Source: Escherichia coli | GTDB taxonomy: Bacteria; Pseudomonadota; Gammaproteobacteria; Enterobacterales; Enterobacteriaceae | DNA length: 9,233 nt | Assembly (NCBI RefSeq): GCF_003334255.1 | Contig: NZ_QOWU01000090.1 | Reading direction: 5' to 3' (one strand) | In this document: positions 1-9,233 of the stretch, piece after piece | How positions within the stretch are numbered: position 1 is the stretch's first letter | How the letters are laid out: every line of letters begins with the position of its first letter | Position numbers and translations under genes: made by a program | Notes under the pieces: generated by a model | Told to the model about the DNA's origin: nothing | Database searches by the model: none | The model's input: the letters and a program-made list of their open reading frames with translations, nothing else

Positions 1-76
1 AGTTATCGTGAGAGTAATTCATCGGCACGTTAAATCATATCAGGCGTAATACCACAACCCTTAAGTTAGCGCTTAT

Positions 77-96
77 GGGGGGAAGTCCCCCTTTTT
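77..96 (+). terminator. Rho-independent terminator closing a + strand unit lying left of the window
   Basis: G-run 77..82, loop AAGT, C-run 87..91 (5-bp all-GC stem), followed directly by TTTTT 92..96. Confidence 0.5.
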
Positions 97-106
97 AACG
101 TCATTT

Positions 107-154
107 TATGCAGGGAATGTGTAGTTCTACACAGATTCTATGCAGTATCGGTAT
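107..154. repeat. Compound repeat: TATGCAG (107..113), perfect 16-bp palindrome TGTGTAG-TT-CTACACA (118..133), TATGCAG (139..145), TATCGGTAT (146..154)
   Basis: Read directly from the sequence. Further same-orientation TATGCAG(G) copies at 219..225 and 469..475. A given 7-mer is expected less than once per strand in 9.2 kb. Confidence 0.7.
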
Positions 155-437
155 AGTCCCTTTTTATTCTAACTTATTGAAATATATAAAGAATCTGCAA
201 AGCCTCTTTTCAGGGAGCTATGCAGGGTGTTAGTCGTCCCTCTCCAGACACTACATATAGTGCTATATACAGGGCTATATAACGATATATAGATGTTTGG
301 TCACATGGTGTAACTATCAAGAAACTTAATAGTTTCCTATGTGAAAGTTATTTCTGAGGGTGGGTAAGTGCTCAGGAGATTTCATGAGGATAATTCTTAT
401 CCGAATCATCACGTAGAACACGCTTAAGCACAGATAC

Positions 438-461
438 AAAAAAGCCCCCATGAAGGAGGCT
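438..461 (-). terminator. Rho-independent terminator of the recombinase gene
   Basis: On the - strand: AGCCUCC-UUCAU-GGGGGCU (7 bp including one G.U) followed by UUUUUU (A-run 438..443 on +). The hairpin begins 25 nt after the stop codon at 487..489. Confidence 0.65.
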
Positions 462-486
462 ATGAATCTATGCAGGTGATGAGAAA

Positions 487-1053
487 TTATTCAGCTTTAA
501 TACGCTGTACAGTTGACTTGGCAACGTTGAATTGAGCGGCTACTTTAGCGATTGAACTACCAGCAGCAAGAGCAGCTTTAATACCTTCTCTGTCAACCGC
601 TTTACCGTTACCCCTTCCAACTACACGACCAGCAGCTTTAGCAGCTTCATAACCTTCTCTTTGACGCTCAAGCATCATTTTACGTTCAGCTTCAGCCACT
701 GCTGAAAAGATTGTGAGAATCATCTTAGACGTGGGGTTATCGTCACCAGTTATCAGACCTTCTTTGTGAAAGTGAACCTTGATACCTTTCTGTGAAAGTT
801 TATCCACCAGCGTTAATACATCCACGGTAGAGCGCCCTAAACGTGACAGGTCGTGTACATGGATAGTGTCACCTTCACGAACATAATCGAGCATAGCCTT
901 TAGTTGTGGACGGTCTGTATTCTTCCCAGATGCTTTATCAGTAAATACCTTATCCAGTACGACCCCTTCAAGTTGACGGTCTGTAATCTGCTGGATTGAT
1001 GAAACTCGAACATAACCAATGTTAGCCATAATATACTCATTTGCCTTACTCAT
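487..1053 (-). CDS. Small serine recombinase (resolvase/invertase family)
   Basis: 188-aa ORF. MANIGYVRVSSIQQ matches the catalytic-serine N-terminus of the family (compare Hin MATIGYIRVSTIDQ). Also DRPQL, LSRLGRS, an E-helix AEAERKMMLERQREG, and a C-terminal Gly/Arg arm plus HTH (IAKVAAQFNVAKSTVQRI). The family-typical start is the internal ATG at 1029 (M-A-N-I-G-Y); 1053 is the longest-ORF start. Confidence 0.9.
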   Translation of the reverse strand: MSKANEYIMANIGYVRVSSIQQITDRQLEGVVLDKVFTDKASGKNTDRPQLKAMLDYVREGDTIHVHDLSRLGRSTVDVLTLVDKLSQKGIKVHFHKEGLITGDDNPTSKMILTIFSAVAEAERKMMLERQREGYEAAKAAGRVVGRGNGKAVDREGIKAALAAGSSIAKVAAQFNVAKSTVQRIKAE

Positions 1054-1064
1054 TTGATGGATTG

Positions 1065-1094
1065 AGTATAACGTACCGATAAAGTGTTTTACAA
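1065..1094 (-). promoter_or_regulatory. Candidate sigma70 promoter of the recombinase gene
   Basis: - strand TTGTAA (1094..1089), 18 nt, TATACT (1070..1065). The predicted start near 1058 leaves only about 5 nt before ATG 1053, which favours ATG 1029 as the real start. Confidence 0.35.
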
Positions 1095-1156
1095 GGCTAA
1101 TCGGTATGGTTTTTACAGGGGGTTAGCTATACCTTTTTAGTATGCTATATCGGTAT
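1074..1156. repeat. ATCGGTAT motif cluster upstream of the recombinase gene (candidate res-like binding sites)
   Basis: TACCGATA 1074..1081 (inverted copy), ATCGGTAT 1100..1107, TATCGGTAT 1148..1156. The first two form the dyad TACCGAT-N19-ATCGGTA. A fourth copy lies at 146..154 on the other side of the gene. An 8-mer is expected about 0.3 times in this window. Confidence 0.55.
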
Positions 1157-1339
1157 GCCTAAGAGATGGAGATGCCTTTACAGCAACTCACATAGAAAGT
1201 CAATAGATATTTGGCTTTTTTGCAAAGGGGGTCACATAGCTGGTGTGACGGGTACTTAGCAGGTATAGACCTGTGATAGATATTTTCGAAGATTCGGGGA
1301 AGATGAGATTCAAAGAGGGCTAGTCATTTTTTATAAAAA

Positions 1340-1477
1340 TTTTCAGACTCTGAAAAGTTACTGTACAGATTTTATACAGATATCTTTAAAGTATCTGTAA
1401 AGACTTTTAAGATAAGAGATAGATATCCCAGAAAGGATATCCGTTTAGAAAACCTGTTAAGTATCTCTTAAAAGAGA
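1340..1477. promoter_or_regulatory. Cluster of four unrelated dyad symmetries in the recombinase/methyltransferase divergent intergenic region
   Basis: TTTTCAG-ACT-CTGAAAA 1340..1356; TACAGATA-N9-TATCTGTA 1375..1399; GATATCC-N6-GGATATC 1422..1441; TCTCTT-AA-AAGAGA 1464..1477. All arms are perfect. Confidence 0.5.
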
Positions 1478-1521
1478 GTAAACCTTGTCAATAGTGATTG
1501 CAATAAAAATTTTTATTTCTT

Positions 1522-2184
1522 ATGTCAATTGAGCATATTTTAATCGGGAAACATCATGGGGGTTCTGATTACTGGAGAACTCCATTTCTTATATTCCGCA
1601 ATTTGCACCGTGAGTTTAGTTTCAGTCTGGATGGTGCTGCAACTGAGCATGACACGCTGTTACCACGATTCACCAATGATATTCACAATCAGTCATGGGA
1701 TGGTGAACGGGTGTTCTGTAACCCACCATACAGCGACACTAAAACATTCCTCCTAAAAGCCGCTGAAGCGGATTTAGCGGTATTCCTGATACCGTACCGA
1801 CCCCACACCACATACTGGCTTAAGCACCTCTTCACAAACCCGCTTTGCCATGAAATCCGTATTCTTCATCGTGCAGTTAAATACCTTCCACCAGCAGGGC
1901 ATAACGGGCTTGCTATTAGGTCACCGTTTGCAAGTGCAATTGTCATCTTTAAAACTGAGCCACGCAGACATGAAATTACGCAGATGATTTGCTGTGCTGA
2001 TACATTGCTACCGTTAACCATCATTAACAGAGGAGGCTTAAGAGGAAGACCCACCATTTACCCACCTGAGACGCTCGACAGCTTCATAAAGCTATACAGG
2101 CAAGGAAAACCCATTAAGTGCATTGCAGATGCTCTCAGAATGCCTCTGAGCACGTCATACAGGATTGCGCAAAGGTTGAGCTAA
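1522..2184 (+). CDS. Phage Dam-type DNA N6-adenine methyltransferase with a C-terminal resolvase-type HTH domain
   Basis: 220-aa ORF. DYWRTP...FSLDGAA...W-x3-VFCNPPYSD follows the phage Dam family layout (PF05869-like), with catalytic NPPY at nt 1720..1731. From GRP (nt 2044) the last ~46 aa read as a Hin/resolvase-type DNA-binding domain (GRPTIY...IKCIADALRMPLSTSYRI). There is no SD before ATG 1522, so the start is uncertain. Confidence 0.8.
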   Translation: MSIEHILIGKHHGGSDYWRTPFLIFRNLHREFSFSLDGAATEHDTLLPRFTNDIHNQSWDGERVFCNPPYSDTKTFLLKAAEADLAVFLIPYRPHTTYWLKHLFTNPLCHEIRILHRAVKYLPPAGHNGLAIRSPFASAIVIFKTEPRRHEITQMICCADTLLPLTIINRGGLRGRPTIYPPETLDSFIKLYRQGKPIKCIADALRMPLSTSYRIAQRLS

Positions 2185-2288
2185 AATTCTCATAAATATG
2201 GCCATTTACAAGACAGGTGATTTAGATATTAAGAAGTATCCCTGTGAACAATAAATGACCAATCAGTAATTATTCTGTGAAATAATTG

Positions 2289-2317
2289 TTGCAATCTATA
2301 ATCACACATGATATAGT
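2289..2317 (+). promoter_or_regulatory. Sigma70 promoter of the replication operon
   Basis: TTGCAA (2289..2294), 17 nt, TATAGT (2312..2317). It gives a leader of about 225 nt before the rep-like ATG at 2551. Confidence 0.55.
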
Positions 2318-2378
2318 TTCATAGTGGGCTGATAAAAAAGTTCATGTCTTGAAGTGGTAACACTTGGGGAGGTGTCAG

Positions 2379-2414
2379 ATGATTGACGTCAACAAGACCT
2401 CTCATTCAGGGTAA
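2379..2414 (+). CDS. Possible 11-codon leader peptide (MIDVNKTSHSG) in the rep leader
   Basis: Strong SD GGGGAGG (2366..2372), 6-nt spacer, ATG 2379, stop TAA 2412..2414. No other support. Confidence 0.25.
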   Translation: MIDVNKTSHSG

Positions 2415-2499
2415 TTACCTCAGCGTTTTAATCATCGTACTGTTTCAGGCATGGACTTCTTTATCAGTCCATCAATCCCCCAGATATTTTAATCACACA

Positions 2500-2530
2500 G
2501 GCTAATCGGTTTTATCCGGTTGGCCTTTTC
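2500..2530 (+). terminator. Attenuator-like intrinsic terminator just upstream of the rep RBS
   Basis: GGCTAATCGG (2500..2509), loop TTTTAT, CCGGTTGGCC (2516..2525): 10 bp including two G.U pairs, then TTTT (2526..2529). It ends 7 nt before the SD GAGG 2537..2540. Confidence 0.45.
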
Positions 2531-2550
2531 ACGTATGAGGTAATTTATGA

Positions 2551-3489
2551 ATGTCTAAATATAACCCAAATCAGTTTTATAAATTTGATGTGCGAATCTC
2601 TCAGCTTTCAGAAGAAATTAACGCAGCAGCAAGATTAATTTATATGGTCATGGTTCATAGCTGTGATTTCTATGAAGAGAAGTACAAAGCATATTCACCA
2701 AGTATTGACCATCTAGCTTATATGGCTGGTGTTTCAAAGAGAACGGCAATCAGAGCTATTGAGACACTTGAGAAACACGGTTTAATTCAGGTGCAAAAGA
2801 ATCAGGGTCGTCAAAGCACTTATCGTGTATTCACACTGGATGATAAGCCGGAATTACTTGTAAGACCTACATCACAGGAAGTTGCAGCCTCAGTAAGACA
2901 AAATGACACCACTACCAGTGACAAAATGTCATCAGTACCAGTGACAAAATGTCATGGGGGTAGTGACAAAATGTCACCCGTGTTAGATAAGTTATTAGAT
3001 AAAACATTAGATAATAATATTATAGATAAGAGTAAAGATACTGAACTTGATGTTGGTATCAATGAAGATGATTTTCTTTCTTTGGATGAATTAAATGATT
3101 TTCTCTCTATGAATGAATCTGACCTTGATAGTGAAGCTACTAAAGAGACCTCTAAAACATCTGACTTAGAGGAAGATAAAATCTCTGATGTGAATGAAGT
3201 TAGTGACCAGCAAGATACACCTTGCCGCCTCGAATCAACTGATGATGAATTACCGGATGTTGACCTTGATGATGAAGAAGACCCTGAAGAGGAATTGAAA
3301 CGTGAACAGCGTAAAGCAGAAATTAAAGAAAGATTCAGAAAGGCAAAGCTAAAGAACAGGATTGATGAACTTGATGACTTTGATGATAGTGACGATGATT
3401 TTACTTTTACACCAAAAAAGAAAACTCACACCGAGCCAAAGAAAGAAAAAGTTAAAGTCAGACGTGTTTATGCTGGAGGAATGTTTTAA
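2551..3489 (+). CDS. Replication-initiator-like protein: N-terminal winged-HTH (HTH_36-like) and a long acidic C-terminal half
   Basis: 312-aa ORF. ARLIYMVMVHSCD...YSPSIDHLAYMAGVSKRTAIRAIETLEKHGLIQV...STYRV is the HTH pattern seen in phage/plasmid initiators. Iterons and an AT-rich tract lie inside the gene (2892..3029). SD GAGG lies 10 nt upstream. The gene is translationally coupled to the next ORF. Confidence 0.7.
   Translation: MSKYNPNQFYKFDVRISQLSEEINAAARLIYMVMVHSCDFYEEKYKAYSPSIDHLAYMAGVSKRTAIRAIETLEKHGLIQVQKNQGRQSTYRVFTLDDKPELLVRPTSQEVAASVRQNDTTTSDKMSSVPVTKCHGGSDKMSPVLDKLLDKTLDNNIIDKSKDTELDVGINEDDFLSLDELNDFLSMNESDLDSEATKETSKTSDLEEDKISDVNEVSDQQDTPCRLESTDDELPDVDLDDEEDPEEELKREQRKAEIKERFRKAKLKNRIDELDDFDDSDDDFTFTPKKKTHTEPKKEKVKVRRVYAGGMF
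2892..2976. repeat. Four phased iterons (candidate origin of replication inside the rep gene)
   Basis: AGTGACAAAATGTCA at 2917..2931, 2940..2954 and 2962..2976. Copies 1 and 2 are identical over 20 bp (TACCAGTGACAAAATGTCAT). A degenerate copy AGTAAGACAAAATGACA lies at 2892..2908. Spacing is 23/23/22 bp. Each copy contains the dyad TGACA-AAA-TGTCA. Confidence 0.75.
2983..3029. repeat. AT-rich tract with 12-bp-phased TTAGATAA repeats (candidate DNA-unwinding element)
   Basis: TTAGATAA at 2983..2990, 2995..3002 and 3007..3014, plus ATAGATAA at 3022..3029. It lies immediately 3' of the iterons and is encoded as LDKLLDKTLDNNIIDK. Confidence 0.55.
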
Positions 3490-3779
3490 TGAAAGAATAT
3501 AACGGTGAAAAACGATACAAAGATTATCTATTAAGGCGCTACAGCATTTCTCGTGAAGGTCATCTTCTGAAAGATACTCATGGGGAGGTTTACCGGATTC
3601 GACCGAAGAAGGAAGGAAAGAATTATTTCTTTTTTGATGGTGTGACAGATTTAAAGATTGACGCTTTGAGGTTTGCAGTGATGTATCATTTTGATGTCTG
3701 GGATTCAGTCCACCAGCTACGATTAAAAGACGGTGACCCCGGTAATCTGAAGGCCACCAATATCATCACAAAACGTTAG
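3489..3779 (+). CDS. Hypothetical 96-aa protein, weak resemblance to HNH_3/NUMOD4-type phage endonuclease scaffolds
   Basis: ATG overlaps the rep stop (TAATG). YSISREGHLLKD...GKNYFFFDG...H-x4-KDGDPGNLKATN loosely follows the Y-x-V-S-x-x-G ... H-x-DGD-x-x-N-x-x-x-NL pattern, but the key Asn/His positions look degenerate. Confidence 0.5.
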   Translation: MKEYNGEKRYKDYLLRRYSISREGHLLKDTHGEVYRIRPKKEGKNYFFFDGVTDLKIDALRFAVMYHFDVWDSVHQLRLKDGDPGNLKATNIITKR

Positions 3780-3961
3780 TTTGTTTTACCATCATCAATC
3801 GTAATTGTGATTTCATATTTGAAAAGCTTAATGCTGAAATTGAATCGTGTACTTTTGGCGATAATCATTTTTAAAAGCTGATACACCAGAAGCACCAGAA
3901 ACACAAAGCAACCTAAGCTTGCGAATCTGTGAGATTCAGCAATTGTTTCAAGAAAGCCCAT
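3776..3961 (-). CDS. Small single-pass membrane protein (61 aa)
   Basis: Good SD AAGGGG 5 nt before the ATG (3961..3959). Hydrophobic segment LGCFVFLVLLVYQLL. It has its own promoter (4012..4040). It converges on, and overlaps by 4 nt, the 3489..3779 gene. Confidence 0.5.
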   Translation of the reverse strand: MGFLETIAESHRFASLGCFVFLVLLVYQLLKMIIAKSTRFNFSIKLFKYEITITIDDGKTN

Positions 3962-4011
3962 TAATTCCCCTTATTTATCAAAGGGAATGACCTGTATCAG
4001 CCCCTATAACC

Positions 4012-4040
4012 ATAATATCATGTAAATGAGATGTTGACAA
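4012..4040 (-). promoter_or_regulatory. Sigma70 promoter for the 61-aa membrane protein
   Basis: - strand TTGTCA (4040..4035), 17 nt, TATTAT (4017..4012). Its -35 overlaps the -35 of the divergent + promoter. Confidence 0.55.
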
Positions 4041-4062
4041 TATGTTAAATAAATGTTAAGAT
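4034..4062 (+). promoter_or_regulatory. Near-consensus sigma70 promoter of the 4099..5374 operon
   Basis: TTGACA (4034..4039), 17 nt, TAAGAT (4057..4062). It is overlaid by three tandem 11-bp repeats: ATGTTGACAAT, ATGTTAAATAA, ATGTTAAGATT (4031..4063). Confidence 0.65.
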
Positions 4063-4098
4063 TGTAGTATGAGTAAGAGATTTAAGGAGATTTTTACA

Positions 4099-4389
4099 AT
4101 GACTCACACAGTTACGCGCCTTTTGCCAGAGGCATTTGAACGACTGGCAGCAATCAAAGCCAAATATCCCGATATGAAGCACACAGCGCTTGTTGCAGAG
4201 GTTTTAAAAGAGCCGGTAGACTTGACCCCTTTCGATAACGTTAAGGGCGTTGCAGAGGGTTCTAAGGCCATCAGAATCACAACGGGCCAACTGGAACTAC
4301 TCAAAGCACAGTCCGCAGTAGCAGGTTGCTCAATGATTCAGGTCTTAAGCGCAAAGGTTCATCAATTAGCGGATAAGCTGGGGGTTTAA
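4099..4389 (+). CDS. Small DNA-binding-like protein with two tandem ribbon-helix-helix-like segments
   Basis: SD AAGGAG (4083..4088), 10 nt, ATG 4099. The ORF track starts at ATG 4069, which coincides with the predicted transcription start. TVTRLLPEAFERLAAIKAKYPDMKHTALVAEVL and AIRITTGQLELLKAQSAVAGCSMIQVLSAKV each fit a strand-helix-helix pattern. This was judged by eye only. Confidence 0.6.
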   Translation: MTHTVTRLLPEAFERLAAIKAKYPDMKHTALVAEVLKEPVDLTPFDNVKGVAEGSKAIRITTGQLELLKAQSAVAGCSMIQVLSAKVHQLADKLGV

Positions 4390-4814
4390 TGCTATGTACA
4401 TTTGATTATCATGCGTTTTATCGACATAGAGGTCATCTTGTCCGTGAGAATAACGGAACATGGAAAGATTTAACTCGTAATGCTGAACCCTTCACACACC
4501 AGCAATTAAAATCCCGCTTCTCCAGATGGAAGAATGCACCAGCAGATACTGGTGATTTTGAGATTATCCATACCTTCGATTATGCCTCAGAAGATGACCT
4601 TCACGATGCAATTAAGCTGATTGAAGACTTCAATACCTCAGAAAATGTGGATGGTGACAAATATAAATCCCGTGGTAACCGCTATAACCGTGATGATATC
4701 ACTCAGGCCATAAATGCTGGTCAATCTCAGCGATACATTACAGAAAAATATGGTATTTCACGGAGACAGTATTTCTACGTTAAATCATTGATTAATAAAG
4801 ACAATTCAAAATAA
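4389..4814 (+). CDS. Hypothetical 141-aa protein with a C-terminal resolvase-type HTH
   Basis: ATG overlaps the upstream stop (TAATG). The C-terminus DDITQAINAGQSQRYITEKYGISRRQYFYV resembles HTH_7. The N-terminal ~100 aa are unrecognised. Confidence 0.6.
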   Translation: MLCTFDYHAFYRHRGHLVRENNGTWKDLTRNAEPFTHQQLKSRFSRWKNAPADTGDFEIIHTFDYASEDDLHDAIKLIEDFNTSENVDGDKYKSRGNRYNRDDITQAINAGQSQRYITEKYGISRRQYFYVKSLINKDNSK

Positions 4815-4820
4815 CCATCT

Positions 4821-4920
4821 CAGTAACGGTAGAATGCACTTTACAGGCAGAGTTGCACCTTAATTTGATAAATTACCTTACCAGCCAGTGCAACTCCCTC
4901 TGTAACCCGCATGGTTACTG
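4821..4920. other. 100-nt imperfect long hairpin / cruciform-capable element
   Basis: Nested arms: CAGTAAC 4821..4827 / GTTACTG 4914..4920; ATGC 4834..4837 / GCAT 4909..4912; TTACAG 4841..4846 / CTGTAA 4900..4905; GAGTTGCAC 4850..4858 / GTGCAACTC 4888..4896. That is 26 bp in total, with a 29-nt AT-rich apical loop. Confidence 0.6.
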
Positions 4921-4973
4921 GCCTCAGAATGGCTATTTTAAGAGGTCTGAGATGTGTTTTAGAGGAATTTAAA

Positions 4974-5297
4974 ATGAGCAATTACGAATTACAGATTTTC
5001 GTTGATAACGACACCGCTATGATGATTCAGGCTTTCAGTGATTCCGGTGTATCAATTGATTTTGACAGGCTGTTAAAGCTGATGGCTGATAATGCAGAAA
5101 ACATCTCTGACTTTATTCAGTCGGTGGAGTTTAACGAGCCTCGAATGATGCTACCAATTACCGACTCAAACATGAAAAGATTGGTTATCGAGCAAACGAA
5201 CAAACACAGTATTTCCCCAGAGCAATTTTTGAAAGGTGCTGTGACAATCCTGCACAGCGATAATATTCTGGTGACGGATTCTATGAGGGTTCACTAA
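4974..5297 (+). CDS. Hypothetical 107-aa protein
   Basis: SD GAGGA (4963..4967), 6 nt, ATG 4974. The longer ORF start at 4911 lies inside the hairpin element and has no RBS. The C-terminal MLPITDSNMKRLVIEQTNKHSISPEQFLKGAV is weakly RHH-like. Confidence 0.6.
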   Translation: MSNYELQIFVDNDTAMMIQAFSDSGVSIDFDRLLKLMADNAENISDFIQSVEFNEPRMMLPITDSNMKRLVIEQTNKHSISPEQFLKGAVTILHSDNILVTDSMRVH

Positions 5298-5374
5298 TGG
5301 GATTGATAATTGCTTGGACAGCTTTAGGTTTATTTGTTGGTTGCTGGGTGGGCAACACAGTAAATAAGAATTGA
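5297..5374 (+). CDS. Possible 25-aa hydrophobic peptide (MGLIIAWTALGLFVGCWVGNTVNKN)
   Basis: ATG overlaps the stop of the preceding gene (TAATG, the same coupling as two other junctions in this window). One clean transmembrane-length hydrophobic stretch with a basic/polar tail. It is too short for statistical support. Confidence 0.3.
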   Translation: MGLIIAWTALGLFVGCWVGNTVNKN

Positions 5375-5406
5375 TGTTACCAATCTGTTAAAAAGCTGTT
5401 GACAAA
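5374..5406. promoter_or_regulatory. Three tandem 11-bp TGTT repeats ending on the -35 box
   Basis: ATGTTACCAAT 5374..5384, CTGTTAAAAAG 5385..5395, CTGTTGACAAA 5396..5406. The same unit and phase occur at 4031..4063. Confidence 0.55.
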
Positions 5407-5427
5407 TAACCTTAAGCATGGCATAAT
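5399..5427 (+). promoter_or_regulatory. Near-consensus sigma70 promoter with no adjacent conventional gene
   Basis: TTGACA (5399..5404), 17 nt, CATAAT (5422..5427). A second -10-like TATATA follows at 5430..5435. Confidence 0.65.
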
Positions 5428-5433
5428 TGTATA

Positions 5434-5652
5434 TATGAGGATAGTCTTCTATCCGAAGTCTATAGGAAGAGCAATTTTTCCTAAAATCATATTTTCAATA
5501 ATCCGATGGATGGATATTCTGAGTTGGAAAGGTGCAATGCTTTTCGTCATGGCCTTTCAGTTTAGTCTGAGAGGTCATCTCAAAAAGTGCTTAATCATTC
5601 ATTATTGAACCCTTACAGCTTTGCCCTAACTCATGATTAGGGCGTTTTCTTT
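5434..5652 (+). ncRNA. Candidate ~0.2-kb structured short transcript (promoter to first terminator); alternative reading is a leaderless 57-codon ORF at 5435..5608
   Basis: It is bounded by the promoter above and terminator T1. Hairpins: GGATAG-TCTT-CTATCC 5439..5454; TAGGAA-N9-TTCCTA 5463..5483; GAAAGG/CCTTTC 5527..5558; TGAGA-GGTCA-TCTCA 5568..5582. No SD-preceded ORF is present. An ATG at 5435 sits at the predicted +1 and opens MRIVFYPKSIGRAIFPK... (rich in ATA/AGA codons). Confidence 0.35.
5623..5652 (+). terminator. Intrinsic terminator T1
   Basis: GCCCTAA (5623..5629), 7-nt loop, TTAGGGC (5637..5643), then GTTTTCTTT. Confidence 0.65.
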
Positions 5653-5721
5653 AAGAGTTTTGAAACAGAGCTTTTAAAGAAAGTTTTCCTGAAACTTCGT
5701 TAACGTTATAAGCAAACCTTC

Positions 5722-5757
5722 AAAGCCCTTCACAGATTATGTTTAGGGCTTTTCTTA
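5722..5757 (+). terminator. Intrinsic terminator T2 (3' half nearly duplicates T1)
   Basis: AAAGCCCT (5722..5729), 15-nt loop, AGGGCTTT (5745..5752), within the T-rich run TTTTCTT (5750..5756). Confidence 0.55.
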
Positions 5758-5842
5758 ATAGAGCATCTTTAATAAATCGTTAAGTCATCTTCTAAGTGTA
5801 TTGGCGTTGAAGGTGCTCTATTAAGAAATAACCACACTTAGA
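5754..5842 (+). promoter_or_regulatory. Leader with two interleaved inverted repeats reaching the RBS of the 5854 gene
   Basis: CTTAATAGAGCA 5754..5765 / TGCTCTATTAAG 5814..5825 (12 bp perfect). TCTAAGTGT 5791..5799 / ACACTTAGA 5834..5842 (9 bp perfect); its 3' arm overlaps the start of the SD GAGGA 5841..5845. Confidence 0.45.
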
Positions 5843-5853
5843 GGAAAAAAATA

Positions 5854-6564
5854 ATGACAAACGATATTTACATTAATGGCAAAGTGATTGATAGCTTCGG
5901 TGACTGGTCACCACAGACTGAACATCCAGCTATCGCTATTCAGCGCAAAGAGCACGATGCGAGAATTGCACTTGAGCAATCGCTAAAGATGACACCAAAG
6001 GAAATTACCTTTGTGGCTCCTGAACCTCAAGAGATGCCCGATATTGGCAAAACTGAAGCATTATTTAATCTTGAGCGCGAATATTACCCACAGTTAAAAG
6101 AACAGCGCCTTAGATTAGATGACGCTTACAGCAAAGTTACCTTGATGCAATCAGCTATTGAGCCGTCAGAATTTGAGATTCAGGATGAATTGTCACAGAA
6201 ACCATTTGTCTATTACCAATACGAAGACAATGATGGTTTTGGTACTTTTCCAGAAAACATCACAGGCGTGATTAGTAGTCTTCCTGATGGATATCGAATT
6301 GTGAAGATGGTTAAAGCTTCAAGAGGTGCTGGTCAGTTTATTTACATGACCAATAAGAGCGATGAAGAACTCCGTGAAATTGCCAGACAGAACATCTTGG
6401 CATCACGTAACAAGCAACTTGAAAATGTTAAGTTGTATCTCTCAAGAGAGCTTCAGGCTATGAAAGAGCTTGTTAGTGAATATGAGTCGCAGAAGAAGAT
6501 TGCTATGCAAGCCGATATTGAGCAGCTTACGAAGATTTCTCAGAAGTATAGCAAAGCGATTTAA
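5854..6564 (+). CDS. Hypothetical 236-aa protein with a coiled-coil-like C-terminus
   Basis: SD GAGGA followed by an 8-nt spacer before the ATG. Long ORF with even, gene-like composition. The C-terminal ~70 aa are K/E/Q/L-rich (NKQLENVKLYLSRELQAMKELVSEYESQKKIAMQADIEQL). No family was recognised. Confidence 0.7.
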   Translation: MTNDIYINGKVIDSFGDWSPQTEHPAIAIQRKEHDARIALEQSLKMTPKEITFVAPEPQEMPDIGKTEALFNLEREYYPQLKEQRLRLDDAYSKVTLMQSAIEPSEFEIQDELSQKPFVYYQYEDNDGFGTFPENITGVISSLPDGYRIVKMVKASRGAGQFIYMTNKSDEELREIARQNILASRNKQLENVKLYLSRELQAMKELVSEYESQKKIAMQADIEQLTKISQKYSKAI

Positions 6565-6580
6565 TTTAAGTGAGGTGAGA

Positions 6581-6796
6581 ATGATTGATTTGCAACAGCG
6601 TTATGAAACTATTAAGTCGGCTTGTGAAAACTTAAAGTTACAAACCAAGCCAGCCTTAAGAATTAAAACCAAACATCAAATTATCACCTCACACAAACCA
6701 AAAACACGCAAGATTCCAAAGTGGTGTATTGACCGTATTCCTTCTGATGCTCAAATCATAGGTGAAACGGAATTACATTATCTTGTCCGACATTAA
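6581..6796 (+). CDS. Hypothetical 71-aa basic protein
   Basis: SD GAGGTGAG directly upstream of ATG 6581. The ORF track extends to 6470, but that extension overlaps the previous gene and lacks an RBS. Confidence 0.5.
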   Translation: MIDLQQRYETIKSACENLKLQTKPALRIKTKHQIITSHKPKTRKIPKWCIDRIPSDAQIIGETELHYLVRH

Positions 6797-6823
6797 AAAA
6801 GAATTGGTTGGGTAAAAATCAAC

Positions 6824-6866
6824 GGGAGAGATTATCGAGTGATATCGGTAGTTTCTCCCTTTTTTG
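6824..6866 (+). terminator. Intrinsic terminator after the 5854..6796 gene pair
   Basis: GGGAGA (6824..6829) pairs with TCTCCC (6854..6859). A short inner CGA/TCG pairing is possible. A TTTTTT run follows at 6860..6865. Confidence 0.5.
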
Positions 6867-6872
6867 TATGTG

Positions 6873-6915
6873 TGCTACGTGAAATCTTCTGAACAGATAT
6901 ACCCACCAAAAATTA
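6873..6915 (+). repeat. 43-bp direct repeat, copy A (promoter-like module upstream of the tape-measure gene)
   Basis: TGCTACGTGAAATCTTCTGAACAGATATACCCACCAAAAATTA. It is 36/43 identical to copy B at 9112..9154, and 25/27 over the first 27 nt. It contains TGAACA-17-TTATTT. GCTACGT 6874..6880 is inverted at ACGTAGC 6922..6928. Confidence 0.7.
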
Positions 6916-6956
6916 TTTTTTACGTAGCTCACGCTTAAAGAGGTGAAAAAATATGA

Positions 6957-9023
6957 ATGGCACAATTTAAAGTTGATGATTTTCTGATTGAGCTAGGTTT
7001 TAACTCTCAGAGGGTTTTAAAAGGTCTGGAAAAAGCCGAGAAACAAACGATGCAGGTAGCATCACGAATTGAGAAGCGATTGAATAAAGCTTTTAAAGTT
7101 AACCCTACGCCTTTAAATGATTCTCTCAAGGTCATGGAAAGAAATGTCGATAAAACTGTTTCCAAGATTGAGCAGCGTCTTAAAAACACTAAAGCGTTTA
7201 AGATTAAAACGGAAATTGAGGATACTTTAAAGCCACTTAGACAACCGAGACAGCCACGAATTAGCGGAAGCAGAGCAATTACAGCAGCGCATAGCGTGAA
7301 TATGAGCAAGCTTCGTGACTTTAATCCTATGCTTGAGAAGTATTTTAAAAGCCAGTATTACAGCTTAAGCAGTAAATCCAAGACACTTGGAAACGAAGCT
7401 TTTAATCGTGAGTTAGCAAAATTAAATCAATCTCTTCGTGAAACACTTTCTAAGTTTAACAAGACCACCAGCAAAAATAATCACAGTGAAAATGCTTCGA
7501 ATGGTCTGGATGTATTAGCTACGAGTGCAATCAAAGCAGGTACAGCCATTTATAGTTTTCAGACAGCCTTAGAAGCTTACAGGCGGATTATGGAGGTTGG
7601 TCTGAAAAAAGAAGCATCACAACGAGCGGCACAATTCGTTTTAGGTGATGAAGGTGCTAAACGAGCTACAGAATTTGTTAAGAATCTTGCTGATAGTAGT
7701 GGTGTAGACCAGATTGAAACATTAAGCAGTTTTGCTAAGTTTTCCGCTGGTGCTGGTGATATGAATGCAGACCAGAAAGAATCCTTATTTTCTAATGTGA
7801 TTGGTACATCCAGATTAATGGGGCTAAGCACCGATGAAATTAACGGGATTTTAAAAGCTTTCGAGCAGATGGCATCTAAAGGAAAGATTCAGGCTGAAGA
7901 GCTACGCGGTCAATTAGGTGACAGAATGGCAGGTGCTTTTCAGTTATTTGCCAGAAGTCTTGGGATGACTACGGAAGAATTAGACAAGGCTATGAAAGAC
8001 GGTAAGGTTCTTTCTAAAGATGTTCTCCCTAAAGTATCCGCTGAAATGGGAAAGATGATTGATAAAGCGGGAGGATGGGAAAAGATTATTAACTCTACTC
8101 AGACGCAGTTAGGCCGCTTAAGTAATTCATGGAATAATAATTTGGCCTTAATGTTCGATGGTTCACAGGAAGGTTTAACAGACTTTACAAGGTCACTGAC
8201 TAATTTACTTAATTCACTGGGTGGTCAATCTAAAAATCTTGGTGAACATTTTGGCGACTTGATGAAAAGCATGTCAAACGGTATTGATGATTTAACCACG
8301 ATTAGCTACCGAGTGCAGGGATTCTTTGACAGAGTGACCCTTGCTTACAGAGAATTAAATGACACTCAAAAAGCTGTAGCTGATGGTATCGCAAATGGCC
8401 TGTTAAGTGCATTAAAGGGACTTGCTGGTATTGTCGCTGTAAGGTCTGGTATTGGTGCTGTAGGTGGTATCTGGAACTTAATTAGGGCTATTTCCACGCT
8501 TGGGAATGTAGCAAATACAGCAGCAGGAAGAATTAATTCACGTTCTGGTGGTGTTGAAAGTGGAAAAAGTAGGCTATCTGTAGCTGATGCAATTACCAGA
8601 GTAATGATTGTCGGTATGACAACTGATGTGATTAATGCCATTGTCAAACCGTTCTATGAACGTCAGATGAGTAAGTCAGATAATCCGATTGATAAAGTTG
8701 TAAGGTCAAAGGTGGAACCCACAGACCAGGCATTAACTGGTGACATGAACTCTTTAGCCGCTGTTTTATGGGCTATGGTTCATGGCAAATCAAAAGATGT
8801 TCCACAGTTTTCACCTGAAGCATTAAATAATCTAAAAGGTCGAGTGGAAACATTCACACAAGATTTAAAGGTTATCAAGCCGTCAGTAAATATTCAGCCT
8901 CAGACAATCAATATCACAACTCAGACGGTACTTGATGGAAAGGTTATTGATGAAAGAACCACATCGCATATTAATCGTATGCAGGAAGATACCTTGATTA
9001 GCTCAGCTTACCCAGAGGAATAA
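6957..9023 (+). CDS. Phage tail length tape-measure protein
   Basis: 688-aa ORF. The core ...LMGLSTDEINGILKAFEQMASKGKIQAEELRGQLGDRMAGAFQLFARSLGMTTEELDKAMKDGKVLSKDVLPKV... is the conserved tape-measure block (TIGR02675-like). The N-terminal third is K/E-rich and helical. Gly/Ala/Ile-rich hydrophobic segments (GIANGLLSALKGLAGIVAVRSGIGAVGGIW) are typical of the family. SD GAGGTG lies at 6940..6945. Confidence 0.88.
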   Translation: MAQFKVDDFLIELGFNSQRVLKGLEKAEKQTMQVASRIEKRLNKAFKVNPTPLNDSLKVMERNVDKTVSKIEQRLKNTKAFKIKTEIEDTLKPLRQPRQPRISGSRAITAAHSVNMSKLRDFNPMLEKYFKSQYYSLSSKSKTLGNEAFNRELAKLNQSLRETLSKFNKTTSKNNHSENASNGLDVLATSAIKAGTAIYSFQTALEAYRRIMEVGLKKEASQRAAQFVLGDEGAKRATEFVKNLADSSGVDQIETLSSFAKFSAGAGDMNADQKESLFSNVIGTSRLMGLSTDEINGILKAFEQMASKGKIQAEELRGQLGDRMAGAFQLFARSLGMTTEELDKAMKDGKVLSKDVLPKVSAEMGKMIDKAGGWEKIINSTQTQLGRLSNSWNNNLALMFDGSQEGLTDFTRSLTNLLNSLGGQSKNLGEHFGDLMKSMSNGIDDLTTISYRVQGFFDRVTLAYRELNDTQKAVADGIANGLLSALKGLAGIVAVRSGIGAVGGIWNLIRAISTLGNVANTAAGRINSRSGGVESGKSRLSVADAITRVMIVGMTTDVINAIVKPFYERQMSKSDNPIDKVVRSKVEPTDQALTGDMNSLAAVLWAMVHGKSKDVPQFSPEALNNLKGRVETFTQDLKVIKPSVNIQPQTINITTQTVLDGKVIDERTTSHINRMQEDTLISSAYPEE

Positions 9024-9111
9024 ACAATGTTAGAGCTACTAATATTTATTGCCACACATGGCAATCTATTAATCTTTATCTAGTATGACGATTCAACTAT
9101 GAATAGTCGAA

Positions 9112-9154
9112 TGCTACGTGATTTCTTCTGAACAGATACCAACATCAAAAATTA
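9112..9154 (+). repeat. 43-bp direct repeat, copy B
   Basis: TGCTACGTGATTTCTTCTGAACAGATACCAACATCAAAAATTA. It is followed after 2 bp by the IS end. Confidence 0.7.
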
Positions 9155-9156
9155 GA

Positions 9157-9233
9157 TGAACCGCCCCGGGTTTCCTGGAGAGTGTTTTATCTGTGAACTC
9201 AGGCTGCCAGATCATTGTTTCCGATGGAAGCAT
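9157..9233 (-). mobile_element. Right end (IRR plus end of orfB) of an IS629/IS1203-like IS3-family insertion sequence, continuing beyond the window
   Basis: From 9157 the sequence reads TGAACCGCCCCGGGTTTCCTGGAGAGTGTTTTATCTGTGAACTCAGGCTGCCAGATCATTGTTTCCGATGGAAGCAT. From memory this is the reverse complement of the IS629-type right end (TG...CA termini, IR TGAACCGCCCCGGG). G+C jumps abruptly relative to the flanking DNA. Confidence 0.85.
9199..9233 (-). CDS. IS3-family transposase OrfB, C-terminal fragment (truncated by the window edge)
   Basis: The reverse-strand frame reads ...ASIGNNDLAA then stop (tca 9199..9201 on +), matching my recollection of the IS629 OrfB C-terminus (...YYASIGNDDLAA). 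Confidence 0.7.
   Translation of the reverse strand, partial: ASIGNNDLAA

Follow-up and report, generated by a model that had tools for sequence, protein, structure and literature searches.

In Tn3, the res site covers 114 bp and comprises three sites (I-III), whose dyads measure 28, 34 and 25 bp and whose half-sites follow the type TGTCYNNTA. Small serine resolvases also act on plasmids and phages, where they mediate multimer resolution in systems such as ParA-res of RK2/RP4, Sin-resH and beta recombinase-six. The invertase sites hix and gix possess an AAACC-NN-GGTTT core. With respect to the enzymes, Y6, R8, S10, D36, R68 and R71 are the essential residues of Tn3 resolvase (PMC2794168), and the Tn3 synaptosome is built through the R-interface residues R2, R32, K54 and E56 (PMC9943657). 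We compared these systems with a locus in a stretch of 9,233 nucleotides of Escherichia coli DNA (hereafter the window), in which a first-pass annotation had noticed several families of short repeats around a serine recombinase gene. We consider it likely that the repeats at about 1034-1156 represent a res site and that this site serves the Tn3/gamma-delta-like resolvase whose gene lies at 487-1029 (minus strand). What makes this the explanation that appears to fit best is the family of the protein, together with the layout of the sites, their statistics, and the conservation and co-variation that we observed.

The gene (487-1029, minus strand) encodes a resolvase-like small serine recombinase of 180 aa with a catalytic domain and a C-terminal HTH_7. 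Translation likely starts at the ATG at 1029 and not at 1053; the RefSeq gene in relatives measures 543 nt and homologues begin with MAxxxYxRVS. Pfam assigned Resolvase (4.5e-37, residues 12-143) as well as HTH_7, the latter above its cut-off. Among solved relatives, Tn3 resolvase (9.3e-31, 110 bits) and gamma-delta resolvase (1.4e-30) scored best, Gin (1.9e-24, 89.5 bits) and Sin (4.3e-19) being weaker, and the protein aligns over its full length to both resolvases, with the two-domain organization of about 180-190 aa. The equivalents of all six essential residues are identical in the alignment with Tn3 resolvase. The D67 equivalent is Ser (LSRLGR) throughout this recombinase clade, and the R-interface residues R2, R32, K54 and E56 are replaced by A, K, Y and R, so that one of the four shows a conservative change and the other three are not retained. 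If a synaptosome forms, its construction must therefore differ from that of Tn3. Judged by these residues, the recombinase would not be a strict member of the Tn3 subgroup, yet it can work alike through other contacts. An intrinsic terminator (AGCCTCCTTCATGGGGGCT-TTTTTT, 443-461, minus strand) was found for the gene by terminator scan. Scanning IMG/VR with the recombinase gave only distant partial relatives (46-54%), which were uninformative.

A dyad scan of the region directly 5' of the gene revealed the candidate res array. The presumed crossover site, site I (1129-1156), is a 28-bp dyad, ATACCTTT-N12-ATCGGTAT, with a central AT at 1142-1143. It is separated by 21 bp from the putative site II (1073-1107), a 35-bp dyad of the form GTACCGAT-N19-ATCGGTAT. 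The core of site II is the dyad TACCGAT-N19-ATCGGTA (1074-1106), which had been recognized before as lying over the promoter and does so. A tentative site III (1047-1069; TACTCA-N10-TGAGTA) consists of degenerate half-sites that form a 22-23-bp dyad with 7/8 arms. Sites I and II are both stronger, and in the Yokenella-type homologues the counterpart of site III appears to be a pair of direct half-sites. An additional half-site-like ATACTCAT is located at 1034-1041. The promoter-like sequence (1065-1094, minus strand), with a -35 hexamer TTGTAA (1094-1089), an 18-nt spacer and a -10 hexamer TATACT (1070-1065), lies within sites II and III. Dyad lengths are thus 28, 35 and 23 bp here, next to 28, 34 and 25 bp in Tn3 and 28 and 31 bp in homologues.

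The array is conserved together with the gene. Site II half-sites are invariant in nine type-A E. coli relatives, and in the Citrobacter relative L019 they are found at 2923 and 2950. Site I half-sites are kept in the type-A relatives save for one T-to-A change in L012 and L014; L019 keeps its half-sites as well, except that one of those of site I begins with G. Homologues with 52-55% identity (L022-L024, Yokenella-type) retain the layout while the half-site changes in concert from ATACCGAT to GTAGCGAT, position 4 being altered from C to G in all four half-sites. Their site I equivalent is a 28-bp GTAGCGAT-TAAGC-AT-CCTTA-ATCGCTAC, with the AGC-AT centre of the window, and their site II equivalent is a 31-bp dyad, GTAGCGAT-N15-ATCGCTAC. 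The latter also has a GCCTTG(T/A) stretch with the -35, the promoter being TTGATT-N17-TATAAT. A co-varied lone site 3' of the gene was sought in the Yokenella-type homologues and none was found near the gene. The res-subsite-like layout that the first-pass annotation had suspected is thus borne out as a dyad array over the promoter, kept with co-varying half-sites in distant homologues. The pair ATACCGAT and GTAGCGAT offers a clean natural example of a half-site specificity switch between related enzymes.

In other relatives, gene and array (about 467-1169) are exchanged for two other small serine recombinases with 30-44% identity, which bring their own dyad arrays with half-sites TGAGAC or GTCTATAG. 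Edges of the variable cassette fall at 283, 350, 466 or 490 on the left and at 1170, 1194 or 1206 on the right, and the swapped cassette is bounded at about 466-490 and 1157-1170. A "resolvase plus res" slot is swapped among three unrelated recombinase types. L002 has a slot without annotated recombinase, and the module is therefore dispensable.

In the mechanism that we propose, recombinase dimers would bind the three unequal dyads through the outer 8-bp motif ATACCGAT/ATCGGTAT. A staggered cut would be made at the palindromic central AT of site I, which is farthest from the gene, with the 35-bp site II in between and the degenerate site III adjoining the start codon. Dimer binding would also repress the recombinase gene; such autorepression is expected because sites II and III contain the -35 and -10 hexamers. 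Once the island is excised and replicating, directly repeated copies of res on its dimers or multimers would be recombined to yield monomers. We infer this multimer-resolution role from context, namely a single res per island and an island-encoded replication-initiator-like protein.

How do other readings of the repeats compare? All four motif classes described earlier are present in the sequence. That every short repeat is an accidental match in AT-rich non-coding DNA is extremely unlikely, even though a repeat scan gives many two-copy families of like strength. ATCGGTA occurs five times in the window (at 147, 1074 on the minus strand, 1100, 1149 and 6844) against 0.58 expected, none of 200 shuffles reached this count, and the stretch 1074-1155 holds three of the copies. 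The four occurrences counted by the first-pass annotation around the gene are real, while the total overlooked the copy at 6844; this one was rejected as a site, lying inside the loop of a terminator hairpin and being there probably by chance. According to the same annotation, no copy is more than 160 bp away from an end of the gene; this fails for the copy at 147-154, separated from the stop codon by 333 bp. TATGCAG is found on one strand at 107, 139, 219 and 469, as listed before, with a further copy at 8978. Four copies of any 7-mer arose in the non-coding stretch 77-486 (410 bp) in only one of 500 dinucleotide shuffles, and the repeat is statistically real. Moreover, an architecture that co-varies in distant homologues cannot be accidental. 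For the res array and TATGCAG, chance is thereby refuted; for a pair of 16-mers and a 26-bp dyad it is still viable. The direct repeats TATGCAGTATCGGTAT (139-154, plus strand) and TATGCTATATCGGTAT (1141-1156) do show the claimed 14/16 identity and 1002-bp spacing. In shuffled 1.6 kb, 0.37 pairs of 16-mers with at least 14/16 identity are expected and three were observed, the other two being unrelated, so the pair alone is not significant. A single 7-bp hairpin is likewise near the random level; perfect hairpins of this length number five independent ones in 1-1600 versus 0.85 expected, the 26-bp dyad being one of them. It had been proposed that both 16-mers (centres 140-141 and 1142-1143) are crossover sites at which the recombinase deletes or circularises its own ~1-kb segment. 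The copies share one orientation, the right one consists of the site I centre plus the distal half-site, and the left one can be read as a 28-bp site-I-like CTACACAGATTCT-AT-GCAGTATCGGTAT, in which the centre is shared and one of the half-sites is good; the recombinase region also varies among relatives. However, the edges of the variable cassette lie away from the repeats. The left half-site (147-154, ATCGGTAT in the window) is not maintained: it reads ATTGATAT in L001 and L010, ATCGATAT in L011, ATCAGTAC in L015 and ATCCACAC in L019, and is thus mutated in four of the ten relatives with the same recombinase (L010, L011, L015 and L019), all of which have kept an intact res. Relatives with another recombinase type or with none (L001, L002, L016-L018) show no lower conservation of the left block, which is kept across the family under a constraint of a different kind. 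Excision predicts a junction of CTACACAGATTCTAT with GCTATATCGG or a 1,002-bp circle. A synthetic deletion junction was compared with 5,426 complete E. coli genomes, and in the 25 genomes with the best coverage, out of 331 that matched, no match started before query position 13; the deletion junction predicted for 139-154/1141-1156 was not seen among these. In addition, according to PMC9943657 and PMC2602789, wild-type Tn3-type resolvases require a full res on both partners. On these comparisons the left 16-mer does not qualify as a cognate site; its likeness to site I appears to be at chance level, and excision of the cassette is very improbable.

A role as a Hin/Gin-type invertase, with the dyad as one crossover site and a partner outside the window, is scarcely credible. 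The dyad, GGGAATGTGTAG-TT-CTACACAGATTC, had been placed at 112-137 and in fact occupies 113-138. Its 12+2+12 geometry, its non-palindromic centre and its seven perfect inner pairs (TGTGTAG/CTACACA, 118-133), which are real, resemble an inversion site, and the PHROG family of the protein carries the label 'DNA invertase'. On the other hand, resolvases give the protein higher scores than Gin does, and it reaches 70.7 bits with the NCBIfam Mpi invertase model, whose cut-off is 272. The dyad lacks the familiar hix/gix core, and its arms are unrelated to ATCGGTAT, the repeated motif of the recombinase. Only the window, L004, L013 and L016 have its left arm, 11 of the 15 relatives having a different one, and in L004 the right arm (TCCCACAGAATC) carries four substitutions, through which three of the seven inner pairs are lost. 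The first-pass annotation had suggested looking for an inverted copy left of the window. Neither a second copy in either orientation with at most eight mismatches nor, by half-arm search, any convincing partner was found in the window or in the whole-island stretches of L004, L001 and L002, and a hix-like site is not supported. Relatives that possess the left arm share a flank found 3' of the L004-type large serine recombinase gene; the variable left arm, located between the terminator of that gene and the island core, abuts conserved island sequence; judging from the alignments, the dyad is a non-conserved junction and not a conserved palindrome. The apparent substrates for inversion and cassette excision thus lack conservation and are not worth following up in that role. 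Another alternative is that the array is nothing but an autorepression operator, its recombinase having little or no catalytic activity and no recombination taking place. The promoter hexamers within the array and the Ser at the D67 position are in line with it, as the D67A and D67N substitutions abolish in vivo resolution by Tn3 resolvase (PMC2794168). The same study, whose authors judged the side chain non-essential, nevertheless found substantial cleavage and recombination by D67 mutants in vitro (PMC2794168). Furthermore, the six essential-class residues, including the S10 nucleophile, are all kept, and the 28-bp dyad with central AT lies outside the promoter and yet is conserved in the 52-55% homologues; for repression alone such a dyad would not be required. 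We therefore regard the operator-only reading as unlikely and retain that of a res site.

The resolvase and its probable res are an ordinary module, to which most of the gene-adjacent repeats belong, and the window itself represents an island (about 11.5 kb) that was integrated by a large serine recombinase and disrupted by IS insertion. Positions 1-76 are the end part of an IS421 (IS4/IS186-like) insertion sequence, ending in GCGCTTATG; E. coli matches to this segment with an IS421 transposase annotation run into the thousands, and identity falls after about 79-103. IS421 cuts the island just 3' of the large serine recombinase gene: the intrinsic terminator GGGGGGAAGTCCCCC-TTTTT (77-96, plus strand, terminator scan) recurs with the same sequence 18 bp past the stop codon of that gene in L004 and L013. 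Inside the islands a transposase was neither annotated nor found, and the only ones present are those of the unrelated IS421 and IS629 at the window ends. Island genes include a replication-initiator-like gene and one for a Dam-HTH fusion. There are just two tail genes, one for a tape measure protein with 28-29% identity to those of Felix O1-like myoviruses and one for a baseplate protein; their relation to phage tail genes is only a distant one, and head genes are absent from the island. Of 5,426 complete E. coli genomes, roughly one in ten (525) gave matches to window positions 104-1300. Rfam returned no RNA family over the whole window, and PADLOC returned no defence system, its only match being an orphan methyltransferase, the Dam-like gene. 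We also considered the 26-bp dyad as attL/attP of the large serine recombinase, an attractive idea as homology with L001 and L002 begins at 123-127. It was ruled out: empty K-12 sites place the junctions about 95 bp further left (7903/7904 in L001, 7907/7908 in L002), and in L004 and the window the large recombinase gene lies left of the dyad.

Next to the dyad lies a core, CACAGATTCTATGCAGTAT (130-148, plus strand), which contains the TATGCAG copy at 139 and in which 17 of 19 positions are invariant in all 15 relatives (alignment columns C31, C33-A36 and T38-T49). Most relatives carry phased TATGCAA, TAWGCAG and TATGCAG at about -52, -21 and 0. The core probably binds an island-encoded protein or a helper protein. 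No phage match was found for the left non-coding block (104-486), even in distant mode. In the literature searched we found no description of a satellite with tape measure, baseplate and large serine recombinase, or of an island at yciI/tonB. We tentatively raise the possibility, in which we place little confidence, that these are apparently undescribed phage-satellite-like E. coli islands, which would require the resolvase-plus-res slot for monomerising before packaging or segregation, and in which the near-invariant, helically phased TATGCAG-type repeats (130-148 and upstream) would serve as a packaging or regulatory site. The resolvase/res module itself adds little beyond a further serine resolvase whose site is recognisably divided into three parts. 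The more valuable part is the island family, which is common in E. coli and in which integration modules and resolvase modules are both interchangeable.

Compared with the described systems, the locus most resembles Tn3/gamma-delta: the protein has the same two domains, its best-scoring solved relative is of this type and the essential catalytic residues are kept. Unequal dyads lie directly 5' of the gene, the 28-bp one with central AT being distal, a longer one next and a short, tentative one nearest the start, and the promoter sits inside the array, which implies autorepression. Unlike Tn3, the locus comes without a Tn3-family transposase, so there is no cointegrate to resolve, and it resides in a chromosomal island that a large serine recombinase has integrated. 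Its half-site ATACCGAT is unlike the familiar TGTCYNNTA type, R2, K54 and E56 are not conserved, and D67 is Ser. With Hin, Gin, Cin and Pin the protein shares the small-serine-recombinase superfamily and the locus a dyad (113-138) of 12-2-12 geometry; unlike there, no inverted site pair exists, the dyad is neither conserved nor related to the recombinase's own motif, and Gin scores below the resolvases. In sequence, Tn3 resolvase is closer to the protein than Sin is (9.3e-31 versus 4.3e-19). In contrast to the plasmid and phage resolution systems, no IHF/HU site was identified here, and the replicon is an integrated island whose free replicating form we infer. Like ParA-res, Sin-resH and beta-six, however, the locus combines a stand-alone resolvase gene with an adjacent multi-subsite res on a non-transposon replicon. 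It presumably shares with them the conversion of multimers into monomers, and the accessory-site layout varies between those systems as it does between the clades described here.

In gene orientation, three dyads lie within the 130-bp region that precedes the start codon of the small serine recombinase gene (487-1029, minus strand). Most distant from the gene lies the 28-bp dyad of site I (1129-1156; ATACCGAT-ATAGC-AT-ACTAA-AAAGGTAT), whose central AT occupies 1142-1143. It is followed after 21 bp by the 35-bp dyad of site II (1073-1107; ATACCGAT-N19-ATCGGTAC) and, 3 bp further on, by a degenerate proximal dyad of 22-23 bp (1047-1069; TACTCA-N10-TGAGTA). An extra half-site-like copy is found at 1034-1041, and the predicted sigma-70-like promoter of the gene (-35 TTGTAA, 1094-1089; -10 TATACT, 1070-1065) falls within the second and third dyads. 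ATCGGTA occurs five times against 0.58 expected, a count that none of 200 shuffles reached. The res-subsite layout proposed in the first-pass annotation thus holds, and the array is quite probably an ordinary, well-supported resolvase/res module. The accompanying claim that all motif copies lie within 160 bp of the gene fails for 147-154, where a ATCGGTAT copy sits at a distance of 333 bp.

Nine E. coli relatives whose recombinase is of this type retain the half-sites of the array, the sole exception being a T-to-A change in a site I half-site of two of them (L012 and L014). The Citrobacter relative (L019; 95% protein identity) retains them as well, with one site I half-site there starting with G. 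In three homologues that are 52-55% identical (L022-L024), the 28-bp dyad reads GTAGCGAT-TAAGC-AT-CCTTA-ATCGCTAC, and its AGC-AT centre is that of the window. The next dyad spans 31 bp (GTAGCGAT-N15-ATCGCTAC) and also keeps inside it the GCCTTG stretch with the -35 element. Their half-site departs from that of the window in two places, the first base and position 4. The position-4 change, C to G, is present, mirrored, in all four half-sites. Such concerted half-site change with kept geometry is the pattern of protein-binding sites, and we regard it as the main evidence that the array represents the cognate site of the recombinase.

Translation of the recombinase likely begins at the ATG at 1029 (180 aa), given the RefSeq annotation of relatives and homologues that begin at an equivalent MAxxxYxRVS. 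The protein has Resolvase and HTH_7 domains, and its top solved relatives are Tn3 resolvase (9.3e-31) and gamma-delta resolvase (1.4e-30), with Gin invertase (1.9e-24) and Sin (4.3e-19) scoring lower. Alignment to these structures showed that Y6, R8, S10, D36, R68 and R71, mutation of which abolishes Tn3 resolvase activity (PMC2794168), are all retained. D67 of the Tn3 resolvase DRLGR motif is replaced by Ser in the window recombinase (LSRLGR) and in the Yokenella homologue L022 (ISRLAR). The D67 side chain was judged non-essential, yet D67A and D67N gave no in vivo resolution (PMC2794168).

Among relatives, exactly the recombinase gene and its array are swapped. Compared with type C relatives, the breakpoints lie at ~466-490 and 1157-1170; compared with L001 and L002, they are at 350 and 1194-1206. 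In L001 (8229-8971) the slot contains another small serine recombinase, encoded on the opposite strand; L016-L018 have a third type (L016 2853-3590), and L002 has 421 bp without an annotated gene (8225-8645). The three recombinase types are unrelated (mutual identity 30-44%), and each has its own dyad cluster directly upstream of its own start codon, with half-sites TGAGAC in the L001 type and GTCTATAG in the L016-L018 type. In L013-L015 and in the Citrobacter relative, one or two added ORFs (~220-260 aa) separate the recombinase from the left block.

The first-pass annotation had paired 16-mers at 139-154 and 1141-1156, the latter being half of site I, as possible substrates for excision of the recombinase cassette. 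The 14/16 match exists but is unremarkable alone: against an expectation of 0.37 such pairs per 1.6 kb there are three, two of them unrelated. The similarity is at chance level. A site-I-like 28-mer (CTACACAGATTCT-AT-GCAGTATCGGTAT) could be seen in window 127-154, but conservation speaks against it. In an alignment of 15 relatives all but two positions of CACAGATTCTATGCAGTAT (130-148) are invariant. The CGGT core of the left half-site is changed to TTGATAT (L001, L010), TCGATAT (L011), TCAGTAC (L015) or TCCACAC (L019), and four of these five relatives have the window-type recombinase and an intact res. Moreover, the left block is equally conserved with other recombinase types or none. Wild-type Tn3-type resolvases need accessory sites on both partners (PMC9943657, PMC2602789). 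A synthetic deletion junction, with 127-141 fused to 1144 onward, served as query against 5,426 genomes; in the 25 best-covered of the 331 genomes that matched, every alignment began at query position 13 or later. The likeness of the left 16-mer is best explained as chance similarity, or as a relic, within a block conserved for another reason.

The hix-like 26-bp dyad is present as well, one base to the right of where it had been reported (113-138). Its perfect 7-bp hairpin is one of five in 1-1600 (0.85 expected), and its left arm GGGAATGTGTAG was found only in the window, L004, L013 and L016, which share the flank lying 3' to the large recombinase gene of the L004 type. In L004 the right arm reads TCCCACAGAATC, breaking three of the seven inner pairs. 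The remaining 11 relatives have GTATCTAAGCAG-like sequence at the left-arm position and three helically phased direct repeats at ~-52, -21 and 0 relative to the invariant TATGCAG (CTATGCAAT, TCTAWGCAR and TCTATGCAG). As the left-arm position is one of these phased repeats, the window arm looks like a diverged direct-repeat copy rather than a palindrome arm. A second copy, in either orientation, was absent from the window and from the fetched stretches of three relatives, which cover whole islands. We conclude that the dyad is a non-conserved hairpin. Its identification as attL of the large recombinase was also rejected, the true junctions lying ~95 bp further left.

The TATGCAG repeat proved statistically real in the window, with four copies in the 410-bp non-coding 77-486; any 7-mer recurred that often in one of 500 shuffles. 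Universal conservation is limited to the copy at 139. About half the relatives have the one at 219, that at 107 occurs in the four window-type relatives only, and that at 469 is not retained even in L016, which shares the region. The motif may be a site bound by an island-encoded protein or a helper protein and may serve regulation or packaging. The non-coding block 127-350 is conserved in all island variants (76-94% identity, measured against four relatives). It includes near-invariant stretches such as GTTAGTC.TCCCTCTC and CTATATACAGG..TATATAAC, as well as a 7-bp hairpin (275-292), and had no Rfam match, phage match or conserved ORF. At its right edge (336-362) lies CCTA(T/C)GTGAAAGTTATTTCTGA, a partial copy of an intergenic motif, (G/C)CTACGTGA(A/T)(A/T)TCTTCTGAACAGATA, that is repeated upstream of the tape measure gene (6868-6938) and upstream of the baseplate gene position (9112-9154) and may be a shared, possibly late, promoter or activator site. 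The conserved non-coding 1160-1520 between res and the Dam-like gene is dense in small palindromes and repeats, with three TACAGAT copies at 1364-1398, hairpins at 1340-1356, 1422-1441 and 1502-1517, and a 14/16 direct match between 187-202 and 1387-1402. An operator or an origin may reside here.

Window 77-9157 represents most of one ~11.5 kb island between two insertion sequences. On the left, an IS421 (IS186-like) end (1-76, closing with ...GCGCTTATG) has inserted at the GGGGGGAAGTCCCCC terminator; on the right lies a terminal inverted repeat of IS629 type (9158-9233, TGAACCGCCCCGGG...). Both window ends being insertion sequences, the island is cut off from its large serine recombinase and baseplate genes. 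IS629 cut it between the tape measure and baseplate genes, and as window 77-126 matches L004 sequence 3' of the large recombinase stop codon and terminator, the window is of the L004 type and IS421 inserted immediately 3' of that gene. Empty K-12 sites, used for comparison, delimited the islands of L001 (7904-19432), L002 (7908-19020) and L004 (12342-23808), with 13, 7 and 8 bp common to both junctions and the empty sites. The island family is integrated by a large serine recombinase. In L001 and L002 its module occupies the right end (minus strand), in L004 and L013 the left end (plus strand), and three large recombinases that were compared share just 29-33% identity. Relatives occupy at least five E. 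coli chromosomal sites (yciI/tonB, inside yecE, lafU/dinB, by ymdF/rutG and by mdtG), and window 104-1300 was matched in 525 of 5,426 complete E. coli genomes.

Besides the small serine recombinase, the island encodes a Dam-like methyltransferase, an HTH_36 protein resembling a replication initiator, a tape measure protein and several proteins without a family match, followed in intact relatives by a baseplate protein and the large serine recombinase (~510 aa). The Dam-family N6-adenine methyltransferase (1522-2184) ends in a resolvase-type HTH_7 (residues 175-215), an unusual fusion through which the enzyme could be targeted or could act as a regulator. The tape measure protein (6957-9023) aligns over its full length with those of Felix O1-like virulent myoviruses at just 28-29% identity, the range seen for the tail genes and their Felix O1-like counterparts. 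A baseplate gene is present and head and terminase genes are absent, which suggests a satellite-like or tail-interfering element. The searched literature contained no description of an island family with exchangeable integration/resolvase modules and divergent tail genes, and we consider this family a more interesting lead than the resolvase/res module.

Each island carries one res copy and its own replication-initiator-like gene, which fits a role in multimer resolution; resolvase and res would resolve multimers of the excised island replicon. The array parallels the layout of Tn3/gamma-delta res, which comprises 114 bp with three dimer-binding sites and site I as the crossover site.

Follow-up and report, generated by a model that had tools for sequence, protein, structure and literature searches.

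A phage Dam-type adenine methylase joined to a serine-recombinase-type DNA-binding module in a GATC-free island of Escherichia coli

Why would a small DNA methylase end in the DNA-binding module of a serine recombinase, and what could such a module do for the enzyme? This question is raised by an open reading frame (ORF) of E. coli at positions 1522..2184 (plus strand) of a 9,233-nt stretch of DNA from contig NZ_QOWU01000090.1 (assembly GCF_003334255.1), hereafter called the window. The ORF is complete including its stop codon and encodes 220 amino acids (aa); in RefSeq, homologues with 88-94% identity to the protein bear the label 'DNA N-6-adenine-methyltransferase'. A preliminary description had read the gene as a phage Dam-type methyltransferase with a Hin/resolvase-type C-terminus. 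In this study, we analyzed both parts of the protein, their conservation, the DNA upstream of the gene, and the mobile island that carries it. The two-part reading was borne out by Pfam, PHROG and PADLOC for the methylase, and by HTH_7, profiles of PDB entries and fold comparisons for the C-terminus, as detailed below.

The catalytic core, a PF05869 (phage Dam-type) N6-adenine methylase domain, was recognized by Pfam, PHROG and PADLOC at aa 15-143 (1564..1950, plus strand). The Pfam model Dam (PF05869) matched aa 15-115 with 56.6 bits, thereby passing its gathering threshold of 28.1 (E 3.4e-15), PHROG 111 'DNA methyltransferase' matched aa 15-151 (E 1.2e-25), and aa 15-143 covered positions 11-139 of the 140-position PADLOC orphan-MTase (oMTase) model. 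Both hallmarks of the family, i.e. the N-terminal segment W-x-T-P / F-x-x-D-x-A-A and the (N/D)PP(Y/F) motif, are present, and in an alignment of 50 family sequences the residues W18, T20, P21, D37, N67, P68, and P69 were near-invariant. Direct translation placed the catalytic motif IV, NPPY (aa 67-70), at 1720..1731 (plus strand; AACCCACCATAC), in agreement with the position given for it before. In the fold search, the methylase domain showed distant similarity to M.TaqI and to HsdM-type Rossmann methylases. With tblastn, the M.Phi93DAM locus of Lactococcus phage phi93 was found to share 32% identity with the protein over aa 15-168. The NCBIfam equivalog model TIGR01712 (phage_N6A_met) aligned with aa 15-83 only and reached 41.3 bits, short of its cutoff of 97.05 bits; family membership can therefore be assigned, but GATC specificity cannot be transferred to the fusion protein.

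Two further activities were also looked for. The Resolvase catalytic domain with its active-site serine (PF00239) was not found in the fusion protein by Pfam, which detected it in the recombinase encoded next to it with an E-value of 4.5e-37. Pfam, PHROGs and PADLOC revealed no restriction-enzyme family among the eight neighboring ORFs, a search that novel nucleases could escape, and to this extent the enzyme is an orphan, as had been stated from the sequence. A 96-aa ORF at 3489-3779 with a faint HNH-like tail was considered as an HNH nuclease and rejected, as it gave no significant match.

Behind the methylase core, AlphaFold places a beta-hairpin with strands at aa 153-157 and 164-170, which together with a linker makes up aa 151-174 (EITQMICCADTLLPLTIINRGGLR; 1972..2043, plus strand). 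The remainder, aa 175-220 (2044..2181, plus strand), consists of a GRP minor-groove arm and a three-helix helix-turn-helix (HTH) domain, as assigned by HTH_7, PDB profiles and fold matches. The GRP residues themselves (aa 175-177) are encoded by GGAAGACCC at 2044..2052, where they had been noticed earlier. When the whole protein was scored, the Pfam model HTH_7 (PF02796, resolvase HTH; aa 175-215) reached 21.2 bits and remained below its cutoff of 23.8; with the C-terminal 70 or 50 aa alone, the scores of 24.2-25.5 bits were barely above this cutoff, the last 50 aa giving 25.5 bits (E 1.5e-5) and an alignment starting at model position 1, i.e. at the G-R-P arm. Precomputed Pfam tables assign PF02796 to some alleles only. 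When the C-terminal 80 aa of nine fusion homologues were combined into a profile, the PDB entries of Sin/Bin3 (2r0q_C, residues 142-195; E 2.3e-5) and gamma-delta resolvase (1gdt, residues 136-180; E 2-3e-3) were matched; Tn3 resolvase was matched as well, and Hin weakly.

The full-length AlphaFold2 model (50-sequence alignment; mean pLDDT 90.4, pTM 0.84) contains three C-terminal helices, predicted at aa 182-193, 198-204, and 209-219. Searched against PDB and BFVD, this model was matched in its methylase domain only. For a model of the isolated C-terminal 82 aa, the top two PDB folds were both Sin (probability 1.00), and Tn3 and gamma-delta resolvase ranked within the first 13, mixed with further small HTH folds; the E-values were weak, as expected for a domain of 45 aa. 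Thus, in neither the segment-wise profile searches nor the fold comparison of the isolated domain was the C-terminus assigned to the methylase fold. As judged from its sequence, the protein combines an orphan adenine methylase of the PF05869 family with a C-terminal resolvase/Hin-type arm and HTH.

The origin of this HTH is less clear-cut. It had been proposed that domains were shuffled within the element, with similar HTHs in the neighboring recombinase and in a 141-aa protein (4389..4814). BLASTP detected no similarity of the methylase HTH to either of these two proteins, and for the 141-aa protein hhalign gave a probability of just 32%. The methylase HTH did align with the DNA-binding domain (residues 144-183) of a different small serine recombinase, encoded in sister islands, at 33% identity (E 4e-4, BLASTP). 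Shuffling within the element is weakly supported.

Within its family, the architecture stands apart. When 1.84 billion cluster representatives were searched exhaustively with HMMER, 2417 family members were obtained. Most of the best 150 are 130-190 aa long with alignments confined to aa 15 to ~150, and approximately eight representatives among these 150 (P0121-P0126, P0131, and the fragment P0160) align through aa 219. Counted at 50% identity, about eight clusters carry the fusion, in each case as a single ORF. Wherever a source is named, it belongs to the Enterobacterales (E. coli, Shigella, Pluralibacter gergoviae, Erwinia typographi, Franconibacter helveticus, and Raoultella planticola). 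All fusion members have the pattern C-A-D-T...L.L...G...G-R-P...D...R-I..R-L in common, and sequence comparison found its CADT motif in all fusion clusters; NPPY or NPPF and the FxxD(G/A)AA segment are also retained across these clusters, down to 36% identity. In other long PF05869 proteins, the extra part is a second methylase domain or an unassigned extension instead. No relatives were found in one-genome-per-species contigs or in IMG/VR viral contigs, and in the fold search no BFVD protein was matched beyond the methylase domain. Some database entries hold both Pfam labels under names that say only 'DNA N-6-adenine-methyltransferase', and our literature searches returned no account of a PF05869 domain combined with a recombinase HTH. 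The survey of sequences thereby indicates that the fusion is genuine and rare.

Selection acts unevenly along the protein. Among 118 E. coli-type alleles, mean entropy was 0.32 in the catalytic domain (aa 15-150), 0.044 in the hairpin and linker (aa 151-174), and 0.166 in the HTH (aa 175-220), and the mean pN/pS values of 8 alleles were 0.29 (aa 1-150), 0.06, and 0.17, respectively. The hairpin is the most tightly constrained segment by both measures, the recognition helix of the HTH is very strongly conserved, and, in these alleles, the C-terminal module of hairpin and HTH is more constrained than the catalytic domain. For the latter, a pN/pS of 0.29 and the preserved motifs indicate that purifying selection still operates. 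In the HTH-coding part, pS was unusually low (0.05; 8 alleles). One allele (L010) is a natural chimera of a variant-B catalytic domain and a variant-A HTH, with the junction within the HTH-coding part. Both the low pS and the invariance of the upstream DNA described below could result from recent recombination instead of selection.

The window represents a variant of an island of ~11.5 kb, which sits between yciI and tonB with its insertion point at the tonB start codon. Of 5426 complete E. coli genomes, 569 contain matches to parts of it, and NZ_CP071711 is one example in which the island is intact. In this island, the small serine recombinase gene is followed by the methylase-HTH gene, a gene for a replication-initiator-like HTH_36 protein, several genes of unknown function, and then genes for a tape measure protein, a Dit-like baseplate protein, and a large serine recombinase. 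In the window, IS fragments (1-79 and 9146-9233) take the place of both island ends, and the island breaks off after the tape measure gene. Literature searches on the yciI-tonB island and on tail-gene satellites found no description. The small serine recombinase (188 aa; 487..1053, minus strand), which carries the Pfam Resolvase domain mentioned above and HTH_7, is encoded divergently from the methylase gene and lies in a swappable cassette: positions 351-1205 of the window are non-homologous to the sister island, and the recombinase has only ~35-36% identity to the other island recombinases compared.

The position of the methylase-HTH gene is largely maintained. In four of five contexts, it is the first gene of the rightward operon of an integrative island and lies opposite a gene for a small recombinase. 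A minus-strand small recombinase gene, a spacer of 470-830 bp and the methylase-HTH gene heading the rightward genes are shared by the window, L014, L013, and L004. The same architecture, with a methylase of 62% identity, occupies another chromosomal site in a Pluralibacter-like contig, which argues for a coherent mobile unit and against random prophage debris. Tyrosine recombinases serve as both integrase and small divergent recombinase in the Raoultella-like and Erwinia islands, one of which contains a capsid gene, and in both a 0.8-kb spacer precedes the methylase-HTH gene; this gene heads the rightward genes in the Raoultella-like island, and the Erwinia contig stops just past it. In Franconibacter, a large serine recombinase is encoded nearby, and the gene is located 29 bp behind an fljA-like repressor gene, itself accompanied by a flagellin gene. 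It has no operator region of its own there, so that autoregulation cannot be universal.

In the window, the gene is preceded by a dyad-rich, near-invariant region (1330..1521), which we consider a candidate promoter/operator. According to an alignment of eight alleles, only ~10 columns vary in the last 200 bp before the gene, while the coding sequence and the more distal upstream DNA of the same alleles show ~11% variation. Upstream dyads had been announced for 1340..1477, and they are present at 1337..1442. The first, AAATTTTCAGA-C-TCTGAAAAGTT (1337..1359; inverted repeat I14), has one variable column inside in the eight alleles. It is followed at 1375..1399 by a perfect 8-bp inverted repeat with an A/T-rich center, TACAGATA-N9-TATCTGTA, in which two of the eight alleles have one substitution each, at or beside the inner end of the left arm; its geometry resembles that of a recombinase-type dimer site. 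The dyad AGATATCC-CAGAAA-GGATATCC (1421..1442) is invariant in all eight alleles.

Further downstream, CTGTTAAGTA (1454..1463, plus strand) is one copy of a YTNTTAAG-type motif that recurs upstream of the gene in divergent islands. TTAAG/CTTAA was observed three times in the upstream DNA of the window (~1 expected) and 7-9 times in that of L009, L010, and L014 (1.0-1.4 expected). For the variant-B and Pluralibacter-like islands, the upstream DNA is unalignable, with TTAAG/CTTAA enriched five- to eight-fold just upstream of TTGTCA. This -35-like hexamer (1485..1490, plus strand), noticed by inspection of the sequence, is kept in all island variants and is a candidate promoter element. A consensus promoter scan called no promoter ahead of the methylase-HTH gene, a Shine-Dalgarno sequence is absent ahead of its ATG at 1522, and an Rfam scan across the window gave no match. 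Upstream motifs of the YTNTTAAG type also occur in the island variant L007, where the stretch examined contains no annotated methylase gene. Taken by their pattern, the dyads and TTAAG repeats fit an operator array, with the fused HTH as the obvious candidate binder; the Rep-like HTH_36 protein or the 141-aa protein, which are DNA-binding and conserved in the island, could also bind these motifs.

Two other roles for upstream elements were considered. The dyad at 1361-1402 was suspected of being a hybrid attachment site for the large serine recombinase, since the sister loci L006 and L007 lose homology at ~1378; comparison with the empty K-12 site ruled this out. One island end coincides with the tonB start codon, the other lies ~1.25 kb leftward of this dyad, and the repeat at 1375..1399 is therefore not an attachment site. 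GATATC, which occurs in three copies within 63 bp in the window, was rejected as a target of methylation or binding, as it was not seen upstream of the gene in the variant-B or Pluralibacter-like (L014) islands.

From these observations, we arrive at a bifunctional enzyme-regulator as the best explanation, held with slightly less than even confidence: an active orphan adenine methylase whose HTH binds sites in front of its own gene and controls the early rightward operon. The N-terminal domain would carry out SAM-dependent N6-adenine methylation of DNA without a restriction partner. The beta-hairpin would couple it to the serine-recombinase-type module, of which the GRP arm is predicted to enter the minor groove and the three-helix HTH the major groove, so that the module could serve as a sequence-specific anchor for the enzyme. 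As candidate anchors, the conserved dyads and repeats directly upstream are the likeliest, and through them the fusion protein may act as an autoregulator and as an early regulator of the rightward operon of the island. The constraint on the C-terminus, the invariant and dyad-rich upstream DNA and the conserved position at the operon head are compatible with autoregulation or site tethering. That the enzyme is active, that it binds DNA, which sites it occupies and how this affects regulation are inferences from these features of protein and island.

What the enzyme might methylate is a separate matter, on which the base composition of the island bears. Between positions 80 and 9145 of the window, GATC does not occur (41 expected). 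It is likewise absent from the E. coli sister island (50 expected), with 73 copies versus 77.5 expected and 43 versus 53.6 in the chromosomal flanks of the latter, and from positions 7966-19541 of the Pluralibacter-like island (~37 expected). CCWGG is depleted in three island copies, with observed/expected values of 1/10.7, 0/10.5, and 4/13.7 (both strands counted). None of the other methylase-HTH islands examined showed GATC depletion; consequently, the purge is a property of the E. coli/Pluralibacter-like island family and not of the gene. One replicon known to lack GATC is that of phage phiX174, where this has been connected with evasion of methyl-directed mismatch repair (PMC5014478). The island, ~11 kb in length, is GATC-free in a Dam+ host and nevertheless bears a gene of the Dam family.

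The main rival explanation, which we regard as rather unlikely, takes the HTH as a targeting module that docks the small catalytic domain, so that adenines would be methylated exclusively at HTH sites, in their vicinity, or within a longer composite motif. The protein would then be nature's equivalent of tethered-Dam (DamID-type) fusions, and the mark could govern how the island, or a helper phage, is recombined, replicated or transcribed. A GATC activity would find no substrate on its own island and would duplicate host Dam, which favors an altered or directed specificity, or a target elsewhere. The PF05869 core comprises only ~140 aa and is fused to varied modules elsewhere, suggesting that it tolerates accessory domains; the pTM of the full-length model hints at a fixed arrangement of both domains, the joining hairpin is the best-conserved segment, and the gene is consistently linked to site-specific recombinases. 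Against this, the characterized PF05869 homologue M.Phi93DAM writes G6mATC, i.e. methylates a defined site, without any HTH (PMC4190342), and an additional recognition domain is in principle unnecessary. Moreover, no candidate target motif was found conserved across the island variants. Targeting and the autoregulation favored above are not exclusive and can both hold.

Considerably less probable is a standard orphan methylase of the anti-restriction or Dam-like kind, whose C-terminal domain provides only general DNA affinity or processivity as a non-specific clamp, comparable to the C-terminal domain of CcrM, and plays no site-specific or regulatory part. RefSeq and PADLOC classify the protein as a plain orphan methylase, and phage PF05869 enzymes protect against GATC-cutting enzymes (PMC4190342). 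This island, however, has no GATC to protect, and E. coli already possesses Dam. In addition, GRP-armed HTH_7-type domains read a specific sequence in every recombinase structure matched, and the very strong conservation of the recognition helix would be unexpected for a non-specific clamp.

Similarly improbable is a protein that works mainly as a DNA-binding regulator, be it as repressor, activator or recombination directionality factor of the large serine recombinase, with a methylase domain that is decaying or repurposed for a structural or sensing role. A pN/pS about five times that of the hairpin in the catalytic domain would agree with this, as would the large serine recombinase genes that accompany the fusion gene in islands of E. 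coli, of Franconibacter, and of the Pluralibacter-like type, and the finding that Pfam and PHROGs revealed no other obvious repressor in the island. Yet the catalytic domain is under purifying selection, its motifs persist among the most divergent fusion clusters, and the Erwinia-like and Raoultella-like islands have a tyrosine-recombinase integrase, so that the protein is not generally tied to serine integrases as specific partners. Finally, the tethered methylase might form a self-contained, site-directed epigenetic switch, in which the recombinase-derived HTH keeps the catalytic domain at a few defined sites, a local mark written there sets the on/off state, excision or replication of the satellite-like island, and the purge of the host methylation motifs GATC and CCWGG leaves only the directed mark, or none, to be read, a scenario to which we give little credence.

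Methylases fused to DNA-binding regulators are already known; a minimal phage Dam core with a serine-recombinase HTH was not found described in the literature searched. If the HTH directs the enzyme, the protein would offer a naturally occurring example on which to study targeted adenine methylation and, at ~220 aa, a compact scaffold for engineering. If it autoregulates, the principle of SsoII would extend to orphan adenine methylases of phage-related islands. Furthermore, a Dam-family gene on a GATC-free island poses the question of the substrate of its methylase.

Among known systems, the phage 'Dam' enzymes of PF05869, such as M.Phi93DAM, share the homologous core, the NPPY motif, the lack of a restriction partner, and the location on a mobile element. 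T1 Dam, VT2/933W Dam, and HP1 Dam are further phage 'Dam' N6-adenine methylases. Typical PF05869 members have 140-190 aa and end where the hairpin of the fusion protein starts, whereas the latter adds this hairpin and the recombinase-type HTH. The small serine recombinases Sin, gamma-delta, Tn3, and Hin likewise have a G-R-P arm followed by three helices; here, in contrast, the HTH is attached to a methylase, without the catalytic domain and the E-helix of serine recombinases, and the sequence and fold comparisons gave no indication of dimerization or synapsis by the fusion protein.

CcrM, an adenine methylase, has a non-specific C-terminal DNA-binding domain. ParB-HTH-methylase fusions are encoded in phage ParB-terminase loci (PMC4738411). 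Adenine methylases frequently gain accessory DNA-binding domains, a general principle that these fusions and CcrM share with our protein; they belong to other methylase groups and differ in binding folds and genomic settings. Kinship with the non-specific methylases Hia5 and Hin1523 was set aside, as these are larger (hia5 gene ~0.85 kb) and have DPPY and FxGxG motifs (PMC3299994).

The closest functional analogues for the proposed autoregulation are the SsoII-type methylases, which also combine a DNA methylase and a small DNA-binding HTH region acting on transcription in one polypeptide. Relatives of this type are the EcoRII, MspI, and Ecl18kI methylases. In M.SsoII, a 71-aa region separate from the methylase domain regulates transcription (PMC3978073). 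SsoII-type enzymes are C5-cytosine methylases of restriction-modification systems, with an N-terminal regulatory region and control over a nuclease gene, whereas the fusion protein belongs to an N6-adenine family, has its recombinase-type HTH at the C-terminus and came without a detectable nuclease. The fusion protein is not a member of the SsoII type but may work in a similar way.

The window belongs to an 11.5-kb integrative island, for which the start codon of tonB is the insertion point. On this island (whole window; Escherichia coli sister island L001, 14904-26432; Pluralibacter-like island L014, 8604-19308), genes for a replication-initiator-like protein, a tape measure protein, a Dit-like protein and a large serine recombinase are present, but no capsid, terminase or lysis genes could be recognized. 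L014 8604-19308 has the identical layout in another genus at a different insertion site. Because the layout recurs in this way, a satellite-like mobile element with tail genes is suggested. A literature search for the island returned no description of it. At both ends of the window (1-79 and 9146-9233), matches to IS elements or IS-associated sequence (IS3/IS629-like) were found; this truncated island copy thus ends behind the tape measure gene, and it contains neither the Dit-like gene nor the large recombinase.

A cassette carrying a small serine recombinase (351-1205) is replaced in the sister islands, where a different recombinase gene (35% identical) occupies this position on the opposite strand, and homology between the window and the sister islands restarts at 1206. 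The motif TACCGATA is present in the window in four exact copies (146, 1074, 1148, and 6843). Two of them stand just upstream of the small serine recombinase gene, with a further copy bearing one mismatch (TACCGATT, about 1101-1108) between them. These copies are possible recombinase sites. The adjoining segment 1206-1378 is common to many E. coli genomes, which then diverge inside the TATACA/GATATC inverted repeat of the methylase upstream region (window about 1378; positions 7173 and 7172 in the sister E. coli loci L006 and L007, respectively). Sequences beyond this point include a degraded island and also a locus with lambdoid-type phage genes. The point at about 1378 is a recurrent mosaic junction within the regulatory region.

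The ATG of the methylase gene at 1522 is not preceded by a Shine-Dalgarno sequence (window 1485-1524), and a conserved −35-like TTGTCA is located only about 32 bp upstream of it. Since TTGTCA lies so near to an ATG without a Shine-Dalgarno sequence, the mRNA of the window variant may, judged from sequence, be leaderless or poorly translated. The variant-B and L014 alleles start with GTG, with GAGGG ahead of it. A natural chimeric allele (L010, 3157-3825) combines catalytic domain and hairpin of variant-B with the HTH of variant-A, the crossover falling within the HTH-coding part. A 25-nt inverted repeat (2325-2349/2447-2471; 84% complementary, arms 97 nt apart), situated in the 366 bp that separate the methylase gene from the replication-initiator-like gene, may serve as an origin or regulatory element. 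In the HTH_36/replication-initiator-like protein of 312 aa (2551-3489), the C-terminal half is long and extremely acidic, with abundant D/E repeats.

In Franconibacter helveticus (L011, 7777-13718), the methylase-HTH gene follows a flagellin gene and an fljA-like phase-1 flagellin repressor gene at a distance of 29 bp, with an IS1 and a large serine recombinase nearby. This arrangement is similar to a flagellar phase-variation islet.

Motif counts revealed no GATC in window 80-9145 (41 expected), in L001 14904-26432 (50 expected) and in L014 about 7967-19540 (about 37 expected), while GATC frequency is normal in the chromosomal flanks. The sole GATC of the window (9210) lies inside an IS-derived end. 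In the further methylase-HTH islands L004, L011 and L013, GATC is not depleted. The Dcm/EcoRII site CCWGG shows depletion as well (observed/expected on both strands: window 80-9145, 1/10.7; L001 island, 0/10.5; L014 island, 4/13.7). Therefore, both host methylation motifs are avoided by the island, as they likewise are by some virulent coliphages.

Follow-up and report, generated by a model that had tools for sequence, protein, structure and literature searches.

The window analysed here, i.e., the whole stretch of 9,233 nucleotides from Escherichia coli contig NZ_QOWU01000090.1 (assembly GCF_003334255.1), includes the replication gene of a small chromosomal island of E. coli. Besides its O-like replication module, the island encodes a tape measure protein and two serine recombinases. 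The replication gene, rep, is preceded on the + strand by a leader of 227 nt, in and around which the following features lie:

2289..2317, + strand: sigma-70 promoter (TTGCAA at 2289-2294, a 17-nt spacer, TATAGT at 2312-2317)
2325..2471, + strand: structured RNA domain, a rod of five helices (P1-P5) recognised by folding and covariation
2379..2414, + strand: mini-ORF of 11 codons (MIDVNKTSHSG*), with GGGGAGG at 2366-2372, 6 nt, ATG at 2379 and a TAA ending at 2414
2403..2422, + strand: apical anti-RBS segment at the tip of the rod, predicted to be unpaired and complementary to 2536-2553
2472..2498, + strand: linker from rod to terminator, A/U-rich, with a C-run at 2477-2481
2499..2529, + strand: terminator-like hairpin with an 11-bp stem and a 6-nt loop, followed by UUUU
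2531..2553, + strand: translation-initiation region of rep (Shine-Dalgarno GAGG at 2537-2540, rep ATG at 2551-2553)
2551..3489, + strand: rep, encoding a 312-aa initiator with an N-terminal, lambda-O-like HTH and an acidic C-terminal half
2897-2987: iterons AGTGACAAAATGTCA within rep (repeats D1 and D2)

The Rep protein matches the Pfam family HTH_36, and its N-terminal domain, which is the only part concerned, resembles PHROG replication-initiation and O-like families (E 1e-9 to 1e-10). Three N-terminal specificity types of Rep occur. The iterons consist of three identical 15-nt repeats (D2) and an extra upstream copy of a longer 23-nt unit (D1), spaced 22-23 bp apart. A type-specific N-terminal DNA-binding domain of the winged-HTH kind, iterons located within the coding sequence at the linker and a shared C-terminal part are also the hallmarks of lambda O/ori-lambda, and by analogy with ori-lambda, transcription from upstream could activate the origin of the island. 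Unlike this locus, lambda is not known to have a structured leader or terminator of this kind immediately upstream of O; the oop RNA of lambda runs antisense to cII. The O-like matches of Rep and the in-gene iterons support the earlier sequence-only reading of this DNA in its view of the region as a long promoter-driven leader ahead of a replication-initiator gene, and the coordinates that it gave for the features of the leader are all correct.

The leader family is present in about 150 of 5426 complete E. coli genomes, as type A in 105, type B in 27 and type B' in 21, counts that sum to about the number of genomes holding the rep 3' end (149). No match to the leader was found in plasmid and phage collections, and a search of IMG/VR with Rep, the Rep alignment and the leader motif retrieved only one distant Rep relative (L001), in which only ~85 nt separate the upstream ORF from the Rep gene. 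Species-representative genomes scanned with GGAGGNGTCAGANNATTGACG, a pattern that left out GTCAGG variants, gave chance matches only (Bacteroidales, Desulfobacteraceae and others), and nothing specific was found in the literature on the island or on such a leader.

Transcription of the leader would start at the promoter at 2289-2317, which also carries an extended -10 TG (2309-2310) and places the predicted transcription start at 2323-2325. This is the sole + strand site scoring at least 9/12 within 1900-3000 in a promoter scan. Its two hexamers and their 17-nt spacing, which stand above chance, are kept in 39 of 39 related leaders, the set of loci used for comparison (types A, B and B'), and the sequence of the spacer varies. 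Locus L005 (type B') resembles the window only from ~10 nt upstream of the -35 hexamer onwards. At the other end, matches between loci break at the rep start codon (query 404, window 2553) or within the Shine-Dalgarno sequence (query 389, window 2538). The same leader and Shine-Dalgarno sequence are found with different Rep DNA-binding types, Rep-1 is accompanied by an A leader in some loci and by a B' leader in others, and the Shine-Dalgarno sequence tracks the type of the leader and not that of Rep. Promoter, leader and RBS are inherited together as one cassette. We infer that the leader region is transcribed.

The first part of this RNA is predicted to fold into a long rod made of the following helices:

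2325-2336/2460-2471 and 2338-2349/2447-2458, + strand: P1, predicted fold
2351-2359/2438-2446, + strand: P2, predicted fold
2360-2365/2370-2375, + strand: P3, predicted fold, with a GGGG loop at 2366-2369
2378-2384/2430-2436 and 2385-2389/2423-2427, + strand: P4, predicted fold
2397-2400/2409-2412, + strand: P5, predicted fold

The folding energy of 2324-2560 is -79.1 kcal/mol (z -5.84). The arm sequences of types A and B are unrelated, yet both are predicted to adopt the same P1-P5 architecture. In a structure-aware alignment, the 55 pairs of the domain are paired in 92.6% of cases, compared with 34-46% when the partners are slid against each other. Changes on both sides were detected at 9 pairs by RNAalifold and at 12 of the 55 pairs in the structure-aware alignment. 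Because the comparison spans only two or three lineages, all from Escherichia or its close relatives, each of these compensatory changes represents one or few evolutionary events. The rod formed by P1 and P2 alone accounts for 33 pairs, 95.8% of them paired and 9 with compensatory changes. Within the domain, G.U pairs are common and A.C pairs, which are what G.U pairs become on the other strand, are nearly absent; the compensatory changes run via G.U intermediates, and a covariance model scores 111-175 bits on the + strand vs 26-47 bits on the - strand. A DNA-level inverted repeat is rejected in view of this G.U asymmetry and the strand-specific model scores, and 2325-2471 is most likely a conserved rod-shaped leader RNA on the + strand. 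The 7-bp hairpin previously noticed here (ATGGACT at 2451-2457, AGTCCAT at 2466-2472) was correctly located and is better seen as a stretch of the 3' arm of the long-range helix of 25 bp between 2325-2349 and 2447-2471. Rfam gave nothing above threshold for the whole window (E up to 1) or for the leaders of types A and B (E up to 10), the sub-threshold noise being exemplified by Qrr (21.8 bits vs a gathering score of 50), and the rod is best read as a new RNA family. The loop sequences of types A and B are very different; the unpaired motifs that the types have in common are GGGAGG in P3, CCUCUYAUUCA in P5 and a CA junction. The strong conservation of GGGAGG (P3) and CCUCU (P5) lies outside what the anti-RBS pairing considered below explains.

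Downstream of the rod, the linker holds a second copy of TAATCACAC at 2490-2498 (direct repeat D8), and its C-run might form a pseudoknot with the G-run of P3. The linker is followed by the terminator-like hairpin, in which GGCTAATCGG (2500-2509) pairs with CCGGTTGGCC (2516-2525), two of the pairs being G.U, and TTTT and CACG come next. With -17.7 kcal/mol (z -6.5), this hairpin, noted earlier as a 10-bp stem plus U-tract, is stable, and its position is conserved, since types B and B' carry hairpins of unrelated sequence at the same place. The U-tract has to be qualified: the type B hairpin carries a long U-rich tail, and that of type A has four U only and fails the strict terminator scan. Regulatory hardware in the leader, including a terminator-like hairpin just 5' of the rep RBS, is conserved among relatives, as had been suspected.

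The feature of the rod that links it to rep is its tip, which comprises the following elements:

2403-2408, + strand: CAUUCA, the P5 loop, complementary to UGAAUG at 2548-2553
2413-2422, + strand: AAUUACCUCA, complementary to UGAGGUAAUU at 2536-2545 (inverted repeat I7)
2423-2426, + strand: GCGU, which might lengthen the pairing onto ACGU at 2531-2534 and is paired in P4 in the predicted fold

The match is bipartite, covering both the Shine-Dalgarno region and the start codon of rep (the initiation region also contains an ATG at 2547 that opens a 3-codon out-of-frame ORF), and the apical segment has a mean unpaired probability of 0.86. The perfect complementarity of the tip to the rep Shine-Dalgarno region over 10 nt is equalled in 3 of 2000 shuffles of the domain. 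Since the pairing is shifted by one position between types A and B, a column-wise covariation test of the loop-RBS pairing is impossible, and the pairing was assessed by segment-level complementarity against shuffles; and since whole-domain duplex energies are uninformative, shuffled RBS regions pairing with inaccessible stem sequences, the energy test was limited to the apical segment. The window's own segment and RBS region form a duplex of -20.7 kcal/mol that none of 1000 shuffles equals, and the same holds for all six type A variants tested (-17.9 to -21.9 kcal/mol, 0/1000 shuffles, z -4.0 to -5.5). In the commonest type A variant, the unbroken pairing at the Shine-Dalgarno sequence is just 7-8 pairs long, and CCUC matches GAGG trivially wherever the two occur. 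In type B, the Shine-Dalgarno sequence is a different one (AAAAGGAAAA) and the homologous loop contains UUUUCCUUUU, a complement of 10 nt in the apical loop that is equalled in 28 of 2000 shuffles. This type B pairing is A/U-rich and weak (-10 to -10.8 kcal/mol), with no clear advantage over shuffles (p 0.04-0.13) or over natural 30-mers of the window. The loop of type B' has an 8-nt match plus UCAUUCA vs UGAAUGA at the start codon (-15.8 kcal/mol, p ~0.02). Combined with type B RBS regions, the apical segments of type A give only poor pairing (~-5 kcal/mol). In all, the tip is strongly complementary to the RBS region in type A and weakly so in type B. A window-wide target search for the apical segment places the rep RBS region among the best six, with helices that are visibly longer and continuous compared with the gappy alternatives. 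The pairing with a further possible target, a short way into the tape measure gene (6972-7001, -24.1 kcal/mol), is gappy, lies past the initiation region and was judged to be a chance match.

The reading to which we incline, with little more than even confidence, is that the sense strand of the leader, as part of the mRNA or as a small RNA, masks the RBS and represses rep translation. In this model, the promoter at 2289-2317 would drive a non-coding leader from ~2324, the first 147 nt of which would fold into the P1-P5 rod and expose at its tip the complement of rep's Shine-Dalgarno sequence and start codon, ~120 nt downstream. Most transcripts would stop at the terminator-like hairpin, yielding a predicted RNA of ~205 nt with a predicted 3' end. 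Those that read through would carry rep, and the apical segment would pair with their RBS and stop ribosome binding, in cis, in trans via the short RNA, or both. With the RBS of read-through transcripts blocked, the initiator of the island would stay off or come under dosage-dependent negative feedback. The sense strand of the leader would thereby do the job that the countertranscript does in classical plasmids. The start point of this RNA, its end and the short isoform are all predicted, and both the formation of the tip-RBS pairing and repression by it are inferred from the complementarity described above. A further step, held tentatively, is that the ~205-nt terminated leader acts in trans as an RNA-only replication repressor for the island family. 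It is likewise no more than possible that these 12-kb E. coli islands are previously undescribed, phage-satellite-like elements whose loop/RBS pairs set immunity or incompatibility groups. Five genomes hold two type A copies, one such pair (L047 and L048) having different Rep types, with no sign of same-type exclusion, a result that is weak and uninformative because integrated copies need not compete.

A different function for the rod is suggested by the length and conservation of the P1+P2 duplex, and by the weakness of the RBS complementarity in type B. The rod could be a cis-acting processing or stability element only, the nearly continuous duplex of ~33 bp in it being open to cutting by RNase III, setting the half-life or the 5' end of the rep mRNA, with the RBS complementarity being incidental; the lambda N leader and the T7 early mRNAs are precedents for RNase III cleavage of this sort. 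We consider this unlikely, as it leaves unexplained both the loop-RBS match of type A and the joint change of loop and Shine-Dalgarno sequence between types. Processing and masking of the RBS are also compatible with each other, since cleavage could free the tip as a trans-acting RNA.

Quite unlikely in our judgement is that promoter, rod and terminator constitute an independent sRNA gene with targets in a helper phage or in the host, rep being expressed by incidental read-through. The locus does have the parts of such a gene, i.e., its own promoter, structure beginning at the predicted start, an A/U-rich stretch and a terminator hairpin, and read-through into rep is required in any case because a promoter of its own would not fit in front of rep. 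However, the target search within the window identified no target other than the rep RBS, where the helices of the apical segment are the longer and more continuous ones, and it is the leader, not rep, with which the Shine-Dalgarno sequence is passed on.

A structured domain followed by linker, terminator and RBS is also the layout of a riboswitch, and the unpaired motifs conserved between types would suit a domain that binds a ligand or a protein and thereby controls the terminator or the RBS. A riboswitch or protein-dependent attenuator is nevertheless highly improbable: inspection by eye of the predicted type A and B folds revealed no conserved antiterminator that would pair with the terminator arms instead, the fold has the shape of a simple rod and not of a junction-rich pocket, the loops differ greatly between types A and B, and Rfam provides no family match.

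The sequence-only reading had instead proposed countertranscript control, exerted through leader-peptide coupling (as in IncFII tap and IncB/IncI repY) or through transcription attenuation (as in pT181 and pIP501). Leader-peptide coupling requires a conserved ORF that ends at or overlaps the rep start, and countertranscript control (CopA, Inc RNA, pT181, pIP501) requires an antisense promoter. The mini-ORF with its perfect RBS was correctly located, and its stop codon (2412-2414) overlaps the start of the anti-RBS segment (2413-2422), so that a translating ribosome could unmask rep; a terminator-like hairpin is present as well. Against this, the mini-ORF is not conserved: of the 17 type A loci, 4 have it with 11 codons, 12 with 5 codons and 1 reads through it, and its ATG is missing in 23 of 23 type B and B' loci. 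Indels of 1, 2, 4 and 8 nt, i.e., not multiples of three, shift its frame among related loci, its ATG is base-paired within helix P4, of which pairs 57/122 and 58/121 differ at both positions from one type to another, and its stop at 2414 lies 137 nt upstream of the rep ATG at 2551. On the - strand, no promoter-like site of at least 9/12 exists inside 2337-2560, the sole 9/12 site (2335 to 2308) is directed away from the leader, and the weaker matches are not common to types A, B and B', in agreement with the earlier failure to locate an obvious antisense promoter. The conserved coupled leader ORF and antisense promoter of IncFII (CopA/tap-repA), the overlapping leader ORF and antisense promoter of IncB/IncI-alpha repY-repZ and, on inspection of the folds by eye, the competing antiterminator and terminator folds of pT181/pIP501 were all not found in this leader. 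Together with the + strand-specific covariance scores, these observations make peptide coupling and countertranscript control very improbable here.

Scarcely credible, finally, is a DNA-level element (a recombination site or single-strand origin) or a type I toxin read from TTG 2383: a long imperfect inverted repeat does adjoin the recombinase genes and the 40-aa TTG ORF has a hydrophobic stretch, but G.U wobbles are tolerated on one strand only and changes pass via G.U, and a small protein or toxin from either ATG 2379 or TTG 2383 is rejected as the frames are broken by indels and relatives give unrelated peptides (16-40 aa for the TTG frame).

For repression by the leader's sense strand, the closest known systems are the c4 RNAs of P1/P7 and the CI RNAs of P4/phiR73, sense-encoded immunity RNAs that are processed from the leader of the operon they control; c4 RNA covers the icd RBS. 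As in these systems, the putative regulator sits ahead of its target, within one strand and transcript, needs no antisense promoter and would pair with a complementary downstream sequence (significantly in type A, weakly in type B), and the host element is phage-like or satellite-like. Unlike in these systems, the RNA is a 147-nt rod and not the c4/CI fold, with no match to the C4 covariance model in the window (E up to 1) or in the leader alone (types A and B, E up to 10), and its predicted 5' end is the transcription start, whereas that of c4/CI is an RNase P cut. In contrast to CI RNA, which acts by premature termination, the predicted target is the RBS of the initiator itself. The resemblance to C4 is functional only and not one of membership. 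CI RNA keeps the P4 replication genes off (PMC4825925). In the case of IsrK, a phage sRNA with a terminator, the read-through form has been shown experimentally to be a translationally silent mRNA, silenced by pairing within the leader, on which the short form acts in trans (PMC4825925). The leader of rep has the same arrangement of promoter, sRNA with its own terminator and read-through mRNA, although its isoforms are only predicted. Unlike IsrK, which activates translation of the downstream ORF and targets an antirepressor, repression of an initiator is predicted here, and there is no Rfam match to IsrK. A long rep leader with long-range pairing at the rep RBS region is shared with IncB/IncI-alpha repY-repZ and IncFII tap-repA, which unlike this locus need a leader peptide overlapping the rep start and an antisense Inc/CopA RNA. 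The IncB pseudoknot, formed between a loop and an RBS-proximal sequence, activates translation, whereas the pairing proposed here covers the Shine-Dalgarno sequence itself and the AUG and should thus repress.

A more general lesson of this locus is that what looks like a leader peptide, perfect RBS included, can be no more than the paired positions of an RNA helix. If confirmed, the rod would be a new structured RNA family joining the few cases (P1 c4, P4 CI, N15 CA, IsrK) in which a mobile element controls a key gene by an RNA from that gene's own leader, a form of control that works without a protein repressor or a countertranscript. If the leader does act in trans as a repressor, this would amount to a P4-like RNA immunity that arose independently and with an unrelated RNA fold. 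The loop-RBS pairs, inherited with the promoter, would then, if confirmed, represent a simple and reprogrammable specificity code, and as the island is uncharacterised, such matched pairs would offer a handle on its biology.

Folding of the ~227-nt leader of rep (2551-3489, + strand), a check proposed by the sequence-only reading, gave -79.1 kcal/mol (z -5.84), which is far more stable than shuffled sequence. The predicted structure is a rod of five helices (P1-P5, 2325-2471) whose start coincides exactly with the predicted transcription start. The elements of this region, including the rep Shine-Dalgarno sequence and start codon, all lie where that reading had placed them:

2289-2317, + strand: promoter, TTGCAA from 2289, 17 nt, TATAGT to 2317, with a TG extended -10
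2366-2414, + strand: mini-ORF, GGGGAGG at 2366-2372, 6 nt, ATG at 2379 to TAA at 2414 (sequence check)
2451-2472, + strand: 7-bp hairpin, ATGGACT at 2451-2457, 8 nt, AGTCCAT at 2466-2472 (sequence check)
2499/2500-2525/2526, + strand: terminator-like hairpin with a 10-11 bp stem, then UUUU (sequence check)
2537-2540, + strand: rep Shine-Dalgarno GAGG (sequence check)
2551, + strand: rep ATG (sequence check)

Related leaders fall into three types, A (that of the window), B and B'. Inner-arm positions mostly differ between types A and B, yet each type separately folds into the same five-helix rod, and RNAalifold on 20 distinct sequences reports nine pairs changed on both sides. In the sequence alignment, the 21 pairs of P1 are 100% paired (five with compensatory changes), the nine of P4 99.4% and the four of P5 96.3%, against just 29-47% of cells when the partners are slid. 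In a structure-aware alignment of 39 loci, which is biased toward its covariance model R1, 55 pairs are 92.6% paired versus 34-46% when slid, 12 pairs are changed on both sides, and the 33-pair P1+P2 rod reaches 95.8%. These compensatory counts are of non-independent events, the variation coming from just two or three lineages and microvariants. Within the rod G.U pairs are frequent and A.C nearly absent, and the covariance model scores 111-175 bits on the + strand versus 26-47 bits on the - strand; the structure therefore belongs to the RNA transcribed in the rep direction. No Rfam family matches the leader, which on these models is a new RNA family that would act like a known kind of regulator.

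The mini-ORF and the local hairpin, two of the four elements noted in the sequence-only reading, are by-products of this larger conserved RNA structure. The mini-ORF does have the GGGGAGG-6-ATG start described, but it is not conserved: among 17 type A loci it has 11 codons in four, five codons (MIDVY-stop or MVGVY-stop) in 12 and a read-through stop in one, and its ATG is absent from all 23 loci of types B and B', which have GAGUAUU or GGGUAUU in place of GAUGAUU. Among relatives, this stretch carries frame-shifting indels of 1, 2, 4 and 8 nt. The ATG lies inside a helix, GAUGAUU/AAUCAUC in type A, with GAGUAUU/AAUGCUC and GGGUAUU/AAUACUC instead in type B. A small ORF from an alternative TTG was also considered and rejected, its reading frame being broken too in relatives. 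The sequence of the 7-bp hairpin, though correctly located, sits in the 3' arm of the long-range helix 2325-2349/2447-2471.

The promoter proposed for the leader is the sole + strand match of at least 9/12 within 1900-3000 in a consensus scan, and both hexamers and the 17-nt spacing are constant across all relatives while the spacer sequence varies. Promoter scans of types A, B and B' found no antisense promoter common to them. Of the plasmid-style copy-number control originally suggested, the idea of a regulatory leader of a replication gene stands, but the specific designs, leader-peptide coupling and antisense-RNA control, fall with the unconserved mini-ORF and the lack of a common antisense promoter in these scans. 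A 9/12 promoter-like site on the - strand (2335-2308, TTATCA-16 nt-TATCAT) overlaps the leader promoter, is directed at the Dam-HTH gene and scores lower in type B (8/12); an RNA from it would not be antisense to the leader. The promoter spacer also holds TAATCACAC (2299-2307), repeated at 2490-2498 just 5' of the terminator-like hairpin; TAATCAC likewise occurs twice in types B and B', the second copy elsewhere than in the window, and the repeat may be an operator for some protein or due to chance.

A repeat search showed that AATTACCTCA (2413-2422), in the apical segment of the rod (2403-2422), perfectly complements TGAGGTAATT (2536-2545), which holds the rep Shine-Dalgarno sequence; dinucleotide shuffling of the domain gave a match of this length 3 times in 2000, and the apical-loop segment is predicted to be unpaired at 0.83-0.88 in every leader type. 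Duplex prediction adds a block between CAUUCA (2403-2408, P5 loop) and UGAAUG (2548-2553, including the rep AUG), and a further block, GCGU with ACGU, which the predicted fold has paired within P4. In a duplex-energy test confined to the apical segment, whose limits were set from structure only, each of the six type A variants pairs with its own ribosome-binding-site (RBS) region at -17.9 to -21.9 kcal/mol, energies reached by 0 in 1000 shuffles (z -4.0 to -5.5). In variants whose Shine-Dalgarno block is shorter, the start-codon block is longer, as in the related loci L003 and L044 (UCAUUCAUGG with UUAUGAAUGA). A whole-window target scan places the rep RBS region in the best six, where its continuous helices are longer than those of the gapped competitors. 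In type B the Shine-Dalgarno region differs (AAAAGGAAAA), and the homologous loop carries UUUUCCUUUU, a match attained in 28 of 2000 shuffles; the type B duplex of -10 to -10.8 kcal/mol (p 0.04-0.13) is not clearly better than shuffles, and type B' is intermediate (-15.8 kcal/mol, p about 0.02). Tips of type A form poor duplexes with the RBS regions of type B (about -5 kcal/mol). The comparisons establish the RNA structure and the complementarity, the predicted loop-RBS pairing being strong in type A and suggestive in type B, where positional homology is the main argument.

The best-supported reading, to which we give somewhat better than even credence, is that this sense-strand leader RNA represses rep translation, the exposed rod tip pairing with the Shine-Dalgarno sequence and AUG. 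Pairing could act in cis, within read-through transcripts, in trans via a terminated ~205-nt RNA, or both ways. Since there is no space for a separate rep promoter, rep expression must come from read-through, and the hairpin before the RBS would reduce transcription entering rep and heading for the origin. Between rod and RBS every type has a hairpin with a U-rich sequence behind it, the stems being unrelated (-17.7 kcal/mol then UUUU in type A, -15.6 kcal/mol then UUUCUUUGUUUUAUUUUU in type B, -7.9 kcal/mol in type B'). The terminator claimed at this place is correct in the position of its stem, but a consensus scan by its own criteria calls no terminator at 2499-2526 because the U-tract is too short, and inspection found no conserved alternative antiterminator pairing. 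We infer transcription, the RNA ends, repression, its cis or trans mode and a derepression signal. The logic would be that of P1 c4 and P4 CI RNA, and of IsrK, in which one promoter yields both a short sRNA ending at a terminator and a read-through mRNA that is translationally silent (PMC4825925).

Several features around the rod are observations in their own right. GGGAGG (P3 loop and stem, 2366-2372) and CCUCU (P5, 2397-2401) are common to the leader types. The G-run of P3 is complementary to a C-run in the linker at 2477-2481 (CCCCC in type A, CUCCCUCU in type B), with which it could form a pseudoknot, or P3 could be an internal Shine-Dalgarno mimic competing for the anti-Shine-Dalgarno tip; 2347-2376, with the P3 GGGGAGG, is among the best predicted apical-segment partners (-21.0 kcal/mol). 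These elements and a possible RNase III role on the 33-bp rod are not explained by the repression model. A-to-G changes in P4 of the L047 and L048 leaders convert A-U pairs to G.U. The Shine-Dalgarno sequence lies 10 nt from the rep ATG and 6 nt from another ATG, at 2547, which starts a three-codon out-of-frame ORF, MNV-stop (2547-2558), with its stop codon overlapping codons 2 and 3 of rep. Type B' also has the double ATG (MND-stop); with Rep-2 it opens a six-codon ORF, and with Rep-3 it is missing. The short ORF may serve translational coupling, or the two ATGs may simply be competing starts.

The 312-aa rep product has an N-terminal HTH (Pfam HTH_36) and matches PHROG phage replication-initiation and O-like families, and rep contains 15-nt palindromic iterons at 22-23 bp spacing (2897-2987); the name rep is therefore reasonable. 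The iterons are three identical repeats AGTGACAAAATGTCA (core TGACA-N3-TGTCA) beside an extra upstream copy of a longer 23-nt unit, and their DNA codes for a repeated SDKMS peptide in the linker that follows the HTH domain. This arrangement resembles lambda O, whose ori lies inside the initiator gene, and by that analogy 2897-2987 is likely the origin. Rep has three N-terminal (DNA-binding) types, which should have different iterons, and a shared, mosaic C-terminal half. Leader type is independent of Rep type: A occurs with Rep-1 and Rep-2, B with Rep-3 and B' with Rep-1. Matches break either within the Shine-Dalgarno sequence (window 2538) or at the start codon of rep (window 2553), and L005 becomes similar to the window only ~10 nt upstream of the -35 hexamer, so that promoter, leader and RBS behave as a single cassette.

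The window is the left part of an E. coli chromosomal island of ~12 kb, which in L005 adjoins lafU and in the related locus L002 is as follows:

13134-24299: island, between yciI and tonB
Genes: small serine recombinase or invertase; Dam-HTH fusion protein; rep; several small ORFs; tape measure protein; baseplate protein; large serine recombinase

The window has no match in plasmid and known-phage collections, and searches of phage, plasmid and IMG/VR collections found no counterpart of the island. Among the island's genes none was recognised as capsid, terminase or repressor; the element may be either a phage satellite or a prophage in decay. The small recombinase/invertase gene (487-1053) is on the - strand in the window, L015, L017, L020, L047 and L048 and on the + strand in L002, L003, L004, L014, L018, L019 and L021. 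Segment 305-1205 is inverted and diverged relative to L002 between collinear flanks (125-304 and 1206-1374); it is either an invertible or a replaced cassette, and a repeat search found no long inverted repeats flanking it. One genome, NZ_AP019675.1, holds two islands, L047 (Rep-2) and L048 (Rep-1), with nearly identical type A leaders, and one of these islands is followed by an IS5.

Nearly all Rep homologues come from E. coli, Shigella, E. fergusonii and Salmonella. Leader-region matches occur in 154 of 5426 complete E. coli genomes, on chromosomes in every case. Type A leaders are in 105 genomes, B in 27 and B' in 21, summing to about the number of genomes with the rep 3' end (149), and 25 further loci from a metagenome scan are likewise of type A, B or B'. 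If repression by this leader RNA family is trans-acting and type-specific, the family would be of greater interest.

Follow-up and report, generated by a model that had tools for sequence, protein, structure and literature searches.

A probable replication origin inside the gene of its predicted initiator in an integrated island of Escherichia coli

The stretch of E. coli DNA analysed here (9,233 nucleotides; the window) raises the question of why four phased palindromic repeats and an extremely AT-rich tract should lie in the middle of a protein-coding gene whose database annotation is merely "helix-turn-helix domain-containing protein." Judged from the sequence, positions 2896-3036 probably form an origin of vegetative replication for an integrated island of ~11.7 kb, situated inside the gene of the island's own initiator, and the computational analysis supports this reading. 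An origin embedded in an initiator gene had been proposed from the letters of the window alone, and every computational prediction of that proposal agreed with what we found.

The array spans 2896-2976 and consists of four mid-gene copies of TGACAAAATGTCA, one of them degenerate and the other three perfect, with a 13-bp dyad core, TGACA-AAA-TGTCA (Table 1). The steps between them are 23, 23, and 22 bp, the degenerate iteron 0 lying 23 bp upstream of the next copy, which makes them direct repeats at helical-turn spacing, a trait of iteron-type theta origins in general, as is an AT-rich unwinding element next to them. Exact matches to the 15-mer AGTGACAAAATGTCA start at 2917, 2940, and 2962 (23 and 22 bp from start to start) and nowhere else in the window, against an expectation of no copies in 200 dinucleotide-preserving shuffles, and iteron 3 with its flanks forms a 15-bp palindrome, GTGACAAAATGTCAC. 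The first copy of TTAGATAA starts 6 nt after the last iteron. Copies at 2983, 2995, and 3007 keep a 12-bp phase and a fourth, ATAGATAA, follows at 3022, 15 bp further on, TAGATAA itself starting at 2984, 2996, 3008, and 3023. The GC minimum of the window (14%) falls in the 50-nt stretch starting at 2987, and the least stable duplex among all 9233 bases is the 41-nt stretch from 2988, at -37.6 kcal/mol; with a mean of -51.5 and an sd of 3.3 kcal/mol across the window, the stability of the AT tract is more than 4 sd below average. Within the 312-codon gene, the iterons occupy codons 116-142 and the AT tract codons 145-162, and the peptide encoded across the repeats reads ...RQNDTTTSDKMSSVPVTKCHGGSDKMSPVLDKLLDKTLDNNIIDK... 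The number and spacing of the repeats, the adjoining 12-bp-phased AT-rich stretch, and the repeat peptide had all been part of the original prediction, and each is confirmed, by positions and shuffles, by base composition and duplex stability, and by the reading frame at 2551-3489, respectively. No DnaA box occurs in the 9.2-kb window. Scanning 2150-4100 for promoters and terminators gave matches at chance level only, one promoter-like match falling within the AT tract. An additional iteron-like site at 4035-4047, which has two mismatches and overlaps a promoter-like -35 hexamer, was set aside because such matches are within chance expectation.

Table 1. Positions in the window of the initiator gene, the elements of the proposed origin, and the adjoining reading frame
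Feature	Position	Strand	Basis or remark
Initiator gene, 312 aa	2551..3489	+	ORF list, Pfam HTH_36, PHROG families
N-terminal winged-helix DNA-binding domain, aa 1 to ~125 (predicted)	2551..2925	+	AlphaFold2 model, Foldseek
Exchangeable specificity cassette	2553..3053	+	Homology breakpoints vs class B and C alleles
Iteron 0, degenerate, AGACAAAATGACA	2896..2908	+	Read as RQND; 2 mismatches to 13-bp core
Iteron 1, perfect, TGACAAAATGTCA	2919..2931	+	Read as SDKMS
Iteron 2, perfect	2942..2954	+	Read as VTKCH
Iteron 3, perfect	2964..2976	+	Read as SDKMS
AT-rich tract, proposed DNA unwinding element	2983..3036	.	Lowest GC, least stable duplex in window
Acidic, mostly disordered C-terminal half	3054..3486	+	Alignment; pLDDT <50 for most of aa 126-312
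Downstream ORF, 96 aa	3489..3779	+	ATG overlaps initiator stop (TAATG)

The element that carries this gene is an integrated island of low GC content with a serine integrase, two tail genes (tape-measure and distal-tail proteins), and no GATC site over 11.6 kb. It is present in ~10% of complete E. coli genomes (~570), and its gene order is constant in hundreds of genomes; NZ_CP071711 is one example with the island intact. A complete copy (L001) encodes a serine integrase (LSR) of 506 aa (PF00239, PF07508, PF13408) together with the initiator, and gave no matches to capsid, terminase, helicase, or primase; nor did Pfam, PHROG, or PADLOC return a recognisable helicase loader in the island. A Dam-family gene matches "orphan methyltransferase" in PADLOC, which found no other defence gene in the island. 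A full-text search of the literature returned no description of the iteron string or of the island, which looks like an undescribed satellite. Tape-measure matches in IMG/VR were rejected as evidence of packaging, as most are isolate genomes by their identifiers and were taken as predicted prophage regions.

E. coli genomes contain at least three exchangeable cassettes of ~500 bp, each made up of an N-terminal domain with its own four-iteron array and AT tract. Between class A, which has the iteron of the window, and class B alleles, homology ends at 2553 and returns at 3054; between class A and class C it ends at 2388 and returns at 3057. On these breakpoints, the swapped block is exactly the N-terminal domain plus iterons plus AT tract. 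The iteron is TGACAAAATGTCA in class A, AACCAGAATTTGGTT in class B, and ACTCAGTCAGTCAA-like in class C, and all three classes have four iterons 22-23 bp apart, at the same position in the gene, with an AT tract of their own. The class A cassette is found in 77 of 5426 complete E. coli genomes, and in 120 representatives of class A clusters there is variation in the C-terminal half but almost none in aa 1-150. These observations bear on the possibility that the array is a former origin, functionless in a decaying prophage remnant and regular only through recent ancestry. The copy in the window is indeed cut by IS elements, with IS fragments at both ends and the integrase end absent, and may be immobile now; several alleles have become pseudogenes through a changed number of repeat units, and the island is devoid of capsid, terminase, and replisome genes. 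Three different cassettes, however, each keep four phased iterons and an open reading frame, aa 1-150 are nearly invariant, and the constant gene order and the missing GATC sites indicate continuing selection; we regard a defunct origin as unlikely.

The cassettes also suggest which residues may read the iteron. The predicted recognition helix (approximately aa 61-75) includes R64 and R68, and the corresponding motif R-x-x-(I/V/M)-R is present in all seven proteins whose genes carry TGACAAAATGTCA, whereas four relatives with other iterons each lack one or both of the arginines, in a sample of few sequences that are not phylogenetically independent. Class A is 37-38% identical to classes B and C vs 31-34% to the phage proteins; in these alignments the two arginines co-vary with iteron sequence despite class A being overall closer to B and C. 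The three cassettes and the co-varying arginines constitute a natural, directly testable system for initiator-iteron recognition.

By sequence and predicted fold, the protein belongs to the iteron-binding initiators. Its N-terminal part matches HTH_36 (PF13730, aa 22-79, E 6e-7), with otherwise weak HTH families in Pfam, and PHROG families annotated "replication initiation protein," "replication initiation O-like," and "DnaD-like helicase loader" at E-values of 2e-10 to 2e-9, the O-like matches being at 1.6e-9 and weaker. A BFVD match to "replication protein O [phage Min27]" (E 9e-5) and the lack of any match to Pfam Phage_rep_O suggest a relationship to lambda O that is distant only; the 312-aa protein likewise has no match to Pfam RepA_N (PF06970). 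When the PDB was searched by sequence, the only matches were spurious ones to acetate kinase and weak ones to MarR, and a fold search was needed. The AlphaFold2 model is confident across aa 10-120 (pLDDT 80-95), and its best Foldseek matches in the PDB are 4RO3 (PLE RepA-NTD), 4PQL, 4PT7, 5KBJ, and 4PTA, RepA_N initiators that include pSK41/pTZ2162 RepA, with TM scores of 0.53-0.68 normalised to the target and modest E-values of 1e-4 to 1e-6, MarR-type regulators following close behind. The segment encoded by the iterons and AT tract (aa 126-173) is a predicted disordered linker (pLDDT <50), in keeping with the earlier placement of the repeats between an N-terminal HTH domain and the C-terminal half. 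Of the acidic C-terminal half then envisaged, the acidity holds, but AlphaFold2 predicts disorder and no folded domain, with short helices at 178-186 and 245-268. This half contains the motifs DDFLSLDELNDFLS and DDFDDSDDDF, has no family match, and is common to all three allele classes in mosaic form. A P-like helicase loader gene was not found directly downstream by Pfam, PHROG, or PADLOC; the 96-aa ORF there, without a match in any of the three, keeps its position in all loci examined, and its product is a candidate partner of the initiator. With tblastn, the 312-aa protein had no match at E 1e-5 among 50,697 phage and 72,556 plasmid records, suggesting that no known coliphage or plasmid carries the same initiator.

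More distant relatives share the iteron. The core at 2941-2979 is identical at 38 of 39 positions to a Coprobacillaceae-type phage contig, whereas the DNA-binding domains of the two are 23% identical in protein and 56% in DNA, and the linker is read in different frames among homologues; a conserved iteron with a diverging linker is the pattern that the original prediction had named as favouring an origin. In the Coprobacillaceae-type phage a DnaB-like helicase gene lies just downstream, and in loci L003 and L004 the same iterons are followed by a 12-bp-phased ATAGATAATAAT tract similar to that of the window. Searching phages with the origin by blastn gave one match, Agrobacterium phage JP1, in which the same iterons are intergenic and ~1.1 kb from a DnaB-like helicase gene. 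A tblastn search with the phage N-terminal domain for plasmid initiators of the pPR9 type matched only three unrelated plasmids. The peptide signature VTKCH / DKMS / RQN may serve as a simple marker for in-gene origins in phage genomes of several phyla.

These affinities help to weigh two other roles for a repeat bound by a helix-turn-helix protein. The repeats could be operator or copy-control sites, through which the protein represses or attenuates its own transcription or titrates itself, with no replication start; the winged helix is also found in MarR/GntR-type regulators, initiators commonly autoregulate, and no helicase or primase genes accompany the array. Operators normally lie at promoters, however, and this array lies 350 nt into the gene, always joined to an extreme AT tract with which it is swapped. 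Moreover, initiators are the best matches in both sequence and fold, and the phage homologues sit in replication modules adjoining DnaB-like helicase genes. A purely regulatory array is therefore quite improbable in our view, although a secondary regulatory role besides that of an origin is possible. Packaging (pac) and partition sites also come to mind: some phages have a repeat-containing pac site within the gene of the small terminase, centromeres are iterated binding sites, and a satellite needs a packaging signal. We give very little weight to a pac or centromere-like function here, as the protein matches initiator families rather than TerS, ParB, or ParG, its fold matches are RepA-type initiators, no terminase or ParA-type ATPase is encoded nearby, and an adjoining tract of the unwinding type is a feature of origins.

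That the repeat is constrained as DNA rather than as peptide follows from the frames in which it is read. The unit of 22-23 bp is not a multiple of three, and the iteron copies fall in three reading frames that give unrelated peptides. In frame 0, to which iteron 0 belongs, an unaltered TGACA would open with the stop codon TGA. The only changes in iteron 0 are to the first T of that TGA and to one arm base; its degeneracy is not random decay. The same holds across nine intact initiator genes with the TGACAAAATGTCA iteron, one being that of the window and the other eight coming from viral or prophage loci, L003 among them. Of 36 copies in the two stop-free frames, 31 are perfect and are read as VTKCH or DKMS, and in the third frame none of five is perfect: four replace just the first T of TGA, the frame-0 copies of the phage genes showing the same change of T to A, C, or G, and the fifth, in L022, has three mismatches and retains the T. 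On the evidence of the three frames and the avoidance of stop codons, the repeat is selected as DNA, which supports the earlier suggestion that DNA function dictates the protein sequence here. Array and open reading frame impose limits on one another down to single bases, and what the frame-0 iteron yields is exactly the stop-making T. Some alleles (L005, L012, and L032) are pseudogenes, and in the E. coli alleles L005, with three additional 23-bp units, and L032, with one unit fewer, the gain or loss creates annotated stops or a frameshift. Even though unit number varies between strains (7, 4, and 3 copies), it is hardly credible that the repeat is a tandem repeat at the level of the protein, in a flexible linker, or a VNTR that is hypermutable and used for phase variation, with the DNA regularity as a by-product: this frame analysis, in which the frame-0 copy is altered just enough to escape a stop, rejects a peptide repeat, and changes in unit number destroy the gene instead of toggling it cleanly.

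Taking the array as an origin, we propose that dimers of the N-terminal winged-helix domain (aa 1 to ~125) would bind the four palindromic iterons, whose spacing of about two helical turns would align them on the same face of the double helix, and each of which has an A-tract at its centre. The resulting nucleoprotein complex would distort the DNA and open the adjacent 54-bp tract of phased repeats, and the C-terminal half, acidic and disordered, would recruit helicase and primase, perhaps aided by the 96-aa protein, whose translation is coupled to that of the initiator. Helicase and primase would be supplied by the host or a helper phage, because the island encodes neither, and since it also has no recognisable helicase loader, autonomous replication cannot be assumed. 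The protein, which thousands of enterobacterial records now call "hypothetical" or "helix-turn-helix domain-containing," would thereby gain a candidate function, and the array would mark the probable origin of an island carried by about one-tenth of complete E. coli genomes. We speculate, tentatively, that this is the origin of a family of E. coli phage satellites, so far undescribed and acting in the manner of Vibrio PLE, of ~11.7 kb and GATC-free, equipped with a serine integrase, tail proteins of their own, and a RepA_N-like initiator whose gene contains the origin, and that in this family the cassettes and the 13-bp iteron shared with Firmicutes, Agrobacterium, and other phages may reflect an arms race over replication specificity among satellites, helpers, and competitors. 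If the island is a satellite, its origin would be a handle for detecting induction and for finding the helper.

An origin within the initiator gene is a layout known from phage lambda and staphylococcal plasmids and is new for this island. The original prediction likened the array to ori lambda, and the likeness stands in that both have, within the initiator gene and between its parts for the DNA-binding N-terminus and for the C-terminus, four dyad iterons with short spacers and then ~40-50 bp of AT-rich DNA (PMC3349717); in lambdoid phages too, origin and N-terminal specificity vary together among related elements. It does not extend to the iteron sequence, which is unrelated, to a P-like loader gene after the initiator, or to Phage_rep_O, the similarity being to PHROG "O-like" families and in fold, and the nearer relatives in fold and architecture are the RepA_N / PF13730 initiators (pSK41, pPR9, PLE RepA). 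In SPP1 oriL, initiator boxes and an AT-rich unwinding element likewise lie inside the initiator's own gene 38, and the initiator, G38P, also has no AAA+ domain (PMC5737612); G38P, however, is of another protein family (pfam09524), and SPP1 supplies its own helicase and loader (G40P and G39P). With PLE, a phage satellite of Vibrio cholerae, the island shares a chromosomal location, a large serine recombinase integrase, an initiator predicted to have neither helicase nor primase activity, and iterons built as inverted sub-repeats around a poly-A tract, and among solved structures the N-terminal domain is matched best by the PLE RepA-NTD (4RO3); PLE RepA alone is insufficient without its helper phage (PMC7145576). 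The PLE origin is non-coding, in contrast to that proposed for the island, and the two islands share no detectable sequence homology. The pSK41-type initiators of staphylococcal plasmids differ from the island protein in their Pfam RepA_N match and in a folded, primase-interacting C-terminal domain where the island protein is predicted disordered and acidic, and the island is integrated in a Gram-negative host rather than a plasmid, with no antisense-RNA control identified. Nevertheless, the proteins are similar in size (312 aa vs 319 aa for pSK41 Rep) and in their winged-helix N-terminal domains of ~120 aa (here predicted, aa 10-123 being modelled with confidence), the best fold matches include solved RepA_N structures, and the mid-gene TGACA-AAA-TGTCA sites fit the description of RepA_N iterons, in which inverted sub-repeats meet at a poly-A tract (PMC7145576, PMC5703833). 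Like the island gene, with four boxes mid-gene and an origin-encoded central linker, pSK41 rep has four Rep boxes located centrally that are bound by Rep, and its ori-encoded linker is dispensable (PMC5703833). The exchange of N-terminal domain and origin as a block of ~500 bp also has its counterpart in pPR9, in which such a block has been replaced, the new domain carries an HTH of the same Pfam family, PF13730, and the rep region still replicates autonomously (PMC5703833).

The four dyad iterons inside the initiator gene are, judging from the sequence, likely an initiator-bound origin. Three exact copies of AGTGACAAAATGTCA start at 2917, 2940 and 2962 (spacings of 23 and 22 bp), and a degenerate fourth, AGACAAAATGACA, which differs from the 13-bp core at two bases, is found at 2896, 23 bp further upstream; each copy contains the core dyad TGACA-AAA-TGTCA, and 200 dinucleotide-preserving shuffles yielded no exact copy of AGTGACAAAATGTCA. 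An AT-rich tract phased at 12 bp, with TTAGATAA at 2983, 2995 and 3007 and ATAGATAA at 3022, begins six bases past the last iteron. The 50-mer from 2987 has the lowest GC content in the window (14%), and the 41-mer from 2988 has the lowest duplex stability of any in its 9233 bases (-37.6 kcal/mol versus a mean of -51.5, sd 3.3). Array and tract lie entirely inside ORF 2551-3489 (312 aa), placing this minimum well within a gene; the remaining AT-rich minima of the window are mostly intergenic or at gene boundaries. From these positions, base composition, duplex stability and ORF location, the original prediction of three perfect iterons and one degenerate iteron at 22- to 23-bp spacing, next to a phased AT-rich tract and within the 312-aa gene, was accurate.

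The repeat is a DNA element and not a peptide repeat. Because the unit is 22-23 bp, successive iterons fall in different frames and are read in order as RQNDT, SDKMS, VTKCH and SDKMS. One of the three frames of TGACAAAATGTCA opens with the stop codon TGA, and the degenerate window iteron is the copy in that frame, where it reads AGA. We surveyed nine intact genes with the TGACAAAATGTCA iteron, namely those of the window, six IMG/VR contigs (L017, L019, L020, L021, L022 and L028), a Coprobacillaceae prophage (L003) and the IMG/VR counterpart of this prophage (L023). Copies in the two open frames are perfect in 31 of 36 cases and those in the stop frame in 0 of 5; four of these five have the first T replaced by A, C or G, and the fifth (L022) is a three-mismatch match that retains the T. 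Among E. coli alleles, iteron number changes in whole 23-bp units. Three added units in L005 (strain 00-3076) give seven copies and precisely the annotated internal stops, and loss of one unit in L032 (strain 2013C-4830) leaves three copies in a gene annotated as frameshifted, the last with its center inverted to TGACATTTTGTCA. The reading frames contradict a peptide repeat or phase-variable VNTR, and their multiplicity, together with replacement of the stop-frame T, bears out the proposal that DNA function dictates the linker peptide.

The same origin elements occur with a divergent protein in the Coprobacillaceae prophage and its counterpart, as would be expected of homologues if the DNA were the conserved element. 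Their HTH_36 protein has a DNA-binding domain 23% identical to that of the window (31-34% in tblastn alignments of aa 29-143), and the DNA encoding the two domains is 56% identical, whereas window 2941-2979 is identical at 38 of 39 bases. The gene shares its iterons and GGGGGTA spacer with the window and has a ATAGATAATAAT tract phased at 12 bp, and in the prophage a DnaB-like helicase gene lies directly downstream. In a scan of IMG/VR, pairs of such iterons separated by 6-10 bp turned up in 12 stretches, with the array inside an HTH-initiator-type gene in eight, mostly straight after the helix-turn-helix region, and intergenic in four. Agrobacterium phage JP1 has three copies at 22 bp, also intergenic, and a DnaB-like helicase gene is ~1.1 kb away. 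Given the intergenic arrays in several viral contigs, a position inside the gene is common for this iteron family without being required. Bacteroides phage B40-8 and Bajarodcaudo virus 2 have related N-terminal domains and other dyad iterons (GGTGAAAATCACC and GTGAACAAAGTTCAC) at the same position, followed by AATATAGATA-type tracts. The seven aligned proteins that go with TGACAAAATGTCA all read R-x-x-(I/V/M)-R in the recognition helix (window R64 and R68), and both arginines are kept in none of four relatives with other iterons, a small and phylogenetically non-independent sample that is informative because the pattern is opposed to overall similarity.

Within E. coli, the initiator gene has at least three allele classes whose N-terminal domains are 37-38% identical. 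In each class, four class-specific copies with an internal dyad are spaced at 22-23 bp at the same point in the gene, and a class-specific AT-rich tract follows. Nucleotide homology between class A, that of the window, and class B ends at 2553, the start codon, and returns at 3054; between A and C it ends at 2388 and returns at 3057. What is exchanged is thus a block of ~500 bp made up of DNA-binding domain, iterons and AT tract, an exchange that mirrors staphylococcal plasmid pPR9. The class A cassette is found in 77 genomes, and across 120 cluster representatives of class A there is hardly any variation in aa 1-150, in contrast to a variable C-terminal half.

Pfam detects only HTH_36 (PF13730; aa 22-79, E 6e-7) in the 312-aa protein, and PHROGs matches over aa 3-190 are to 'replication initiation protein', 'replication initiation O-like' and 'DnaD-like helicase loader' (E 2e-10 to 2e-9). 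By sequence, the protein matches neither the Phage_rep_O nor the RepA_N family. AlphaFold2, from an alignment of 13 sequences, gave a confident winged helix at aa 10-123 and pLDDT below 50 over most of the acidic C-terminal half and at aa 126-173, exactly the residues that the iterons and AT tract encode; the model thus agrees with the predicted placement of the array in a linker between these two parts. Foldseek against the PDB ranked 4RO3 first, then 4PQL, 5KBJ, 4PT7 and 4PTA, with MarR-type and other winged-helix regulators interleaved and following. Among predicted viral structures the best named matches were 'replication initiator protein' and 'replication protein O'. The top PDB match, 4RO3, shows the N-terminal domain of RepA, which initiates replication of the Vibrio cholerae phage satellite PLE; 4PT7 and 4PTA show S. 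aureus RepA_N plasmid initiators (PMC7145576).

The C-terminal half has conserved acidic motifs, DDFLSLDELNDFLS and DDFDDSDDDF, which are only suggestive as replisome recruiters. DELDDFDDSDDDFTF and DDFLSLDELNDFLSMNES are kept in most class A, B and C alleles examined, although a few (L014, L015 and P0122 among them) lack DDFLSLDELNDFLSMNES or have it altered, and are possibly short motifs that recruit the replisome. DDFDDSDDDF and DELDDFDDSDDDFTF resemble the acidic C-terminal tip of E. coli SSB.

The window interior is ~80-95% identical, in pieces covering at most 77% of the query, to a chromosomal island of E. coli carried by 569 of 5426 complete genomes; strain EC20017429 has the island complete (~11.7 kb), with yciI and tonB on either side. 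We found no capsid, terminase, helicase or primase gene and no P-like or DnaC-like gene in the island, and its gene content suggests that it may be an undescribed E. coli satellite. Mycobacteriaceae satellites with a tape-measure protein and serine integrase were recently reported (PMC12822802). The 96-aa ORF coupled to the initiator gene keeps its position at all loci where the region downstream is intact, matches nothing in Pfam, PHROGs or PADLOC, and may correspond in function to a helicase-loading partner. The small serine recombinase/DNA invertase regions of the window (350-1206; ORF 487-1053, minus) and of the complete island at L001 (20420-20971) lack DNA homology and lie on opposite strands, and window 5737-6599 (ORF 5854-6564) is a second non-homologous block. 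At least three modules of the island are thus replaceable.

Coordinates and composition of features in the window, the island and compared loci
Feature	Window	Other loci	Description
Class A iteron			TGACAAAATGTCA
Class B iteron			AACCAGAATTTGGTT
Class C iteron			ACTCAGTCAGTCAA / CCCACTGAGTCAA
Duplicated amphipathic motif	3063-3120 (aa 172-190)		DDFLSLDELNDFLSMNES; in disordered C-terminal half
Acidic C-terminal motif	3360-3400 (aa 271-285)		DELDDFDDSDDDFTF; in disordered C-terminal half
96-aa ORF	3489-3779		ATG on initiator stop codon (TAATG)
Tape-measure protein, Dit-like distal tail protein and large serine recombinase, jointly	6957-9023	L001 29021-31344	tape-measure protein PF20155, phrog_4036, E 4e-93; Dit-like protein PF21821; recombinase 506 aa
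Island gene order, first part		EC20017429	small serine recombinase; Dam-family methyltransferase; initiator gene; coupled 96-aa ORF
Island gene order, second part		EC20017429	several small unknown ORFs; tape-measure protein; Dit-like tail protein; 506-aa large serine recombinase
E. coli alleles with altered unit number		L005 1095-1251; L032 1045-1105	both annotated pseudogenes
Intergenic arrays of same iteron		L027 167-330; L024/L026; L018; L031 1497-1553

GATC is absent from the window interior (80-9145) against 41 expected under a second-order Markov model, and shuffles of the whole window contain 34 +/- 5; the sole GATC, at 9210, is in a terminal IS fragment. The complete island (L001 19811-31400) has none over 11.6 kb, versus 3.3-4.4 per kb in the flanking chromosome. 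CTAG is also low (4 vs 15), and the island-encoded methyltransferase is of the Dam family (PF05869). The lack of GATC resembles the GATC avoidance of T7-like coliphages, and could stem from burst replication outrunning Dam/MutH or from evasion of a GATC-specific nuclease. The GC content of the island, 39% versus 47-51% in the flanking chromosome, fits acquisition from a lower-GC source.

Both ends of the window, 1-79 and 9146-9233, are similar to insertion sequences present in thousands of plasmids and in Stx phages, in records that carry the annotations IS421 and IS3-family/IS629, and the window copy is without the Dit and integrase end; it is probably truncated, or the contig broke at IS elements. 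This IS-bounded copy may be a dead remnant, which would not account for the maintenance of three intact cassettes or the island-wide lack of GATC. A purely regulatory operator array would leave the linked AT tract and the mid-gene position unexplained, and the protein family is at odds with a pac or centromere site. For the initiator-bound origin that we favor, the in-gene architecture is already textbook. What is new, as far as we searched, is the assignment of an origin and initiator to a widespread E. coli island, along with three specificity cassettes, a signature of stop avoidance, and the occurrence of one 13-bp iteron in initiator genes of E. coli, Coprobacillaceae-type and other uncultured phages and between genes in JP1.

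We base a three-step proposal for initiation on the match to the anatomy of ori lambda, SPP1 oriL, pSK41 and RepA_N origins. Dimers of the N-terminal domain would occupy the four iterons on one helix face, the bound complex would open the TTAGATAA tract, and the C-terminal half would recruit a replisome from the host or a helper phage. Recruitment is the weakest of these steps, this half being predicted to be disordered. PLE RepA does not support replication without helper phage (PMC7145576). As the original prediction held, the arrangement is lambda-like: in ori lambda, gene O contains four 18-bp iterons separated by short spacers and, adjoining them, 38 bp of AT-rich sequence (PMC3349717), and the window initiator is analogous to lambda O. 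In SPP1, oriL likewise has repeated boxes and an unwinding element within gene 38 (PMC5737612). In architecture and fold, the closest systems are the RepA_N/PF13730 initiators. The 319-aa Rep of pSK41 binds four boxes located centrally within rep through a 120-aa N-terminal domain, and its origin-encoded linker is dispensable (PMC5703833); RepA_N iterons are inverted sub-repeats converging on a poly-A tract (PMC7145576), a description with which TGACA-AAA-TGTCA agrees.

Follow-up and report, generated by a model that had tools for sequence, protein, structure and literature searches.

A candidate control hub with back-to-back promoters and a small membrane-protein gene in a satellite-like island of Escherichia coli

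Positions 3776–4100 of the window (the whole 9233-nt stretch of E. coli DNA analysed here) were interpreted, with a probability of about one half, as the control hub of an ~11-kb island, combining a shared-promoter switch, an operator for a ribbon-helix-helix (RHH) protein and a hairpin-throttled accessory membrane effector. Two conserved sigma-70 promoters would fire back to back from a common TTGACAA, one polymerase at a time, and the leftward promoter would transcribe the gene of a 61-aa inner-membrane protein. The Shine–Dalgarno sequence (SD) of this gene would be locked in a hairpin of about –10 kcal/mol, so that strong transcription would give little protein. A tandem RHH protein bound to four ATGTWRA repeats would set the balance of the two promoters or shut both. 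Transcription of the rep module, because no terminator stops it, could collide or pair with the leftward mRNA. The 61-aa protein would most likely be a dose-limited membrane effector with an accessory role, produced during residence of the island; it might block an infecting phage or abort the infection, or harm the cell if over-made, and is probably not a core regulator. Comparison of alleles showed that the gene is real and selected and that the promoters, the repeats and the hairpin are conserved. The layout is well supported but ordinary, a familiar regulatory arrangement carrying an orphan membrane cargo protein.

The island and its 61-aa membrane-protein gene

The integrative island encodes Rep, a Dam methylase, a tape-measure protein, a Dit-like protein and serine recombinases, and was classed as satellite-like. 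Its tape-measure protein is 28–29% identical, over the full length, to that of Felix-O1-like phages. The island was matched, at least partly, in 569 of 5426 complete E. coli genomes (~10%). In DNA searches of phage and plasmid collections, only the IS ends of the window were matched, and no description of the island family or of the 61-aa protein was found in the literature searched. The gene and the repeat within it are as follows:

3776..3961 (–), gene for a 61-aa bitopic membrane protein; ATG start; intact in relatives and under purifying selection
3883..3904 (–), 9-nt in-frame tandem repeat (CACCAGAAG/A on the + strand); period 9, 2.4 copies; in the transmembrane-coding part

The single-transmembrane protein gene proposed in the first-pass annotation was recovered with its ATG start and one hydrophobic segment (Kyte–Doolittle 19-residue maximum of 2.38 at residues 16–34; 2.38–2.62 in three alleles). 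The protein consists of a short N-terminal tail with a conserved ESHRF motif, one transmembrane segment (~residues 16–34) and a basic C-terminal tail in which hydrophobic and polar residues alternate. By the positive-inside rule, it is predicted to lie in the inner membrane with the N-terminus outside and the C-terminus inside. A signal peptide cleaved after IIA-K was rejected on reading of the hydropathy profiles and alignments: conservation of the site does not extend to other alleles, and the basic C-flank favours a cytoplasmic tail. The SD AAGGGG (3967–3972) lies 5 nt from the ATG, and an SD is retained in every allele, at 5–6 nt in the five main allele types. Leu-Val-Leu units of the 9-nt repeat have been gained or lost in relatives, giving protein variants of 58–67 aa that differ only by 3-aa transmembrane units.

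The ORF is intact in six to seven allele types across E. coli, Citrobacter and E. albertii, even in decayed islands where rep is frameshifted or stopped, where IS elements flank the locus or where the promoters are deleted. Its absence from related elements, or stop codons within it, had been named beforehand as a sign against such a gene; the frame was open in all 24 loci examined. PGAP annotates the ORF in only one of the 13 RefSeq loci examined, and no usable family match was obtained in Pfam, PHROGs, NCBIfam or PADLOC (no Pfam, NCBIfam or PADLOC match at E ≤ 0.1; the sole PHROG match was phrog_18243, of unknown function, at E = 0.011). Both observations would suit a chance reading frame in a regulatory spacer, but this reading is extremely improbable and is effectively refuted by the comparative data. 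The dN/dS ratio was 0.10–0.23 against the L003, L005, L007 and L013 alleles (dS ~1, saturated), invariant codon positions 1/2/3 numbered 17/32/9 of 57 codons, the frame has stayed open despite ~50% amino-acid divergence, and the indels among alleles are in frame. These comparisons indicate that the ORF is a real protein-coding gene under selection.

A profile search of 1.8 billion proteins gave only four clusters at 50% identity, all from this island type, so no distant relatives inform the function. A protein search of phages gave no match to the 61-aa protein. In two sister loci (L025 and L026), the homologous leftward promoter is kept and the slot is filled by an unrelated 58-aa single-transmembrane ORF (hhalign probability 0.15%).

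Promoters, repeat array and the first rightward gene

The elements upstream of the 61-aa gene, and the gene at the head of the rightward operon, are:

4012..4040 (–), leftward sigma-70 promoter; –35 TTGTCA at 4040–4035, 17-bp spacer, TG at 4020–4019, –10 TATTAT at 4017–4012
4034..4062 (+), rightward sigma-70 promoter; –35 TTGACA at 4034–4039, 17-bp spacer, TG at 4054–4055, –10 TAAGAT at 4057–4062
4020..4059 (+), four direct ATGTWRA repeats starting at 4020, 4031, 4042 and 4053, in exact 11-bp phase; candidate operator array
4099..4389 (+), first gene of the rightward operon, 96 aa; SD AAGGAG at 4084–4089; start as annotated in relatives

Two promoters using TTGACAA (4034..4040) as the –35 on both strands had been proposed, and their hexamers and spacings were both recovered by the promoter scan. 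Each scores 10/12 against the consensus and has an extended –10 (TG). Only three sites in the whole 9.2-kb window reach at least 10/12 with a TG, and these promoters are two of them. Given TTGACAA, the chance of an opposite-strand –10 of at least 5/6 at 16–18 bp is ~1.5%, or 0.13% with the TG. With overlapping –35 hexamers and predicted start sites separated by ~64 bp, the pair fits the definition of overlapping divergent promoters, in which the polymerase footprints overlap and the partner start site lies within –80 to +20 (PMC3167631). Such an overlapping divergent partner is present at about 14% of E. coli promoters, and interference is not always the result (PMC3167631).

Both promoters are conserved across alleles, and each points towards the gene it would serve. 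Across diverged alleles, no stretch of the locus is better conserved than the core at 3990–4048: 48 of its 59 positions (81%) are invariant, against only 9 of 57 third codon positions in the same alleles. This conservation could in part reflect recombination between mosaic alleles instead of selection. The leftward promoter retains the TG and the key –10 positions in all alleles (–10 TATTAT or TAATAT), and the rightward –10 variants TAAAGT and TATGAT retain T1, A2 and T6. In the E. albertii copies, both promoters are gone through a ~50-bp deletion. Since both promoters use TTGACAA as their –35 in this allele, a single polymerase would occupy it at a time; promoter activity and mutual exclusivity are thus predicted from the arrangement of the hexamers. 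The switch geometry that had been read from the shared –35 holds in this allele but is not universal: the hexamers are apart in the sister modules L022 and L025, and the sharing is therefore allele-specific.

The ATGTWRA array, which spans both –35 hexamers and both spacers, and the RHH-type neighbour gene are additions to the first-pass annotation. Half of the eight ATGTWRA matches in the whole window, both strands counted, fall within the array, and the 11-bp phase is kept in every allele that retains the promoters. L022 has five units versus four here, and the extra unit fits with the separated –35 hexamers of that module. The interior of rep contains a 23-bp repeat (3.5 copies) and a 12-bp repeat (2.7 copies), both iteron-like. 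Because these repeats lie elsewhere, inside rep, a role of the ATGTWRA array as Rep iterons or origin is less likely. The array would most likely be the operator of the 96-aa protein encoded by the first rightward gene.

Translation of this protein probably does not begin at 4069, where a longer ORF opens. Single-sequence AF2 gave no usable model (pLDDT 48). With an alignment, AF2 gave a model of moderate confidence (pLDDT 64, pTM 0.58; E3-7 H10-22 H28-36 E57-61 H62-75 H79-94) in which a beta-alpha-alpha unit occurs twice, i.e. a tandem RHH fold. The best Foldseek matches of the model were chains of the F-plasmid relaxosome, then DndE, single-chain Arc, AvtR and ParG, all with E-values of at least 0.036. 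The relaxosome chains, which are unnamed in the output, were taken to be the tandem-RHH protein TraY, and the DndE fold was assumed to be RHH-like. Seven of the 17 invariant residues (H3, T4, T6, R7, R59, I60 and T61) fall within the two predicted strands. No RHH match was found at the sequence level in Pfam or PDB sequence searches. The modelled fold suggests that the protein probably binds the ATGTWRA array as a tandem RHH regulator.

The leader hairpin and convergent transcription

Downstream of the leftward promoter, the following elements were defined:

3962..4005 (–), predicted 44-nt 5′ UTR of the leftward mRNA; start site inferred from the –10 position
3964..3988 (–), hairpin pairing AUUCCCUUU with AAGGGGAAU and burying the SD AAGGGG (complement of 3967–3972); inverted repeat and folding
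3489..3779 (+), convergent 96-aa gene (orf96), at the end of the leftward-side rep module; 4-nt overlap of its stop codon with that of the small ORF

The AUUCCC/GGGAAU pairing that the first-pass annotation had proposed to bury the SD was confirmed as an inverted repeat and by folding. The arms (3964–3972 and 3980–3988) are 9 nt long and 89% complementary, with a 7-nt loop. The local hairpin energy is –9.8 kcal/mol, the unpaired probability of the SD bases is ~0, and none of 300 shuffled upstream UTRs buried the SD as well as this allele. The hairpin recurs in six allele types (–6.3 to –10.3 kcal/mol, loops of 4–9 nt, stems of 4–10 bp) and always takes in the SD or the AUG; in L022, mainly the AUG is paired, not the SD. 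Alleles A and B show compensatory changes: at SD positions –6 and –7, both bases of the pair differ, G-C in one allele and A-U in the other. In the C and D alleles, SD burial is only marginally above shuffles (10–30% of shuffles equal it). The folding energy of the whole UTR is no better than that of shuffles (z = –0.78, window allele), so the case for the hairpin is a comparative one. A hok-type fold-back, in which UTR positions 3993–4001 pair with 3877–3885 of the coding sequence (13 bp, –16.8 kcal/mol), was rejected as a general feature, its position and strength not being conserved in other alleles.

The unremarkable overall energy, and the fact that the inverted repeat at 3964–3988 adjoins the promoter region, would also fit a DNA operator for a dimeric regulator, with neither RNA hairpin nor translational throttling. 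This is very unlikely. A dimer operator would hold its spacing constant, whereas here the arm sequence, the arm length (4–10 bp) and the spacing (4–9 nt) vary by allele while the 3′ arm is always the SD. The repeat also lies 17–41 nt downstream of the predicted start site, within the UTR. The recurrence of SD or AUG pairing argues instead that the hairpin would throttle translation of the 61-aa protein.

No intrinsic terminator was found by scanning either strand of 3300–4500, which agrees with the earlier claim that none separates the small gene from the converging rep/3489..3779 transcript. The nearest minus-strand terminator-like site beyond the ORF is weak and lies inside rep (3172–3149). 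Tail-to-tail spacing is –4 to +19 nt in 20 of the 21 sequences scored, which leaves no room for a terminator. The layout persists even with another gene as left neighbour, for instance in E. albertii. A consensus scan, which can miss weak promoters, detected neither a dedicated promoter nor a terminator on the plus strand in or beside 3776–3961. Synonymous sites of the 61-aa ORF show no locally raised conservation of the kind expected over a hidden antisense gene. At a permissive threshold, Rfam gave only chance-level matches, none within 3700–4100, and no antitoxin RNA.

The missing minus-strand terminator and the persistent tail-to-tail layout would also be expected if the leftward promoter acted mainly through RNA. 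Its transcript, antisense to orf96 and rep (3489–3779 and upstream), would then hold island replication off, through either transcriptional interference or pairing of the antisense RNA, the protein being a secondary passenger. Conservation points the same way, as the promoter and the first ~15 transcribed nucleotides (3990–4005, near-invariant across alleles) are the most conserved part of the locus. This reading is nevertheless rather unlikely. The protein is under clear purifying selection with a conserved SD, and both the promoter and a small transmembrane ORF are retained in sister islands that have no annotated rep. In addition, Rho would probably end an untranslated RNA soon past the stop codon. 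RNA-level control of this kind is compatible with the preferred reading of a hairpin-throttled membrane effector and not exclusive of it.

Possible roles of the protein and comparison with known systems

The 61-aa protein is linked to phage exclusion or toxicity by its architecture and position alone, and the roles considered here are conjectural. The first-pass annotation had called a tightly throttled protein of this kind the hallmark of type I toxins, holin-like proteins and superinfection-exclusion proteins. The small single-transmembrane protein and the SD occlusion were upheld; homology to any such family, and a lysis cassette, were not found.

Superinfection exclusion is a possible role. 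Proteins of this class are made by the resident element apart from its lytic or late operon. The 61-aa gene has its own conserved predicted promoter, which points away from the rightward operon; no match to superinfection-exclusion proteins was found in PHROG or Pfam.

A type I toxin–antitoxin-like module is unlikely, though the foremost of the rivals. In such a module, a membrane-depolarising toxin would be silenced by the SD hairpin and by antisense RNA from rep read-through, and loss of control would kill the cell or abort infection. At 61 aa with one hydrophobic segment, the protein resembles the small (under ~60 aa), hydrophobic, membrane-inserting type I toxins. Its mRNA has a comparatively supported hairpin that would block ribosome binding, with SD sequestration across alleles. 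The convergent genes are without a terminator between them in any allele, and the ORF is kept in decayed islands. Against this, no homology to Hok/Gef, Ldr, TisB, Ibs, ShoB or Fst was found in Pfam, NCBIfam or PADLOC at E ≤ 0.1, and the promoter and terminator scans, Rfam and the synonymous sites revealed no dedicated antisense small-RNA gene. Purifying selection acts on the C-terminal tail (~27 residues) and on the ESHRF motif, a pattern more suggestive of a specific partner than of generic membrane damage, and the leftward promoter is predicted to be strong and constitutive-looking. A lysis-timing protein is less probable. Made on island induction, it would be holin-like or LidI-like and would change the lysis schedule of a helper phage. 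The tape-measure identity given above suggests that the island is a satellite of lytic Felix-O1-like phages. One transmembrane domain with a charged C-terminus is also a holin trait, and LidI is itself a 66-aa satellite transmembrane protein missed by annotation and without homologues (PMC7182436). However, the gene is transcribed away from the structural-gene side, and the arrangement of the promoters suggests that it is expressed while the rightward operon is silent. No lysis gene (endolysin or spanin) was found among the island proteins scanned with Pfam and PHROG or in the full relatives, and no holin family match was obtained.

The preferred reading, an accessory dose-limited membrane effector, can be extended to a more specific proposal, which is doubtful as it stands. 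In a still undescribed satellite family of E. coli, parasitic on lytic Felix-O1-like phages, the leftward slot may serve for the exchange of small membrane effectors as cargo. The 61-aa protein would then be a dose-gated anti-phage or lysis-modulating effector, its output set jointly by the shared –35, the RHH-bound phased array, the SD hairpin and convergent rep-module transcription. If the protein proves to be anti-phage or membrane-active, it would represent an orphan small-protein family mostly skipped by annotation pipelines, and an entry point into an island family matched, at least partly, in ~10% of complete E. coli genomes. The compact promoter, operator and hairpin layout would be a natural example of layered control through transcription, translation and antisense RNA.

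Overlapping back-to-back promoter switches include lambda PR/PRM and Pant/Pmnt of P22 immI, the latter with the RHH repressors Arc and Mnt. That of pLS20 would be a further example (title of PMC4207663). The region resembles these phage and plasmid switches in its opposite-strand sigma-70 promoters, its repeated sites and a small DNA-binding protein predicted from the first gene of one arm; as with P22 Arc, a predicted RHH protein heads the rightward operon. It differs in that the leftward gene encodes a membrane protein and not a repressor, the RHH protein is a predicted single-chain tandem, and the candidate sites are direct repeats in 11-bp phase. In addition, the –35 is shared only in some alleles of the island, and the present system is known from its sequence. 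With the type I systems hok/sok, tisB/istR and ldr/rdl, the locus shares a small hydrophobic protein, a ribosome-binding site hidden in the mRNA, potential antisense transcription and a mobile-element setting. It is distinguished from them by the lack of homology and of a dedicated antisense RNA gene, and by a longer protein with a conserved hydrophilic tail.

LidI of the Vibrio cholerae PLE satellites was shown experimentally to cause collapse of lysis inhibition (PMC7182436). LidI and the 61-aa protein are both transmembrane proteins of ~60–66 aa from serine-recombinase-integrated, satellite-like islands, overlooked by automatic annotation and without detectable homologues outside their island family. 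The likeness implies no sequence similarity, and the 61-aa gene differs in island position and orientation. HK97 gp15, T4 Imm and lactococcal Sie2009 are superinfection-exclusion membrane proteins. Although it has no PHROG or Pfam match to them, the 61-aa protein is likewise a small predicted inner-membrane protein of a resident element. Genes of this kind often lie next to the genetic switch, and the slot of the 61-aa gene carries cargo that varies among relatives.

Coding status of the small minus-strand ORF

The minus-strand ORF at 3776..3961 (61 aa) was taken as a real gene, with a probability of about 0.95. Its frame was open in all 24 loci examined, free of the stop codons that would have spoken against it. 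At least six allele types were distinguished (L and P numbers denote relatives of the window locus): the window type, L020 (58 aa), L003/L005 (60 aa), L013/P0013 (61 aa), the Escherichia albertii type and L022/P0015 (63 aa). Length variants differed by whole Leu-Val-Leu units derived from a 9-nt tandem repeat. Among homologues in the databases, amino-acid identity went down to about 72%, and it was lower still in the L020, L013 and P0015 types. When the window allele was compared with L003, L005, L007 and L013, Nei–Gojobori dN/dS was 0.10–0.23 at dS values of about 1 and above. Across six alleles, 17, 32 and 9 of 57 nucleotides were invariant at codon positions 1, 2 and 3, respectively. In the five main allele types, a purine-rich Shine–Dalgarno sequence (SD) preceded the ATG at a distance of 5–6 nt; the E. 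albertii copies had a weaker GGA-rich stretch about 8 nt upstream. PGAP called the ORF in 1 of 13 RefSeq loci fetched. The single transmembrane segment proposed in the first-pass annotation was conserved across alleles, together with an ESHRF motif ahead of it and a basic tail of alternating residues. According to the positive-inside rule, the C-terminus would be cytoplasmic.

Leader hairpin and convergent 3′ ends

The same annotation had predicted that a hairpin in the leftward UTR buries the SD, and folding agreed. The inverted repeat (3964–3972/3980–3988) was present, the local fold reached –9.8 kcal/mol and the unpaired probability of the SD bases was about 0 in the window allele. In six allele types, local hairpins of –6.3 to –10.3 kcal/mol (stems of 4–10 bp, loops of 4–9 nt) covered the SD, except that in L022 it was chiefly the AUG that was paired. 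At SD positions –6 and –7, two double substitutions (G-C to A-U) distinguish the window allele from L020. The upstream UTR was then shuffled and the share of shuffles burying the SD as well as observed was counted: 0/300 for the window allele, 2/300 for L020, 2/300 for L007 and 10–30% for L003, L005 and L013. Whole-UTR folding z-scores were unremarkable. The spacing of the inverted repeat varies between alleles, which favours an RNA hairpin over a dimer operator. The comparison between alleles supports throttled translation of the small ORF as the predicted effect of this hairpin. A perfect 9-nt inverted repeat (3877–3885/3993–4001), extendable to 13 bp (–16.8 kcal/mol), was also seen; the 13-bp pairing brings codons 26–28 together with the beginning of the 5′ UTR and is confined to the window-type allele group.

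Downstream, the small ORF converges with orf96 (3489–3779, plus strand, 96 aa) and their stop codons overlap by 4 nt. No intrinsic terminator was found on either strand in 3300–4500, as had been claimed for the boundary with the rep-side transcript. The convergent 3′ ends lay –4 to +19 nt apart, without a terminator, in 20 of 21 aligned sequences, the remaining one, a decayed L013 copy, not being scored. Given this spacing and the missing terminator, overlap of the two transcripts is structurally likely on sequence grounds. By reading, orf96 resembles a degenerate HNH/NUMOD-type fold (motifs ISREG and KDGDPGNL); the only tool match was DUF7271 at E = 0.015. Alleles of orf96 (291-nt and 297-nt forms) track the allele type of the small ORF.

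Divergent promoters and the phased repeat array

Features of the intergenic region and first rightward gene
4040..4012, minus strand: leftward promoter TTGTCA-17-TATTAT (promoter scan, 10/12, extended –10 TG)
4034..4062, plus strand: rightward promoter TTGACA-17-TAAGAT (promoter scan, 10/12, extended –10 TG)
4020, 4031, 4042 and 4053 (span 4020–4059), same strand: four ATGTWRA direct repeats in exact 11-bp phase, over both promoters
4099–4389, plus strand: first rightward gene, start per annotation in relatives; SD AAGGAG at 4084–4089

The promoter scan returned exactly the two back-to-back sites with overlapping –35 hexamers named earlier. Only three sites in the whole window scored at least 10/12 with TG, and the pair accounts for two of them. 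Given TTGACAA, the expected chance of a suitable opposite-strand –10 was about 1.5%, or 0.13% with TG. In the intergenic alignment, 3990–4048 (leftward promoter, earliest transcribed bases and shared –35) was invariant at 48 of 59 positions, the hairpin region at 8 of 28 and the rightward –10/UTR at 26 of 50; third codon positions in the same alleles gave 9 of 57. Variant –10 hexamers retained the critical positions and the TG. The pair is probably functional. Sharing of the –35 held within the window's allele group; L022 and L025, which are more distant modules, have separate hexamers. The sharing is thus a trait of that group and not of the whole family. In the E. albertii copies (L006/L007, about 5915–6000), a deletion of about 50 bp has removed both promoters and the repeat array, and the small ORF and first rightward gene are still intact. 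In these copies, rep and orf96 are replaced by a different 260-aa gene.

The array holds four of the eight ATGTWRA matches on both strands of the window. Its 11-bp phase was retained in all alleles with promoters, and L022 has five units. The first rightward gene encodes a 96-aa product; a mechanically listed longer ORF from 4069 probably does not mark its true start. Sequence-level searches assigned the product to no ribbon–helix–helix (RHH) family. From a 16-sequence alignment, AF2 modelled it as beta-alpha-alpha twice (pLDDT 64, pTM 0.58). Foldseek against the PDB placed F-plasmid relaxosome chains at the top, which we take to be the tandem-RHH protein TraY, followed by DndE, single-chain Arc, AvtR and ParG (probability up to 0.97, E-values 0.036 or worse). 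Seven of 17 invariant residues (H3, T4, T6, R7; R59, I60, T61) fell within the two predicted strands, the 31%-identical L022 homologue included. Judging from this model, a single-chain tandem RHH protein reading the phased repeats is the likely candidate operator binder. The array as a Rep origin is less attractive, because iteron-like tandem repeats lie within rep itself (2897–3014; 23 bp × 3.5 copies and 12 bp × 2.7 copies); these suggest an origin inside rep, in lambdoid-phage fashion.

The host island and a possible role of the small protein

DNA matches in plasmid and phage collections were confined to the window ends (1–79 and 9146–9233), mostly annotated as IS3/IS4-family elements. Of 5,426 complete E. 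coli genomes, 569 have chromosomal islands that match the interior at least in part; for the 3480–4400 region the number is 127. Intact islands measure about 11 kb (e.g. L001 12001–23344; L002 8001–18952), and complete copies are inserted in yecE (DUF72), in the yciI–tonB gap or near putA. The window is the interior of such an integrative island, cut at both ends by IS elements.

Genes of the island
Small serine recombinase
Dam-type methylase
HTH_36, phage-O-like Rep
96-aa gene
Small minus-strand ORF
Rightward operon
Tape-measure protein
Dit-like baseplate protein
Large serine recombinase

With a large serine recombinase, Rep, tape-measure and Dit-like proteins and no capsid or lysis genes, the island looks like an undescribed phage satellite; no account of it was found in the literature searched. 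The tape-measure protein (688 aa) was most similar to those of Felix-O1-like lytic myophages (28–29% identity, full length). The top promoter match of the whole window, TTGACA-17-CATAAT (5399–5427, 11/12 with TG), and two plus-strand terminators (5622–5644 and 6824–6859; one with a 15-bp stem directly upstream of the tape-measure gene) suggest that the rightward side comprises several transcription units, possibly with antitermination.

The small protein had been likened to type I toxins. This label fails, since the promoter scan revealed no dedicated antisense promoter, Rfam no antisense RNA, the small ORF no patch of synonymous-site conservation, and homology searches no toxin. Searching 1.8 billion representatives with a profile returned four clusters, all from this island, and phage proteins gave no matches. 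Two sister islands lacking an annotated rep carry an unrelated single-transmembrane ORF of about 58 aa in the corresponding slot on the minus strand (MVNLPPELGSPDVWAGGG...; L025 4713–4925, L026 4077–4250; hhalign probability against the small ORF 0.15%). It follows a homologous leftward promoter (TTAACA-18-TATAAT, 11/12) and a leader of about 200 nt. The small ORF itself is intact in decayed islands. Its retention and the variable cargo slot point tentatively, at clearly less than even odds, to an accessory membrane effector. Production in the resident state would fit a slot that adjoins the switch and points away from the rightward operon. Such an effector could act through exclusion, abortive infection or dose-limited toxicity.

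Phages and plasmids commonly use small switches headed by a repressor, and the kind of arrangement seen here is familiar. The window pair shares the layout of overlapping divergent promoters common in E. coli, where about 14% of promoters overlap a divergent partner without obligatory interference (PMC3167631). The small-protein family is new to databases. LidI of the Vibrio satellite PLE, a small transmembrane effector that had gone unannotated, provides a satellite-borne precedent (PMC7182436).

Follow-up and report, generated by a model that had tools for sequence, protein, structure and literature searches.

ArcA, an OmpR/PhoB-family response regulator, is the partner of the redox-sensing kinase ArcB. 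The ArcA box has been defined as two TGTTA repeats that lie 11 bp apart, centre to centre, and together span 18 bp (PMC3798270). Park et al. (2013) mapped 176 ArcA regions and found that sites contain two to five repeats at 11 bp, three to five in most cases, and that most overlap sigma-70 elements and repress; published boxes bound in vivo score between 9.1 and 21 bits, with a mean of 15.6 (PMC3798270). At icdA, the repeats of the footprinted site carry 11.2, 4.9 and 3.0 bits, all of them contribute, and binding is cooperative; when the repeats are brought nearer to consensus, or a fourth is added, repression becomes stronger and largely O2-insensitive, as the small ArcA-P level present in air suffices (PMC4173790). 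A third repeat displaced by one base is not bound, and the chromosome contains few runs of high-information repeats (PMC4173790). ArcA-P also acts on a mobile element, protecting TGTTAAGTAAATGTTAA at the PY promoter of R1 in a DNase I footprint (PMC7303359). Ribbon-helix-helix (RHH) proteins likewise occupy tandem subsites: TraY of F is a monomer that holds a whole RHH dimer and binds oriT as a train of three over ~30 bp, two copies in direct orientation and one inverted, and the subsites of R1 TraY include ATGT (PMC12117103).

The DNA that we compared with these systems is a stretch of 9,233 nt, one strand, from Escherichia coli (assembly GCF_003334255.1, contig NZ_QOWU01000090.1), hereafter the window. 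In near-identity searches of phage and plasmid collections, matches to IS elements were confined to the window ends (1-99 and 9146-9233), and the rest of the window had no near relative among deposited phages and plasmids. Related places are present on the chromosome in 569 of 5426 complete E. coli genomes (~10%), and one locus came from a scan with a single genome per species. The carriers of the island belong to Escherichia (including E. albertii), Shigella and Citrobacter, genera that we take to encode ArcAB. A complete element lies between yciI and tonB in UMNK88, and further copies adjoin ymdF or mdtG. The element, ~11-12 kb in size, begins with a small serine recombinase and a Dam methylase with a C-terminal HTH, continues with a Rep-like winged-helix protein with internal iterons, the short early operon, a non-coding stretch, a 236-aa gene and a 71-aa gene, and ends with a tape-measure gene, a Dit-like tail gene and a large serine recombinase. 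It looks like an integrative chromosomal island that is phage-satellite-like in appearance, and we use the word satellite as a provisional label. The strand of the small recombinase differs between the window and UMNK88, which led us to consider an invertible segment; BLAST indicated a replaced cassette and no inversion. The 96-, 141-, 107-, 236-, 71- and 61-aa proteins matched nothing in Pfam or PHROGs, and we found no description of the island family in the literature searched.

Two predicted promoters of the island, P1 in front of the early operon and P2 downstream of it, carry tandem repeats with a TGTT core (Table 1). They are the best sigma-70 matches on the plus strand of the window, with 10 of 12 consensus positions at P1, which also has an extended -10 TG at 4054-4055, and 11 of 12 at P2, the best score in the window. 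The earlier note had described a TGTT triplet in 11-bp phase at each promoter, and both were confirmed, with cores at 4032/4043/4054 and 5375/5386/5397. Its count of exactly three units had to be corrected at P1, where a 4-mer period scan revealed ATGT also at 4020, in phase with the other units, such that ATGTAAATGAG at 4020-4030 extends the array to four. The in-phase units that flank these four score -5.9 and -11.9 bits, giving the array sharp ends. Relative to a putative transcription start near 4069, the P1 array extends from about -49 to -6 and covers the predicted -35, spacer and -10, with two of the TGTT cores coinciding with the -35 and the extended -10. A divergent promoter-like site shares this DNA: its TTGTCA is the complement of 4035-4040 and overlaps the P1 -35, its TATTAT is the complement of 4012-4017, and the first repeat of the array, DR0, lies within its spacer. 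The 61-aa ORF in front of this site has minus-strand counterparts of 61-62 aa annotated at the same place in the type-B islands described below, and this membrane-type ORF is the gene that the divergent promoter probably serves. We also considered a LexA box in the conserved DNA upstream of P1 and ruled it out, as there is no ACAG half-site.

At P2, the array extends from about -60 to -28 relative to a putative start near 5434. DR1 and DR2 form a strong box at about -60 to -43, the weaker DR3 coincides with the -35, and in-phase units beyond the array have negative single-repeat scores. The type-B promoter likewise has its strong box upstream of the -35, at about the same distance (-60 to -43), and all three promoters (P1, P2 and type B) have TTGACA and a ATTGTAnnTATGAG stretch after the -10. 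The putative P2 transcript ends at an intrinsic terminator (5622-5650) that precedes the 236-aa gene and the tail genes. Its hairpins vary among relatives by compensatory changes or replacement of whole stems, and it contains an invariant block at ~5527-5547. Searches of Rfam gave nothing significant in the window and no family match for this transcript.

Table 1. Coordinates of repeats, predicted promoters, genes and ArcA-like boxes in the window (bits for single repeats are single-repeat scores).
Feature	Position	Strand	Description
P1 array	4020-4063	+	four direct repeats, 11-bp period; from sequence and phasing
P1 DR0	4020-4030	+	ATGTAAATGAG; core TGTAA; 10.1 bits
P1 DR1	4031-4041	+	ATGTTGACAAT; core TGTTG; 9.3 bits
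P1 DR2	4042-4052	+	ATGTTAAATAA; core TGTTA; 12.7 bits
P1 DR3	4053-4063	+	ATGTTAAGATT; core TGTTA; 9.6 bits
P1 promoter, early operon (predicted)	4034-4062	+	TTGACA 4034-4039, 17 bp, TAAGAT 4057-4062
Divergent promoter-like site	4012-4040	-	TTGTCA, 17 bp, TATTAT; 10/12 matches, TG present
61-aa ORF	3776-3961	-	hydrophobic segment; AAGGGG ribosome-binding site; faces away from P1
First gene of P1 operon	4099-4389	+	96 aa; tandem ribbon-helix-helix, TraY-like fold; candidate DNA binder
Second gene	4389-4814	+	141 aa; C-terminal HTH-like segment; replaced by other genes in some variants
Third gene	4974-5297	+	107 aa; immediately upstream of P2; in all variants; 3368 relatives
P2 array	5374-5406	+	three direct repeats
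P2 DR1	5374-5384	+	ATGTTACCAAT; core TGTTA; 10.7 bits
P2 DR2	5385-5395	+	CTGTTAAAAAG; core TGTTA; 9.4 bits
P2 DR3	5396-5406	+	CTGTTGACAAA; core TGTTG; 5.5 bits
P2 promoter (predicted)	5399-5427	+	TTGACA 5399-5404, 17 bp, CATAAT 5422-5427; TG
Putative P2 transcript	5434-5650	+	~215 nt; structured non-coding RNA or leader
ArcA box	4020-4037		14.2 bits
ArcA box	4031-4048		20.4 bits
ArcA box	4042-4059		24.3 bits; above every training box
ArcA box	5374-5391		18.3 bits
ArcA box	5385-5402		9.9 bits
Weak ArcA-like box	2275-2292	+	CTGTGAAATAATTGTTGC; 11.9 bits, chance level; status uncertain
Moderate ArcA-like box	5766-5783	+	TCTTTAATAAATCGTTAA; 14.6 bits; upstream of 236-aa gene

To judge how often such arrays arise by chance, we compared the window, which has 41 TGTT on its plus strand, with 300 dinucleotide-preserving shuffles scanned for any 4-mer at periods 8 to 13. 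Two separated triplets were found in 0 of the 300 shuffles for any 4-mer at any of these periods, and for TGTT at period 11 no shuffle gave even one triplet. A chance origin of the two triplets is excluded.

The core, period and position of the repeats are those of the ArcA box. We rebuilt an ArcA matrix from 115 of the 128 published ChIP-defined boxes (Table S3 of PMC3798270), on which the training boxes score 21.6 bits at most and 15.8 bits on average. Boxes of at least 18 bits number three in the window, against 0.044 expected from 1000 shuffles, and all three are on P1 or P2. Both promoters combine two or more TGTTA-type direct repeats at 11-bp spacing and a score in the range of ArcA boxes with a predicted sigma-70 overlap, and the TGTTG and TGTAA cores that occur beside TGTTA are also found among published ArcA boxes. 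The match extends beyond the cores. The consensus box of the type-B islands, ATGTTAATAAAATGTTAA, matches at 17 of 18 positions and scores 25.1 of a possible 25.25 bits. When the cores were held fixed and the remaining positions filled at random with AT-rich sequence, 24.3 bits was reached in ~1% of trials and 25.1 bits in 0.04%, and the rarity of the latter indicates that the non-core bases, too, are tuned to ArcA. Positions 4043-4059 of the window read TGTTAAATAAATGTTAA, with one mismatch to the 17-mer footprinted at R1.

Two other places in the window resemble the ArcA box to a lesser degree. The earlier note had also reported a weaker version of the repeats at the rep promoter, and this one is indistinguishable from chance: the box at 2275-2292, which overlaps the -35 (TTGCAA, 2289-2294) of a promoter-like site before the Rep-like gene, is composed of single repeats of 5.7 and 8.0 bits, and a shuffled window is expected to yield ~2 hits of 12 bits or more. 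Conservation is uninformative for this box because the whole region is uniformly conserved, and the link with replication that the earlier note had raised is weak and unsupported. The box at 5766-5783 recurs in most related loci and sits in a 22-nt inverted repeat (5751-5772 / 5807-5828).

We then asked whether the repeats persist in related elements, using seven divergent E. coli copies, 80 metagenomic loci gathered via the conserved 107-aa protein, and four extra loci (L091-L094) gathered via a protein named by its source as Citrobacter braakii. Across these ~90 loci, no TGTT(A/G) core varies and the members of the core pair are always 11 bp apart, and the bases between the cores vary. In the seven E. 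coli copies, both arrays are conspicuous blocks of identity, the regions around them having a mean column identity of 68-88%, and the P1 promoter is conserved as well. A box of at least 15 bits is present at P2 in 87 of 89 loci; at the early promoter, 73 of 75 loci have one of 17.6 bits or more.

The early promoter has two forms. In type A, the form present in the window, there are four units, the cores of which are invariant in 17 unique sequences. In type B, found in sister islands with a different first gene, two units lie directly upstream of the -35, and an inverted pair that forms an 18-bit box occurs just downstream of the start region. Type B keeps TGTTA-N6-TGTTA fixed; N6 is ATAAAA, ATGAAA, CGAAAA, CGAAAT, CGTAAT or CGAGAT, and the pair moves by one base relative to the -35. 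The P2 promoter is an island of conservation among 74 unique sequences. In none of these has any of the three TGTT cores been altered, the inter-core bases vary (CCAAT, TCAAT, TCAAC, CCAGA or TCAGG), and the first two units are always 11 bp apart. The spacing of DR2 and DR3 is 10 bp in a minority of relatives, via the loss of one A from a run of five. In L091-L094, every non-core base has changed and the cores are kept.

Within the boxes, variation is confined to positions 7-12, at which the ArcA matrix has low information. Variation and information content are inversely correlated both in type B (Spearman -0.83, p = 2e-5) and at P2 (Spearman -0.61, p = 0.007), although the loci are related by descent, such that these p values are generous and the conservation statistics as a whole overstate independence. 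The pattern of substitution indicates purifying selection on the cores and drift in the bases that separate them, and marks the repeats as functional DNA. A fixed 11-bp core pair, free inter-core bases and a loose distance to the promoter are what is expected of a site bound by a two-subunit protein, and are unlike promoter sequence. The earlier proposal of a protein-binding array of same-face tandem repeats over both strong promoters is supported by the same conservation of cores and drift between them, and its suggestion that one regulator serves both promoters is plausible.

We consider host ArcA-P the best candidate for that regulator. The repeats would be its binding sites, and it would regulate both promoters; we give this reading a probability of about 0.7. 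We infer binding by ArcA-P, the direction of regulation and the physiological trigger from the DNA sequence.

The earlier note had instead assigned the repeats to a repressor of the RHH class. One part of that proposal was borne out: the first gene of the P1 operon, which it had called RHH-like, models as a single-chain tandem RHH protein that is closest to F TraY. The model has moderate confidence (pLDDT 62.7) and contains strand-helix-helix twice, separated by a disordered linker (E3-7, H10-22, H28-36, linker, E57-61, H62-75, H79-94), and 73 residues align both to TraY and to single-chain Arc, its best structural matches. At the level of sequence, the protein has no Pfam family at E values up to 0.1 and no PHROG, and a sequence search of the PDB gave matches only at E ~1, to designed proteins. 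The 141-aa protein is an unlikely binder because several variants with intact arrays (L008, L009 and L010) lack its gene; the copy in the window has no Pfam hit, and a 128-aa orthologue has a sub-threshold match to HTH_28 (E 8e-4). For the 107-aa protein, AlphaFold2 gave an unusable model (pLDDT 42), and profile comparison revealed no relationship between the 96-aa and 107-aa families.

The strongest competing explanation is that the repeats are the operator of the 96-aa RHH protein alone, which would bind one repeat per monomer as an asymmetric pseudo-dimer, assemble into a TraY-like train of three or four molecules and repress P1 and P2 without ArcA. The island does encode an RHH protein, according to the model, and does have tandem same-face subsites, three or four at 11 bp; a train over ~30 bp has a precedent in F TraY, and the ATGT in R1 TraY subsites is also present here. 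The gene is the first of the P1 operon, and an orthologue with 31-37% identity and conserved beta-strands is present in every island variant examined, including sister islands that keep TGTTA pairs. Because the sister islands keep both, presence or absence cannot separate this explanation from the ArcA reading, and the tandem same-face geometry, with adjacent subsites of ~10-11 bp on one face of the DNA in the TraY train, Arc/Mnt, omega and CopG, is also that of ArcA sites and does not discriminate. Known RHH subsites, in contrast, differ from TGTTA, being GA(G/T)A or ATGT for TraY and heptads for omega, and the 96-aa protein differs from the proteins of those systems in matching no sequence family in Pfam, PHROG and PDB searches. 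Nor can covariation of protein and repeats be read from the variants: the strands (HTxTR and IRIT) and the repeat cores are both invariant across types A and B, and in L010 a strand arginine is replaced by histidine (AIHIT) with no change in the cores. Most importantly, the operator of an unrelated RHH protein would need to agree with the ArcA consensus in its core and period, in its flanking bases, in the number of repeats and in the variants tolerated, and in type-B islands at 17 of 18 positions, and ArcA-P, which footprints a nearly identical 17-mer, should bind the repeats regardless. We prefer ArcA on these grounds of specificity, since it needs nothing further. The link between the repeats and the RHH protein is one of adjacency, the core, period, repeat number, flanks and sigma-70 position are those of ArcA-P sites, and we regard the assignment to an RHH repressor as unsupported and control by that protein alone as unlikely.

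A combination of the two seems unlikely as well. ArcA-P would hold the promoters off, and the RHH protein or the 107-aa protein would act on the same DNA as co-repressor or anti-repressor. The RHH gene is conserved beside the arrays, ArcA and TraY are both found in the PY-traY regulatory region of F-like plasmids (PMC7303359, PMC12117103), and conservation of the P1 and P2 cores exceeds the needs of ArcA. At P2, the core region is more uniform than ArcA alone requires (CCAATC, for example, is kept in most loci), which may reflect a second factor or recent spread. However, no second motif can be separated from the ArcA cores, recent common ancestry by itself may account for the extra conservation, and the case for joint action is purely inferential.

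Another host regulator of the OmpR/PhoB family, such as PhoP, PhoB or TorR, has very little probability in our view. These proteins share the head-to-tail dimer geometry and the 11-bp period, and the boxes of PhoB and ArcA are similar in spacing and composition (PMC3798270). The cores at P1 and P2 are TGTTA and TGTTG, however, and they match the ArcA matrix at or above the level of its best training sites. The consensus cores of the relatives are different: GTTTA for PhoP, TGTCA for PhoB and TGTTCA for TorR. The PhoP box consists of (T/G)GTTTA hexamers 5 nt apart, a spacing that fits the arrays, and yet, compared letter by letter with this consensus, the hexamers TGTTAA and TGTTGA carry A or G where PhoP needs T; a pho box, considered for its 11-bp period, was likewise rejected on core sequence. 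It is also highly improbable that the repeats have no dedicated binder and arise merely from the sequence of the promoters themselves (a TG that precedes TTGACA, and 22 bp later the TGnTA of an extended -10) and from common ancestry of paralogous promoters. Such an origin might be suggested by the two P1 cores that fall on the -35 and extended -10 and by the shared TTGACA and ATTGTAnnTATGAG, which point to duplication. It would leave unexplained, however, the spacer unit at 4042 and DR0 at P1, the pair of units that precedes the -35 at P2 and in type B, the invariance of these units, which equals that of the -35 while neighbouring bases vary, and the absence of the pattern from all 300 shuffles.

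If ArcA-P is the regulator, then at P1 its dimers, bound cooperatively, would occlude RNA polymerase and silence the early operon whenever ArcA-P is present, as in anaerobic or microaerobic conditions such as those of the gut, a geometry of occlusion known from repressed ArcA targets; the divergent promoter would be covered at the same time, at its -35 and spacer. Since P1 is a run of high-information repeats, very tight ArcA-P-dependent silencing is predicted, and the closeness of the repeats to consensus suggests that this silencing probably reaches into aerobic growth. At P2, ArcA-P would bind the strong DR1-DR2 box, and the weak DR3 would be filled cooperatively only if in phase; the most likely outcome is repression where the third repeat is in phase. 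The term repressor may nevertheless be wrong at P2, because ArcA can act positively from an upstream position, as it does at R1 PY.

The arrays resemble described ArcA operators. As at icdA (three repeats), acs (three) and astC (four), the TGTTA repeats are spaced at 11 bp, three or four are consecutive, and they overlap sigma-70 elements (PMC3798270, PMC4173790), and P2 has the strong repeat pair and weaker outer repeats of other multi-repeat ArcA operators. Unlike those of icdA, however, the repeats at P1 are all of high information (9.3-12.7 bits, vs 11.2, 4.9 and 3.0), and whereas chromosomal ArcA operators are on carbon-oxidation genes, the putative ones described here are on the early promoters of a mobile island. 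With R1 PY the island shares the 17-mer, bar one mismatch, a position at the main operon promoter of a mobile element, and a first gene (traY in R1) that encodes an RHH protein. The R1 box differs in being located at -76 to -60, upstream of a weak promoter, where ArcA-P and TraJ counter silencing by H-NS (PMC7303359). The promoters of the island, in contrast, are near-consensus, and repression is predicted at P1 from repeats that lie on the -35 and -10. No TraJ-like activator was identified in the island. Altogether, this would be a known kind of site in an unusual setting, an uncharacterised and common mobile island that appears to carry an unusually strong four-repeat operator.

A more speculative extension, which we consider doubtful, is that the island itself lacks a repressor of the lysogeny type and leaves this function to its host. 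The four-repeat, supra-consensus ArcA operator would silence the early operon and the divergent gene for a small membrane protein at the low ArcA-P levels found even in air, and induction would need ArcA-P to be actively removed or Arc signalling to collapse, for which the TraY-like RHH protein, a helper-phage factor or a perturbation of the respiratory chain during phage infection are candidate triggers. ArcAB would then be the sensor that times the life cycle of a phage-satellite-like element. In the literature searched, we found nothing specific on ArcA control of prophages or satellites.

Our analysis suggests that host regulators should be checked before tandem repeats at a promoter are credited to the nearest small DNA-binding protein. 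P1 is a natural example of the architecture that Park and Kiley engineered, four consecutive near-consensus repeats, and could be a natural test case for how the number and strength of repeats set sensitivity to a signal. If ArcA-P does bind these repeats, then a widespread, uncharacterised E. coli island is wired to the oxygen and redox sensor of its host, which would extend what is known from a single well-studied case, the F-like plasmids with ArcA at their tra promoter, and would provide a testable link between the oxygen status of the gut and the activity of a mobile, probably phage-dependent element.

P2, the promoter overlain by the three-unit TGTT array, appears to direct the synthesis of ~215 nt of structured RNA, either non-coding or a leader, predicted to occupy window positions 5434-5650. 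Among relatives, the 5' hairpins of this predicted RNA carry compensatory variants, and the block GAAAGGTGCAATGCTTTTCG (about 5527-5547) is invariant. A hairpin of 12-13 bp lies at a fixed position 3' of the invariant block, and its stem is swapped entire: at least four different cassettes occur among the relatives, and they fold with energies between -15 and -18 kcal/mol. A search of Rfam with the P2 RNA gave zero family matches. Next come two terminator-like hairpins, ahead of the tail genes and the gene for the 236-aa protein; the observations on this region cover 5434-5650 and also 5717-5757. The arrangement is reminiscent of a nut-like site, with a boxA-like block and a variable boxB-like hairpin, or of an sRNA.

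Small ORFs lie beside both repeat arrays (see table). The stop codon of the 25-aa ORF adjoins the first P2 repeat, and the frame is open in relatives, where it occurs in two allelic forms. Since the promoter-like site of the 61-aa ORF and P1, the early-operon promoter, overlap at the -35 region, transcription to either side would come under one and the same array. Type-B islands, the sister form with a different first gene, have an unlike ORF of 61-62 aa at the same location.

Features of the window
Feature	Position	Strand	Remarks
IS end, left	1-99		IS421-like; window end
IS end, right	9146-9233		IS3/IS629-like; window end
Dam-family methyltransferase	1522-2184		C-terminal resolvase-type HTH (HTH_7, E 3e-4, below Pfam cut-off)
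AGTGACAAAATGTCA, four copies	2897-2981		spacing 22-23 bp; within Rep-like gene 2551-3489
Membrane-type 61-aa ORF	3776-3961	-	good ribosome-binding site; directed away from P1
Promoter-like site of 61-aa ORF	4012-4040	-	-35 region common to P1
Hydrophobic 25-aa ORF MGLIIAWTALGLFVGCWVGNTVNKN	5297-5373		overlaps stop codon of 107-aa gene (TAATG)
43-nt direct repeat TGCTACGTGAWWTCTTCTGAACAGATA...	6873-6915 and 9112-9154		copies 84% identical

In type-B early promoters, a second ArcA-like box of ~18 bits, inverted, follows directly after the -10 and the start region (L008 5483-5500 (-) and L009 5477-5494 (-)), such that the core promoter in those islands is flanked by two boxes. In L094, a relative found via a protein labelled Citrobacter braakii by its source, the P1 -35 is TTAACA rather than TTGACA, and the resulting unit, TTGTTAACAAT (2434-2444), is nearer the ArcA consensus and further from the -35 consensus.

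Compared with complete copies, the island in this genome is truncated and has neither the large serine recombinase nor the Dit-like gene. Its small, invertase-like serine recombinase (487-1053 (-)) and that of the related locus L001 (12418-12966 (+)) are on opposite strands. No DNA similarity between the two recombinase genes was detectable, indicating a replaced cassette rather than an inversion. The candidate fusion of a Dam-family methyltransferase to a resolvase-type HTH is unusual.

One copy of the 43-nt repeat precedes the tape-measure gene and the other precedes the gene after it (Dit-like in complete islands); possibly this is a late promoter or a regulatory site present in two copies. 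The AGTGACAAAATGTCA copies look like an iteron-type origin inside the initiator gene, an arrangement likewise found in lambda O.

Follow-up and report, generated by a model that had tools for sequence, protein, structure and literature searches.

The region in front of the tail genes of this Escherichia coli island is best read as promoter-proximal control of a late (tail-gene) operon, following the logic of lambda PR'-6S-tR', a reading to which we give slightly less than an even chance. The analysis centred on the window, which is the whole stretch of 9,233 nucleotides of DNA that was analysed, and on its relatives. The promoter, the non-coding region, the covarying helices on the + strand and the conserved terminator-type hairpins with their U-tracts are directly supported, as are the lack of recognisable internal promoters and the retention of the layout in distant relatives. 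We further infer efficient termination, conditional read-through and the existence and identity of an antiterminator. An earlier note on this DNA had proposed a strong promoter, a structured transcript without a coding function and intrinsic terminators ahead of the next gene, and this arrangement is supported.

The host element and its genes

The window is part of an integrated, satellite-like island of ~11.5 kb, which is carried by 471 of 5,426 complete E. coli genomes (~9%), O157:H7 among them. E24377A is another carrier. The gene content of the island includes an integrase, a replication initiator of its own and an incomplete virion gene set, namely the genes for the tape-measure and distal-tail proteins only. 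One circular and one permuted contig were found and a terminal-overlap test was positive for 1 of 21 contigs. Literature searches gave no description of the island as a satellite and a full-text search for the core sequence was also empty; as a phage-satellite family it appears so far to be undescribed. Protein-based retrieval from one-genome-per-species contigs yielded two loci only, and the diversity of the leader was supplied by genomes of E. coli, by metagenomes and by looking up divergent homologues. Two genes behind the leader are:

5854..6564, + strand: gene for a 236-aa protein, the first behind the leader, coiled coil plus small alpha/beta domain
6957..9023, + strand: tape-measure protein gene (PF20155, phrog_4036)

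The 236-aa protein belongs to a narrow family and has no match in Pfam, PHROG or NCBIfam. Its AlphaFold model, with a pLDDT of 79, has no significant fold match in the PDB, and the RefSeq label of transposase is unsupported by Pfam or NCBIfam. The tape-measure protein shows 28% full-length identity to Felix O1-like tape-measure proteins and, from the synteny of relatives, is followed by a Dit-like gene and then a large serine recombinase. On the other side of the leader is an operon (4069-5374) for which the terminator scan found no terminator of its own; its genes include a conserved one of 107 aa (4974-5297). In some relatives an HNH endonuclease is encoded two genes upstream of the leader.

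A conserved promoter with phased upstream repeats

The elements at the start of the region are:

5375..5401, + strand: direct repeats TGTTA (5375), TGTTA (5386) and TGTTG (5397), phased by 11 nt, read from the sequence
5399..5427, + strand: sigma70 promoter, TTGACA-17-CATAAT with a TG extension, predicted start at ~5433-5435

The near-consensus promoter described in the earlier note was borne out. It has 11 of 12 matches in addition to the TG, is the top promoter-like site of the window in a promoter scan and is near-invariant across 13 independently retrieved relatives, while divergent elements keep a promoter of the form TTGACA-17-xATAxT. The same scan found no other sigma70-like site in 5428-5853 or in 6860-6957. 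The TGTTA-type repeats, the third of which overlaps the -35, are near-invariant in 13 relatives and are also seen in the divergent loci L125, L131 and L132; they are a candidate regulator-binding array.

It had been suggested that a TATATA at 5430-5435 lies in the initially transcribed region and serves as a sigma70-dependent pause element. The hexamer is 3-8 nt past the -10 and spans the predicted start site, and it is not conserved, relatives having TGTATATAT, TTTAATTAT or GGTAATA instead. A pause element further downstream was also rejected: a -10-like hexamer occurs at +20 to +29 in 75 of 100 leaders as against 71% of composition-matched shuffles, and the other 25% of leaders have none at all there.

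The leader RNA is predicted to be non-coding and folded

The transcript from this promoter is predicted to have a length of about 220-320 nt and to be non-coding, with a conserved fold. Its 5' portion contains:

5437..5463, + strand: 27-nt hairpin module GAGGAUAGUCUUCUAUCCGAAGUCUAU, a sporadic insertion, stem 5439-5444 with 5449-5454
5464..5482, + strand: P1, conserved 5' hairpin (z = -4.3)
5527..5545, + strand: P2, hairpin GAAAGG-(UGCAAUG)-CUUUUC, within the 20-nt block 5527-5546
5549..5578, + strand: P3, 12-bp helix AUGGCCUUUCAG/CUGAGAGGUCAU with a 6-nt loop, arms 5549-5560 and 5567-5578

None of the RefSeq relatives has an annotated gene in the gap from 5375 to 5854. An ordinary small protein gene plus a terminator has next to no chance of being the explanation, though the window does hold an ATG-started ORF of 57 codons (5435-5608) with a TTG-extended form (5399-5608). 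The ATG is within the sporadic 27-nt insertion. ATG-started ORFs in this frame span 5-80 codons among 100 distinct leaders, with 57-58 codons in only four of them, and the remaining frames of the leader are conserved no better than this one. Indels among relatives are not multiples of three in length, there is no family match and substitutions preserve base pairing. The ORF thus does not evolve as a protein and the RNA reading stands.

Of the two tight hairpins that had been noted at the 5' end, both fold, but they do not form a conserved put-like pair, as the one at 5439-5454 is the sporadic insertion. Its 27-nt module occupies 5437-5463 in only 17 of 100 distinct leaders; related copies occur at two other positions and it is inverted in L124. 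P1, on the other hand, folds in 38 of 38 sequence versions and covaries (GGAGAG/CUCUCC, AGAGAG/CUCUCU and GGAAGAG/CUCUUCC, plus G.U pairs).

The stems proposed further along, at 5527..5558 and 5568..5582, pair differently, the conserved fold being P2 followed by P3. The 20-nt block containing P2 is invariant in the main clade and is the same in 13 relatives that were retrieved without using P2. In L125 and L132 the P2 stem has switched to GUAAG/CUUGC with the UGCAAUG loop retained. P3 forms a helix of 9-13 bp in all 27 of its sequence versions. In alignment A6 of P2 and P3, 98.1% of cells are paired and seven pairs show double changes; none of 500 shuffles reached the observed pairing and slid controls gave 40-63%. 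P1 and P3 show changes from G-C to G-U, which keep the pairing in an RNA of the + strand alone and would be A.C mismatches in the complementary one; the leader RNA was assigned to the + strand because of this.

The search for covarying stems at homologous loci, which the earlier note had put forward, was therefore productive: covariation was found in P1, in P3 together with P2 and in both of the interleaved helices described below. Rfam gave no match within the leader region at E <= 1. The leader is a new and well-supported structured RNA family with clear covariation, absent from Rfam.

Three predicted terminators precede the tape-measure gene

The terminator-type structures are:

5622..5652, + strand: T1, intrinsic terminator from the terminator scan, stem 5622-5629 with 5637-5644, then UUUUCUUU
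5646..5682, + strand: hairpin formed by the U-tract of T1 and an A-rich segment further downstream, 17-nt arms, 82% complementary
5722..5756, + strand: T2, second terminator hairpin AAAGCCCU/AGGGCUUU (stem-loop 5722-5752), then UUUUCUU
6824..6865, + strand: T3, very strong predicted terminator from scan and folding, 15-bp stem, 6-nt loop, U6

T1 has a dG of -10.7 kcal/mol. T2, which folds with -14.3 kcal/mol (z = -4.0), was missed by the terminator scan because of its 15-nt loop. The RNA is predicted to be ~218 nt long to T1 and ~322 nt to T2. A repeat search confirmed that the 3' halves of T1 and T2 are near-duplicates, and the hairpin at 5646-5682 is a duplicate of helix I, the long duplex that begins in the T2 U-tract. 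The twin terminators are both present in the window; as a universal trait, however, the pair does not hold, since some relatives have a single fused one. In about 100 leaders there is always at least one GCCCU/AGGGC hairpin with a U-tract, the majority having two and some one fused. T1 is found in most relatives and is missing or fused in others. At the place of T2 every relative has a GCCCU...AGGGC hairpin with a U-rich tract, again a predicted terminator, with the tract interrupted in type-B leaders (UAUUCAGUUUUU).

On reading the leader, no upstream complement was seen for the 5' arm of T1 that could give an antiterminator-type alternative pairing. A riboswitch-type antiterminator for T1 was rejected on this ground, and the result fits factor-dependent read-through better than control of the riboswitch type.

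T3 sits between a 71-aa gene and the tape-measure gene and has a folding energy of -23.6 kcal/mol (z = -6.2). Each of 64 variants has it, upstream of the tape-measure ATG by 27-127 nt, with stem sequences that differ yet stay paired. In some variants the distance to the ATG is only 27-39 nt, so there is no room for a promoter downstream of T3. Because T3 precedes the tape-measure gene in every one of the variants, terminator read-through would seem to be built into the design of the tail-gene operon.

Interleaved helices at the ribosome-binding region

Beyond T2 are two further helices:

5751..5828, + strand: helix I, long duplex from the T2 U-tract, arms 5751-5772 and 5807-5828
5788..5845, + strand: helix II, anti-SD UCUUCUAAGUGU (5788-5799) with ACACUUAGAGGA (5834-5845), from the inverted-repeat search

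Interleaved inverted repeats had been described here, and both exist and both covary, though the first is not of 12 bp but has arms of 22 nt. Helix I has a minimum free energy of -37.3 kcal/mol (z = -6.7) and measures 21-28 bp in each of 75 variants; its sequences fall into three to four covarying types. Helix II, interleaved with it, contains the SD GAGGA (5841-5845) in its 3' arm. Its 50 distinct arm pairs represent four sequence solutions, with a mean of -17.2 kcal/mol compared with -9.8 kcal/mol in shuffles. The SD is not simply locked, as helix I is thermodynamically dominant and keeps the SD open in about half of the variants.

The layout in divergent relatives

The order of promoter, short RNA, one or more terminators, interleaved helices and SD persists where the homologue of the 236-aa protein is only 30-40% identical. 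L129 keeps this layout, from promoter through terminator and helices to SD, with wholly different sequences, while in L131 four to five hairpins with U runs were seen when the sequence was read by eye. Neither locus has P2 or P3, yet both retain the promoter, terminators and a structured leader. In both, the first terminator is ~30-60 nt past the start and the P2-P3 covariance model gives no match.

A possible read-through gate before the tail genes

In the reading that we favour, the promoter at 5399-5427, perhaps controlled through the TGTTA repeats, would transcribe the P1-P2-P3 leader. The majority of polymerases would halt at T1 (~218 nt) or T2 (~322 nt), releasing a stable small RNA. Those that continue would form helix I out of the tail of T2, and competition between helix I and the anti-SD helix II would set the translation of the 236-aa gene. 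T3 would then have to be passed to reach the tape-measure and Dit genes, so that read-through of terminators would gate the expression of the tail genes. A factor from the early genes of the element or from a helper phage is the probable trigger. Constitutive PR' transcripts that end at tR' (PMC7547250) are a precedent, as are the multi-terminator operons of mobile elements read by processive antitermination (PMC8191782). The earlier note had seen no Q-, N- or Ogr-like protein, and searches with Pfam, PHROGs and NCBIfam gave none either; for the Q family of antiterminators they covered each ORF of the window and of L003.

Several observations sit less easily with such a gate. T1 and T2 also end the upstream operon 4069-5374, and could simply belong to it, with an sRNA sharing them. 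Part of the family lacks T1, and the U-tract of T2 is broken in type-B leaders. The Pfam, PHROG and NCBIfam searches found no antiterminator and the sigma70 pause element is unsupported. A by-product RNA would have no need of a P2 block that is invariant or of a P3 that covaries. The 15-bp stem of T3 is also that of TerR, a terminator that resisted processive antitermination in the one system tested (PMC10325885).

If the gate operates, the leader region would be an obvious switch between the silent and active states of the island. Whatever opens three successive terminators would show how the island senses its helper phage and could add a new factor or RNA to the short list of those known in antitermination. 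On a more modest reading, the leader RNA is still probably an abundant transcript in carrier strains. A stronger version of the gate, which we consider unlikely, is that P2, through its UGCAAUG loop, and P3 form a new cis-acting antitermination RNA, or the loading site of a so far undescribed antiterminator that the element or a virulent Felix O1-like helper would supply, allowing read-through of T1, T2 and T3. Processive antitermination by P2/P3 would then have no relation to N, Q, put, RfaH/ops or conAn, and would work in satellites with tape-measure and distal-tail genes of their own.

Alternative explanations

The main rival to the gate is a stand-alone, trans-acting sRNA, which is possible but on the whole doubtful. 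The 5399 promoter would then make the P1-P2-P3 RNA, with T1 and T2 shared with the upstream operon, and a separate helper-dependent promoter, invisible to the sigma70 scan, would drive the operon of the 236-aa and tape-measure genes. Such an RNA could regulate mRNAs of the host, the helper phage or the element, or could sequester a protein. In its favour are the 20-nt block without variation in the main clade, the UGCAAUG loop that is kept when its stem changes and the strong covariation of P3. A protective 5' hairpin and, ahead of a U-tailed terminator, an AU-rich stretch complete a set of parts that is typical of enterobacterial sRNAs. Of the traits of Hfq-type sRNAs, the promoter, the non-coding nature and the terminator are present, with the most conserved block partly in a hairpin loop. 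Against it, a conserved complement of the P2 loop (CAUUGC) is absent from the elements, which removed a kissing partner as a candidate, and RNAduplex predictions against the window gave only noise. P2 and P3 are missing from L129 and L131, which keep promoter, terminators and a structured leader; there is no promoter-like site past T2, and read-through of T3 is still required. The O157 Hfq-crosslinking catalogue has no entry labelled SpLE2, the island of O157 which we take to be this element, a point of weak relevance that counts against the gate as well. There are precedents: the tR'-terminated StxS works as an sRNA (PMC7547250), and SviR is a regulatory small RNA of the PLE satellite (bioRxiv 10.1101/2022.04.08.487710). 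That P2-P3 is instead a put-like, protein-independent antiterminator RNA acting in cis on T1, T2 and T3, where the terminators only insulate the tail genes from polymerases started elsewhere, we regard as improbable. Two adjacent conserved stem-loops, ~55 nt in all and ~95 nt past the start, do lie upstream of three terminators, with an invariant sequence block and no antiterminator protein found. However, the best score of the P2-P3 covariance model in positions 22,000-40,751 of HK022 was 11.7 bits (E = 0.57), the early first terminator of L129 and L131 leaves no space for P2-P3, and P2-P3 would be present on upstream-operon transcripts too, where insulation would therefore fail.

An immunity RNA like P4 CI RNA or C4, in which part of the leader would base-pair with sites repeated along its own transcript and so force termination or block translation, seems very unlikely. 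The idea draws on the resemblance of the invariant block (GGUGCAAUGCUUUU) to the 3' arm of helix I (GGUGCUCUAUU or GGUGUGCUUUUU), on a possible pairing of 7-8 nt between that block and the 5' arm (AAAAGCAU or AGAGCAU) and on the satellite-like nature of the element, which it shares with P4. The invariant 20-mer pairs with the 5' arm of helix I at -12.3 kcal/mol, though, which hardly differs from shuffled 20-mers (-11.2 +/- 1.6 kcal/mol). Rfam, where the C4 antisense RNA family is presumably RF01695, had no match at E <= 1, and the genes behind the gate encode structural proteins, not replication functions. The HNH endonuclease of some relatives, a kind of protein found alongside cos sites in HK97-like phages, might together with the many palindromes point to a site that acts as DNA, in packaging, as an origin or in recombination. 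This is hardly to be expected given the tolerance of G.U pairs on the + strand only, the syntax of promoter and terminators and a repeat search that found no iterons.

Comparison with known systems

The lambda N-leader combines nutL with an RNase III-sensitive hairpin that controls translation of N. The leader here resembles it in having a long hairpin just upstream of the SD of the first gene, with alternative folds that would decide access to the SD, and at 21-28 bp helix I would be long enough for RNase III. It differs in that there is no boxB and only a loose boxA-like string (UGCUCUAUUAAGAA).

With the PR'-6S/StxS-tR' units of lambda and Stx phages the region shares a strong, apparently constitutive sigma70 promoter, an RNA of ~0.2 kb, an intrinsic terminator and structural genes behind it. 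Unlike them, it has no Q homologue, no supported pause element and no similarity in sequence or in Rfam; it has covarying helices, an invariant block and one to five terminators plus one inside the operon, and its host is a satellite-like island rather than a lambdoid phage.

The put RNAs of HK022 are ~70 nt long with two stem-loops, are found just past PL or ~270 nt after the PR start, and suppress distant terminators without the need for a protein (PMC9378689). They act via the zinc-binding domain of the polymerase beta' subunit. P2 and P3 (5527-5578) are likewise two stem-loops between a promoter and several terminators, and no dedicated protein is recognisable here either. There is no homology, however, and P2-P3 is missing from distant relatives that keep the terminators.

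Multi-terminator operons of mobile elements can be read by processive antitermination, the terminators being thought to suppress spurious expression (PMC8191782). The conAn system of Gram-positive conjugative elements similarly has a leader RNA element at the start of a long operon with internal terminators on a mobile element. It belongs to another phylum and there is no ConAn1-like protein here, so that only the logic is shared. The 30-40-nt tandem repeats of type III toxin-antitoxin systems (ToxIN-like) are absent: the only direct repeats found in 5390-5870 are two short ones of two copies each.

SviR of the Vibrio cholerae PLE and the P4 CI RNA are, as the leader RNA would be, small RNAs encoded by phage satellites, and they regulate genes of the satellite, the helper or both, but they have no sequence relationship with it and no target was found for the leader RNA. 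The island itself resembles PLE in its large serine recombinase and in a tape-measure protein related to those of virulent myoviruses.

A structured RNA with terminators in the leader

The unannotated gap between the operon of 4069-5374 and the gene for a 236-aa protein, here called the leader, is well supported as a new structured RNA with terminators, carried by a satellite-like element that seems to have no earlier description. The features of the leader and of the region downstream are, in window positions:

5375-5401: TGTTA/TGTTG three times at 11-nt spacing, running into the -35
5399-5427: near-consensus promoter-like site, TTGACA-17-CATAAT
5437-5463: hairpin module
5464-5482: hairpin P1
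5527-5545: hairpin P2
5549-5560 with 5567-5578: helix P3
5622-5652: terminator T1
5722-5756: terminator T2
5751-5772 with 5807-5828: arms of helix I
5788-5845: helix II
5854-6564: gene for the 236-aa protein
6824-6865 (+): terminator T3, between the 71-aa and tape-measure genes
6957-9023: tape-measure gene

Thirteen relatives were found through BLAST or protein similarity, with the RNA sequence not used for retrieval, and about 110 further loci through scans for exact copies of the 20-mer GAAAGGTGCAATGCTTTTCG. The combined set contains 100 distinct leaders. The 20-mer is invariant in the scanned loci by construction, since it was the retrieval key, and it is invariant also in the 13 independently retrieved loci. 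Five divergent elements were reached via distant homologues of the 236-aa protein.

The leader is an RNA and not a protein gene

A 57-codon ORF in the leader was considered as a small protein and rejected, its start lying inside a 27-nt insertion, itself present at this position in only 17 of the 100 leaders. ATG-started ORFs in the same frame run from 5 to 80 codons (57-58 codons in only 4/100), and no conserved ORF was found in the other frames of these leaders. The earlier note had left room for the ORF to evolve as a protein; the substitutions instead keep base pairing. The leader is an RNA, not a protein gene.

P1 occurs in 38 sequence versions, all of which fold, with covariation between GGAGAG/CUCUCC, AGAGAG/CUCUCU and GGAAGAG/CUCUUCC. 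P2 is invariant in the main clade, while L125 and L132, two divergent elements, have GUAAG/CUUGC as the stem around an unchanged UGCAAUG loop. When P2 and P3 (48 distinct rows) are aligned with a covariance model, a method that leans towards structure, 98.1% of cells are paired and seven pairs show double changes; none of 500 shuffles equalled the real alignment, and slid controls were 40-63% paired with at most one double-change pair. Folding each sequence separately, which does not lean this way, gave 27 versions of P3, each forming 9-13 bp. The frequent G-C to G-U exchanges in the helices imply an RNA on the + strand only. As the substitution patterns support P2 and P3, the stems previously drawn at 5527-5558 and 5568-5582 were mis-paired.

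The hairpin module, of 27-30 nt with the signature GAGGAU...AUCCGAA, is found at three different leader positions across elements: 5437-5463 in the window, before P2 in relatives L002 and L012, and in the T2 loop in L001, L005 and L008. In L124 it lies inverted in the T1 loop, the sole case of opposite orientation. Its behaviour resembles that of a miniature mobile palindrome, or of a movable protein-binding hairpin.

Terminators and the region of the Shine-Dalgarno sequence

The twin terminators with duplicated 3' halves described earlier are present in the window, T1 from the terminator scan and T2 from its fold (-14.3 kcal/mol, z = -4.0, with UUUUCUU next); T2 was missed by the scan because its loop is 15 nt. 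Two terminators are not universal. A GCCCU...AGGGC hairpin with a U-rich tract occurs at least once in every leader and twice in most, and some leaders have a single fused copy, the expected outcome of recombination between the duplicates. Reading of the sequence showed nothing upstream that is complementary to the 5' arm of T1, and so no built-in antiterminator fold. The T1/T2 hairpins of several elements (L003, L004, L008 and others; alignment row s65) are flipped relative to the window, the loop being reverse-complemented and the arms the same, as in small palindrome inversions.

Of the two interleaved inverted repeats noted after T2, both are present, the first being far longer than the 12 bp given for it. 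Helix I forms 21-28 bp in 75/75 variants (median about -34 kcal/mol) and its 5' arm starts within the T2 U-tract; a copy of this arrangement also follows T1. It would be long enough for an RNase III substrate. In nearly all of the ~104 leaders tested, helix II forms between an anti-SD and the SD, through 50 distinct arm pairs, with a mean energy of -17.2 kcal/mol against -9.8 kcal/mol in shuffles.

Table. Sequence solutions of helix II (arm / arm)
Solution 1: UCUUCUAAGUGU / ACACUUAGAGGA
Solution 2: CUCUUCUAAG / CUUAGAAGAGG
Solution 3: UUCACCUCU / AGAGGUGAA
Solution 4: UUUCCUAUU / AAUAGGAAA

Only 5 nt separate the helix I 3' arm from the SD arm and the anti-SD lies close to the apex of a >20-bp helix, so from this geometry the two helices could hardly coexist. 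Helix I prevails in minimum-energy folds, with an unpaired SD in about half of the variants, which points to a leader with two states and not to a simple lock; opening the SD costs a median of 0.9 kcal/mol. The helix I 3' arm (5813-5826) reads UGCUCUAUUAAGAA, or UGCUUUUUAAAAA in the type-B leaders of relatives. The arm loosely resembles rrn boxA, UGCUCUUUAACAA, a likeness that could be chance because this arm must complement the terminator tail.

A possible termination gate before the tail genes

The promoter-like site at 5399-5427 was rightly singled out in the earlier note: with 11/12 positions matching, plus a TG extension, it ranks first among such sites of the window, and the promoter scan listed no further + strand site in 5428-5853 or 6860-6957. 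The TGTTA/TGTTG repeats are also present in the divergent elements L125, L131 and L132, and the keeping of this array suggests a DNA-binding regulator. The TATATA at 5430-5435, taken for a pause element in the initially transcribed region, runs across the predicted start site and differs among relatives; nor did a sigma70-dependent pause hold up, since at +20 to +29 hexamers of -10 type are no commoner than in shuffles. T3, with a stem of 15 bp (-23.6 kcal/mol, z = -6.2), is found in 64/64 distinct versions whose stem sequences differ while pairing is maintained. It lies 27-127 nt upstream of the tape-measure ATG; where the distance is 27-39 nt there is no room for a promoter beyond T3, and in those cases the tape-measure gene must be expressed via read-through.

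The best-supported reading, which we would place a little short of probable, is that the leader is a termination gate before the tail genes, after the pattern of lambda PR'/6S/tR'. In its favour are one strong promoter, constitutive-type terminators and another terminator within the operon. Stx phages offer a known parallel in their PR', which is always active and whose transcripts are terminated just downstream in lysogeny (PMC7547250); among conjugative elements, too, there are multi-terminator operons that are read by processive antitermination (PMC8191782). We count for the gate that its layout persists with different sequences in distant relatives: L129 (236-aa homologue 30% identical) combines a perfect TTGACA-17-TATAAT promoter with two GC-rich terminators that are unrelated, and L131 (37% identical) has, on reading the sequence, four to five hairpin-plus-U elements. 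Against it, T1 and T2 double as the ends of the upstream operon, part of the family does without T1, and the T3 stem has the same length as in TerR of pLS20, where this length confers resistance to antitermination (PMC10325885). Pfam, PHROG and NCBIfam searches also recognised no antiterminator, in line with the earlier note, which could recognise no Q-, N- or Ogr-like protein. What the note observed is largely right, with several corrections, and its reading as a read-through gate is plausible though unproven.

The invariant P2 and covarying P3 argue that the leader RNA has an activity of its own. It could be a trans-acting sRNA, as is the short terminated RNA of Stx phage PR' (PMC7547250), but searches within the window and the related elements found no target. 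It could also be a put-like cis antiterminator, which the architecture fits (PMC9378689); however, a covariance model of P2 and P3 found no homology to put in HK022 positions 22,000-40,751, and P2 and P3 are absent from L129 and L131.

The host element

The window covers most of an integrated element of ~11.5 kb and matches complete E. coli genomes with 68-76% coverage at about 90-94% identity (megablast). In relatives the element is inserted either in yecE (DUF72) or in the yciI-tonB interval, with the gene order:

small serine invertase, then Dam methylase
Rep-initiator-like HTH protein or alternative early module, then small proteins without assigned function
conserved 107-aa protein, then a hydrophobic 25-aa peptide translationally coupled to it
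unannotated gap, 390-570 nt across elements
236-aa protein, then ~70-aa protein
tape-measure protein, Dit-like protein, then large serine recombinase

Its virion genes are only those for the tape-measure and Dit-like proteins, the former showing 28% full-length identity to counterparts in Felix O1-like virulent myoviruses. Of 5,426 complete E. coli genomes, 471 carry the leader region (BLASTN, query 5375-5860; 66-99% identity), O157:H7 among them, and in every carrier it is chromosomal. The metagenomic contig L065 (11,233 nt) is circular, as its 55-nt terminal direct overlap indicates, and contig L127 is circularly permuted so that the recombinase adjoins the first gene; together they suggest that excised circular copies exist. 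No account of the element was found in the literature searched; it looks like a phage satellite and is a candidate for a new phage-satellite family.

Many homologues of the 236-aa protein are labelled 'transposase' in RefSeq, a label without Pfam, NCBIfam, PHROG or fold-match support; the structure model has a long coiled coil and a small alpha/beta domain. Both window ends (1-125; 9146-9233) match repeats in thousands of E. coli chromosomes, plasmids and Stx phages, annotated as IS3/IS629 family, IS421 and hokD neighbourhoods, and the window copy is cut short by insertion sequences ahead of the Dit and recombinase genes. The 25-codon ORF at 5297-5374 (+), MGLIIAWTALGLFVGCWVGNTVNKN, and the stop of the 107/128-aa gene overlap at TAATG. 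Relatives have a second version, MELVIICFVLIGMIAGASIKV, which differs in sequence and is equally hydrophobic; the ORF is without annotation everywhere. Between the - strand 61-aa gene and the 4069 operon, overlapping divergent promoter-like sites at 4012-4062 (+ strand, TTGACA-17-TAAGAT with TG; - strand, TTGTCA-17-TATTAT with TG) look like a switch region.

Follow-up and report, generated by a model that had tools for sequence, protein, structure and literature searches.

An integrative island of Escherichia coli with Felix O1-type tail core genes, a possible satellite-like parasite of virulent phages

Satellites that carry their own tape measure and baseplate core proteins have been recognized only in 2025 and 2026, in PLE11 of Vibrio cholerae and in mycobacterial EPIPs. 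The closest analogue of the locus described here is the PLE group, satellites whose own tape measure protein (TMP) and hub protein go into chimeric tails. The PLE11 TMP and hub protein (BhuB) are 20% and 41% identical to their ICP1 counterparts, PLE11 tails are 10 nm shorter, and PLE11 also encodes an 80-amino-acid (aa) tail-blocking protein, Rta (PMC12987554). TMP genes have also been reported in mycobacterial EPIPs (PMC12822802) and in some cf-PICIs (Extended Data Fig. 10 of PMC12987554). A limited literature search returned no satellites of Felix O1 or the Ounavirinae and nothing on the yciI/tonB site.

The window, that is, the whole stretch of E. coli DNA that was analyzed (9,233 nucleotides [nt]; GCF_003334255.1, NZ_QOWU01000090.1), is an IS-truncated copy of an island of about 11.5 kb. 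The preliminary description had measured it against the late operon of a long-tailed phage; this premise was not borne out, the element being an integrative, self-replicating island without sheath, tube, capsid, or terminase genes. Islands of about 11.2 to 11.5 kb were present in 569 of 5426 complete E. coli genomes, with Escherichia, Shigella, and Salmonella as hosts; a scan of genome contigs found Escherichia albertii only. The left end of the window is foreign (positions 1 to 122) and lacks the island attL arm (about 110 nt), and positions 1 to 79 are a repeat that adjoins IS elements and recurs across thousands of plasmid and phage records from E. coli. At the right end, the terminal inverted repeat and end of an IS3-family element (IS629; 9157 to 9233) replace the tube initiator and integrase end. 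When the whole window was compared with plasmids and phages at near identity, only its IS-derived ends found matches. Having lost the tube initiator and integrase end, the window copy cannot function as a complete element.

Two serine recombinases, one large (LSR) and one small, are encoded by the island together with a Dam methylase, a Rep protein whose gene contains iterons, and several small regulators. The small serine recombinase, of the resolvase/invertase type (487 to 1053, minus strand), was assigned by profile searches and island comparison. It is a variable module, 34 to 100% identical between islands, in either orientation or absent, and its inversion was only apparent, reflecting a different allele or orientation variant. 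All other ORFs given here are on the plus strand unless noted. A Dam-type N6-adenine methyltransferase with a C-terminal helix-turn-helix (HTH) is encoded at 1522 to 2184 (PF05869, 3.4e-15; HTH_7; dN/dS = 0.17 to 0.31). The replication initiator-like Rep (2551 to 3489) has a winged HTH_36 domain and matched replication initiation PHROGs; four iterons of 22 to 23 nt (GTGACAAAATGTCA) lie inside rep at 2897 to 2981. Small island ORFs between 3489 and 5297 (96 aa, 96/106 aa, 141 aa, and an acidic 107 aa) and a 61-aa membrane ORF on the minus strand (3776 to 3961) had no family matches. The C terminus of the 141-aa ORF looked HTH-like on reading the sequence, the predicted model of the 107-aa ORF was poor (pLDDT 57; shallow alignment), and none of the small ORFs at 3489 to 5297 was recognizable as a tail chaperone. 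PDB sequence searches with Rep, the 141-, 128-, and 106-aa ORFs, and the two ORFs upstream of the TMP gene (p236 and p71) returned no phage or satellite protein. PADLOC-DB 2.0 found no defense system, only an "orphan methyltransferase" (Dam) and weak HTH matches (Rep). All island genes tested were under purifying selection (dN/dS 0.1 to 0.6).

In complete genomes, the same gene order occurred at two chromosomal sites, between yciI and tonB or splitting yecE. The LSRs, with Resolvase, Recombinase, and Zn_ribbon_recom domains, were only 34 to 36% identical between these sites, and a third LSR type was encoded by a metagenome contig of 11,233 bp that was circular, its ends overlapping by 55 nt. 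Another contig, L067, joined the integrase end to the recombinase/dam end, and the attP, P-AAAATCA-P' (core AAAATCA), was exactly consistent with attL and attR of an integrated copy; contig L035 was rearranged and was discounted as evidence of a circle. The island uses its LSR to integrate at several chromosomal sites, is excised precisely as a circle, and has a Rep and iterons of its own. The circular contigs could reflect spontaneous excision. The loci carrying the island in IMG/VR were prophage-style predictions from genomes and metagenomes, and a search of the IMG/VR viral contigs did not recover the attP junction.

The TMP gene (6957 to 9023; 688 aa) was assigned by profile, structure chain, and BLASTP matches. 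Its product matched PF20155 (TMP_3; 9.5e-21), TIGR02675 (1.3e-16), and phrog_4036 (3.8e-93) and was collinear with a solved 742-aa chain, 9ndy_F, annotated "Tape measure protein (gp017)" (E = 1.7e-74; matched residues 1 to 78 and 199 to 688). BLASTP aligned it end to end with Felix O1 ORF67 (TMP, 742 aa), and identity to Felix O1-type TMPs was 28 to 30% over the full length, with conservation relative to the Felix O1 TMP at the N terminus, in the core (residues 281 to 360), and at the C terminus, including SSxYPEE. As judged by these matches, the protein is a genuine TMP, and its lineage is that of the contractile-tailed Felix O1. A seeming resemblance of the TMP gene to oppB was spurious, arising from two records stored together; the sequence matched is the Felix O1 TMP. 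Across islands, the TMP alleles were mosaic, fell into several classes, and ranged from 679 to 716 aa, never reaching 742 aa (26 to 63 aa shorter than the Felix O1 TMP), with dN/dS of 0.10 to 0.32. The earlier tail length estimate is arithmetically sound (688 aa × 0.15 nm = ~103 nm); the difference from Felix O1 is more informative, and by the same arithmetic a tail set by the 688-aa TMP would be about 8 nm shorter than one set by the 742-aa TMP. The tail morphogenesis module that would surround a TMP gene was absent from the loci and their 10-kb flanks, with the tube initiator as sole companion. No locus, 10-kb flanks included, contained sheath, tube, chaperone, hub, capsid, or terminase genes, and the only virion genes of the island were the TMP gene and, in intact copies, the tail tube initiator gene.

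Felix O1 and the Ounavirinae are virulent phages. The gene after the TMP gene in intact islands encodes a Dit-like tail tube initiator (256 aa; dN/dS = 0.11 to 0.25) that was 65 to 75% identical to Felix O1-type initiators and 68% identical to Felix O1 ORF68, and that matched the "tube initiator" chain 9ndy_A at 5e-108. It matched 299 phage records, which, among the matches listed, were Felix O1-type or related Erwinia and Pectobacterium phages. The TMP and the initiator were the only island ORFs matching the Felix O1 genome. In the Felix O1 tail core module (PDB 9ndy), chaperones ORF65/66, with a -1 frameshift, precede ORF67 (TMP) and ORF68 (tube initiator). The island has a homologous TMP and tube initiator in the same order but is without the chaperone pair, tube, sheath, and rest of the baseplate. 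Moreover, the two genes are separated in the island by about 175 nt with their own upstream elements, whereas the Felix O1 stop and start share one nucleotide. Likeness to Felix O1 extended to a noncoding control region upstream of dam-rep (1218 to 1461, plus strand), in which positions 1218 to 1368 were collinear with Felix O1 13301 to 13452 and positions 1399 to 1461, with the palindrome GATATCC..GGATATC, matched Felix O1 21638 to 21578 at 84%. This 63-nt noncoding piece matched unannotated DNA in 253 phage records, all Felix O1-like (E = 8e-9). The alignments show the segment upstream of dam-rep to be an apparent copy of Felix O1-type intergenic DNA.

An intrinsic terminator (6824 to 6859, plus strand; a 15-bp stem and then TTTTTTGTAT) lies between p71 and the TMP gene and was the best terminator-like site in the whole window. 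A hairpin and T run preceded the TMP gene in all islands compared, with two stem variants differing on both arms. Beyond it, a 43-nt repeat occurs at 6873 to 6915 and 9112 to 9154 (84% identical; its 26-nt core was matched in 0 of 200 shuffles). In intact relatives, the repeat is an element of about 70 nt, ahead of both the TMP gene and the next gene. Copy 1 of this element (6873 to 6941, plus strand) has inverted arms GCTACGTGA (6874 to 6882) and TTACGTAGC (6920 to 6928), and copy 2 (9112 to 9156, plus strand), which precedes the tail tube initiator gene in intact islands, is cut short in the window by the IS629 end at about 9157. The element was always upstream of the tube initiator gene and was upstream of the TMP gene in about half of the islands; in seven islands, the terminator T run was within a few tens of nucleotides of the TMP ribosome binding site (RBS), with no such element between. 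The terminator and repeat ahead of the TMP gene were thus as the preliminary description had them, but the "promoter-like" part of the insulation that it proposed was not demonstrated, since no sigma-70-like promoter was detected by consensus scanning in the interval from the terminator to the TMP start. Its alternative of a separately controlled or acquired cassette came close to the mark: the TMP gene and the next gene are the sole phage-homologous genes, and each stands behind a hairpin or terminator. An origin of the repeat as a late promoter copied from the helper was rejected because the ~160-nt region upstream of the TMP gene had no blastn match in phages and shared no more k-mers with Felix O1 than expected by chance, and because ACAGATAY was not enriched in Felix O1 noncoding DNA.

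The best sigma-70-type promoter in the window (5399 to 5427, plus strand; TTGACA-17-CATAAT with TG) was conserved in all islands compared. It is followed by a conserved structured leader ahead of the p236 ORF (5434 to 5765, plus strand; z = -6.2), with terminator-like hairpins at 5622 to 5644 and ~5723 to 5757. Rfam and tRNA scans of the window were empty. A 17-nt antisense match between the leader and Felix O1 ORF59 was set aside as weak because only 4 of 52 islands kept the 17-mer and the 15-mer was near chance. The tail genes may be silenced by this series of terminators, two in the leader behind a constitutive-looking promoter and one before the TMP gene, with a weak hairpin after it; expression would then probably depend on antitermination, on transcription reading through the terminators, or, in islands that have it, on the ~70-nt element. 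In lambdoid phages, the late genes are controlled at pR'-tR' (6S RNA) by Q antitermination. The likeness is in layout only, namely, a constitutive-looking promoter, a short terminated leader, and structural genes behind several terminators; the island differs in that no Q-like protein was identified.

Because a self-excising island carries two Felix O1-type tail core genes, it is likely to be a previously undescribed parasite of phages, with the helper's tail as the structure that it rebuilds or sabotages. With somewhat more confidence than doubt, we read it as a PLE-like, satellite-like parasite of Felix O1-like phages, on which we infer it to depend, with tail genes that would rebuild or divert the helper tail. 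Infection by a helper would activate the island, possibly through the helper-like control DNA, and the island would then replicate and supply its own TMP and tube initiator. These could dock into helper baseplates via the conserved N-terminal, core, and C-terminal segments of the TMP and the 65 to 75% identical initiator. The outcome would be chimeric tails ~8 nm shorter for island transfer, diverted helper tail assembly, or both. Without a G/GT chaperone pair, the TMP might use a helper chaperone or an unrecognized island protein. Several observations count against the satellite reading: neither phages in general nor Felix O1 has a counterpart of the ~70-nt element that precedes the TMP gene, no chaperone was found, unlike in PLE, and IMG/VR viral contigs held no attP junction. 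No small terminase, pac/cos mimic, capsid size factor, or excision cofactor was recognized among the island ORFs.

The last two of these points, the missing junction and the lack of a recognized packaging or capsid-remodeling function, would also suit an island that serves defense only, in which the TMP and initiator, perhaps with p236 and p71, are dominant-negative decoys that poison Felix O1-like tail assembly, and which is never packaged and moves by its recombinase or other routes. Interference with tail assembly is an established form of defense by mobile elements (Tai systems, PMC11364771; Rta, PMC12987554). We nevertheless regard defense alone as unlikely. An episomal phase with replication is suggested by the Rep and its iterons, the resolvase-type recombinase, and the excised circles; purifying selection acts over the whole length of the TMP, which has kept its termini and length as a working TMP would; and PLE, the only experimentally studied case with this gene content, both defends and transfers.

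Less probable still is that the two ORFs preceding the TMP gene are tail assembly chaperones of an unrecognized type that serve it, the first option of the preliminary description. The ORFs themselves are where they were reported: p236 (5854 to 6564, plus strand; 236 aa), an acidic coiled-coil hairpin protein of an island-specific family, and p71 (6581 to 6796, plus strand; 71 aa; RBS GAGGTGA), a basic protein (pI 9.8) with no family match. The reported lack of a chaperone -1 frameshift pair, of a slippery heptamer, and of any overlap beyond a +1-frame extension also held. The p71 frame is open upstream to 6464, giving a 101-nt overlap with the p236 ORF in the +1 frame, and neither ORF contained an in-frame X_XXY_YYZ heptamer; the same script, applied to Felix O1 ORF65/66 as a positive control, recovered T_TTT_TTC and a 92-codon -1 frame ending at the TMP start. 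In five islands, the frame of p71 relative to p236 was +1, +2, 0, +1, and +2, with overlap in the window only. Because the frame varies among islands and the control was positive, the missing frameshift pair is not simply one that went undetected, and no frameshift relation is conserved between the ORFs. Neither protein matched Pfam, PHROGs, NCBIfam (no profile at E ≤ 0.1 or 0.01), PADLOC, or PDB sequences, and neither was identified as a standard tail chaperone, whereas the Felix O1 chaperone ORF65, as a positive control, scored 1.7e-19 on Pfam PF21822. A tblastn search with p236 against 50,697 phage records found nothing, and BLASTP of p236 and p71 against the Felix O1 chaperones found nothing significant. 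The predicted fold of p236, a long antiparallel helical hairpin with a small alpha/beta insert (pLDDT 79), matched generic coiled coils only. Profile and frame comparisons gave the chaperone reading no support.

An exhaustive representative search with p236 returned only 24 representatives, of which about six were full length and most of the others short fragments, along with four long proteins that aligned over short stretches only; because relatives were few and mostly fragmentary or matched over short stretches, no function can be transferred to p236. Its alleles were very divergent (23 to 91% identical), and those of p71, with the conserved motif RKIPxWC[IL]D[RK][IL]P, were 43 to 79% identical. 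On these comparisons, p236 and p71 are island-specific, very divergent proteins and not recognizable chaperones; they may be accessory proteins and are candidates for helper interference or specificity factors. More tentatively, and with doubt slightly prevailing, the satellite reading can be extended to an undescribed satellite family, carried by E. coli (~10% of complete genomes), Shigella, and Salmonella, that would have virulent Felix O1-type phages as helpers, sense the helper via copied control DNA, swap the helper tail core, and use p236 and p71 as diversifying anti-helper or specificity factors, as an enterobacterial counterpart of PLE-ICP1.

A decaying prophage remnant whose tail module survived by chance is very improbable, for although annotation pipelines and IMG/VR treat the region as prophage-like and the window copy is cut at both ends by IS elements, 569 complete genomes share a compact gene set with intact ORFs, found at two or more sites that each have their matching integrase type, dN/dS is 0.1 to 0.6 in all genes tested, excision is precise, the 10-kb flanks hold no further structural gene or fragment, and the homologous phages are virulent. 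Finding a gene annotated "tape measure protein" in a bacterial genome is, as this case shows, no proof of a prophage. If the satellite reading is true, about a tenth of E. coli strains would carry an element able to block or ride Felix O1-like phages, and E. coli would offer a tractable model for chimeric tail assembly and tail length control. Because Felix O1-group phages are commonly considered for typing, biocontrol, and therapy, the islands could also affect host range prediction and cocktail design.

Among known systems, EPIPs and cf-PICIs share with the island a satellite-borne TMP and, in EPIPs, a serine integrase; they differ in carrying capsid, adaptor, and small terminase genes, of which the island has none. 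Domains of cf-PICI capsid genes and of the PICI/P4 tyrosine integrase with AlpA and primase-type replication were not found in the island ORFs. The Tai systems and Rta likewise represent mobile element functions aimed at the tail assembly step, but they are small inhibitors rather than tail protein homologues and were compared with the island by description only. PLE differs in helper (ICP1 versus a presumed Felix O1-like helper in Escherichia, Shigella, or Salmonella hosts), and the island, at ~11.5 kb, has an HTH_36-type Rep and no recognized analogue of the PLE chaperone, nuclease, or capsid scaffold; in particular, no PLE-type tail assembly chaperone was recognizable among its ORFs. The likeness to PLE drawn here is one of gene content and layout. 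Both are small islands associated with a virulent myovirus, and each has an LSR integrase and encodes a replication initiator of its own, with iterons. Small proteins are found in both (PLE11 Rta, 80 aa and of unknown fold, and the 71-aa protein beside the island TMP gene), and the regulatory small RNA of PLE may be set beside the conserved structured leader of the island. Both carry their own divergent TMP (20% identical to that of the helper in PLE and 28 to 30% identical to that of the presumed helper in the island), in several allele classes and shorter than the helper's by 95 aa in PLE and 26 to 63 aa in the island, together with a better-conserved baseplate core protein, BhuB (41%) in PLE and the tube initiator (65 to 75%) in the island.

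The 688-aa tape measure protein (TMP) gene of the window was found to lie in a mobile island of ~11.5 kb rather than in the phage late operon that the preliminary description had presupposed, and no capsid or terminase homologues were found in 12 loci. The suggestion in that description of an acquired, separately controlled cassette came close to the truth, apart from the operon premise. Intact islands have the order (small serine recombinase)-dam-rep-small ORFs-p236-p71-TMP-"phage baseplate protein"-large serine recombinase (LSR). The block occupies the yciI-tonB interval or interrupts yecE, and the LSRs at these two sites are only 34 to 36% identical. Strains UMNK88 (NC_017641.1), EC20017429 (NZ_CP071711.1), and GN02350 (NZ_CP095518.1) are examples that carry the island intact. 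The window interior matched chromosomes in 569 of 5,426 complete E. coli genomes, piecewise and at 80 to 95% identity, and hosts according to protein-match names were E. coli, Shigella, and Salmonella, with one locus in E. albertii.

Within the window, the genes form a single long plus-strand series, with the small serine recombinase (487-1053; profile match) on the minus strand. ORF calls and profile matches placed a Dam-type methyltransferase with a helix-turn-helix (HTH) at 1522-2184 and a replication-initiator-like protein (Rep) at 2551-3489, followed by several small plus-strand ORFs (ORF calls), the p236 ORF (236 aa; 5854-6564), the p71 ORF (71 aa; 6581-6796), and the TMP ORF (6957-9023), all on the plus strand. 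Rep alleles fall into types that are only 42 to 55% identical. Four 22- to 23-nt iterons (GTGACAAAATGTCA) were detected by repeat scan inside the rep coding sequence (2897-2981, plus strand), the same placement as in lambda O-type origins. Promoter-like sites stand back to back at 4012-4040 (minus) and 4034-4062 (plus) and divide a 61-aa membrane ORF (minus strand, region 3776-4062) from the plus-strand small ORFs, a predicted layout that resembles a genetic switch.

Window positions 1-79 matched IS-adjacent DNA in thousands of records, positions ~9157-9233 are the end of the IS3-family element IS629, and the exact p236 allele was found only on 5- to 10-kb draft contigs, one of them terminated by an rve transposase gene. 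These features identify the window as a contig of a draft assembly with insertion sequences at its borders. Its island copy is without the ~110-nt attL arm and everything past the start of the second repeat, so that the tube-initiator gene and the integrase are missing, with mobile-element DNA at both cuts (1-122 and 9157-9233). The absence of the initiator gene is attributable to the IS, and given the loss of the attL arm, initiator, and integrase, the lineage of the window probably carries a remnant that is no longer mobile but whose TMP gene is intact.

In a metagenomic locus (L067), the integrase end was joined directly to the recombinase/dam/rep end. This junction (...GTGTATTTAAACGTGTCTAATAAAAATCATCAAGGTCTAAATACAC...) is an exact attP, with a left arm equal to the island side of attR and a right arm equal to the island side of attL, which indicates that the element excises precisely; the att sites share AAAATCA as their core, and the two arms are inverted repeats of each other (AGTGTATTTA / TAAATACACT). 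An 11,233-bp metagenome contig (L024) was circularly permuted, had a 55-nt exact terminal overlap, and carried no chromosomal flanks; its LSR represents a third type, with about 35% identity to the two others, and implies at least a third integration site. The combination of Rep, iterons, and a resolvase-type recombinase would provide what an episomal phase needs. In another metagenomic locus (L035, 8051-8750), the left end of the island adjoined a truncated integrase, with a short stretch inverted; this variant reflects either rearrangement or faulty assembly.

All tests run identified the 688-aa protein as a TMP. It matched PF20155 (9.5e-21), TIGR02675 (1.3e-16), and phrog_4036 (3.8e-93), was collinear with Felix O1-type TMPs from the first to the last residue, and, among these, matched chain 9ndy_F (742 aa), "Tape measure protein (gp017)" (E = 1.7e-74). 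Conservation relative to the Felix O1 TMP was concentrated in residues 1-40 (23/40 identical), 281-360 (51/80), and 641-688 (22/48), segments that may represent the expected contacts with chaperone, tube-initiation, and terminating partners. When each island ORF was compared with the Felix O1 genome by tblastn, only the TMP and the gene after it found matches. The latter encodes a tube initiator with a Dit_like domain, which shares 68% identity with Felix O1 ORF68 (encoded directly after the Felix O1 TMP) and up to 73.6% with coliphage relatives, and matched chain 9ndy_A, "Tube initiator protein (gp018)" (5e-108).

A further link was found in non-coding DNA. Non-coding DNA of Felix O1 at 13.3-13.45 kb is collinear with the spacer that separates the small recombinase from dam, and 63 nt of this spacer (1399-1461) are 84% identical to Felix O1 21578-21638, which is intergenic between the divergent ORF40 and ORF41 in a region with TTGACA-type promoter-like motifs. 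The 63-nt piece matched 253 of 50,697 phage records (80 to 90% identity, E = 8e-9), all in unannotated DNA of Felix O1-like phages (Escherichia, Salmonella, Shigella, and Citrobacter). Three CTGTWWAG motifs are present in the island spacer (1176-1454). In the Felix O1 genome this motif occurs 54 times (about 10 expected), with 22 of the 54 in non-coding DNA, which makes up 11% of the genome; 13 copies form a dense array (12,845-13,688 of the Felix O1 record, L003) within a 1.6-kb non-coding gap and may constitute an origin or a regulator-binding array. Sequence comparison points to three links only between the island and Felix O1-type phages (TMP, initiator, and one non-coding).

TMP allele classes (679 to 716 aa) were 44 to 53% identical to each other, and every allele fell short of the 742 aa of the Felix O1 TMP, with which it shared 27 to 30% identity. 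Initiators resembled each other as closely between island and phage (65 to 75% identical) as between islands (64 to 92%; one truncated 166-aa copy left aside). Modules were reassorted, with near-identical p236, p71, and integrase genes co-occurring with different TMP classes; in loci L014 to L017 and L050 to L068 these genes were near identical, yet the TMP alleles (679 to 716 aa) were only 44 to 53% identical to that of the window, indicating that tail genes are swapped as modules. Pairwise dN/dS was below 1 throughout for TMP (0.10 to 0.32), the tube initiator (0.11 to 0.25), dam (0.17 to 0.31), p236 (0.26 to 0.34), and p71 (0.29 to 0.61), and none of these genes is decaying.

We lean toward reading the island as a satellite, similar to the PLE satellites of Vibrio cholerae, that exploits Felix O1-type phages and substitutes its own tail core for theirs. 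On this reading, tails would be some 4 to 9 nm shorter, according to the TMP allele. The main rival, which we consider unlikely, is a decoy defence island that does not transfer; interference with tail assembly has recently been described as a defence (PMC11364771). The demonstrated facts are common to both readings, and packaging of the island is the one point that separates them.

A minor rival holds that p236 and p71 are novel chaperones. The features listed in the preliminary description (the p71 frame overlap, the terminator at 6824-6859, and the copies of the 43-nt repeat) were all present, and its conclusion that there is no chaperone frameshift pair was borne out. No productive in-frame slippery heptamer was found in five islands, in which the frame of the second ORF relative to the first was +1, +2, 0, +1, and +2; in the positive control, Felix O1 ORF65, T_TTT_TTC is associated with a -1 frame 92 codons long that ends exactly at the TMP start. 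The p71 ORF has its start at 6581 with a GAGGTGA ribosome-binding site, and its frame is open upstream to 6464, a 101-nt overlap with the p236 ORF in the +1 frame. Since this overlap occurred only in the window among the five islands and the frame relation is variable, the +1 extension is incidental. The Felix O1 chaperone matched PF21822 (1.7e-19) and no island ORF had a chaperone match in Pfam, so the island has no recognisable chaperone. The PLE chaperone was recognised by structure only (PMC12987554), and a cryptic island chaperone is therefore conceivable; that p236 and p71 fill this role is nevertheless improbable. That the island is what is left of a prophage is very improbable, and no sheath, tube, chaperone, hub, capsid, or terminase homologues were found in the 12 loci, including 10-kb flanks.

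The p236 and p71 proteins were 23 to 91% and 43 to 79% identical between islands, respectively, within surroundings (leader, terminator, and TMP gene) that were 89 to 98% conserved. Their high synonymous divergence (dS of about 0.8 to 1.2) indicates old alleles swapped as a cassette, not recent positive selection. No relatives of p236 were found in a search of phage records, and only 24 representatives, about six of them full length, were present among 1.84 billion representative proteins. The name "transposase," frequent for p236 homologues at NCBI, was not supported by NCBIfam, Pfam, or PHROG models.

The promoter at 5399-5427 (plus strand; TTGACA-17-CATAAT with TG), the best of sigma-70 type in the window, is conserved in all islands compared, with a conserved leader of ~330 nt after it (within 5399-5765). 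The leader folds far better than shuffles (z = -6.2) and contains two terminator-like hairpins (ends at 5644 and 5757), with some stems varying in both arms from island to island; a terminated regulatory RNA and an antitermination target are both possible roles. Leader positions 5661-5677 form a 17-nt perfect antisense match to Felix O1 37717-37733 in ORF59, which comes next after the gene for the major capsid protein, and the site is matched exactly in about 19 phage-sized (82- to 94-kb) IMG/VR contigs that are probably Felix O1-like. The full 17-mer is kept in only 4 of 52 islands, most keeping 15 nt, and the match, although reminiscent of the PLE small RNA SviR, is probably due to chance.

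Downstream, the strongest terminator-like site in the window (6824-6859; 15-bp stem and T run) corresponds to a hairpin and T run that every island compared has 3' of p71, with two variants of the stem that differ on both arms. Copies of the 43-nt repeat follow at 6873-6915 and 9112-9154. The full form, a ~70-nt element with inverted arms (GCTACGTGA / TCACGTAGC; second arm also TYACGTAGC), is invariably present 5' of the initiator gene, but only about half of the islands have it 5' of the TMP gene; in the remainder, no more than a few tens of nucleotides, without a copy of the element, separate the T run from the TMP ribosome-binding site. No counterpart of the element was found in phages, and the window interval from the terminator to the TMP gene contained no predicted sigma-70-like promoter. 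In predicted RNA of 6797-6960, the arms of the element pair (9 to 11 bp closing a 33-nt loop) and an outer stem joins the terminator U run to the TMP AAAGAGG ribosome-binding region (z = -4.3), a fold that may exert translational control of read-through transcripts. The simplest reading is that the tail genes, behind a chain of terminators, would depend on read-through or antitermination of transcription that begins at the 5399 promoter, possibly also on a factor-dependent start in the ~70-nt element, and would stay silent until a signal arrives.

In the literature searched, no satellites of Felix O1 or the Ounavirinae, nor this integration site, were reported; a satellite-borne TMP has been described in mycobacterial EPIPs in a 2025 preprint (PMC12822802). 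As a putative satellite of Felix O1-type phages, the island appears closest to the PLEs, which, as parasites of the virulent myovirus ICP1, have a Rep of their own and use a large serine recombinase (PMC12987554). PLEs were shown in 2026 to make a TMP, a chaperone, and a baseplate hub protein of their own (20%, 20%, and 41% identical to those of ICP1), which yield chimeric tails 10 nm shorter, and PLE11 additionally encodes Rta, an 80-aa protein that blocks the phage TMP (PMC12987554). The island differs from PLEs in having no recognisable chaperone, and the likeness is one of gene content. It is PLE-like in its integrase type, its own replication, and its own TMP and baseplate-core protein related to those of a virulent myovirus.

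Follow-up and report, generated by a model that had tools for sequence, protein, structure and literature searches.

A repeated 66-bp unit with inverted arms upstream of Felix O1-like tail genes in an Escherichia coli island: a possible promoter/operator cassette

Features of the locus

The window (the whole 9,233 nt stretch of Escherichia coli contig NZ_QOWU01000090.1 analysed here) contains an intrinsic terminator on the forward strand (15-pair stem and T-tract, 6824..6866) that closes an upstream pair of genes encoding proteins of 236 and 71 aa. It is followed on the same strand by an RBS (GAGGTG) and a tape-measure gene (6940..9023; ATG at 6957, 688 aa, Pfam TMP_3), the product of which is 28% identical to gp67 of phage Felix O1. 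The end of an IS3-family insertion sequence (IS1203/IS629-like) occupies the last part of the window (9157..9233, forward strand).

The 43 bp direct repeat that a preliminary description had placed on either side of the tape-measure gene is real, the copies at 6873-6915 (copy A) and 9112-9154 (copy B) being identical at 36/43 positions. The terminator said to precede copy A was recovered at 6824-6859 plus its T-tract, and copy B, described as about 90 bp past the tape-measure stop, begins 88 nt after the stop codon at 9023. The 27 nt core of the repeat (TGCTACGTGANNTCTTCTGAACAGATA) has exactly two occurrences, compared with no matches in 200 dinucleotide shuffles. The full repeat unit is larger, at 66 bp, and in relatives free of the insertion sequence copies A and B share 85% identity across this length (L001, 14068-14133 and 16307-16372). 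The full copy A spans 6873..6938 (forward strand). Copy B is truncated in the window (9112..9157, forward strand), as the IS3-family element interrupts it at 9157/9158, inside its TAGATT hexamer, and the gene normally found downstream is therefore missing. In relatives, the intact form of copy B precedes a homologue of Felix O1 gp68, a Dit-like protein.

Anatomy and conservation of the unit

Three parts make up each unit: a pair of inverted arms (GCTACGTGAAATCT / AGATTTCACGTAGC), a TAnnnT hexamer with an A-tract ahead of it, and a conserved tail (TCACGCTTAA). The inverted arms are present in each copy and had been missed previously. In copy A, all on the forward strand, the left arm (6874-6887) is followed by a variable centre (6888-6907), the A-tract (6908-6912), the -10-like hexamer TATTTT (6914..6919), the right arm core (6922-6928) and the tail (6929-6938). 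The arms are 9-14 bp in length, and are extended to ~20 bp in two islands (L016 and L017) and in a third, degenerate copy (copy C). Arms and tail form the best-conserved columns of the alignment, and arm, centre and tail segments are mosaic among copies.

Four positions in and next to the hexamer (T6914, A6915, T6919 and T6920) are invariant in 18/18 aligned distinct copies, with variation at 6916-6918. When the unit was searched for with its centre unconstrained, TAnnnT was found at a fixed offset in 48/48 forward-oriented distinct copies; its forms (TATTTT, TAGAAT, TAGATT, TAATTT, TAGTTT and TAACTT) lie exactly 2 nt before ACGTA in all 48. This comparison supports TATTTT at 6914-6919, with an 18 nt spacer, as the -10-like element, rather than the TTATTT at 17 nt from TGAACA that was initially proposed. 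The hexamer 18 nt upstream of TAnnnT is TGAACA, AAAGTT or AAAGCT according to the variant, so that there is no conserved -35. An invariant 27 nt upstream box with TGAACA, also proposed, holds between copies A and B of this window but not across the family, where relatives carry GTAAAGCTAATA or AAGCAAAGTTAATA in place of this stretch.

The distance from the end of a unit to the start codon is 3-90 nt. All of the A and B copies (162/162) face the downstream gene, and a count based on unit centres next to the tail and leader gave 157 forward and none inverted.

The host island and the distribution of the unit

The repeat is carried by a mobile island of ~11 kb found in E. coli and Salmonella, which encodes a large serine recombinase for integration and an O-like replication initiator with iterons. 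It also has helper-like tail genes, and both an attP junction and a circular contig were observed. In the window, ORFs at 4069-4389, 4389-4814, 4911-5297 and 6581-6796 encode small proteins conserved in the island. PADLOC and NCBIfam gave no function for the small proteins of the island, and literature searches found no description of the island or the element.

The unit occurs in 459 of 5426 E. coli genomes, at 595 places (median 1 per genome, maximum 6), all of them chromosomal, and it is also present in E. albertii and Salmonella. Every copy inspected in the fetched loci lies in the island, at site A, B or C, with only 1-3 copies per island in fixed sites and orientation; no copy was found elsewhere across the 5426 genomes, and a metagenome pattern search gave 97 loci. 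The unit is absent from Felix O1 (pattern search, approximate matching and nhmmer) and from 50,697 phage records (blastn). Given its absence from the putative helper phage, the unit is not a copy of a helper late promoter. The stretches with Felix O1 homology have the A and B units at their 5′ edge.

Sites A, B and C

Copy A is present at 55/85 tape-measure sites and missing from the other 30, so the bracketing of the tape-measure gene by two copies is not the fixed feature it first appeared to be. E. coli GB089 has both A and B, and strain C2 has B but not A. At the sites without copy A the gene and its RBS look intact, and copy A must therefore be dispensable there; the terminator at 6824..6866 is kept in all relatives, including those lacking copy A. 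Site A shows at least six states, among them an empty site (GTAT joined directly to GAGGTG) and a precise loss of arms and centre. Comparison of filled and empty sites A revealed no target-site duplication. Other short hairpins insert into the unit or beside it. DNA homology to Felix O1 begins at 6934, within the last bases of the copy A tail.

Every island seen has copy B ahead of its gp68 homologue. The Dit-like protein of the island is 80-81% identical to Felix O1 gp68 (92% at the nucleotide level). Copy B lies upstream of 97/97 Dit-like gene starts, a count biased by how the loci were found; among loci located without using the element, 5/5 have it as well. Copy B sits between two co-directional genes, which could be co-transcribed. 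Where the tape-measure stop codon comes just ~10 nt before B, as in some islands, co-transcription is likely.

A search for additional copies before other genes, expected from the preliminary description, yielded only copy C, a degenerate and inverted version at the left end (322..430, reverse strand; nhmmer E = 0.005 for the window copy, 4.6e-5 for that of L006). It has tail-like sequence on both sides and a 25 nt hairpin insert at 384-408, and is found directly past the terminator of a small serine recombinase gene, facing the left end of the island.

A possible promoter/operator cassette

The repeat may be an island-specific promoter/operator cassette under the control of an activator or repressor, a reading of the sequence that is put forward tentatively, with confidence just short of even. 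TAnnnT would serve as a sigma-70-type -10 after the A-tract, with transcription from copy A starting near 6925-6928. No usable -35 is present, so either RNA polymerase would depend on a helper factor or promoter activity would be low. The inverted arms, ~41 bp apart centre to centre and located at roughly -54..-41 and -2..+12, could bind a putative regulator, either encoded by the island or brought by an infecting phage, and the mRNA leader would begin with ~15 nt of conserved tail. The gp68-like baseplate gene would then be driven by copy B. Copy A may have arisen secondarily by duplication of B into the stretch that separates the terminator from the tape-measure RBS, where it would free the tape-measure gene from reliance on terminator read-through by giving it a start of its own. 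From copy C, transcription would run leftwards in the direction of the attachment site.

Comparison with sigma-70 promoters gives a mixed picture. The A at position 2 and the T at position 6 of the -10 are present in 48/48 copies. At the -35, TGAACA (4/6 matches to TTGACA) is found in some variants only, and inspection of the aligned copies showed no TG of an extended -10 (TGn) before the hexamer. A consensus promoter scan called neither copy, with 8/12 matches counted against a threshold of 9. No candidate regulator was identified, and the absence of the motif from Felix O1 would leave a late activator of the helper without a site of this kind in the phage's DNA. The dispensability of copy A at 30 of 85 tape-measure sites and the possible co-transcription of the genes on either side of B also speak against this reading, and the arms could just as well be a hairpin of RNA or DNA. 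A trade-off between -35 and -10 strength among variants was considered and rejected, as all combinations occur.

Alternative explanations

The unit might instead act as RNA, with its arms pairing in a polycistronic tail-gene transcript, although this is considered unlikely. The hairpin would then stabilise the transcript, direct its processing, or be recognised by an RNA-binding protein that controls how strongly the downstream gene is expressed. The stem would be 9-14 bp (~20 bp in some copies) and close a loop of 27-45 nt. Predicted stems are stable (-16 to -22 kcal/mol; z -1.9 to -4.3 relative to shuffles), 82.5% of cells pair compared with 20-45% when the partner columns are slid, and one stem pair varies between G-C (8), G-U (8) and A-U (1). 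The closeness of the tape-measure stop to B in some islands is also in keeping with a shared transcript, and the tail of copy A is able to pair with the Shine-Dalgarno region. The stem covariation score is 0.131, compared with 0.092 in shuffles (5/500 reach 0.131), for sequences that are related and mosaic. However, the core nine stem pairs are almost invariant, and so give no covariation signal, and the inner pairs are broken in 5-11 of 18 copies. The position of copy A after a terminator implies that few transcripts would contain it, and a pure hairpin would leave the invariant TAnnnT and A-tract, at a fixed distance from the arm, unexplained in the loop. There is no U-tract and no Rfam match, the Rfam 15 scan of the whole window giving three chance-level matches only, all outside the unit. 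Nor does the unit resemble an intrinsic terminator, since no T-tract follows the right arm and the terminator scan did not call it.

Another reading gives the unit no dedicated regulatory role and sees in it a joint for recombination or a small, selfish cassette of palindromic sequence. An island-specific conserved linker would allow tape-measure and baseplate modules to be swapped by homologous recombination, and its duplication and deletion would be favoured by the hairpin. Positions A and B share identical 64-mers, and the most frequent variant was counted 23 times at A and 7 at B; identity between islands jumps at B (e.g., from 94.6% to 81.2% in L021); and tape-measure C-terminal types assort independently of Dit-like/leader types. 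The mosaic centre, arm and tail segments, the many states of site A, including the empty site and the precise loss, and the other short hairpins in or beside the unit also fit. The earlier suggestion that the repeats are cassette boundaries is partly right, in that variants are common to A and B and B coincides with identity breakpoints; no sign of a dedicated site-specific mechanism was found. The low copy number (1-3 per island) at constant sites and in constant orientation, with none elsewhere in the 5426 genomes and no target-site duplication, does not suit a selfish cassette, and the unit is unlike the attachment sites of large serine recombinases. In a neutral linker, TAnnnT and the arms would not have stayed invariant between E. 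coli, E. albertii and Salmonella. An exchange role alone is judged improbable; it is also compatible with the promoter/operator reading, as a conserved promoter at which recombination took place would show this pattern too. Less probable again, and indeed very doubtful, is that the arms are bound or cut by a protein whose role lies outside transcription, such as a nuclease or homing endonuclease in phage gene exchange, a packaging factor or the small serine recombinase. Two inverted arms of 9-20 nt are the best-conserved parts of the unit, HNH endonucleases and serine recombinases are encoded by the island and Felix O1, and the units lie at the edges of phage-homologous segments. The absence of the unit from the phage genome, however, argues against a shared packaging or homing site; none of 157 copies was seen inverted, and an invertase would need more than the 27-38 bp that separate the arms. 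Such a site also explains neither the strict gene-facing orientation nor the invariant -10-like hexamer.

Several more specific identities were rejected. As an attachment site of the large serine recombinase the unit does not fit, as the yecE junctions carry inverted TAAATACAC / GTGTATTTA, which are unrelated to the arms. The GCTTAAC of the tail recalls integron attC sites. Motifs in attC sites have an inverted arrangement, which by inspection is missing here, and the recombinases found in the island are all of the serine type. A 22-codon frame is open in most copies but shows non-synonymous changes and indels, and in our own reading no RBS was seen.

Comparison with known systems

The Ogr- and Delta-dependent promoters of P2 and P4, the C- and Mor-dependent promoters of Mu and the MotA middle promoters of T4 (TAnnnT) have a recognisable -10, no usable -35 and a conserved upstream box. 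The unit resembles such factor-dependent phage and satellite promoters in its TAnnnT -10, the lack of a usable -35, an upstream box, and repetition before morphogenetic genes. The likeness to activator-dependent late promoters noted in the preliminary description therefore stands as regards these features, the gene-facing orientation and the position of copy A after a terminator; the idea of a late promoter repeated before successive transcription units is not supported, as no copies precede other genes and the motif is not in the putative helper phage. A further difference is that the conserved box of the unit is one arm of an inverted repeat, the partner of which covers the putative start site. 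In late promoters of the P2/P4 type a TGT-N12-ACA dyad is centred near -55; no match to it was found within ~100 nt upstream of either hexamer. The T4 late box (TATAAATA) is absent from both copies, and the T4 MotA box is at -30, whereas by inspection the TGCT-containing left arm of the unit is near -50.

As for the island, a close parallel is PLE, found in Vibrio cholerae; this satellite of the lytic myovirus ICP1 uses a large serine recombinase to integrate (PMC6002521, PMC7145576). Both islands are small, have a large serine recombinase and a replication initiator of their own, and are each tied to a single lineage of virulent myoviruses. Their sequences are unrelated, and the present island, a candidate satellite, bears a tape-measure gene together with a near-copy of a baseplate protein of the helper. 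A more speculative proposal, regarded as rather doubtful, is that the host element represents an as yet undescribed family, of PLE-like satellites of virulent Felix O1-type phages or of saboteurs of their tail assembly, and that the 66 bp cassette is its own infection-responsive late promoter/operator, placed before captured gp67- and gp68-like genes so that these would be made on the schedule of the island and not that of the phage. The range of the family so proposed spans E. coli, E. albertii and Salmonella.

Phages of the Felix O1 type are widely used in Salmonella typing and biocontrol, and the unit, if it is a regulated promoter, could help to show whether the island spreads with them or blocks them. 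In that case it would be the control point at which the island expresses look-alikes of the tail proteins of a virulent phage group, and a compact handle (66 bp, two arms and one hexamer) on how the island senses the lytic phage and times its response. The temporal regulation of that phage is itself unknown (PMC3185647).

The unit also shares features with the fimS and hin switches and with MITE-like elements, i.e., inverted repeats around a promoter-like centre and presence/absence polymorphism, and, as with the switches, a small serine recombinase gene is nearby. A switch inverted by this adjacent recombinase was rejected, as sites A and B show one orientation (157 to 0) and the segment, at 27-38 bp, is far too short. 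Of the hallmarks of a MITE, the unit has terminal inverted repeats but neither dispersed copies nor a target-site duplication. In the modular-evolution model, mosaic phages have conserved boundary or linker sequences between modules. The unit resembles these in being a short conserved intergenic sequence at the junctions of exchanged, divergent modules, and differs in its internal dyad symmetry, its fixed promoter-like core and its restriction to only 2-3 places. Even as a recombination linker only, it would still mark the tail-module exchange points of this island family.

The repeat unit and its copies

Two stretches of the window, 6873–6915 (copy A, upstream of the tape-measure gene) and 9112–9154 (copy B), are identical at 36 of 43 positions, as the preliminary description had reported, and form the highest-ranking direct repeat in the window. 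Their 27 nt core occurs twice in the window and not once in 200 dinucleotide shuffles, and the terminator upstream of copy A, a 15-pair stem with a T-tract (6824–6866), was also confirmed. The tape-measure ORF (6957–9023) encodes 688 aa with a TMP_3 domain.

The full repeat measures 66 bp in E. coli GB089 (L001), an IS-free relative, where its two copies are 85% identical to each other. Copy A (TGCTACGTGAAATCTTCTGAACAGATATACCCACCAAAAATTATTTTTTACGTAGCTCACGCTTAA) is followed after 3 nt by GAGGTG, the ribosome-binding site of the tape-measure gene, and copy B (TGCTACGTGATTTCTTCTGAACAGATACCAACATCAAAAATTAGATTTCACGTAGCTCACGCTTAA) after 21 nt by the start codon (ATG) of a gene whose annotation reads "phage baseplate protein". 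Every unit carries the inverted arms GCTACGTGAAATCT and AGATTTCACGTAGC; in some copies the two make up a perfect 14 bp inverted repeat. An IS421 end occupies bases 1 to about 100 of the window, and bases 9157–9233 are the end of an IS3-family element (IS1203/IS629-like) that interrupts copy B inside its hexamer, between TAGAT and the final T. The window is an island fragment with insertion sequences at both edges, its copy B is a truncated relic parted from its gene, and complete E. coli genomes each cover at most 76% of the window.

Of 5426 complete E. coli genomes, 459 carry the unit, always on the chromosome and in up to 6 places per genome. Among GTDB species representatives it occurs in E. 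albertii only, and it was also recovered from 14 IMG/VR loci, Salmonella islands and 97 metagenome loci. It was not found in 50,697 phage records, the genome of the virulent myovirus Felix O1, or Rfam. When all collected loci were searched with a profile, site B yielded 106 copies and site A 56. The search also detected a small number of degenerate copies in inverted orientation (C); these sit at the island's left end (about 322–430 in the window, minus strand), directly beyond the small recombinase gene's terminator. In each of 97 cases copy B lies upstream of the Dit-like gene, a count biased by most loci having been found via the element itself; the five islands identified without recourse to the element all have copy B as well. 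Site A is polymorphic, with the element in 55 of 85 contexts; its states include empty (GTAT joined to GAGGTG), a remnant with the tail only, a different 25 nt hairpin, combinations of these, and an element with a 25 nt insert in the left arm. Because B is constant and site A polymorphic, B appears to be the primary copy and A a secondary one.

Promoter-like core and alternative readings

Alignment of 18 distinct copies showed that the arm cores (CTACGT.A and ACGTA), ATA in the centre, the A-tract, T6914, A6915, T6919, T6920 and the tail CAC..TTAA are invariant or nearly so, while the three inner hexamer positions and the entire 6888–6896 stretch, TGAACA included, vary. In a larger search constrained on arm and tail only, TAnnnT stood exactly 2 nt before ACGTA in 48 of 48 forward-oriented distinct sequences, as TATTTT, TAGAAT, TAGATT, TAATTT, TAGTTT or TAACTT. 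Such a pattern is the signature that a −10 element without a −35 would leave. A consensus promoter scan calls neither the copy A nor the copy B site. The promoter originally proposed for the repeat fits in its orientation, its terminator context and a −10 lacking a −35, but fails in its specifics: the supposedly conserved 27 nt box is not family-wide; its −35, TGAACA, is replaced in other copies by AAAGTT or AAAGCT, 18 nt upstream of the hexamer; and additional copies upstream of other late genes are lacking. The unit is tentatively read as an island-specific, factor-dependent promoter/operator cassette ahead of phage-like tail genes.

The arms could instead act as an RNA hairpin within the tail-gene transcript. 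Predicted RNA folds place them in a 9–14 bp stem (−16 to −22 kcal/mol; z-scores −1.9 to −4.3), and 82.5% of alignment cells pair, versus 20–45% in slid controls. Core stem pairs never vary, inner pairs are often broken, and covariation, in sequences that are related and mosaic, amounts to one G-C/G-U/A-U series plus a few changes on both sides. These data do not separate a protein site from an RNA or DNA hairpin; the transcript hairpin is considered unlikely, and a binding or cleavage site with some other role more doubtful still. The centre was inverted in none of the units at A or B, against 157 forward, and this orientation bias, together with the 27–38 bp spacer, rules out an invertase switch.

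A recombination joint or selfish palindrome, judged improbable, would account for exchange around the units. The two positions share identical 64-mers (the commonest was counted 23 times at A and 7 at B), unit segments are mosaic, identity between islands shifts at B, and the C-terminal type of the tape-measure protein varies independently of the Dit-like/leader type. For the tape-measure gene, Felix O1-homologous DNA begins in the last tail bases; for the Dit-like gene it begins 14 nt inside the gene, and thus the units sit at module junctions. Such a position would be expected of conserved intergenic sequences in general, and a promoter could equally lie there. The earlier suggestion of cassette boundaries is partly supported, but the tape-measure gene is not always bracketed (A in 55 of 85).

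The host island and its relation to Felix O1

In strains ZJ3920, APEC E12049 and C2 the island, about 11 kb long, is integrated in yecE; GB089 carries it between lafU and dinB, and Salmonella enterica at a different site. Its large serine recombinase is usually accompanied by a small one. The island also encodes an O-like replication initiator, a Dam-type methyltransferase with a fused helix-turn-helix domain, several small proteins without family match, a conserved 236 aa/71 aa gene pair, and the tape-measure and Dit-like proteins. Four 23 bp direct repeats (GACAAAATGWCA...; 2897–2981), iterons within the initiator gene, are probably the island's origin.

The island tape-measure protein is 28–29% identical, over its full length, to counterparts in Felix O1-type virulent myoviruses. 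The Dit-like protein shares 81% identity with Felix O1 ORF68 (gp68), nearly without differences over residues 6–185, and its gene matches Felix O1 DNA at 92% over 545 nt (L001 16392–17162; Felix O1 counterpart NC_005282 44109–44906); owing to the IS at 9157, the window lacks this gene. A second allele is 80% identical to gp68. Since identity to gp68 (81%) is far above that of the adjoining tape-measure protein to gp67 (28%), and a second 80% allele exists, these comparisons suggest that a helper tail gene was captured or mimicked more than once. Both gp67 and gp68 belong to the Felix O1 virion, a phage whose temporal regulation is unknown (PMC3185647).

Between the small recombinase and Dam genes, positions 1399–1461 are 84% identical to Felix O1 21578–21638, the leader of promoter P41; in GB089 the match reaches across a double TTGACA motif. 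Positions 1329–1368 are 83% identical to Felix O1 13412–13452.

A metagenome contig of 11,233 nt (L061) has a 55 nt terminal overlap and therefore represents a circular island, and in locus L112 the attP junction is uninterrupted (3763–4194); together these are evidence that the island excises. Because of its tail-gene, P41-leader and circular/attP features, the island looks like a satellite or tail-interference element of Felixounavirus. A literature search found it described nowhere.

Other repeats and hairpins

A 29 nt inverted repeat (20 nt exact, TCGTGAAGGTCATCTTCTGA) lies within two ORFs at 3551–3579 and 4578–4606; its copies are 998 bp apart, centred on a sigma-70-like promoter (4034–4062), and resemble the left part of the 66 bp unit. 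Only 5 of 29 loci contain both. A 25 nt hairpin mini-insert (TGATTCGGATAAGAATTATCCTCAT) occurs in copy C (384–408, minus strand) and in copy A of L009, L074, L086 and L093, at the same left-arm position in these different units.

The best sigma-70 match of the window, TTGACA-17-CATAAT with TG, opens the region 5399–5853. A second short hairpin module (GAGGATAGTCTTCTATCCGAAGTCTAT; 5437–5463) follows this strong sigma-70-like promoter (5399–5427), and is found again at site A of L008, L015, L014, L016 and L020, downstream of the terminator and ahead of the tape-measure gene, with or without the 66 bp unit. Downstream of the promoter, a 430 nt ORF-poor leader precedes the 236 aa gene; it holds a terminator-like hairpin (5622–5644) and a 22 nt inverted repeat (5751–5828), and could be an attenuator or small RNA. 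In the long leader of the Dit-like gene of L005 (18085–18165), downstream of copy B, CAAAGGCTT can pair with AAGCCTTTG, or alternatively AAGCCTTTGA with the Shine-Dalgarno region TCAAAGGAG, which could constitute a translational switch.
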